Both the position numbers and the translations under genes were made by a program. Below the pieces are notes generated by a model, which saw only the letters and a program-made list of their open reading frames with translations, was not told the DNA's origin and ran no database searches. A stretch of 32,000 nucleotides of DNA from Cylindrospermopsis raciborskii Cr2010 (GTDB taxonomy: Bacteria > Cyanobacteriota > Cyanobacteriia > Cyanobacteriales > Nostocaceae), in the NCBI RefSeq assembly GCF_003367075.2, contig NZ_CP065936.1, positions 2,100,001-2,132,000 on the forward strand, read 5' to 3'. Below, in pieces: positions 1-32,000 of the stretch; position 1 is the stretch's first letter; every line of letters begins with the position of its first letter.

Positions 1-1969
1 CATATTTATTTTTGTGATCAACAGCATCAAATAATTCCGTATCAGGGGATCCGGTTGCCCATCCCCAACCATCATTGTGAATATCCACGGCAAATCCAGA
101 TTGTTTGGCACGGAATTTTCCATCTCGTAAACTACCAATACCTGAAGTTACCAAAGGTCCACGCATAGTTCCAGTTACTTCTGGCATCAAAGCCCAAGCT
201 AAAACGAAGGGGTGATCCATCAAATGGCGCCCAATCATATCACTTGTATTAGGTAAATTACAAGACAGCATGAGCCGGGCATTTTCCACAGCATTTGCTG
301 CTAGCACAAACAATGTCCCCTCAACTTTTAGAGGAGAGTCAATGGAACCGGTTTTTTCATTTCCATAGTACTTGTACTCAATGCTTTCTATACGCCCATT
401 TTCGCGATTGTAGTTGATATGGAAAGCTACTGCTTTTGGTAATATGTGAACCCGACCTGTTTCTAGAGCTCTTGCTAGGGTGCGACGAGCATCATATTTA
501 GCTTGAGCTGGACAAATTGGCACACAATTAGCGTTCCCTTGACAACGTTCTCCATACTGAACAGGAGTAACACTGCTAACCCCTTGAGGCACAAATAAAT
601 TACCATGATCATACTTAGGATTGGGTATGCCATTACGTCCCTGGGGGAAGGTAGAGAATTTTAACTCTACGGTTTCACCACACACCTGAACCTTTGTGCC
701 ATCCACCTTTTCTATAACTTTCTGGTCTAGGAATGATGGTGGCATCTTTTCCATGGGAAAGACGTATCCATCTTCAAATTTGAGACCTAGGCTTTTCTGC
801 TCTTCTACATCTCCAGAAACCCCTATTTCATACTCTGCTTGTTGATAATAAGGCATCAGGTCGTCATAAGAAATCGGCCAATCCAGACCCTGTCCATAGA
901 GGCTTTTGGTCTTGAAATCATTGGGTAACATTCTCGGTGTCTTCGCTTCCCAGTGCATGGTTGTTCCCCCTAGAACCCTAGTGTAAGAACCTCCAAGAGT
1001 CATGGGACCCTTTTCTACAAAATACCCATTATCGTCCATGGGACTTTGGACATAGTGGTTTTCTGGATAGGGAGAGTTGGGATGCTTTTCTGTGGATCCA
1101 TAGAAGGTATCCAAATAATGTTGAAATCCTGAAAGGGTTAAGTCCTTAGCCTCTCCCGCTTCCAGAATTAAGACGGTTTTGCCCTGCTGACTTAATCGTT
1201 TAGCAACAATGGCTCCAGCCACACCAGCTCCAACTATTACCACATCATATTTTGGTAACAATCTATCGGGTGTAATAAATGTTGTTGTAGTTGTTGTTTG
1301 ATTTTGATTCACATTAGGCTCCTGAATAGGGAGTTCTTCCTTTTGCCAAGTAGCGCCAAGAATGGCACCATGCTTAGCATTTTTGGTTTTATCATTGGCA
1401 TCCCCATTTAAAGGGTAATAAGCTACCAATCCCGCTTCACTTCCACTTAGGCGGCGGTTCATGTTTTGTTCAATTTCCTCTGGGGTGCGGGCAATGTTCC
1501 ACAACCTGACCTCAGCCATTTTACCTTCAAAGTAACCATCGTTTGACCAGCTACTCTTTCCTATGTAGTTTAGCTTGCGAACCACATTGTCTGGAAGACG
1601 GAATGGTTTTGTTTGAAGCAATTTACCATTCTTGTAGAGTTTAGCCTCCCCGGATTTATTGATGGTAGCAGCTACGTGTGTCCACTTACCTATCTCTAAG
1701 GAGTTAGGAACTTCAAAAACATATGCCCCCGTACTAGTACCAACAAGATGGAATCCCAGGGAATTAGATTTTCCTGCATGACCTAAGACAATATTTTTCT
1801 GTCCTGGTCCGTTGCCAAACTCAACAATTCTTGACCAATACTGTTCAAAACTACCGTACCAGACCCATGCTTCTACCGTAAATCCCTGGGAGTAATCAGT
1901 ATTGTCTGTTGGTAAAACTACATGATTGTCTTTTCCATCGAAGCAAAGCACATTTGATTTTTGACTCAC
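1..1969 (-). CDS. LamG/concanavalin-A-like lectin domain fused to a GMC-family FAD oxidoreductase (N-terminal ~656 aa; the gene runs off the left edge)
   Basis: Absent from the ORF track because it has no stop in the window. My minus-strand translation starts at GTG 1969-1967, with an in-frame TGA at 1972-1970 and AGGAG at 1980-1976. It gives VSQKSNVLCFDGKDNHVVLP...GKWTHVAATINKSGEAKLYKNGKL...GKMAEVRLWNIARTPEEIEQNM (LamG_3-like), then a QNQTTTTTT linker. This is followed by KYDVVIVGAGVAGAIVAKRL (GxGxxG FAD fold, ~nt 1210-1260), then CQGNANCVPICPAQAKYDA and GRHLMDHP, which are typical of GMC oxidoreductases. The frame is open to position 1. Confidence 0.8.
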   Translation of the reverse strand, partial: MSQKSNVLCFDGKDNHVVLPTDNTDYSQGFTVEAWVWYGSFEQYWSRIVEFGNGPGQKNIVLGHAGKSNSLGFHLVGTSTGAYVFEVPNSLEIGKWTHVAATINKSGEAKLYKNGKLLQTKPFRLPDNVVRKLNYIGKSSWSNDGYFEGKMAEVRLWNIARTPEEIEQNMNRRLSGSEAGLVAYYPLNGDANDKTKNAKHGAILGATWQKEELPIQEPNVNQNQTTTTTTFITPDRLLPKYDVVIVGAGVAGAIVAKRLSQQGKTVLILEAGEAKDLTLSGFQHYLDTFYGSTEKHPNSPYPENHYVQSPMDDNGYFVEKGPMTLGGSYTRVLGGTTMHWEAKTPRMLPNDFKTKSLYGQGLDWPISYDDLMPYYQQAEYEIGVSGDVEEQKSLGLKFEDGYVFPMEKMPPSFLDQKVIEKVDGTKVQVCGETVELKFSTFPQGRNGIPNPKYDHGNLFVPQGVSSVTPVQYGERCQGNANCVPICPAQAKYDARRTLARALETGRVHILPKAVAFHINYNRENGRIESIEYKYYGNEKTGSIDSPLKVEGTLFVLAANAVENARLMLSCNLPNTSDMIGRHLMDHPFVLAWALMPEVTGTMRGPLVTSGIGSLRDGKFRAKQSGFAVDIHNDGWGWATGSPDTELFDAVDHKNKY

Positions 1970-2014
1970 TCAGCACTCCTATTTCAGACTGTTATTTTTA
2001 TTTTTCTTAAAAAG

Positions 2015-2026
2015 CCCCGCGCGGGG
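2015..2026 (-). terminator. GC-only palindrome CCCCGCGCGGGG, followed on the minus strand by CTTTTTAAG; a terminator- or attenuator-like hairpin
   Basis: Read directly. On the minus strand the hairpin is followed by a T-run and ends ~45 nt upstream of the GTG start of the LamG-GMC gene. The effective stem is short (4-5 GC pairs). Confidence 0.3.
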
Positions 2027-2157
2027 AAATTTTGCTCTGAGAAGTTTTCAAAGCTGAAAGTAATCTATCACCTTCAGATAGTAAAGTCTAGATATATAAA
2101 CAAATATTTAACATTTCTTTACTTGTAATTCTACGTCTAAATGTTTTGTCTTTTCCC

Positions 2158-2181
2158 AAGATATAGCTCAAGATATAGCTA
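2158..2181. repeat. Two tandem copies of a 12-nt unit AAGATATAGCT(C/A)
   Basis: aagatatagctc aagatatagcta read directly. It lies in the 564-bp divergent intergenic region between the GMC gene and the rhomboid gene. Confidence 0.6.
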
Positions 2182-2533
2182 GAGTCAATAAATACCACAA
2201 CCACTCTGAAAATTAATTCTCAACTAATTGACGGATTTTCCTTCATTAGTCCCCTTTTATCAACTATTTTTGGCTACCGCTGCAGTTGTATATATGAACA
2301 CCTCACTCAAATTTATCTCCGTGTGGTATATGTATAATCTAGAGAATATCTAACTAAAATTTTATACTACTACCTTGTATTTTTTGCTGTATATGTATAT
2401 TAATATTGGATACAATTAAACTGAGTTTTCGATTAAATTTGCAACTATAATAAAAAGCGAGATAACAGTATCGAAACCAGATCAAAGTGTGTAAAAATGA
2501 TTAAAAATCAGCAGACAGTTTCTAAGCACAATT

Positions 2534-3229
2534 ATGATTCCTATTACTGATAACTTTTATAGCTTAAAAAAGCCGAATATTACTTATGTGATAATTGGTA
2601 TTAGCCTAGTCATATTTTGTGCGCAACTTATGTGGGATGTCAATGGTCAACTAGGTAACTTTATCAATAGTTGGACTACTATTCCTCGAGAATTCTCCCG
2701 AACAATCTCCAGTGCTATTGATGACAGTTTAGCTGCTTGGGTGGTTGTAGGGTGGCAATTATTCACCCTACCCGTTTCCCTATTTATACATGGTAGTTTT
2801 GCCCAGCTGCTGGGTAATATGTTATTTTTGTGGGTATTCGGAAGAACATTAGAAAGAACCATAGGGTCGTATCAATTCTTGCTGTTATATTTAACTGCTG
2901 GCGTGCTGGTAGGAATAATAGAGATTTTTGCCCAACCGCAGTTAACAGCACCAGTTATAGGTAGCACTGGGGCGATCGCCTGTATTGTAGGTGCTTATAT
3001 TATGCAATTTCCCCAAATTAAAATCTATTCTGTTTTACCGTTGGTAATTGTTTTTATTCCCCTGGAAATTCCCGCAATGTTTTATTTATTCTGGTGGTTT
3101 ATCCAACAATTTTTTTATGGAATTGGTGGATTAAATATTCCGGGTGGGTTTAATAATTGCAGCTATGGGAGTCAATTAATAGCCTTACTGATAGGTGTGG
3201 TTTTCATGGGGATTATACGGTTTCGGTAA
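2534..3229 (+). CDS. Rhomboid-family membrane protein with non-canonical residues at the catalytic positions (possible pseudoprotease)
   Basis: The 231-aa ORF aligns by eye to cyanobacterial rhomboids. LFIHGSFAQLLGNMLFLWVFG corresponds to the FLHGGWLHLLGNM motif, GSTGAIACIVGAY to GASGAI..GAY, and there are multiple TM segments. The equivalents of GlpG H150/S201/H254 read Q91/T145/Q214. Confidence 0.8.
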   Translation: MIPITDNFYSLKKPNITYVIIGISLVIFCAQLMWDVNGQLGNFINSWTTIPREFSRTISSAIDDSLAAWVVVGWQLFTLPVSLFIHGSFAQLLGNMLFLWVFGRTLERTIGSYQFLLLYLTAGVLVGIIEIFAQPQLTAPVIGSTGAIACIVGAYIMQFPQIKIYSVLPLVIVFIPLEIPAMFYLFWWFIQQFFYGIGGLNIPGGFNNCSYGSQLIALLIGVVFMGIIRFR

Positions 3230-3259
3230 ATCCAGATTTTCTGCTTTCAACTAATAATT

Positions 3260-5437
3260 TTAATAGGTCTTAGGTTTGGCTAGATTTTTAAATTTTGTAA
3301 ATTGGGGGTCAAATAGAAGTTTAACTGTTCCCGTGGGACCATTGCGATGTTTGGCAATAATAACTTCTGCTATACCGCGATCGGGGGTATCGGGTGCATA
3401 ATATTCTTCACGGTAAAGCATAATAACTAAATCCGCATCTTGTTCAATGGAACCAGATTCTCGCAGGTCTGACAACATAGGACGTTTATTAGTTCTAGCT
3501 TCCACACTTCTGCTCAACTGAGATAGGGCAATTATGGGAACTGATAATTCCCTGGCTAAACCCTTGAGAGAACGGGTAATTTTGGATAATTCCTGTACAC
3601 GATTGTCTCCCGCACCTTCCATTAGTTGCAGGTAGTCTATAACGATTAGACCTAGTTTGGAATTCTGTTGTGCTTGTAGTTTTCTAGCTTGACTCCGCAT
3701 TTGGGTGATGGTAATATTGGGGGTGTCATCAATAAAAACGGGCATTTCTGATAGCAAACTAATAGCGCGACTTAGGGGTTCCCATTGGGTTTGACTGATC
3801 CTCCCGCTTCTTAAATAACCGGTTTCAATTTGGGCCTCACTAGCTAATAATCTTTGTACTAGCTGCTCTTTAGACATTTCTAAACTGAACACTGCTACCG
3901 GTAATTTATAGCCTACGGCAATGTTATGGGCTAGATTTAAACAAAATGCAGTGTTATGCACACAAATGTCATTGGCTATAAAGTTATGAGTATGTGGTAT
4001 GGTTAGGTCATAGACCCGTTTTTCCCCCAAGTTCTCAATGGCTATGATTTCATCCCAGTAGATTTCACAGTCTGTCTGGGTTTCTATTGGTTCTAATGTT
4101 TGCGCTACAACACCAATCTCGAATCTCTCGATGGAAAGGGGTTCTGTAATTTCCACTTGCCAAGTGGTTTGGGTAGTTTGCTCTTTGTTATAGCCTTTTC
4201 CTAATCTGGCAATTATGCCAAATCTTAATAATAAATGTTGAATCTGTCTTGCTAGTTTCTCCTGGTTTGTTCTATAGGTCGTCTGTAATTTTTCTTTGAT
4301 AGCTAAGGTGTGACCTTCATGCTCTATATTACTGATGAATAACTGATTTAAAAACAAAGCTATTTGCGATCGCCCTAATTTAAAAACTATGGGAGGTATG
4401 GTTTTCTCCATATTGCCATTTCCCAAACAATGGGCTATAATTTTGAGCTGACCATCATCAATTTTTTCCTTACCAAAGACATTGATTTGAGCGGGAACTG
4501 CTATTTTAGCACCTGGTTTGAGATCTGCTAACTTTTGCCATCCGGTTGGGGTTAAGTAAGGATGAGTAATGGTGGTATCAATAGAACGACCTAATGCAGT
4601 TGTAACCCGAAAAACTGGTTTTATGCCATCGTTGACAAATCCACAGGGTTGAGTAAAACTAAATTTCCAATTTGGGTTCAGGGTTAATACCATACCCCCC
4701 TTTCGGTTGTATAACTCTTCAATGGTGACAATTTCTCCATCTGCTAAGACTATTTCCGAGTCATAACTTACACACTTCCCCATAGAAGGTCTACCCGCGA
4801 CGATAATTAAATCAGAACGCTGAAAACCGCTGGTCATGGCGTCCAAATCATAAAAACCACTAGGAATACCCGGTAAAGCAACTCCTTCATGACGGGTTTC
4901 AATTTCCTGAAAGGTATGAACTAGGGTATCCGAAATGTGAACTAGTCCCTCCTGGGGTTTTTCTTGGGTAATTCCAAAAACCTTCTGCTCTGCTTGATCT
5001 AAAACTATTGGTAATTCTGTCTGGGTCTCAAATCCTAATTTGACAATTTCATTACCTGCTTTAATTAATTGTCTACGCAGATACTTATCCATGACTAAAT
5101 CCGCTAACATATCAATATTTACTGATGATACGGTGCGGTCTATCAATGTAGCTAGTTTATTTCTACCGCCAATACGATTTAGCTTGTCATTACCAGTTAG
5201 CCACTCTGTTAGGGAAAGTAAGTCGGTTGGTTTATTTTGGTTATTGAGAATTATTGCTGCTTGATAAATTTCTCTATGGGCATTAACATAAAACGCCTGG
5301 GGAAGAAGACGATCCCTGATTCTACCCATAGCTTCTGGATCCAAAAGAATACCCCCCAAAATAGCCTCTTCCGCTTCGATGTTTTGGGGAGGAAGCTGAT
5401 CACTACTATTGCCTTGAAAGTTCAATTCTTTAGCCAT
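3260..5437 (-). CDS. dnaB: Replicative DNA helicase DnaB, interrupted by an in-frame intein (725-aa precursor, ~451 aa after splicing)
   Basis: N-terminal PPQNIEAEEAILGGILLDP. The Walker A motif is split as AGRPSMGK / TAFCLNLAHN. Downstream are SLEMS, IVIDYLQLM, ALSQLSR, ESGSIEQDADLV and AKHRNGPTG. Confidence 0.95.
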   Translation of the reverse strand: MAKELNFQGNSSDQLPPQNIEAEEAILGGILLDPEAMGRIRDRLLPQAFYVNAHREIYQAAIILNNQNKPTDLLSLTEWLTGNDKLNRIGGRNKLATLIDRTVSSVNIDMLADLVMDKYLRRQLIKAGNEIVKLGFETQTELPIVLDQAEQKVFGITQEKPQEGLVHISDTLVHTFQEIETRHEGVALPGIPSGFYDLDAMTSGFQRSDLIIVAGRPSMGKCVSYDSEIVLADGEIVTIEELYNRKGGMVLTLNPNWKFSFTQPCGFVNDGIKPVFRVTTALGRSIDTTITHPYLTPTGWQKLADLKPGAKIAVPAQINVFGKEKIDDGQLKIIAHCLGNGNMEKTIPPIVFKLGRSQIALFLNQLFISNIEHEGHTLAIKEKLQTTYRTNQEKLARQIQHLLLRFGIIARLGKGYNKEQTTQTTWQVEITEPLSIERFEIGVVAQTLEPIETQTDCEIYWDEIIAIENLGEKRVYDLTIPHTHNFIANDICVHNTAFCLNLAHNIAVGYKLPVAVFSLEMSKEQLVQRLLASEAQIETGYLRSGRISQTQWEPLSRAISLLSEMPVFIDDTPNITITQMRSQARKLQAQQNSKLGLIVIDYLQLMEGAGDNRVQELSKITRSLKGLARELSVPIIALSQLSRSVEARTNKRPMLSDLRESGSIEQDADLVIMLYREEYYAPDTPDRGIAEVIIAKHRNGPTGTVKLLFDPQFTKFKNLAKPKTY
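3953..4774 (-). mobile_element. DnaB intein (274 aa, residues 222-495) inserted inside the Walker A P-loop (GK|T)
   Basis: Starts with Cys (TGT 4774-4772; CVSYDSEIVLADGEIVTIEEL, block A). Block B is TxxH in SIDTTITHPYL. Blocks F/G are VYDLTIPHTHNFIANDICVHN, ending at Asn (AAC 3955-3953) with +1 Thr. Removing it restores GRPSMGKT. The central ~135 aa has LAGLIDADG-like remnants (IIAHCLGNGNM, FLNQLFISNIEHEG) without the usual acidic residues. Confidence 0.9.
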
Positions 5438-5495
5438 AAATGATTGTAAACTTAAATTGTTGACATGGTTTCTGAAATGGATAATGTTATTGATT

Positions 5496-5957
5496 ATGAC
5501 GAATGTTCACACCAGTGATTATGAAGGCCACTATGACGCTGATTTTGCTCTCTGGGTTGAAGAAACTGTGGCCAAGTTAAAATCCCAGAATTTCCAACAG
5601 GTAGATTGGAAAAATTTGATCCAGGAGGTGGAATCCTTGGGAAAAAGTCAACGCAGTTCTGTGCGCAGTTATTTAGTGCGTCTGCTAGAACATTTACTGA
5701 AACGTTGCTATGTGCAAATACCCGATTGTAATCGTAGTTGGGAAATTGAAATTCGGAATTTTCGCCAACGTTTAATGTTTGAGTTGGAAGATTCGCCAAG
5801 TTTAAAAAATTTTATTTTAGAAATTTTGCCCAAGTGTTACCGAATTGGGTTGGATAACGTGAAAGATAGTTATCCCAGTGTTATTTTTCCCGAGGATTTC
5901 CCTTTTTCTCCTGAGCTAGAAAGATTATTAAATGAGAAATTCTGGGAAAAAGGTTAA
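5496..5957 (+). CDS. DUF29-family protein
   Basis: DYEGHYDADFALWVEETVAKLKSQNFQQVDWKNLIQEVESLGKSQRSSVRSYLVRLLEHLLK matches the DUF29 pattern as I remember it. The track ORF begins at a TTG (5457); ATG 5496 is the more plausible start. Confidence 0.7.
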   Translation: MTNVHTSDYEGHYDADFALWVEETVAKLKSQNFQQVDWKNLIQEVESLGKSQRSSVRSYLVRLLEHLLKRCYVQIPDCNRSWEIEIRNFRQRLMFELEDSPSLKNFILEILPKCYRIGLDNVKDSYPSVIFPEDFPFSPELERLLNEKFWEKG

Positions 5958-5978
5958 ATGCCTGTTTGGGCAATTTGT

Positions 5979-6004
5979 GATGCGTTAACCTGGCGTAACG
6001 CATC
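5979..6004. terminator. Perfect 9-bp stem / 8-nt loop hairpin (GATGCGTTA-ACCTGGCG-TAACGCATC) between the convergent DUF29 and rplI genes
   Basis: Arms at 5979-5987 and 5996-6004 are exact reverse complements. There is no clear U-tract. It resembles the short GC-rich hairpin repeats dispersed in Nostocales genomes. Confidence 0.35.
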
Positions 6005-6055
6005 CCACTGAACGGTGCAATCATTAATCAATGGTTAATGTGACCTATAACCAAT

Positions 6056-6514
6056 TTAGCTGGCTACAACCTCAATATCAATTTTAGCAGTCACTTCTGA
6101 GTGAAGTTTAATATCCGCTTTGTAAGTACCCAAATGGTTAATATCTGGAATAGTTATGCCACGTCTATCAATTGTTTGCCCTGTAGCTGCTTGAATAGCA
6201 TCTACTACATCCTGGGTGGTGACAGTACCAAAAATAGCTTCGTTCTCACCTACCTGTTTGGCGATCGCTACTTTAACCAGTTTCTCTAAAGCAGATTTTT
6301 GCTCTTCCGCTTGTTGCTTGAGTTCTAGTTGACGTTGGCGTTCTATTTCCCGACGACGCTCTACTTGCTTTAAAATGCCAGGAGTTACCTGGGTGGCTAA
6401 ACTCTGGGGAATTAGATAATTCCGCGCATAACCAGGAGCTACTTCCACTAGATCGCCGGATTTTCCTAGTTTGCTTACATCTTTTGTTAATACTAACTGC
6501 ACTCGTTTGACCAT
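6056..6514 (-). CDS. rplI: 50S ribosomal protein L9
   Basis: [40 protein letters not shown] is the canonical L9 N-terminus. It is 152 aa and close to dnaB, a common linkage. Confidence 0.95.
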
Positions 6515-6641
6515 TGTCTTTGTTGTTTCCTATCAAATCTCATTTAATTGGGTGTCAGCAGGATGGCTCACCAAAGTTTAGCTTCACCTGGAACGACTTG
6601 TTTGATATCCCAAAGTTATGAATTATAACCTATTATTCCAG

Positions 6642-6675
6642 GCGATCGCAATAGGTGGAATTAACTGGCGATCGC
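6642..6675. repeat. Pair of HIP1 octamers (GCGATCGC) 18 bp apart; 14 HIP1 copies occur in the window
   Basis: HIP1 start positions found by eye: 2972, 4366, 6261, 6642, 6668, 6809, 9107, 9947, 11549, 12631, 17151, 19961, 26433, 29457. This is far more than a GC-rich 8-mer should occur by chance in 32 kb of AT-rich DNA, and it is a cyanobacterial signature. Confidence 0.9.
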
Positions 6676-7269
6676 TCGCAAATTTTGACAACGAATTAAT
6701 TCATTAAAATTGAGACCTAATCTTCCCTCAAGTTTAGCAACTGTCTCAATAGCAGTTAACAAATGTCCAGCTGCTTCTGATTCGGAGTATCCTCGTTTTT
6801 GAGCAATAGCGATCGCTGTTTTATCAGCTTTCAGTTGTAGTTCTTGAGACTTATTGTTTTGCCACAGTTTTACGCCACTTGTGACGGTTAAGCCACCGGC
6901 TATGACTAAACCAACTATATCACCCTGAAGAGTTTCTATTACCCCTCCTAATAGTCCTACGAGGACTGCTCCCTGATAAATATCCGGTTGTATCCATTTG
7001 ATTCCTATTAACCAACTCGTGTGATACAATATTAAGAGGTCTCTTTGTGGCTTTTTTAACTGTCTCCATAATTCAAAATTGATATATACCGGTTTACTCT
7101 GAATCCAAGGTAGGGGAAACTCTGCACTAATCACTTGATTCTGTTCCGGTTTGCTGATAATTTTAATTGTCATGCGTCCGGAAGCTGGTACTATATCCAA
7201 CAGACGACGAATTTCAGTATTTGGATCCATCATAAAGACTTTCAGGTCTTCCTTGAGAACTAATCCCAT
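6661..7269 (-). CDS. Conserved cyanobacterial membrane protein (DUF3318-like, from memory)
   Basis: MMDPNTEIRRLLDIVPASGRMTIKIISKPEQ..., QRDLLILYHTSWL, and a hydrophobic GAVLVGLLGG...GLVIAGGLTV segment. The true start may be Met13 (7233). Confidence 0.55.
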   Translation of the reverse strand: MGLVLKEDLKVFMMDPNTEIRRLLDIVPASGRMTIKIISKPEQNQVISAEFPLPWIQSKPVYINFELWRQLKKPQRDLLILYHTSWLIGIKWIQPDIYQGAVLVGLLGGVIETLQGDIVGLVIAGGLTVTSGVKLWQNNKSQELQLKADKTAIAIAQKRGYSESEAAGHLLTAIETVAKLEGRLGLNFNELIRCQNLRAIAS

Positions 7270-7303
7270 ATTTTACCGGATCTAGGTCGGAGAATTTGAA
7301 CTC

Positions 7304-7543
7304 ATGGATGCTTTTGCAGCTAACCCACCAGAATGGACGGATCGGTCAGTCCACTCTTATAACTTTTTTTGCCCTAAATGTGGCTCTGGTAGCAGGGAAG
7401 CAGTGGGAGTCTGGTTAAATCGAAGATCCCCTGTGACAACCCCAGAGCAACGTCGTAAGTGGCAAGAGTTTTATCTTTGTCACTGTGGTTGTGCTTGGTG
7501 GGCCTGGAGTACGGATCGTCCGTCTCCTAAAAGGTCTGATTAA
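7304..7543 (+). CDS. Small Cys/Trp-rich hypothetical protein (CPKC...CHCGC, zinc-ribbon-like)
   Basis: The 79-aa ORF has CxxC and CxCxC spacing. I recognise no family. The coding call rests on ORF length and its intergenic placement only. Confidence 0.45.
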   Translation: MDAFAANPPEWTDRSVHSYNFFCPKCGSGSREAVGVWLNRRSPVTTPEQRRKWQEFYLCHCGCAWWAWSTDRPSPKRSD

Positions 7544-7546
7544 GGT

Positions 7547-8242
7547 TTAAATCCTTTTTATGTAGGCTTTAACTAACAGATCAATTCCAGTAATTGCTGT
7601 GCCTACTACAACCGCATCCGCACCCAGCTCTAATGCTTTTTTTGCTTCCTCCGGGGAGGAAATCCCCCCTTCACAAATCACAAGAATGTCTGGGTGTTCC
7701 ACTTTCAGGTTTTCTACTATGTGTTTGAGAAGTTCCCACCCAGGAGGAATGAGGTTTTTGGTTTCTTCTGTGTAACCAAAAAGGGTTGTACCCACTATGT
7801 CCGCACCGCTATCTATAGCTAATTTAGCAGATGTAAAGGTGTCTACATCAGCCATCACTGGTTTACCTATTTGTTGATGAATTCCCCTAATCATATCAAC
7901 TAGTTTTTCTCCTCCTGGACGTTTTCTTTGAGTTGCGTCTATGGCAATTATGTCTGCTCCTGCTTCTGCAACAGCTAAAGCATGGTGAAATTGAGGGGTA
8001 ATGTACACATCTGACTCTGCTACAATTTGCTTCCATAAACCTATAATTGGCACTGGAACTTTTTCTTTCACAGCTTTGATGTGATTGGGAGTATCAATTC
8101 TCACGGCTTTAGCACCATTATTTGCGGAGGCTTGTGCCATAGCTGCTATGATGGTGGGATTATGGAGTGGTGAGGTAATAGGAGCTTGACAAGACACAAT
8201 AAGTCCTGATAGTTCCGGTAGTTTTGATAGTAAATTGTTCAT
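7547..8242 (-). CDS. nanE: Putative N-acetylmannosamine-6-phosphate 2-epimerase (NanE family, TIM barrel)
   Basis: LIVSCQAP...SPLHNP..IIAAMAQASANNGAKAVRIDTP...PIIGLWK...DIIAIDAT...VMADV...GADIVGTTL.GYT...ICEGGI match NanE-family patterns. Confidence 0.75.
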   Translation of the reverse strand: MNNLLSKLPELSGLIVSCQAPITSPLHNPTIIAAMAQASANNGAKAVRIDTPNHIKAVKEKVPVPIIGLWKQIVAESDVYITPQFHHALAVAEAGADIIAIDATQRKRPGGEKLVDMIRGIHQQIGKPVMADVDTFTSAKLAIDSGADIVGTTLFGYTEETKNLIPPGWELLKHIVENLKVEHPDILVICEGGISSPEEAKKALELGADAVVVGTAITGIDLLVKAYIKRI

Positions 8243-8265
8243 ATTGTTAATACTGTTAATATTGT

Positions 8266-10257
8266 TTATTTATCAAAAACCGAGCTAGGGATCCAGACGG
8301 TAAAGATTGAGCCAACACCTACTGTTGACTCCACTTCAATACGACCACGGTGGAGTTCCACTATTTGTTTAGTTAGGGCTAAACCAATGCCTGTACCTTC
8401 ATAGGGACGATGATAGGAGGCATCTACCTGCTGAAACTTTTCAAAAACCAGGGGTAATTTTTCTTCTGGAATGCCAATTCCAGTATCTTCTACTTGAAAG
8501 ATAACGGTATTGTCTTCTACCCAAAATCGGAGGGTGACATTTCCACCTTGGGGTGTAAATTTGATGGCATTAGTTAATAGGTTCCAAATAATTTGCTCTA
8601 TTCTACCAGGATCAGCGCTAAATTGATCATGGCGTGGATTTACCTGCACGTCTAGTTTCAAGGTAACTTTGGCATTGGTGCTTTTTTCGAGTAGGGAATC
8701 TACTATATTTTCTGCTAACCTAGTTAGGGAAAACTCACAAATATTTAATACAGTTTTGCCAGCTTGAATTTGTGATAAATCCAGAATATCATTAATCATG
8801 TCTAAGAGTCTTTCACCACTGTCGTGGATTGTTTGTAAATATTCCCTTTGTCGTGGTGTCAGTTCTCCCAAAGGCCAACGTAATAAGGTAGAGGACATAC
8901 CAATTACATAGGTAAGGGGGGTTAATAGTTCGTGACTAATAGTAGCTAAAAACTCATTTCTAATTCGACTGGCTGCTTCTGCGGCTAAAAGTGCTTCCCG
9001 CAGGGCCATAGTTCTTTCAATTACTCTTTGTTCTAAAGTTTGTTTTTCTTGGGTTAATTTGCGTGTTGCTTCCCGCAATGAGTCCATTAATTGTGACTGA
9101 TTAATGGCGATCGCTAACTGTTCAGCAATGGAAGATAATAGGGCTTTTTCGGGTTCTGTCCATTGTCGAGGAGCATGACATTGGTGAGCAATTAGTAATC
9201 CCCACAGTTTGTTTTCAAAAATAATTGGTGCCACCACTTTAGCACGAATTTGATTGGTTCGGAGGAAATTTAGCAGGCAATTTTCCAGTATGTAGGTTTT
9301 TTCCACATCTTCCACGACTAAAATAAAACCCTGGTGATATTTTTGCCAACATGGGGAGTGCACTGCTAAACAGTCTTCTTGGGAGTTTAATATGGAGTTG
9401 ATTGATTCTCCACCAAGGGATTCATAAATTACACAGCCTCCATTGTGTTCAGAATCTTGGGTAAACCACTGATGATCTACGGATCTAGGAGAGAAATATT
9501 GAGATTGGGGAGATGTTAAAGAATTGTTAGGAATAAGATCATGAAGATTATTAATGGGATTATTAATAGGAGCTGAAACAAATTTATAAATTACCAGTCT
9601 ATCCAACTCTAGAAATTCCCGCACTTGGGTGATTGCTGTAGACATGATTACGGGGAGATCTAAGCTTTTACGAATTTGAGTAGTTACTTGATTTAAGAGT
9701 TTTTCTTGGGCAATTTGTTTGGTAAGAGCATCTTCCACAGGTTTACAAGTAAACCCTTCTGGTGGTAGAGAATGCGGATTAATTGTATTTTGACTAATAG
9801 TAGGGAGTAAATATTGTAACAACAAAATTGTGAATTTACTTTGGTAAGTGGCATTATTTGCTCCCAGGAGTTCTCTACACTGCAAGATATTTTGATGAAT
9901 GTGAGAATTAGCAGCAAACAATTCGCTTAGTCTAGTGGCAAAATTTGCGATCGCCTCCGAGTTAAAAGTGAAGTGAATATGGAGGGACTCCAAAGTTGTA
10001 TCCGATATGGACTGACCTTGTTGAGCACCGTCTGGAAGATTGCCAAGTAAAAGAGCGCTAAATTGCTGAGAGACTACAAGAATAAATCTTTGTGGTTGCC
10101 ACCCTGGGGGAACAGAGATTCGTACTAACACTGCTTCTGTAAGTATGAGAGCAGCACTATCTACTTCGTGAGCTACCTGATGCAACAAATCACCAAGTTG
10201 ATTAAATATACTCAAAGGTAAGATGCCAGCAAAGCTCAAATCGGTGTCACTAAGCAT
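8266..10257 (-). CDS. Sensor histidine kinase: N-terminal uncharacterised sensor region, then GAF, HisKA and HATPase_c
   Basis: The H-box is FLATISHELLTPLTY. The N-box is NLLTNAIKFTP and the G-boxes are VEDTGIGIP / GTGIGLALTKQIVELHRG. The GAF-like segment is LDRLVIYKF...LWGLLIAHQC. It sits 23 bp upstream of nanE on the same strand. Confidence 0.9.
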   Translation of the reverse strand: MLSDTDLSFAGILPLSIFNQLGDLLHQVAHEVDSAALILTEAVLVRISVPPGWQPQRFILVVSQQFSALLLGNLPDGAQQGQSISDTTLESLHIHFTFNSEAIANFATRLSELFAANSHIHQNILQCRELLGANNATYQSKFTILLLQYLLPTISQNTINPHSLPPEGFTCKPVEDALTKQIAQEKLLNQVTTQIRKSLDLPVIMSTAITQVREFLELDRLVIYKFVSAPINNPINNLHDLIPNNSLTSPQSQYFSPRSVDHQWFTQDSEHNGGCVIYESLGGESINSILNSQEDCLAVHSPCWQKYHQGFILVVEDVEKTYILENCLLNFLRTNQIRAKVVAPIIFENKLWGLLIAHQCHAPRQWTEPEKALLSSIAEQLAIAINQSQLMDSLREATRKLTQEKQTLEQRVIERTMALREALLAAEAASRIRNEFLATISHELLTPLTYVIGMSSTLLRWPLGELTPRQREYLQTIHDSGERLLDMINDILDLSQIQAGKTVLNICEFSLTRLAENIVDSLLEKSTNAKVTLKLDVQVNPRHDQFSADPGRIEQIIWNLLTNAIKFTPQGGNVTLRFWVEDNTVIFQVEDTGIGIPEEKLPLVFEKFQQVDASYHRPYEGTGIGLALTKQIVELHRGRIEVESTVGVGSIFTVWIPSSVFDK

Positions 10258-10473
10258 TTTGAAGATTTTAATGAAATGGGCGGAATGCCTGAAAGTTGGA
10301 AAAAACAGGCCAAATAATTCCCTTGCTTGTGGGTAATTAGTTGTGGTATACTGGTTTTTTAGGTGGTTTTATCCATGGTACTATGGAAGGTTGTTGTTAA
10401 TCCCAAGTTAGTCCTGGTAATCAGTAAAAGTGTTCAGGTTTAAGAGTGTTCGGGGGAAATTCATTAAAGAATT

Positions 10474-13400
10474 ATGCATCGTATCAATGCCACACCGGGT
10501 GGGTGGAACGAATCAGAAAGTTTGATATTTCTGGAACAAACCCCAGCCCCTTTTATATTTATCACTGCTGCTGACACAGATATACAAACCCTAGCCACAA
10601 CAGTGCCAAAATTGCCCGTTCAATTTCCCCAGATGAGAGTTGCCAATCTGCTGCAATTACAGCAACAGATGACCATAGACACTTACGCTGAAGAAGTGTT
10701 GGAACTTGCTCAGGTAATAGTTTTACGTCTACTAGGAGGGGGTTCCTATTGGGCTTATGGTTTGGAGGTAGTACAAGAAATTGTAGCCACCAACTGCACT
10801 AGTCTTATTGTAATGCCAGGAGACGACGCTCTTGATCTGGATTTAATATCTAAGTCTACTGTTTCTGAAAAAATTGTTCGTCAGGTGTGGGAGTATTTTC
10901 AAGAAGGTGGCACGGAAAACTTTCTGAATGGTTTGTTATTTGTCTGTGATAATTGTCTCTCCACTGGATTTCACCCAGCACCACCACAAGCTGTCCCCAG
11001 GGTAGGACTATATGAACCCGCAAAACCGGAAAGTAGTAAATCCCTGGATGAGTTAGATTTTTCCCAATTACCCAGAGTAGGTATTTTATTCTATCGCGCT
11101 CATTATTTGGCAGGTAATGTTCGTGTAATTGATGCTTTGTGTCATGCTCTAGTGAGAAAAAATCTGCATCCAGTCCCGGTTTTTGTTTCTTCCTTGCGGG
11201 AACCGGGTGTGAGCGAACAATTAGTCCACCTATTCCAATCTTGCGAGAATCACCATATTGATTTATTACTCAACACCACGAGTTTTTCCTTAGCACGTTT
11301 GGAGACAGAAACACCCCAGGTTGAACTTTGGCAAAAATTGGATGTTCCAGTTTTTCAGGTCATCCTCTCTGGTGGTCCCCTAGAACAATGGACATCCCAA
11401 CTGCAAGGTTTGACCCCCCGGGACATGGCTATGAATGTGGCCTTACCAGAGGTAGATGGCAGAATTATTACTAGAGCTGTATCTTTTAAAACTTTACAAA
11501 CTCGCAATTCCAGTTTAGAAACCGATGTGGTGGTTTATGAACCTGTGGGCGATCGCATTAATTTTGTGGTAGATTTGGCGGCAAATTGGCTGAGATTACG
11601 GCGCAAAATGCCCTCAGAAAGGCGTGTAGCTATAATTTTGGCAAATTACCCTAACACCAATGGCAGATTGGCTAATGGGGTAGGTTTAGATAGTCCTGCT
11701 AGTTGTATAGAAATTCTCTTAGCCTTAGAGAGTGCGGGTTATGATGTGAGTGCCATACCCAAAAACGGTGATGAACTAATCAAAGTTCTTACCGCTGGGG
11801 TGACCAATGATCCGGAAGGTCGGGATTGGAAGCATGTAAATCAATCTGTTTCCTTTGAAGAATATACAAGATATTTTAATACATTACCCAGATCCGTTCA
11901 GGAAGAAGTTCTCAAGCGTTGGGGGAATTGGGAGGTGATGAATTCCGGGGAATCAAGGGGGATATCAGTTTGTGGAGTGAGTTTTGGCCATGTATTTGTG
12001 GGGATTCAACCCGCACGAGGTTATGAACAAGACCCCAGTTTAAATTATCATGCGCCAGATTTAGAACCTACCCATAATTATTTAGCGTTTTATTATTGGG
12101 TCAGGGAAGTGTTTAAGTGTGATGCCATTATTCACCTAGGAAAACACGGCAATTTAGAATGGTTACCCGGTAAAAGTGTGGCCCTATCAAATAGCTGTTA
12201 TCCTGAAGTAGCTTTTGGAGCAACACCCCACTTTTACCCTTTTATTGTCAATGATCCCGGAGAGGGTTCCCAGGCTAAACGTCGCTCTCAAGCGGTGATT
12301 ATTGACCATTTAACCCCACCCATGACCCGTGCGGAATTATACGGTTCCCTACAAAAGGTAGAAAATTTAATCGATGAGTATTATGAAGCAGAAACCTTAG
12401 ATCCTTCCCGACTACCCACATTAAGACAGCGTATTCAAGAGTTAGTGATCCAAGAACATCTTTACCAAGATTTAGGGATCAAAGACGAAAAAGATATCCT
12501 TAACTTTGAATCTGCCATTTTAAACTCTTTAGATGGTTATCTGTGTGAACTTAAAGAAGCACAAATCCGTGACGGGTTACACATTTTTGGACAAGTTCCC
12601 CAGGGGAGACAATTAAGAGACTTAATAGTGGCGATCGCCCGGATTCCCAACCGTCATTCTCCGGGAATCACCCGTGCTATAGCTCAAGACTGGGGATTAA
12701 ATATTGACCCGTTAACAGCAAAATATGGTGACATATTTCATCCACCATCAACTCCGTTACCCAATTGGGTTTCCAGGGAGATGGAAATAAAGTCCTGTCG
12801 CACCCAGGGCGATGTGGTAGAATTTCTGGAGGAACAAGCTGCTTTTCTGGTCACTCAAATTATAGAAAATCAGTTACATGGAACCAACACTAGCCAAGAC
12901 GAGTCCTCAACTCAACAAGTTGTGAACTGGATAGAATCAAAACTACTTCCAGCTCTAGAAAAGACCACCGAAGAAATAGGTAATTTACTGCGGGGATTAG
13001 ATGGTAAGTACGTCCCCAGCGCTGCATCTGGATCACCTACTAGAGGGAGACCAGAAGTGCTACCTACAGGTAGGAATTTTTATGCTGTGGATATTCGAGC
13101 TATCCCCACAGAAACAGCTTGGGATGTAGGTAGAAAAGCGGCGGAAAACTTGATTGAAACCTATACTCAAGAACAGGGGGAATATCCCAAAACTCTAGGT
13201 TTATCAGTGTGGGGAACTTCCACCATGAGAACCGGAGGTGATGACATTGCTGAGGCCTTAGCCCTATTGGGCGTACAACCTATTTGGGATGGTGCAGCAA
13301 GAAGGGTTATAGACTTTGAAATCTTACCCCTGTCCATTTTAGGTCGTCCCCGCGTGGATGTTACTTTGAGAATTTCTGGCTTTTTCCGGGATGCTTTCCC

Positions 13401-14277
13401 CAATTTAATCGACCTATTCTCTCGAGCAGTGGTAGCAGTGGCAAATTTGGATGAACCACCAGAGGAAAATCCCCTAGTAACTGCTGTGGGACAAGATATT
13501 GACCTGTGGACCCAGCAGGGATTAAGTTTAGAAGTGGCTACAGAAAAATCTCTTTATCGTGTTTTTGGTTCCCAACCAGGAACCTATGGTACGGGAATTC
13601 AAGGTTTAATAGCCTCTCAAAATTGGCAAAGTGACCAAGATTTAGCTCAGGCCTATATTAATTGGAGTTCTCATCCCTACTTGGGAACTGTGGAGTCACC
13701 ATCTTCAGTTGCTAACACTGAAATTTTTGTAGAACGTTTAAAGCAAATGCAAATCGTTTTACACAATCAAGATAATCGAGAACACGATTTACTTGATTCT
13801 GATGACTATTATCAATTTCAAGGAGGTTTAACCGCAGCAGTTCGTTCTATTCAGGGTAAAAACCCAGAAACCTATTTTGGAGATCATGCCAATACGAACC
13901 AACCAAAAGTCCGCAAACTGAAAGAGGAAATTGCCAGGGTTTATCGCTCCCGGGTTATTAACCCCAAGTGGATTGAAGGGGTAATGCGCCATGGTTATAA
14001 GGGTGCTTTTGAAATAGCAGCAACAGTGGACTTTTTATTCGGTTATGATGCTACCACTCAATGTGTAGAAGACTACATGTATACAGGAATTTTTGACAGT
14101 TACTTACAAGATACAAAAGTTTGTGAATTCATTCGAGAAAAGAATCCTTGGGCCTTGCGTGATATAGCTGAAAGGTTATTAGAAGCACACCAAAGGAGAT
14201 TATGGCAAAATGTCAGTCTAGAAACCTTAGAGACCTTGAGAAACCTGGTACATGAGGCGGAGTCCCTGGTAGAATGA
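10474..14277 (+). CDS. cobN: Cobaltochelatase large subunit CobN
   Basis: 1267 aa. It has HLGKHGNLEWLPGK, NDPGEGSQAKRRSQAVIIDHLTPP, LDGKYVPSAASGSPTRGRPEVLPTGRNFYAVD and RISGFFRD, which are CobN-type variants of the CobN/ChlH family motifs. Confidence 0.9.
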   Translation: MHRINATPGGWNESESLIFLEQTPAPFIFITAADTDIQTLATTVPKLPVQFPQMRVANLLQLQQQMTIDTYAEEVLELAQVIVLRLLGGGSYWAYGLEVVQEIVATNCTSLIVMPGDDALDLDLISKSTVSEKIVRQVWEYFQEGGTENFLNGLLFVCDNCLSTGFHPAPPQAVPRVGLYEPAKPESSKSLDELDFSQLPRVGILFYRAHYLAGNVRVIDALCHALVRKNLHPVPVFVSSLREPGVSEQLVHLFQSCENHHIDLLLNTTSFSLARLETETPQVELWQKLDVPVFQVILSGGPLEQWTSQLQGLTPRDMAMNVALPEVDGRIITRAVSFKTLQTRNSSLETDVVVYEPVGDRINFVVDLAANWLRLRRKMPSERRVAIILANYPNTNGRLANGVGLDSPASCIEILLALESAGYDVSAIPKNGDELIKVLTAGVTNDPEGRDWKHVNQSVSFEEYTRYFNTLPRSVQEEVLKRWGNWEVMNSGESRGISVCGVSFGHVFVGIQPARGYEQDPSLNYHAPDLEPTHNYLAFYYWVREVFKCDAIIHLGKHGNLEWLPGKSVALSNSCYPEVAFGATPHFYPFIVNDPGEGSQAKRRSQAVIIDHLTPPMTRAELYGSLQKVENLIDEYYEAETLDPSRLPTLRQRIQELVIQEHLYQDLGIKDEKDILNFESAILNSLDGYLCELKEAQIRDGLHIFGQVPQGRQLRDLIVAIARIPNRHSPGITRAIAQDWGLNIDPLTAKYGDIFHPPSTPLPNWVSREMEIKSCRTQGDVVEFLEEQAAFLVTQIIENQLHGTNTSQDESSTQQVVNWIESKLLPALEKTTEEIGNLLRGLDGKYVPSAASGSPTRGRPEVLPTGRNFYAVDIRAIPTETAWDVGRKAAENLIETYTQEQGEYPKTLGLSVWGTSTMRTGGDDIAEALALLGVQPIWDGAARRVIDFEILPLSILGRPRVDVTLRISGFFRDAFPNLIDLFSRAVVAVANLDEPPEENPLVTAVGQDIDLWTQQGLSLEVATEKSLYRVFGSQPGTYGTGIQGLIASQNWQSDQDLAQAYINWSSHPYLGTVESPSSVANTEIFVERLKQMQIVLHNQDNREHDLLDSDDYYQFQGGLTAAVRSIQGKNPETYFGDHANTNQPKVRKLKEEIARVYRSRVINPKWIEGVMRHGYKGAFEIAATVDFLFGYDATTQCVEDYMYTGIFDSYLQDTKVCEFIREKNPWALRDIAERLLEAHQRRLWQNVSLETLETLRNLVHEAESLVE

Positions 14278-14291
14278 ACTATCTTGATAAA

Positions 14292-14348
14292 TATTGTCAA
14301 TAGGTCTCGACTATTGCAAATCAGTCCTGGGGTTTGTTATATTGTCAA
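14292..14348 (+). promoter_or_regulatory. Three TATTG(T)CAA repeats in the furA upstream region; candidate Fur boxes or promoter elements
   Basis: tattgtcaa at 14292-14300, tattgcaaa at 14312-14320 and tattgtcaa at 14340-14348. The outer two are part of an exact 11-mer, atattgtcaat. They lie 29-85 nt upstream of the furA ATG. Confidence 0.35.
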
Positions 14349-14376
14349 TTAGCAGGCTTTGTTGAGAATATTTAGT

Positions 14377-14832
14377 ATGACTGTCTACACAACTGGTTCG
14401 CTTAAGGCAGAACTAAACGATCGAGGCTGGCGTTTAACTCCTCAAAGGGAAACAATTCTACATATTTTTCAAGAATTACCCCAGGGTGAACATTTAAGCG
14501 CAGAGGATCTTCATTATCGCCTAGAAAATGAGGGTGAAAGCATAAGTCTATCCACTGTCTACAGGACACTCAAGTTGATGGCTAGACTGGGAATTCTGCG
14601 GGAATTAGAACTAGGTGAGGGGCATAAGCACTATGAATTAAATCAGCCCTATCCCCATCATCACCATCACCTAATCTGTGTGAAATGTAATGCTACGATT
14701 GAGTTCAAAAACGAATCTATTTTGAAAATAGGTACAAAAACAGCACAGAAAGAAGGTTATCAACTCTTGGACTGTCAGTTAACTATCCATGCTGTTTGTC
14801 CTCGGTGTCAGCGAGCATTAATGCCACTTTAG
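14377..14832 (+). CDS. furA: Ferric uptake regulator FurA
   Basis: From ATG 14377 the product is 151 aa: MTVYTTGSLKAELNDRGWRLTPQRETIL...YRTLKLMARLGILRELE...PYPHHHHHLICVKCN...CPRCQ. Cysteines fall at 101, 104, 133, 141 and 144, the pattern I recall for Anabaena PCC 7120 FurA. The TTG start in the track (14359) is probably spurious. Confidence 0.9.
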   Translation: MTVYTTGSLKAELNDRGWRLTPQRETILHIFQELPQGEHLSAEDLHYRLENEGESISLSTVYRTLKLMARLGILRELELGEGHKHYELNQPYPHHHHHLICVKCNATIEFKNESILKIGTKTAQKEGYQLLDCQLTIHAVCPRCQRALMPL

Positions 14833-14902
14833 ATGAGGACAAAAAACAAAGAATTAAAGCTCCCTTACCCAGGTGGTTTGGGAACCTTAATCTTAGTATT
14901 GT

Positions 14903-16201
14903 CTAACTTAGAGACTCTAAATAATCACGAACTAAATTGCGCCGTTTAGGTTGACGGAGCTTCTGCAAAGCCTTAGATTCAATTTGTCTGACCCTTTCGC
15001 GGGAAAGTTCCAGAGCACGCCCTATTTCAGCCAGGGAGTAACTGTGCCCATCAGCTAAACCAAATCTCATCAAAATTACTTCCCGTTCTCTTGTGGTTAG
15101 GTCTGATAGCAAATGGTGTATATCTTTTTGTAAAGACTCTCGCATCAAGGTTTCTTCTGGAGTAATAGTGTCTGTTTCCAGGAGTTCTCCTAATTCTGTG
15201 TCTTTATCCTTACCAACCTTAGTTTCTAGGGAGACAGAACGAGGAACGCGCAACAATACTTCCCGAACTTGGTTAGGGGTCATATCCAGTTCTAGGGCCA
15301 AATCTTCTAAAGTCGGTGTTCTTCCCTTTTCCTGTGCTATTTTGCGCTGTGCTTTTTTGATTTTATTGAGTTTTTCTGTAATGTGAACAGGAAGACGAAT
15401 AGTGCGACTAGATGTGGCAATTGCTCTTGTAATCCCTTGGCGGATCCACCAGTAAGCATAGGTGCTAAAACGATAGCCCTTGGTGGGATCAAATTTTTCC
15501 ACTGCTCTCTCCAGACCCAAAGTTCCTTCTTGCACCAAGTCCAATAGTTCTAAACCACGATTCTGATACTTTTTGGCGACGGATACTACCAGGCGCAAAT
15601 TCGCCTTAATCATGTGTTCCTTGGCCTGTATTCCCTGGGACTGAATCTGGTCTAATTCTTCCACTGTCAACTGGGTAATTTCCGCCCAGCGCCTTTTTCC
15701 TTCCGATAATGTAGGTTTGAGATCCGCCAGTTTGATCCCAGCGGTACTAGCCCACCTTTCTAAGGAAGGACGATGTCCTAATTCAGAGACCAAACGCTCT
15801 TGTACTTGAATTAATTGTAGGTAGGGAACGACTAGAGCATCACCTTGTTTAGCTGCATTGGCTAGTAATAATCTGATTTTCAGATGTCGCTGCACTTTTT
15901 GTGCTTCTCCAACTTCTTCGTCTCTTCCTAATAATCTGACTTTGCCAATTTCTTGTAGATACACTCTTACTAGGTCAGTGCTGCGACGGTTGTTCCCTAC
16001 TAGGTTTTGAGGGTCAACAGCAGCTATTTCTATATCTTCTTCCTGTTCTATGTCTTGTAGGTCATCTAAGGACAGCTCCTCCGATAGATCCCCCCCATCA
16101 GTATTGACATCACCTACATTAATAAGGTCTAACTCAGGTAATGTCAGATGAGACTGTTGGGGATTGTATTCCACTTCTGTATCTAGCGATATGGCTAACA
16201 T
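14903..16201 (-). CDS. Group 2 sigma-70 family RNA polymerase sigma factor with an acidic N-terminal extension
   Basis: STDLVRVYLQEIGKVRLL (region 1.2), ANLRLVVSVAKKYQNRGLELLDLVQEGTLGLERAVEKFDPTKGYRFSTYAYWWIRQ (region 2), RLPVH (region 3) and YSLAEIGRALELSRERVRQIESKAL (region 4.2). Confidence 0.9.
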   Translation of the reverse strand: MLAISLDTEVEYNPQQSHLTLPELDLINVGDVNTDGGDLSEELSLDDLQDIEQEEDIEIAAVDPQNLVGNNRRSTDLVRVYLQEIGKVRLLGRDEEVGEAQKVQRHLKIRLLLANAAKQGDALVVPYLQLIQVQERLVSELGHRPSLERWASTAGIKLADLKPTLSEGKRRWAEITQLTVEELDQIQSQGIQAKEHMIKANLRLVVSVAKKYQNRGLELLDLVQEGTLGLERAVEKFDPTKGYRFSTYAYWWIRQGITRAIATSSRTIRLPVHITEKLNKIKKAQRKIAQEKGRTPTLEDLALELDMTPNQVREVLLRVPRSVSLETKVGKDKDTELGELLETDTITPEETLMRESLQKDIHHLLSDLTTREREVILMRFGLADGHSYSLAEIGRALELSRERVRQIESKALQKLRQPKRRNLVRDYLESLS

Positions 16202-16399
16202 AACTTTTTTATTGCTCCAGGTAACAATGAGGGTCAGCTAAAATTACGGTCTATGAGTTGTACTAATCTAGAAGTCATCTGTTGGGAATTGGCCATAATG
16301 GCAAACAGAAAGATGAAGACCCTTACCCAAAATCATTACTCCTCACTGTCAGGTCTCAACTCTTCCTAATCTTATGCTTGAACAAAACTGTGGTAAACC

Positions 16400-16413
16400 G
16401 TAACAAATTATAC
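16400..16413. promoter_or_regulatory. GTA-N8-TAC motif (NtcA-type core) ~200 nt upstream of the sigma-factor start
   Basis: gtaacaaattatac read directly. Such 6-nt-specified motifs are expected by chance several times per 32 kb, and the spacing to a TAnnnT (-10) box is not ideal. Confidence 0.2.
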
Positions 16414-16735
16414 TTTAGTTGCTTTTAAGGTATGCAATTCGAGATAAGTTATCTTCAGCAAGTATTTTCTGGGAATCTGGCTAAGTGGTTTTATTAACTC
16501 AGCGGGAGGATATTTCCAGTGATTTTGCTGTGGATAAACTACATGGTTACATTTACATGACCGGAAAAGTCTTTTCCTGACAATTTAACAATTTCTTCCG
16601 GTAATTTTTGGGAGATAAGAGGGGGTGAAAAAAAGGTCAAAATTGTTGTTCATTGTCATGATTAGGGTGATTTGACGGACGGTCTGGGATTAACTTTACC
16701 TTTTGTAGTGTGTTTTGGGGTGGGGGGTAAAAACC

Positions 16736-17677
16736 CTATTCGTGATACTCGGACTTCATACCTCTTAACATCAGTTCTTCTAATGCTTGTTGAGGGGTGA
16801 TTAGGCTTTCTAATAAACGATAAACTTGTTGGGTGATGGGCATAGGAATACTTTGTTCTCGAGATAGATGCATCAAGACGTAGCAGGTATTCACCCCTTC
16901 CGCTGTTCCAGGTAGATTGGCAAGAATTTCCGCCAGTGTTTTTCCACGGGCCAATTGATAACCAACCTGGTAATTACGACTTAGAGGGCTATTACAAGTT
17001 GCTAACAAGTCCCCTAGACCGGATAAACCATAAAAAGTTTCCGTTTTCGCACCAAAAATTGCTCCAATGCGAATTATTTCCGCTAAGCCACGAGTTACTA
17101 AGGCTGCTTTAGCGTTAGTTCCTAGGTTCAGTCCGTCACAAATCCCAGCTGCGATCGCCATGACGTTTTTGAGCGTTCCACCTAGTTCCACACCTACCGG
17201 GTCAGGGTTAGTATACACACGAAATCGACTAGATGAAAAGACTTGTTGCACGACTTGAGCTGCCATATTGTTTTTGCTAGCTACCACGGTAGCAGCAGGC
17301 AATTCTTGAGCAATTTCTTGGGATAAATTAGGCCCTGAGAGTACGACTATAGAATGATTAGGAAATTCTGTTTGCCAAATTTGGGAGGGTGTACAAGTGG
17401 TTTCTGGATCTAGACCTTTAGTAGCTGTGACAAATATAGTGTGGGGAGAGACAGGAAAGGACTTAACTAGTGAAGCCACTTCACGAACACCCTTCATAGA
17501 AACAGCGGATAAGACCATATCAACATTATTGATAAGATCACCTAAATGCTGGGATCCATGACGCGACCATACGGTCACTTGATTGCCATTCACACGAGCT
17601 AATTTTGCCAGAGTTGTTCCCCAAGCACCTGCACCTAAAATAAGGATAGATTTAAATTTTTTTTCATTAACTAGCAT
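16736..17677 (-). CDS. gpsA: NAD(P)H-dependent glycerol-3-phosphate dehydrogenase
   Basis: ILGAGAWGTTLAKLA (Rossmann fold), TKGL, GPNLSQEIA, LKNVMAIAAGI and RNYQVG motifs. The start lies 3 nt after the lipA stop. Confidence 0.9.
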   Translation of the reverse strand: MLVNEKKFKSILILGAGAWGTTLAKLARVNGNQVTVWSRHGSQHLGDLINNVDMVLSAVSMKGVREVASLVKSFPVSPHTIFVTATKGLDPETTCTPSQIWQTEFPNHSIVVLSGPNLSQEIAQELPAATVVASKNNMAAQVVQQVFSSSRFRVYTNPDPVGVELGGTLKNVMAIAAGICDGLNLGTNAKAALVTRGLAEIIRIGAIFGAKTETFYGLSGLGDLLATCNSPLSRNYQVGYQLARGKTLAEILANLPGTAEGVNTCYVLMHLSREQSIPMPITQQVYRLLESLITPQQALEELMLRGMKSEYHE

Positions 17678-17680
17678 AAC

Positions 17681-18550
17681 TTATCTTGGAAAAAGCGTCC
17701 TCAACTCTCTGACCTGTTCCGCATGATAGGAGCTTCTGGTCAAAGGGGAAGAAACAACTTGTAGAAACCCCAGTTGCTGACCATAAACTTGCCAGGTAGC
17801 AAATTGTTCAGGGGTAATAAATTCAGAGACTGGGAGATGTTTTGGACTAGGTTGGAGATATTGACCGATAGTCAAAATGTCGCAACCGACCGTTCGCAAA
17901 TCCTGCATAACTTGACGAACTTCCTCATCTGTTTCACCCAGACCCACCATAATACCAGATTTAGTATAGGTTGTGGGTGAAATTTGGCGGGAGCGTTGTA
18001 ATAATTCCATTGTCCGTTGATAATCTCCCTGGGGACGCACTCTCCGATACAGTCTTGGCACTGTCTCCGTGTTGTGATTTAGCACTTCTGGCACTGATTG
18101 TAGCAGACTTTCCAGAGCTTGCCAATTTCCGCATAAATCAGGAATTAAAATCTCTATTGTAGTATTAGGACATACCTCTCGTACAGAATTAATACAGTTG
18201 ACAAACTGGGATGCACCACCATCGGGTAAATCATCTCTATTTACGGAGGTAATTACCAGATGGTTGAGCTGCATTCTGCGCGCAGCTTCTGCTAGTCTTG
18301 AGGGTTCAGTGGGATCCAAGGATTTAGGTTTTTTGTCAAAATCAATGTCACAATAAGGACAAGCTCTGGTGCAAGCAGGACCCATAATTAAAAATGTGGC
18401 GGTTCCAGCGTTGAAGCATTCCCCAATATTGGGACAGGAGGCCTCCTCGCAAACCGTATTCAGGGACAAATCCCGCAAGATCTCTTTGATGTTACCTACA
18501 CGTTGCCACTGGGGTGCTTTTACCCGCAACCACTCTGGTTTTACTGCCAC
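17681..18550 (-). CDS. lipA: Lipoyl synthase
   Basis: [22 protein letters not shown] and the radical-SAM motif [10 protein letters not shown]. The start is GTG at 18550. Confidence 0.95.
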
Positions 18551-18594
18551 AATTGTCTCTAATGATCTAATTTGTACAAGTATTATCTTAACAT

Positions 18595-18621
18595 CAATTG
18601 CTTGAACCTGCCAAGCAATTG
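18595..18621 (-). terminator. Perfect 10-bp stem / 7-nt loop hairpin (CAATTGCTTG-AACCTGC-CAAGCAATTG) between the ilvD stop and the lipA start
   Basis: Arms at 18595-18604 and 18612-18621 are exact reverse complements. The T-run (ATTCTCATTTTT) follows on the plus strand, not the minus strand, so its role as the ilvD terminator is uncertain. Confidence 0.35.
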
Positions 18622-18675
18622 ATTCTCATTTTTGGTCGAATCTTGCTAGTAAGGTCAGTTGTAACTCTAACTAAC

Positions 18676-20364
18676 CTAATTAAACAAGTCAAAATCAGTA
18701 ATCGCACCAATGCTACTAGAAGCTACCAGTTTGGCATACTTTGCTAATACGCCTTTACTATAACGAGGTGGAAGAGGTTGCCAACTAGCTCGACGTTGGG
18801 CTAGTTCCTCATCCGACACATTTACCTGTAATAGTCTAGCATTCGCATCAATAGTAATACTATCACCCTCTTTCACCAAGGCAATATTTCCACCCACAGC
18901 TGCTTCTGGAGCAACATGACCAACTACCATGCCATAAGTACCACCAGAAAATCTGCCATCGGTAATTAAACCCACTGAATCACCTAAACCTGCACCGATA
19001 ATCGCTGATGTAGGAGCAAGCATTTCCCTCATTCCCGGTCCGCCTTTGGGTCCTTCATAACGGATAATAATCACATCTCCGGCTTGGATTTTACCAGATA
19101 AAATAGCATCTAAACAGGCTTCTTCCGATTCAAATACCCTTGCAGGTCCAGTAATTGCCGGGTTTTTTACCCCTGTAATTTTAGCCACTGCGCCTTCCTT
19201 AGCCAGATTACCTTTGAGGATAGCTAGGTGTCCTTGGGGGTACATGGGGTTATGCCAAGGGCGAATTACATCTTGCTGGGGATTTGGTTCATCAGGTATT
19301 TGTGCTAAAACTTCCTTTATGGTTTGTCCTGATATAGTTAGACAATCACCATGGAGGAGACCATGAACCAAAAGCATTTTCATGACTTGGGGAATACCAC
19401 CAGCTTTGTGTAGGTCTGTAGCCACGTATTTACCACTGGGTTTTAAATCACATAAAACTGGAACCCGACCCCGAATGGTTTCAAAATCATCTAGGGTAAG
19501 TTCTACACCAGCAGCGCGAGCAATAGCCAGAAAATGTAATACTGCATTTGTTGAGCCACCCACTGCCATAATTACGGAAATAGCATTTTCTATAGATTGG
19601 CGGGTAATAATCTGTCTGGGTAATATTTGTTTACGAATAGCTTCTACCAGTACAGAAGCAGATTCTGCCGTACTGTCTGCTTTTTCTTCATCTTCAGCAG
19701 CCATAGTCGAAGAGTAGGGTAAACTCATACCCATAGCTTCAAATGCTGAAGACATGGTATTAGCTGTGTACATTCCCCCGCAAGAACCAGCACCAGGACA
19801 AGCGCGACGTTCTACTTCTAAAAGCTCTCGCTCATCAATTTTACCCGCACTGTACTGTCCTACCGCTTCAAAAGAGCTAACAACAGTTAAATCCTTGCCA
19901 TTATAGTGTCCGGGTTTAATAGTGCCACCATAGACAAAAATTGCAGGTATATTCATGCGAGCGATCGCCAGCATGGCACCTGGCATATTTTTGTCACAGC
20001 CACCAATAGCTATTACCCCGTCCATGCTTTGTCCGCTACAGGCAGTTTCTATAGAATCAGCAATTACCTCCCGGGAGACCAGAGAGTATTTCATACCTTC
20101 CGTTCCCATAGAGATGCCATCACTGATAGTAATAGTACCGAAAATTTGAGGCATAGCACCAGCATTTTTAACAGCCAATTCTGCCCTTTGTGCCAGCTGA
20201 TTAATTCCCATATTACAAGGTGTAATAGTGCTATAAGCATTAGCAATACCGACAATAGCCTTGTTAAAATCCCCATCTTGGAAGCCAACAGCTCGCAACA
20301 TAGCGCGGTTAGGTGATCGTTGTACTCCTTGAGTAACTACTTGACTTTTTAAATTATCTACCAT
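18676..20364 (-). CDS. ilvD: Dihydroxy-acid dehydratase
   Basis: [29 protein letters not shown] and RFSGG motifs. I prefer Met21 (ATG 20364, AGGA ~9 nt upstream; [13 protein letters not shown]) over the track start at 20424. Confidence 0.93.
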
Positions 20365-20527
20365 TTGATTATTCCTAATGATATGATTGTGATCATCACC
20401 GAAAAATTCCAGTCGTACTGACATTAGGGTATGTTAGCATTTTAGGAGTGATAATAGACTAACCATTACCAATGATAGATATAGTTTTTCCCGGAGAGGT
20501 AAGTAGGGAGGGACGATTATTTATAGG

Positions 20528-20583
20528 ATGGGTTACCCTACCGCTAACCCATGGGGGCGTTGGGTTTCGTTCCTCAACCCAAC
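20528..20583. repeat. Two adjacent hairpins, each with an 8-bp stem and a 9-nt loop (ATGGGTTA..TAACCCAT and GTTGGGTT..AACCCAAC)
   Basis: Arms at 20528-20535/20545-20552 and 20559-20566/20576-20583 are exact reverse complements. The sequence style (..gggtttcgttcctcaacccaacctac..) recalls small dispersed hairpin repeats of Nostocales. Confidence 0.5.
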
Positions 20584-20742
20584 CTACGTTCATGTTTAAT
20601 TCCACTTACCCTATTTATTTATCTTTACATAGTTTGGTCTTTTAACGCCAACTTACTTACTTAAAAGTCGGATCTTTGAATTACCCATTTAAATTAGGAT
20701 CTCCATTTGAGTAGAGAAGAAATGGTAAAGATTCCTTCCTGG

Positions 20743-20776
20743 GTATGATTGAAATCATACTAAGTAGCTCTATAGT
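20743..20776 (+). promoter_or_regulatory. Candidate sigma-70 promoter (TTGAAA-16 nt-TATAGT) with an 18-bp perfect palindrome overlapping the -35 box
   Basis: The palindrome GTATGATT-GA-AATCATAC lies at 20743-20760. TTGAAA is at 20749-20754 and TATAGT at 20771-20776, with AGGA at 20793-20796 and the ATG at 20807. Confidence 0.35.
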
Positions 20777-20806
20777 GGGTGTTTGACATATTAGGATGAT
20801 AAAAGT

Positions 20807-21376
20807 ATGAAGATTGCACCAGAAATCACCTATCGTAACCTAGATAAATCCCAGGTAATTGATAAATTGGTTCGGGAGAAAATAGCCAAATTGGAAAATA
20901 TTTGTAATTACATTAATAGCTGTCATATTGCCATAGAAAAAAGCCATGATCGTCCTCGGAGTGGTTCTCCCTATCGGGTAAGAATTGATCTAACTGTTCC
21001 TCCTGGTCATGAACTAGTAGCAGAAAAAAATCCTGGTGAGAGTATTCGATATGAACCTCTGGATGCAGTAATTAGACAAATTTTTGATGCCATGGTTCAT
21101 CAACTATCTAAACTTACCCAAATGCAACGTGCCAGTGAGCAATATGATAGAGATGAAGAAACACGGGAGAGTACAGGTTTCATCACAAAACTATTTAAAG
21201 AAGATGGATATGGATTTTTACAAGCCCTAGATGGGAGGGAAATATACTTTCATAAAAATAGTGTTTTACATCAAGATTTTAATCAATTAAAACTAGGTGC
21301 TTGTGTTCATTTTTCCCAAGAAGAAGGAGAGCAAGGACCACAAGCAACAACTATTCAATTAGTTGATAAACGTTGA
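20807..21376 (+). CDS. HPF/RaiA (ribosomal S30AE)-like N-terminal domain fused to a C-terminal cold-shock (CSD/OB) domain
   Basis: The N-terminus KIAPEITYRNLDKSQVIDKLVREKIAKLENICNYINSCHIAIEK...YRVRIDLTVPG..LV resembles HPF/YfiA. The C-terminus TGFITKLFKEDGYGFLQALDGREIYFHKNSVLHQDFNQLKLGACVHFSQEEGEQGPQATTIQLV follows the CSD pattern (GxV..F...GYGFI....g.diFvH.s.....f..L..G..V.F....g.kGpqA..v). Confidence 0.7.
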   Translation: MKIAPEITYRNLDKSQVIDKLVREKIAKLENICNYINSCHIAIEKSHDRPRSGSPYRVRIDLTVPPGHELVAEKNPGESIRYEPLDAVIRQIFDAMVHQLSKLTQMQRASEQYDRDEETRESTGFITKLFKEDGYGFLQALDGREIYFHKNSVLHQDFNQLKLGACVHFSQEEGEQGPQATTIQLVDKR

Positions 21377-21417
21377 AATTTTAGAGATTGCAAATGGGGA
21401 ATAGGAAATATGGCTTA

Positions 21418-22398
21418 TTACCTACTTCCCGTGACCTGATATTGATAATTACTATGTGCCTTATTTAAACTTTCCATCACTATTTTTACTAACCAATCTG
21501 GTTGTAGAACTCTAGCATTAGCGCCATATTGTAAAATTCTTTGCTGAAACCAGAAAATACAATCTTCTTGTGTTTCAATATCAACATGCTCTATCTTATC
21601 AGGAGGAGAAATAATTTTTTCATAGGGACGACGCGGTTTATAATTGGCTAAATTCCCTGTCAGACGATATTGAATTTTCAAAGTGGGAAATTTGGTGTAA
21701 GTCCAAGGTATTTGGGAAGAAGAACCCACCCTAGTAATACGGTCTACCCTTAAAGTGCAATTCTGCTCTGGATTAGGTGTTTTGTGAATGTGTTGACCAA
21801 CAAAACTCGGAACTATACTAAATAAATAAAGGACTCCGTTATGCAGTCTTAATTCCGACTTGTCTAAGTCCCACTGTTTGTCATTACCATTTCTGCTTCT
21901 ATACCAAACAACAAATCGACGCTTTTTCCCAATCCGATTTTGTAGATCCTGTACTATTTCCTGAATCTTATCTTCACTATAATTCGTAGGTGGGTGAAAA
22001 TCCGTTGTCAGTTTGTGGGATATGCGATTTTCCGAGTTAGCAATTCTGTAAATATGTCCCGCCTCCGCAGAAAACCCCAGACTTGCTAGTAATTCACATG
22101 CCATAGCTAAAGCTTGTCGTTGTTCTTCTGTTATAATTACGGGGAAATCTGATGTCACCAATTTATATGGTTGGTTTGGCGCTGATTTAATTTCAAAACC
22201 ACAACCCCTCAACTTAGTTACGGTGCGGGTGATCTTTTGTCCTAGATCCCCATCTGCAAAACCCCGTTCCCCTAGCAATAACATTAATTCTGATTTTTTT
22301 CGGGACTTTTGTGCGAGGAGTCTCAATATTTCTAGTGCGAATCCTATTTGATTCCATGGACTAGCATTATTTGATGACATCTTGACTGGGATAGACAA
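21418..22398 (-). CDS. wHTH-WYL-WCX transcriptional regulator, divergent from the cas genes
   Basis: The N-terminal winged-HTH-like segment is FALEILRLLAQKSRKKSELMLLLG. The WYL-like core is RRFVVWYRSRNGNDKQWDLDKSELRLHNGVLYLFSI. The C-terminal extension is FWFQQRILQYGANARVLQPDWLVKIVMESLNKA. Confidence 0.75.
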   Translation of the reverse strand: MSIPVKMSSNNASPWNQIGFALEILRLLAQKSRKKSELMLLLGERGFADGDLGQKITRTVTKLRGCGFEIKSAPNQPYKLVTSDFPVIITEEQRQALAMACELLASLGFSAEAGHIYRIANSENRISHKLTTDFHPPTNYSEDKIQEIVQDLQNRIGKKRRFVVWYRSRNGNDKQWDLDKSELRLHNGVLYLFSIVPSFVGQHIHKTPNPEQNCTLRVDRITRVGSSSQIPWTYTKFPTLKIQYRLTGNLANYKPRRPYEKIISPPDKIEHVDIETQEDCIFWFQQRILQYGANARVLQPDWLVKIVMESLNKAHSNYQYQVTGSR

Positions 22399-22494
22399 TG
22401 TTTAATTCAGCAATAATTATACATCTTAATTTCAGGATTTATTACCACTTGTTTTTAAAAAGTATTTTTGTGTGTTAAACAAAGTTTTGATTTG

Positions 22495-22514
22495 ATGATG
22501 TCAATTAACATCAT
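22495..22514. promoter_or_regulatory. Inverted repeat ATGATGT-CAATTA-ACATCAT in the WYL/cas7 divergent intergenic region; candidate operator
   Basis: Arms at 22495-22501 and 22508-22514 are exact reverse complements. It lies ~97 nt from the WYL start and ~226 nt from the cas7 start. Confidence 0.3.
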
Positions 22515-22740
22515 TTTTCTAATCTATAAACCCAAAAATTTTTGAGATGTGGTCATTTTTTGATAACAACTCCCAATCAGGAAGTATTAGATTAGTTGCA
22601 TCAAGTAAATACCTAGAGTAAACACTTACCCTAAAATGAAAATTTATTTACTGCTCCTATACTCGAAACTAGACGAAAAGTAGGAGTTTGCGAGATATTT
22701 GCATGTTTGCAAAATCAAAAAGCACTAAGGATCCAAAAAG

Positions 22741-23721
22741 ATGAGTTTTTTAGACAGTTTTTTACACAGTATCAAACCAGAATTTCCCACAGCTTTACCC
22801 CGTTTAGCATCTGGTAAATATGTCCATTTTGTAATGTTGCGTCACAGTCAATGCTTTCCTATATTACAACCCGATGGAGTGTTAAGCACAGTACGAACAC
22901 GAGCAGGAATACAAACTAGTGATATGATTAATAAACTAGTAATGTTGAAGCATCAACAAACCACATCAGCAAGATTAGCAGGAAGGAAACTATTGTGTTC
23001 CCTTGGTTTAGCTAGTGATAACCCCAAGGATAAAGATAAATTTTGTAATGGTGAAAACTGCTGTAAAAAATGCCCAGATTGTATTATTTACGGATTTGCT
23101 GGTAATGAAAGTGGAATAGAGCTGGCAAAAGTCTACTCAGACTCATCTTTTTCTCTCGGTGACGAATCAAATGATGTTATTACCGAAATTACCTTTCCTA
23201 CCCTAGAAACCTTGTGTGATCCTACTTTTGAGAGTTTTTTATATGTTTTGGGCAATTTATTGCATAACCCCCCTCATATAGGGCGGGAATTAACAATTAG
23301 TAAAATGTCCAATCATGTAATTGGCATTGTATTTTGTGATGGTGAAATATTCAGTAATCTTCATTTTACCCAAGCATTATATGATATTTTTAAATCAGAT
23401 CTTAATACTTCCTTGGTGGACTTAATTACCAAAGCTACGGAAGTAAGCAATAATCTGTTAAATCAAGAACCGGTACGCAAGACTAGGATAATTACAGGAT
23501 CACAGTTAACAGACCTACTAACAGAAGTTTCCATCCTTTATCAAGATGAGACTAAATTAAAAACTGTGATGACCACACTTTGTCAACAGACAAAAATTTA
23601 TGCTCAAATCTATGGTGATTCTTGGTCTTCAAGAGGCAAAGAAATTATCCCCAGTCTACCTTTTAGAAAAAGAAATTTTATTAGTCTAGATAGTAGCAAC
23701 TATCAATTAGTTAACCTCTAG
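22741..23721 (+). CDS. cas7d: Cas7d (Csc2)-like type I-D backbone subunit
   Basis: YVHFVMLRHSQCFPIL, VMLKHQQTTSARLAGRKLL, CCKKCPDCIIYGFAG, DPTFESFLYVLGNLL and NHVIGIVFCDGEIFSNLHFTQALYD match the Csc2 family pattern as I remember it. It is first in a cas7-cas5-cas6 order typical of type I-D. Confidence 0.7.
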   Translation: MSFLDSFLHSIKPEFPTALPRLASGKYVHFVMLRHSQCFPILQPDGVLSTVRTRAGIQTSDMINKLVMLKHQQTTSARLAGRKLLCSLGLASDNPKDKDKFCNGENCCKKCPDCIIYGFAGNESGIELAKVYSDSSFSLGDESNDVITEITFPTLETLCDPTFESFLYVLGNLLHNPPHIGRELTISKMSNHVIGIVFCDGEIFSNLHFTQALYDIFKSDLNTSLVDLITKATEVSNNLLNQEPVRKTRIITGSQLTDLLTEVSILYQDETKLKTVMTTLCQQTKIYAQIYGDSWSSRGKEIIPSLPFRKRNFISLDSSNYQLVNL

Positions 23722-23739
23722 TAAACCTCAATTAAATTT

Positions 23740-24408
23740 ATGATGATTTATCAATGTGATTTAAAATTACATGATAATGTATTTCTTGCCAATCGTGAAA
23801 TTGGTAACCTGTATGAAACCGAGAAATATCTGCACAATTGGGCATTGAGTTTTGCTTTTTTTGAAACAGATTATATTCCTCGTTCTTACCGTCTCCTGGG
23901 TAAAGTAGTTCCAGAACTTACTTATTTAGATACCAATCAAGAGCAAAGTCTTTTTCATCTAAATCAAGCTGGAATTTATGTCTTTCCTGCTTTACCAATT
24001 AGCTGGTCATATCAAGTTAACACCGTTGCCCAAATTCCTTGCTATCATGAGTATAGCAATGTCAAAGAATTAGCGGTAGGTAGTCACTTTAAAACCTATA
24101 TTTTTGCTCCCCATGAAATTACAATTCCCCACTGGATTAGACTGGGTAAATGGTCAGCAAAAATTAAAGTTGAAACCAGTATTATCTCAGACTTCAAACA
24201 AAAATCTGGAGAATATGTTAGTAAACATCCTTTAAACCCCATAGATTTATCTCGAACCACCAAATTATTACTTTATAATAGGATTTTTATGTCACCCTCC
24301 AGCTTGTTAAGCCAAGCACAATTAATGGGAGATTATTATCAATTACCAGACCAAACTTGCTTACCTAAGAGAGTGGGTTATGGTGCAAGCACAGGGATAT
24401 TGATCTAA
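23740..24408 (+). CDS. cas5d: Cas5d (Csc1)-like subunit
   Basis: MIYQCDLKLHDNVFLANREIGNLYETEKYLHNWAL, IYVFPALP, KELAVGSHF, IPHWIRLGKWSAKIKVE and HPLNPIDL resemble Csc1. It starts 18 nt after cas7d. Confidence 0.7.
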   Translation: MMIYQCDLKLHDNVFLANREIGNLYETEKYLHNWALSFAFFETDYIPRSYRLLGKVVPELTYLDTNQEQSLFHLNQAGIYVFPALPISWSYQVNTVAQIPCYHEYSNVKELAVGSHFKTYIFAPHEITIPHWIRLGKWSAKIKVETSIISDFKQKSGEYVSKHPLNPIDLSRTTKLLLYNRIFMSPSSLLSQAQLMGDYYQLPDQTCLPKRVGYGASTGILI

Positions 24409-24412
24409 GAAT

Positions 24413-25195
24413 ATGGTTTTACAAAGTTTAATTATTGAACTGGGCGCTGCAAGTGAAAAACCCATTCCTACAAGACTAAATGAGGCAATTTATGCTCAAT
24501 TTATCGATTGGTTAAGCATAGGGAATTCCTATCTAGCTGAATCAGTTTCCAATAGTCAAGAATCATCATTTAGTTTATCTGGACTCATTGGGTATCGGCG
24601 TAAAGATGGGACAAGACTAGGGGATAGATTTTTGATTCGTATTTCTCTGTTAAATGGTAATTTAATACAACCCTTGTTACAAGGCATAGAAATGTATCAA
24701 ACTCCATCTATTTATTTGGATAATTTTCCCTTTATCATTCGCGGTATTTATACTGTACCTAATTCTCATAATTTAGTCAATATTTCTAACTATGAAAGTT
24801 TGGCAAATATTGCTAATTTTAATTCTGAGATCGTGCTAAATTTTATTTCTCCCACTAGTTTACAGCATCATCGCAATATTCAACCTTTTCCCTTACCAGA
24901 CTTGGTATTTAACACCCTACTACATCGTTGGAACTATTTTGCACCCCCAGAGCTACATTTTTCTTCTATTCAATGGCAAAGTTTAGCTTTAGCTTTTGAT
25001 TTAAAAACCCAGTTTTTAAAAATTAACAGCTCCATAGAAACCCGTAGAGAAATAGGTTGTGTGGGTTGGGTTAAATATTTTTTTCCAGATCTGCAACAAG
25101 CTCGTATAGCGAATATTTTAGCCAAATTCGCCCTTTTTTCCGGTATTGGTCGCAAAACAACCATGGGCATGGGAGAAGTGAGAATTATTACCTGA
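24413..25195 (+). CDS. cas6: Cas6-family CRISPR endoribonuclease-like protein
   Basis: SFSLSGLIG (compare PFTLSGL), LNFISPTSL, FNTLLHRWNYFAP and the C-terminal glycine-rich loop FSGIGRKTTMGMGEV. It starts 4 nt after cas5d. Confidence 0.8.
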   Translation: MVLQSLIIELGAASEKPIPTRLNEAIYAQFIDWLSIGNSYLAESVSNSQESSFSLSGLIGYRRKDGTRLGDRFLIRISLLNGNLIQPLLQGIEMYQTPSIYLDNFPFIIRGIYTVPNSHNLVNISNYESLANIANFNSEIVLNFISPTSLQHHRNIQPFPLPDLVFNTLLHRWNYFAPPELHFSSIQWQSLALAFDLKTQFLKINSSIETRREIGCVGWVKYFFPDLQQARIANILAKFALFSGIGRKTTMGMGEVRIIT

Positions 25196-25231
25196 TTAGT
25201 ATAGCACTTATCAGGTAACTTCTACCAAGCT

Positions 25232-26191
25232 CTACCCTATTAACTTAGTCCAAGTTGCAGGACCAATAATCCCATCAGCGGTTAAACCATTCTGCTGTTG
25301 AAATCTCTTAATTGCTGCTTCTGTTTGTCTACCATAAATACCATCGGGCGTTGTACCCACACGATATTGTAAATATCTCATGATTGGTCCACTAGTTTGA
25401 TTCCCCTGAACTGTTCGTTTTGCCAATATCTGATTGATGGCATCCCAGGTAGTTTGAGTTGCCATTCCTGTAGGAATAATACCCACAACTCTTTGAAACT
25501 TTTCTACTGCAGAACTTGTCGCAGGTCCTGTAAAGTTATCTTCCGTCAGTGGTCGATTATTTCTATCAGTAATTTTTAGTTGATTGAGCGCTTTTTGTAG
25601 CCTCAAAATACTAGTATCCTTATTCTCCTTAGTATCCTTATCACCAGTTACATCTTCCACTGGTTTCACAGGAGTGGTTGGTAGTTTGCCAGTTAACCCT
25701 TTAACAATAGCATTAGCCATTGCTTCCCCGTCATACAGCTGCATGTCTTTAGCTGAATCTACAAAGCAACATTCTATGAGAACACTTGTCATATTAGTGT
25801 TTCTCAGTACATATAAATGAGATCCATTTTTAACGCCACGGTTAAAAAACCCTAAACTAACAATTTCATTCACTATGGATTGGGCAATTTTTCTTCCCGC
25901 ATCACTTCCAGCAAGTACTTCTGTGCCATTTGCTTTTCCATTAAAGGCATTAAAATGAATAGAAGCAAAAACATCAACTCTATTACGGTTGGCAATATCA
26001 CAACGTCTACCCAGAGACTGACTCACAGAAGAAGCGCTATCGGGTTTGCAAGGTATCACCTGATGACCTAAACCTCTTAACTTAGAGATAACTTTATTGC
26101 CCACTTCCATGGTTAATTTGTCTTCCGACCTAATACCTGCAGCTCCGGTGTCTGGAGGGCAATTATGACCTATATCAATGCCAAATTTCAT
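25232..26191 (-). CDS. N-acetylmuramoyl-L-alanine amidase (Amidase_3-type) with two C-terminal peptidoglycan-binding (PG_binding_1) repeats; endolysin-like
   Basis: The amidase domain shows MKFGIDIGHNCPPDTGAAG...VFASIHFNAF...GTEVL...IECCFVDS. The two repeats are LQKALNQL...GPATSSAVEKFQ...GMATQTTWDAI and LQYRVGTTPDGIYGRQTEAAIKRFQQQNGLTADGIIGPATWTKL. There is no obvious signal peptide. Confidence 0.8.
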   Translation of the reverse strand: MKFGIDIGHNCPPDTGAAGIRSEDKLTMEVGNKVISKLRGLGHQVIPCKPDSASSVSQSLGRRCDIANRNRVDVFASIHFNAFNGKANGTEVLAGSDAGRKIAQSIVNEIVSLGFFNRGVKNGSHLYVLRNTNMTSVLIECCFVDSAKDMQLYDGEAMANAIVKGLTGKLPTTPVKPVEDVTGDKDTKENKDTSILRLQKALNQLKITDRNNRPLTEDNFTGPATSSAVEKFQRVVGIIPTGMATQTTWDAINQILAKRTVQGNQTSGPIMRYLQYRVGTTPDGIYGRQTEAAIKRFQQQNGLTADGIIGPATWTKLIG

Positions 26192-26320
26192 GAATTATGA
26201 TAAGATTCGTGGTTCAACTAATCCAATATAACTCACTCCCATGATAGATATTCTCCCGAAACCAGCTAAGAATGTTTAAGATCAAGGTAAATATTTAATA
26301 AATCTAAGAGTTTGGATAGC

Positions 26321-29300
26321 ATGAAACGGATTGTCTTAATTGCTGGGTTTGAATCTTTTAATGCCGACTTATACAGAAAAGCAGCTCTTTTGGCTAGTTC
26401 TCGCTGTTCTGACCTAGATATTCATGTGTTTAGCGATCGCAATATTAGTACAAATCAAGAAGAGATCAAAAATGCACTTAAAAATGCCGATGTATTTTTT
26501 GGCAGTTTAATCTTTGATTATGATCAGGTTTTGTGGTTAAGGGAGCATATTCGTCATATTCCCATCCGACTAATTTTTGAGTCAGCGTTAGAATTAATGA
26601 GTTTGACCCAAATAGGTAAGTTCTCCATAGGTGACAAACCTGCGGGGATGCCAAAACCGATTAAGTTCATCCTGGATAAATTCAGCAATGGTAAAGAAGA
26701 AGACAAACTTGCTGGTTATATTAGTTTCCTCAAGCTGGGGCCCAAACTATTAAAATTTGTCCCAGTACAAAAAGTTCAAGACCTGCGCAACTGGTTAATC
26801 ATCTACGGTTACTGGAATGCGGGTGGGAAAGAAAATGTAGCAGCTTTATTTTGGATCCTGGCGGAAAAATATTTAGGTTTGAAAGTGGAGAATATTCCCG
26901 AACCTATAGAAACACCTAACATGGGTTTATTACACCCAGACTACCCAGGTTTTTTTCTGTCACCGAGAGCATATTTAGAATGGTATGGGGGAGATGGTCA
27001 CATCCAAGGAAAACCCGTTGTTGCCATATTACTATATAGAAAGCACGTTATTACTAAACAAAATTATATTCCTCAACTAATTAAAAAATTTGAAAGTTCA
27101 GGTTTAATACCCCTACCTATTTTCATTAACGGTGTAGAAGGTCATGTGGCGGTTCGTGATTGGCTGACAACGGATTATGAAAGTCAAGAGAGACAAAAGG
27201 GAAATATAGAAACACCCTCACTATCCATCGAAGCAGTAAAAGTTGATATCCTAGTTTCCACCATTGGGTTTCCCCTAGTGGGTGGACCAGCTGGTTCCAT
27301 GGAAGCGGGAAGACAAGTAGAAGTGGCTAAACGCATTCTTATGGCTAAGAACATTCCCTACATTGTGGCTGCACCCCTACTAATTCAAGATATTTACTCT
27401 TGGACTCGTCAAGGAATTGGAGGTTTACAAAGTGTAGTTTTGTATGCCTTACCGGAACTAGATGGAGCAATTGATACAGTTCCCCTAGGTGGACTAGTGG
27501 GGGAAAATATATACTTAGTACCTGAGCGAGTGCAAAGATTAATTGATAGGGTGATCAACTGGGTTGCTCTAGGTCGAAAACCAACATCAGCGAGAAAAAT
27601 TGCCATTATTCTTTATGGTTTTCCTCCCGGTTATGGTGCGGTGGGAACTGCTGCATTATTAAATGTTCCTCGCAGTTTGATTAAACTACTTCATGCACTC
27701 AAAGAACAGGGTTATACAGTGGGTGAAATTCCCCAAGATGGGGAAGAGTTAATTAGACAAGTAAAAGTGGTGGATGAAGAATTGGAAACCTGGGAAAAAA
27801 ATAAACCCTTCCCCACTAAAACTAATACGGTGAATGTCAAAACCTTAGAAAAGTGGTTAGGTTATCTTCGCACTTCCCGAATTGAAAAACAATGGCAATC
27901 TTTGACCGGTGCAGGGATTAAAACCTATGGAGATGAATTACATATTGGTGGTGTGCAATTAGGAAATATTTGGATTGGCATTCAACCACCTTTAGGGATT
28001 CAAGGGGATCCCATGCGGTTAATGTTTGAAAGAGACCTAACTCCCCATCCCCAATATGCAGCTTATTATAAATGGTTACAAAATGAATTTCAAGCGGATG
28101 CAGTGGTGCATTTTGGTATGCATGGTACGGTGGAATGGTTACCAGGTTCTCCTTTAGGGAATACGGGTTATTCTTGGTCAGATATTCTTTTAGGAAATTT
28201 ACCCAATTTATATATCTATGCTGCTAATAATCCCTCTGAATCAATTTTGGCTAAACGTCGTGGTTATGGGGTATTGATTTCTCATAATGTGCCACCTTAT
28301 GGTCGAGCAGGTCTATATAAGGAATTAGTAAGTTTACGAGATCTCATCGCTGAATATCGAGAAGACCCACAAAAAAACTATGTTTTAAAAGACGGAATTT
28401 GCAAGAAAATTGTTGATACAGGTTTGGATATTGATTGTCCTTTCGATGATGCCAAAAAATTGGGAATTCCTTTTACCCCAGAAAATGTCAAAATGTTTAG
28501 TGTTCATGCTTTTGAACATTATTTAGTGAAGTTATATGAGTACCTACAGGTATTGGAAAACCGTCTGTTTTCTTCCGGATTGCACACTTTAGGTGAACCA
28601 CCTAATGAGGAGGAACTAACCGGTTACTTGAACGCCTATTTTGGGGAAGGAACTGAACTACAAAAAGAATCCCAAAAATCCCAAGAAAATCTAATTATAG
28701 ATTTATTAAACCAGTCCACCGATGAATTAACCAACTTATTACGAGGATTAAATGGTGAGTATATTCCCCCTGCACCCGGTGGAGACTTGTTGAGAGATGG
28801 TCCGGGTGTATTACCTACGGGGAGAAATATTCATGCTTTAGATCCCTATAGAATGCCTTCCCCCGCTGCTTATGAGCGAGGTAGGGAAATTGCTCGCAAA
28901 ATCCTTGACCAGCACTTACAAGAACATCACTCCTATCCAGAAACTGTAGCAGTTTTATTATGGGGTTTAGATGCAATTAAAACCAAGGGTGAATCCCTAG
29001 GGATTTTGTTAGAGTTGGTAGGTGCTGAACCAGTGAAGGAAGGAACAGGAAGAATTATCAGATACGATTTAAAACCCCTAGAAACTGTGGGACATCCTAG
29101 AATTGATGTGCTGGGTAATCTATCGGGTATTTTCCGCGATAGCTTTGTGAATATTATTGAACTGTTGGATGATTTATTTCTGCGAGCAGCAGAAATTGAT
29201 GAACCTCAAGAGTGGAATTTTATTAGAAAACATGCTTTGCTTTTACAAGCACAGGGAGTAGAAAATCCATCAGCTAGATTATTTTCTAACCCCTCCGGTG

Positions 29301-29992
29301 ATTTCGGTTCTTTGGTTAATGACCGAGTAGTTGATGGTAATTGGGATAGTGGTGATGAATTGGGCAAAACCTGGGAGAGTCGCAATGTTTTTAGTTATGG
29401 TCGTCAAGATAAAGGACAAGCTAGACCAGAGGTATTACAAACCTTATTAAAGACAAGCGATCGCATAGTCCAGGAAATAGACTCTGTAGAGTATGGTTTA
29501 ACCGATATTCAAGAATATTATGCCAATACGGGGGGTTTGAAAAAAGCTGCAGAGCAGCAAAGTGGAAAGCGAGTGACAGCTAGTTTCGTGGAGAGTTTTT
29601 CTAAAGACACCACACCCAGGAATTTAGATGATTTATTAAGAATGGAGTACAGAACTAAGTTATTAAATCCTAAATGGGCTAACTCCATGGCCAATCAAGG
29701 TTCGGGAGGTGCTTTTGAAATTTCCCAGCGGATGACAGCTTTAATTGGATGGGGGGGAACAGTGGATTTTAGAGACCATTGGGTTTATGAACAAGCAGCA
29801 GACACCTATGCTTTAGATCAGGAAATGGCGGAAAAATTGCGTCAAGCTAACCCGGAAGCATTTAGGAATATTGTCAGCAGGATGTTAGAAGCACATGGTC
29901 GAGGTTTGTGGAATGCGGATGAAAATAGACTAAATCAACTGCGTCAGTTGTATGAGTTGACTGATGAACAGTTGGAGGGTGTGGGAGTTTAA
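26321..29992 (+). CDS. Magnesium-chelatase H-subunit family protein (ChlH/BchH-like paralogue, ~1223 aa from ATG 26321)
   Basis: HFGMHGTVEWLPG, LPNLYIYAANNPSESILAKRRGYGVLISHNVPPYGRAGLYKEL and LNGEYIPPAPGGDLLRDGPGVLPTGRNIHALDP are closer to ChlH/BchH than to CobN. It is ~100 aa shorter than canonical cyanobacterial ChlH as I remember it. The track start at 26312 is a TTG. Confidence 0.75.
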   Translation: MKRIVLIAGFESFNADLYRKAALLASSRCSDLDIHVFSDRNISTNQEEIKNALKNADVFFGSLIFDYDQVLWLREHIRHIPIRLIFESALELMSLTQIGKFSIGDKPAGMPKPIKFILDKFSNGKEEDKLAGYISFLKLGPKLLKFVPVQKVQDLRNWLIIYGYWNAGGKENVAALFWILAEKYLGLKVENIPEPIETPNMGLLHPDYPGFFLSPRAYLEWYGGDGHIQGKPVVAILLYRKHVITKQNYIPQLIKKFESSGLIPLPIFINGVEGHVAVRDWLTTDYESQERQKGNIETPSLSIEAVKVDILVSTIGFPLVGGPAGSMEAGRQVEVAKRILMAKNIPYIVAAPLLIQDIYSWTRQGIGGLQSVVLYALPELDGAIDTVPLGGLVGENIYLVPERVQRLIDRVINWVALGRKPTSARKIAIILYGFPPGYGAVGTAALLNVPRSLIKLLHALKEQGYTVGEIPQDGEELIRQVKVVDEELETWEKNKPFPTKTNTVNVKTLEKWLGYLRTSRIEKQWQSLTGAGIKTYGDELHIGGVQLGNIWIGIQPPLGIQGDPMRLMFERDLTPHPQYAAYYKWLQNEFQADAVVHFGMHGTVEWLPGSPLGNTGYSWSDILLGNLPNLYIYAANNPSESILAKRRGYGVLISHNVPPYGRAGLYKELVSLRDLIAEYREDPQKNYVLKDGICKKIVDTGLDIDCPFDDAKKLGIPFTPENVKMFSVHAFEHYLVKLYEYLQVLENRLFSSGLHTLGEPPNEEELTGYLNAYFGEGTELQKESQKSQENLIIDLLNQSTDELTNLLRGLNGEYIPPAPGGDLLRDGPGVLPTGRNIHALDPYRMPSPAAYERGREIARKILDQHLQEHHSYPETVAVLLWGLDAIKTKGESLGILLELVGAEPVKEGTGRIIRYDLKPLETVGHPRIDVLGNLSGIFRDSFVNIIELLDDLFLRAAEIDEPQEWNFIRKHALLLQAQGVENPSARLFSNPSGDFGSLVNDRVVDGNWDSGDELGKTWESRNVFSYGRQDKGQARPEVLQTLLKTSDRIVQEIDSVEYGLTDIQEYYANTGGLKKAAEQQSGKRVTASFVESFSKDTTPRNLDDLLRMEYRTKLLNPKWANSMANQGSGGAFEISQRMTALIGWGGTVDFRDHWVYEQAADTYALDQEMAEKLRQANPEAFRNIVSRMLEAHGRGLWNADENRLNQLRQLYELTDEQLEGVGV

Positions 29993-31410
29993 ATAGACTG
30001 TTCTGTATTAAACCACCAAGGATCGTTAAGATTATTAGTTTTTATTAAGAAAGCCTTGGTTTGGAGGAACTTTTTAAAAACTGAGTTACCCATGCGAGAC
30101 CCTCCTAAACCAGAAAATTTTAGGGGATGATTTTCCCCCTCTTGCATAATAGCTGTTAGACCTGCGTCATTAATACTAATGGCGCCCACATCTAATTCCA
30201 TACCAATTTCTACCGCTAATTCTTCTGATTCAGCAAATATGGCAGCATTCAATCCATAAATAGAATCATTAGCCAAATTCACTGCTTCTGCAACTGTGGA
30301 AAAGCTCATGATGGGCATAATTGGACCAAAGGTTTGTTCCATCATTATTTTCATGGAATGATCTACTTGGGTAAGGACTGTAGGTTTACACCACCAAGTA
30401 CCCTCCATCTCTTCAACTTTGCCTCCACAATGAATTACTGCTCCCTTTTTTATTGCATCTTGTAGGTGGTTATTGATAATTTTGGCCTGATTTTCAGACA
30501 TAATTGGTCCTATTTCTCCACTTTTAATGTCAGGATAGGCCAATTTTAATTGATGGGATTTAGTGATTAGTAAGTGATAAAACTCTTCATATATAGATTC
30601 CGCAACGTAAATTCTTTCAATTGATGAACTACCCCTATTCATAACTGCTGACCATAAAATTGCGGAAGCTGCTAAATCTAAATTGGCAGATTCTAAAATA
30701 ATGGCTGGATCTTTCCCTTCTAATTCTAAAAAAGCTGGAATAAAATTCCTAGCAGCATTTTGAGCAACTAATCTCCCCGTTTGTAAACTACCTCGAAAAC
30801 AAATTAGATCTACTTCATCTATTAAAATTGCCCCTGTCTCTGGTCCACCTTCAATACAGGTTAATACATCCTTTAGTTTATTAATTTTATTGATGATAGT
30901 CATGAGATTGCCAAAAAACCGTGGTGTTAGTTCACTAGGTTTGATAATTACGCTACAACCCGCTAACAGAGCAGGAATAGCATCAACTGTTGATGTCAAT
31001 AAAGGAAAATGACTGGGACTTATGATCCCAACTAGTCTGTAGGGAGCTAGTTGTTGTCTTAAACTAATAAAGGAAAGCGATGTATTTTTGGCCGTTGACT
31101 GTAACAGTTGAGGAGCTAAATTACACCATTTATCAATGTTATTTAAGAAAATATCTATCTCCAATGTTGATGTTCCTAATCTCCCTGTATCACTAACTAA
31201 AGCATTTTTTAATAGACTATACTCGCATACTATAGCTTCTCGAAATTGCTTTATAGTTTCTATTCTTGCTTCAACACCAATTTCCTGCCAAGAGATTTGT
31301 CCCCTACGCAGTCTATGACATTGCTGGGAAAGCAGTTTTGTTGGTGGGGGAACAATCACATAATCAAATTTACCTGTGCGGGGGTTACGCACTTCTATTG
31401 GTGTTATCAT
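29989..31410 (-). CDS. Aldehyde-dehydrogenase-fold protein with a non-canonical active site
   Basis: ALDH landmarks are present: IIKPSELTP, FRGSLQTG, FLELEGKD and EQTFGPIMPI, plus NDSIYGLNAAIFA. However, PWNFP reads PSHFP (His134), and the GQxC Cys motif reads RGSSSIER (Ser261-263, nt 30622-30630). Confidence 0.75.
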   Translation of the reverse strand: MITPIEVRNPRTGKFDYVIVPPPTKLLSQQCHRLRRGQISWQEIGVEARIETIKQFREAIVCEYSLLKNALVSDTGRLGTSTLEIDIFLNNIDKWCNLAPQLLQSTAKNTSLSFISLRQQLAPYRLVGIISPSHFPLLTSTVDAIPALLAGCSVIIKPSELTPRFFGNLMTIINKINKLKDVLTCIEGGPETGAILIDEVDLICFRGSLQTGRLVAQNAARNFIPAFLELEGKDPAIILESANLDLAASAILWSAVMNRGSSSIERIYVAESIYEEFYHLLITKSHQLKLAYPDIKSGEIGPIMSENQAKIINNHLQDAIKKGAVIHCGGKVEEMEGTWWCKPTVLTQVDHSMKIMMEQTFGPIMPIMSFSTVAEAVNLANDSIYGLNAAIFAESEELAVEIGMELDVGAISINDAGLTAIMQEGENHPLKFSGLGGSRMGNSVFKKFLQTKAFLIKTNNLNDPWWFNTEQSI

Positions 31411-31413
31411 CAG

Positions 31414-32000
31414 TTAGGATATCCGTTGCAAACTATCCACTAGCTTATCAATCTGCTCTCTGTTATGGGTTGCCATTATTGTAATTCTGATCCGACTTGT
31501 GGGAACAGTGGGAGGACGAATAGCTGGAGCAAAAATCCCTTCTTCTCTTAGGTATTTTCCTACCTGCAATGCTGTTGCAGCATCAGGTAGCTCAAAACAT
31601 AATATGGGGGACTGGGTTGGTAATATTTTCAGTTTCCCTAGGTTCTCTTTCACCACTGTTTGTAAATAATTAACATTCTCCCATAATCTTTTTCTTCGTT
31701 CCGGTTCTTTTTGCACTATATTTATTCCCGCAAGTGCAGCAGCGGTGTCTGCTGGTGACAGAGCTGTACTATAAATCCAACTGGGAGCCCGATTTCTAAG
31801 AAAGTCAATCAATGCGCTACTCCCCGCAGCATAACCTCCTAAACTCCCCAGTGCTTTACTTAATGTGCCAATTTGAATTAATTCCCTACCCGTACAATTA
31901 AAATGCTCTACACACCCAGCACCACTTTTACCCATTACCCCAGTTGCATGTGCTTCATCTATCAGTAACATACTGTTGAATTGTTCAGCTAAATCTAACA
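31414..32000 (-). CDS. bioF: 8-amino-7-oxononanoate synthase-family PLP enzyme (C-terminal part; the gene continues beyond the right edge)
   Basis: [36 protein letters not shown] (PLP lysine), YSTALSP and [11 protein letters not shown]...[10 protein letters not shown]. The stop TAA lies 3 nt before the ALDH-like ATG. Confidence 0.8.

Follow-up and report, generated by a model that had tools for sequence, protein, structure and literature searches.

What can three type I-D cas genes be doing in a cyanobacterial chromosome with no nuclease, adaptation genes or array beside them? The question arises in a 32-kb stretch of Cylindrospermopsis raciborskii DNA (the window), in which a preliminary description had recognised a WYL regulator divergent from Csc2-, Csc1- and Cas6-like genes. 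The sequence confirms all four ORFs, the distances between them and the motifs quoted, and the locus resolves into the following features.

21418–22398, minus strand: WYL regulator ORF, called mechanically to a TTG at 22398; the likelier start is the ATG at 22380 (21418..22380, 320 aa)
22381–22530, no strand assigned: clade-specific intergenic segment with an imperfect palindrome, GATGATGT-N6-ACATCAT, at 22494–22514
22531–22635, plus strand: presumed cas-operon promoter and 5′ leader, now before csc2, homologous to the region directly upstream of canonical cas3′
22636–22719, plus strand: pseudogenised 5′ stub of cas3′, aligned to the canonical cas3′ start VKISLLPLYSKLNGGVGACALGCLQLCKVK
22741–23721, plus strand: csc2/cas7d derivative (PF18320, 1.8e-72)
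23740–24408, plus strand: csc1/cas5d derivative (TIGR03159, 7.9e-47)
24413–25195, plus strand: Cas6d-like gene (PADLOC Cas6d, 4.6e-106)

The genes are tightly packed, with gaps of 18 nt between csc2 and csc1 and 4 nt between csc1 and cas6, and 36 bp separate the end of cas6 from an amidase gene. The divergent gap between regulator and csc2 measures 342 bp, or 360 bp if the regulator starts at the ATG at 22380.

Profile matches bore out the family assignments of the preliminary description. All four proteins are orthologous to those of the canonical type I-D system CRISPR1, carried on pSYSA in Synechocystis PCC 6803 (Cascade structure 7SBA), and gene order and the divergent regulator are alike. 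The PF18320 match of Csc2 comes in two stretches; its closest solved structure is Synechocystis Cas7d (entry 7SBA, 1e-88; 48% identity), and its AlphaFold2 model (pTM 0.74) reaches a TM of 0.75 to 7sba_A. Csc1 is closest to Synechocystis Cas5d (7sba_H, 1.8e-74). Cas6 also matches PF10040 (1.9e-20) and is 51% identical to Synechocystis Cas6, with an AlphaFold2 model (pLDDT 91) that gives TM 0.77–0.84 to T. thermophilus Cas6A and Cas6B. The regulator matches the PADLOC CRISPR-associated WYL profile (5.4e-14) and Pfam WCX (6.5e-5), is 48% identical to Synechocystis Sll7009 over its full length and 67% identical to the regulator divergent from cas3′ in a Dolichospermum locus (L012), and retains 71 of the 77 positions at which canonical regulators show 95% conservation or more. 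On these matches it is a WYL/WCX transcription regulator and the Sll7009 orthologue, in line with the WYL regulator of Sll7009 type suggested earlier.

Neither Tandem Repeats Finder nor searches for direct repeats detected a CRISPR array in the window, a profile of 54 type I-D repeats reached a best E of 19 across the 32 kb, and no Rfam family matched there at its gathering score (the single sub-threshold match had E=0.42). Using tblastn, no match to Cas3′, Cas10d, Cas4, Cas1 or Cas2 was obtained in the window at E<1e-6. The absence of array and adaptation genes from the window, claimed earlier, thus holds. The further claim that the 5′ half is wholly absent is right for cas10d and for an intact cas3′, but a frameshifted cas3′ stub of about 30 codons survives at 22636–22719. 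It begins with a 15-codon ORF, MKIYLLLLYSKLDEK followed by a stop, and stays homologous as far as codon ~30, interrupted by deletions of 1 nt and 5 nt; divergence of the stub within the genus is 7–13%. The stub had been overlooked, as had two deletions inside the proteins, described below.

Of ~79 species-level loci, nearly all that have sufficient flanking sequence share one canonical arrangement, a WYL gene on the minus strand divergent from cas3′, cas10d, csc2, csc1, cas6, cas4, cas1 and cas2 followed by an array. Comparison with these loci shows that the module descends from a canonical cyanobacterial type I-D locus that underwent two deletions and whose remainder was remodelled. Judging from the alignments, the first ran from about codon 30 of cas3′, where the stub marks its left edge, to the end of cas10d, and made csc2-csc1-cas6 follow immediately on the former cas upstream region, next to the divergent Sll7009-type regulator; the second removed cas4-cas1-cas2 and the array. 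The upstream region itself (22531–22635) is homologous to that of canonical Nostocales I-D loci, with 69–73% identity to the cas3′-upstream region of L033, L069, L025, L021 and L071, suggesting a cas-operon promoter and 5′ leader. It shows only 1–2 mismatches per 105 nt across the genus, including C. curvispora (98–99% conserved), whereas other intergenic regions are 8–48% divergent. The neighbouring segment at 22381–22530, for which no homologue was found in canonical loci, diverges by 4–8% within the genus where synonymous divergence is 0.1–0.45, and its palindrome may be an operator.

The comparative genomics that had been proposed showed that the WYL+csc2-csc1-cas6 block recurs in C. raciborskii, R. 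brookii D9 and C. curvispora GIHE-G1, in each case within the same IlvD/HPF-CSD … amidase/ChlH surroundings, and the 18-nt and 4-nt spacing is kept in all relatives. R. curvata NIES-932 has matching Csc2 and Cas6 proteins, and the window Csc2 shares 98% identity with the representative sequence of a protein cluster containing C. raciborskii CS-505. The module, kept by all sequenced members of Cylindrospermopsis/Raphidiopsis, is fixed in the chromosome of the genus in a constant housekeeping context, unlike CRISPR1 of PCC 6803 on its plasmid, and does not lie in a defence island. Relative to CRISPR1 it also lacks Cas10d/Cas11d, Cas4, Cas1, Cas2 and the array, and has Cas3′ as a stub only.

The proteins that remain have lost parts as well. 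Cas7d lacks its 30-residue thumb, the gap corresponding to A138–N167 of Synechocystis Cas7d and including E152, a thumb residue discussed in PMC9123187. It also lacks the conserved basic RTRRYGAQESRTGT loop and many further basic residues, has gained a new C-terminal tail, and keeps 107 of 169 canonical conserved columns (37% lost; canonical minimum 155). Cas5d has lost the 16–18-residue loop that holds K114, an accessory contact in PAM recognition (PMC9123187). It keeps 88 of 112 conserved columns (canonical minimum 107), with its N-terminal motifs intact. In a direct alignment of Cas6 with Synechocystis Cas6-1, R29 is replaced by E24, H32 by Y27, H51 by S46, K155 by Q and RR by HR, at positions that are 93–100% conserved in 75 canonical Cas6d; the IYAQF oddity remarked on earlier is the H32-to-Y change. 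R29, H32 and H51 are reportedly important for Cas6 cleavage (Jesser et al. 2019). The proteins still have their core folds, and with them the glycine-rich loop of Cas6 and the N-terminal motif region of Cas5d. Cas6 is thus predicted from its sequence to be a non-catalytic RNA binder. Some Cas6 enzymes lack a catalytic His, so this one, with new His residues at SLQHH, may have residual or relocated activity. Of the RNA-binding or RNA-processing complex suggested in the preliminary description, binding is plausible, but RNA processing is doubtful, as is a canonical filament of Cas7, because Cas6 lacks active-site residues, Cas7d the thumb and Cas5d the K114 loop.

Could the module still serve CRISPR immunity with parts supplied in trans? 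The earlier idea that the module is a spare backbone which borrows from a further I-D locus is disfavoured: the 80 best loci kept from the genome scan include no second csc2 for R. brookii D9, the plasmid collection has no Cas10d-bearing record from Cylindrospermopsis or Raphidiopsis, and no name from these genera occurs on a canonical Csc2 or Cas1d among the best 120 matches. The apparent genus-wide absence of cas10d and cas1d is read from the names on those best matches. Alternatively, Cas6 might bind, or cut by means of relocated catalytic residues, the transcripts of 7–11 arrays elsewhere in the genome, while Cas5d and Cas7d load crRNAs or pass them to another effector, e.g. a type III complex. 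Such arrays exist (11 in C. curvispora, 7–9 in C. raciborskii strains), as do cas1/cas2 loci; among the three proteins Cas6 shows the strongest constraint, and its glycine-rich loop survives, the N-terminal motifs of Cas5d are intact, Synechocystis Cas6-1 cleaves a non-cognate repeat in vitro (PMC5741207), and a type I-D review documents cross-talk among CRISPR systems. However, the four replaced Cas6 residues (R29, H32, H51 and K155), a Cas7d without thumb and many conserved basic residues, and the lack of I-D-type partners in the above searches make this explanation unlikely.

If the module is not used in immunity, is it simply decaying? All four genes are under purifying selection, with dN/dS of 0.06–0.38 (Fisher P for dN/dS<1 of 2e-4 to 2e-15; P<3e-4 for each gene), and under neutrality the chance of each ORF staying open would be 1e-2 to 1e-8, in agreement with the earlier argument against simple decay. 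All ORFs are uninterrupted in the assemblies that were examined, except for one error-ridden assembly and the R. brookii D9 regulator gene, whose two frameshifts may be 454 sequencing errors or may mean that the regulator is dispensable. By gene, dN/dS is 0.06–0.20 for Cas6, a constraint equal to that of neighbouring housekeeping genes, 0.14–0.23 for Csc1, 0.12–0.24 for the regulator and 0.25–0.38 for Csc2. In canonical pairs Csc2 has ~0.06–0.10, and constraint here is 3–4 times weaker, although the C-terminal core stays at 0.13–0.26. The order Cas6 > Csc1 > Csc2, with module identities of 97.7%, 95.5% and 85%, reverses that of canonical loci, where, among the three, conservation is usually highest in Csc2 and lowest in Cas6. 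With in-frame indels within the genus and a variable, unconstrained tail, Csc2 may be on its way out. In trees, the Csc1, Cas6 and WYL lineages, measured from the node where they join their nearest relatives, are 1.7–2.7 times as long as the sister lineages, and Csc2, on a stem of 0.21, lies outside the whole canonical set when the tree is rooted at its midpoint. On the genus stem all four genes evolved more quickly than the closest canonical relatives before coming under purifying selection.

A non-functional relic in slow decay, constrained by e.g. selection against toxic misfolding or polar effects, would fit the loss of every hallmark for interference or processing and the relaxation of Csc2 relative to canonical Csc2. 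Isolated cas loci are also common, ~12% of type I loci (PMC5294841), and cas3′-cas10d has been lost elsewhere among cyanobacterial I-D loci, in L092 (Limnoraphis robusta) and L055 (a Stigonema MAG), where recent, independent deletions of the same segment left partial operons without the nuclease half. These loci keep adaptation genes, and L092 also its array, and their proteins are canonical (165–168 of 169 Csc2 columns, all six Cas6 residues), whereas the Cylindrospermopsis module keeps neither and is old, genus-wide and remodelled. Against decay stand a dN/dS far below 1 in all four genes, missense changes included, for which polar effects alone are an insufficient explanation, together with the Cas6 constraint, the open ORFs and the conserved upstream segment; we find this reading improbable. 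Equally improbable is that only the regulator, recruited to other genes, and a non-catalytic Cas6 matter while Csc2 and perhaps Csc1 are passengers being lost, as the ranking of constraint, the Csc2 indels and tail and the well-kept regulator columns might suggest, for Csc2 and Csc1 still show dN/dS of 0.15–0.38 (P<1e-4) and the tight spacing is preserved.

Among known systems, the Pyrococcus furiosus Cas6-related protein (PDB 3UFC), a structural match of the module Cas6, likewise has a Cas6 fold with catalytic residues missing, and reportedly binds repeat RNA but does not cleave it. That paralogue stands alone, and its genome also encodes active Cas6 enzymes, whereas the altered Cas6 of the module shares an operon with Cas7 and Cas5 that are themselves remodelled. 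Type IV and other nuclease-less class 1 derivatives resemble the module: they too have Cas7, Cas5 and Cas6 as their core, with neither adaptation genes nor a nuclease that cleaves the target. Type IV systems, however, keep a large subunit (Csf1), in most cases an array and frequently DinG, and their proteins belong to other families, while those of the module are plainly I-D in sequence. The I-D CRISPR-associated transposon McCAST (Hsieh and Peters, PMC9881144) is another cyanobacterial I-D derivative minus Cas3′ and adaptation genes, but it performs RNA-guided DNA binding with a nuclease-inactivated Cas10d, a short array and Tn7 genes, none of which the module has.

The module is neither an immune effector nor neutral decay. 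Our leading explanation, to which we give roughly even prospects, is that it has been exapted for RNA binding under the control of the WYL regulator, with a Cas6 that is no longer catalytic at its centre. The old cas promoter would still drive the operon under WYL control; its products would no longer assemble an RNA-guided DNA-targeting complex, nor would pre-crRNA be cut, and Cas6 would form the core of the module with Cas5d and the less constrained Cas7d as partners. What is new here is the two-deletion origin, the genus-wide distribution, the evidence for selection and the lost protein parts. Each protein lacks parts needed for CRISPR immunity, yet is under purifying selection, so in Cylindrospermopsis/Raphidiopsis these genes probably now serve another role.

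Profile searches assigned the ORFs of the module to the following families, and a remnant of a fifth gene lies between the regulator and csc2.

21418-22398, (-): WYL regulator ORF; PADLOC CRISPR-associated WYL, E = 5.4e-14
22636-22719: cas3' stub with homology to the start of canonical cas3', opening with a 15-codon ORF, MKIYLLLLYSKLDEK*, at 22636
22741-23721, (+): csc2/cas7d ORF; Pfam PF18320 in two stretches, 1.8e-72; PADLOC Cas7d, 8.4e-80
23740-24408, (+): csc1/cas5d ORF; TIGR03159, 7.9e-47; PADLOC Cas5d, 1.1e-88
24413-25195, (+): cas6 ORF; Pfam PF10040, 1.9e-20; PADLOC Cas6d, 4.6e-106

The preliminary description had read three tightly packed ORFs as Csc2, Csc1 and Cas6 and likened the divergent WYL protein to Sll7009, the repressor of the Synechocystis PCC 6803 type I-D locus. 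The profiles place the ORFs in these families, and the layout is as described, with 18 and 4 nt inside the operon, a divergent gap of 342 bp and 36 bp from the end of cas6 to an amidase gene. The Cas7d-Cas5d-Cas6d gene order and spacing are the same as in canonical type I-D loci, and public annotation lists the module genes as plain type I-D components. The likeness of the regulator to Sll7009 was confirmed by 48% identity over the full length, in addition to the PADLOC match; its identity to a Dolichospermum regulator is 67%. A divergent regulator of the Sll7009 type is frequent in type I-D loci but not obligatory, and in most canonical loci whose flank is long enough tblastn placed a homologue upstream of cas3'.

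Both halves of the operon around these genes had been described as absent. For the 3' half this was borne out, as tblastn detected no cas4, cas1d or cas2 in the window or in the 10-kb flanks of the relatives, and Tandem Repeats Finder and a direct-repeat search of the window returned no CRISPR array. For the 5' half it was largely correct: Cas10d, the HD-domain large subunit that also encodes Cas11d, went unmatched by tblastn at a cutoff of E<1e-6, both in the window and in the module-type loci of the genus with 10 kb of flank on each side, and the Cas3' helicase had no match in the window, yet the frameshifted stub of ~30 cas3' codons at 22636-22719 survives as its sole remnant. A type I-D array is expected to consist of adjacent 37-nt repeats with a hairpin followed by (A/T)TGAAAC at the end. 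An I-D-like repeat would be a hairpin plus ACTGAAAC. A profile built from 54 I-D repeats was run with nhmmer over the window and the module-type loci for a hidden array or lone repeat, and its best match had E=19. The window contains no tRNA. As for known RNA families in or near the module, the one hit was to AdoCbl-II, within the WYL gene and below threshold (E=0.42), and was taken as chance. A consensus scan for promoter and terminator hexamers was no richer in sites than shuffled sequence, and we therefore name none.

From species-representative genomes we retrieved 80 loci that encode Csc2, and used the proteins of one canonical Dolichospermum locus as tblastn queries to annotate them. Nearly all loci with enough flank read WYL(-), then cas3' cas10d csc2 csc1 cas6 cas4 cas1 cas2, and most of those with enough downstream flank carry an array of 37-nt repeats. 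The stretch directly upstream of canonical cas3' has its counterpart in the window at 22531-22635 (69-73% identity), and the homology extends into the first ~30 cas3' codons. This canonical layout, the upstream homology and the cas3' stub together show an origin by two deletions. The first removed cas3' from about codon 30 through cas10d, so that csc2 now follows the former upstream region of the cas operon, and the second took out cas4-cas1-cas2 and the array. The clade-specific part of the same intergenic region holds an imperfect palindrome at 22494-22514, GATGATGT-CAATTA-ACATCAT followed by a T run, which is conserved across the genus and could be an operator or a weak terminator.

In two Dolichospermum loci (L012, 3775-4954, and L013), the WYL gene is flanked by a 54-residue DEAD-helicase fragment on one side and a full cas3' on the other; its first codons correspond to sequence that, in the window and three further loci (L033, L069, L025), is found upstream of cas3' without being coding. 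This suggests that the junction was duplicated or rearranged in Nostocales. Within single canonical operons, csc2 can be far more diverged than csc1 and cas6 (L012 vs L071, L018 vs L033), for example 87% identity vs 99% for csc1 and 96% for cas6, which suggests recombination mosaics within the effector operon.

The module is not confined to this strain. The same four genes in the same context were found in C. raciborskii (L001, L002), in metagenome relatives (L004-L007, L011), in R. brookii D9 (L014) and in the complete genome of C. curvispora GIHE-G1 (L095). Protein clusters add CS-505, CENA302/303, S07, Cr2010, LB2897, CHAB3438, R. curvata NIES-932 and Raphidiopsis BLCC-F218; one cluster contains CS-505, and its representative shares 98% identity with the window Csc2. 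The next-nearest Csc2 is ~58% identical and the next Cas6 ~68%, both canonical. One truncated Csc2 protein (P0237) was considered as a sign of decay and discarded: its C. raciborskii assembly, L094 (GCA_002321935.1), also splits IlvD, GpsA, HPF-CSD and ChlH. Splitting so many housekeeping genes indicates uncorrected indel errors, so the truncation is a sequencing artefact and the gene calls of L094 are unusable as pseudogene evidence. In R. brookii D9 (L014, 8600-9700) the WYL gene is spread over three frames, i.e. by two frameshifts, with csc2, csc1 and cas6 intact; it may be a real pseudogene or reflect homopolymer errors of an early pyrosequencing assembly.

The surroundings are those of housekeeping genes. 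Scanned ORFs with Pfam matches around the module encode DnaB, ribosomal protein L9, CobN, Fur, a sigma factor, HPF-CSD and the amidase, and gene calls of relatives add GpsA, LipA, IlvD and ChlH. A full I-D locus at the same chromosomal site in relatives was looked for and none was found, the housekeeping flanks of the window being shared by 0/79 canonical loci. A CRISPR-associated transposon context was likewise rejected, with housekeeping genes among the scanned window ORFs and the relatives' gene calls, and no Cas10d or array. The DnaB gene at 3260-5437 (-) carries an intein with a LAGLIDADG homing-endonuclease domain that splits the replicative helicase. The gene at 20807-21376 (+), convergent with the WYL gene at a distance of 41 nt, encodes a fusion of an S30AE/HPF ribosome-hibernation domain with a cold-shock domain; it is ~98% conserved relative to C. 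curvispora, and its ORF is broken near codon 35 in the closest metagenome relatives (L004-L007). Two CobN/Mg-chelatase-family genes, 10474-14277 (+) and 26312-29992 (+), lie 12 kb apart and bracket the region, and gene calls of relatives give the CobN-Mg_chel family for both.

We compared the module proteins with columns at least 95% conserved in 75-81 canonical proteins, counting how many the window protein keeps. The window Csc2 keeps 107/169 (canonical minimum 155), Csc1 88/112 (minimum 107) and Cas6 62/70 (minimum 65). Csc2 has a 30-residue gap corresponding to Synechocystis Cas7d A138-N167, which deletes 16 canonical conserved columns and covers the thumb residue of Schwartz et al. (E152 in the paper, E153 counted on the RefSeq protein). 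The Cas7d thumb pins the crRNA and flips every sixth base (PMC9123187, PMC10212523). In addition, replacement or deletion has affected the conserved RTRRYGAQESRTGT loop, and the protein is short of several conserved Arg/Lys. The Cas7 palm core is kept, with a match to the family profile PF18320 (1.8e-72) and a model with TM 0.75 to 7sba_A and pTM 0.74. Csc1 is without the loop that holds K114, an accessory contact of Cas5d in PAM recognition (PMC9123187).

Cas6 retains its fold. Its double ferredoxin-like model has a pLDDT of 91 and TM of 0.77-0.84 to T. thermophilus Cas6A and Cas6B, and the C-terminal glycine-rich loop is present (GIGRKTTMGMG). Direct alignment with Synechocystis Cas6-1 gives R29->E24, H32->Y27, H51->S46, K155->Q and RR->HR, at positions 93-100% conserved among canonical Cas6d. 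Jesser et al. reportedly found in 2019 that R29, H32 and H51 are essential for cleavage, and K155 and the Arg pair are said to contribute; their numbering fits RefSeq Cas6-1 except for the Arg pair, which we count at 176/177. C. curvispora Cas6 still has H32, so the H32 change is later than the others. With the active-site residues of the I-D enzyme replaced, the protein is predicted to be non-catalytic. Each of the three Cas proteins appears to have lost what canonical function needs, and the parts lost are those tied to guide handling and target/PAM contact.

We estimated dN/dS for the window genes against C. raciborskii relatives and C. curvispora, with our own Nei-Gojobori code for canonical pairs. 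The values are 0.06-0.20 for Cas6, 0.14-0.23 for Csc1, 0.12-0.24 for WYL and 0.25-0.38 for Csc2, and 0.05-0.27 for the flanking housekeeping genes. Fisher tests for dN/dS<1 gave P from 2e-4 to 2e-15, and under a neutral model at the observed synonymous divergence the probability that an ORF stays stop-free is 1e-2 to 1e-8 per gene. Positions 22531-22635 differ at 1-2/105 sites across the genus, against 8-48% in other nearby intergenic regions. The canonical baseline is ~0.06-0.10 for Csc2 (up to 0.34 in apparent recombinant pairs), 0.06-0.14 for Csc1 and 0.02-0.44 for Cas6; on this baseline Csc2 is relaxed three- to four-fold in the module, and the constraint on Cas6 is no weaker than usual. 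Identity to the proteins of the C. raciborskii locus L001 is 85% for Csc2, 95.5% for Csc1 and 97.7% for Cas6, reversing the order of canonical loci, where Csc2 is usually the most and Cas6 the least conserved of the three. Measured from the node that each shares with its nearest relatives, the lineages of Csc1, Cas6 and WYL reach 1.7-2.7 times the length of their sister lineages; in the Csc2 tree, midpoint rooting puts the module, on a stem of 0.21, outside all canonical sequences. Compared with C. curvispora (L095), the three cas genes of the window have a higher synonymous divergence (0.23-0.40) than the flanking housekeeping genes (0.06-0.22); codon usage may be constrained in the flanks, or the module may have had a separate history.

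The best explanation, to which we give about an even chance, is exaptation: under WYL control, the genes would now make up an RNA-binding module with a non-catalytic Cas6 at its centre. A fuller version is possible but decidedly tentative, namely a genus-wide domesticated effector in which non-catalytic Cas6, thumbless Cas7d and trimmed Cas5d assemble, without large subunit or crRNA array, into a WYL-regulated complex that binds a cellular RNA in a non-defence role, e.g. stabilisation, sequestration or regulation. The foremost rival, that the module serves other CRISPR loci in trans, is unlikely. Genomes of the genus do carry 7-11 CRISPR arrays plus cas1/cas2 loci; a canonical Csc2 named for the genus was absent among the best 120 Csc2 matches, and the 80 best loci retained in the genome scan included no second csc2 of R. 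brookii D9. Relocation rather than loss of the adaptation module was also rejected, with no genus-named Cas1d among the best 120 matches, all at least 74% identical, and so was a plasmid-borne Cas10d, as the plasmid collection holds no Cylindrospermopsis/Raphidiopsis record with Cas10d. No I-D partner for the genus is visible in these searches, whose evidence on this point is indirect. A slowly decaying relic is less probable still: Csc2 is relaxed and conserved columns are gone from all three Cas proteins, and the earlier argument against simple decay was upheld by dN/dS of 0.06-0.38 in all four genes (P≤2e-4); the module is not decaying neutrally. That only the regulator and Cas6 matter, a reading in keeping with the constraint on Cas6 and the relaxation of Csc2, is equally improbable, Csc1 being held at 0.14-0.23.

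The module differs from known derivatives. The type I-D transposon McCAST combines Tn7-like tnsA/B, tnsC and tniQ with Cas10d and a short array (Hsieh and Peters, PMC9881144); as it keeps the latter two, the Cylindrospermopsis module is a different kind of derivative. CASTs and type IV systems, nuclease-less class 1 derivatives, retain the large subunit and guide RNAs, whereas the module has shed both of these, along with the helicase, the adaptation genes and the array. Two loci that are canonical in other respects have independently lost cas3'-cas10d. The one in Limnoraphis robusta BA-68 (L092, 9326-10987) still has csc2-csc1-cas6-cas4-cas1-cas2 and an array of 34 repeats, but of the regulator just a WCX fragment; in the one from a Stigonema MAG (L055, 1-5177), csc2 is preceded by genes for a type III polyketide synthase and an ABC transporter. 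Nearly all canonical residues are retained in the Cas proteins of both, whereas those of the Cylindrospermopsis module are remodelled. These two loci illustrate the appearance of a recent deletion and make plain the extent of remodelling in the Cylindrospermopsis proteins.

We found no description of the module in the literature. The type I-D labels from automated annotation overstate the CRISPR defences of Cylindrospermopsis. If the domesticated-effector reading is true, a class 1 effector backbone would have been exapted to host physiology outside a mobile element. If the module is functionless, it would be a well-dated case of CRISPR locus dismantling, comparable with the recent deletions in Limnoraphis and Stigonema. 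If it is functional, the Cas7-Cas5-Cas6 core would be domesticable for a cellular job, and the genus would offer a natural non-catalytic Cas6 with its RNA ligand. Selection keeps this module across a whole genus of bloom-forming, toxin-producing cyanobacteria.
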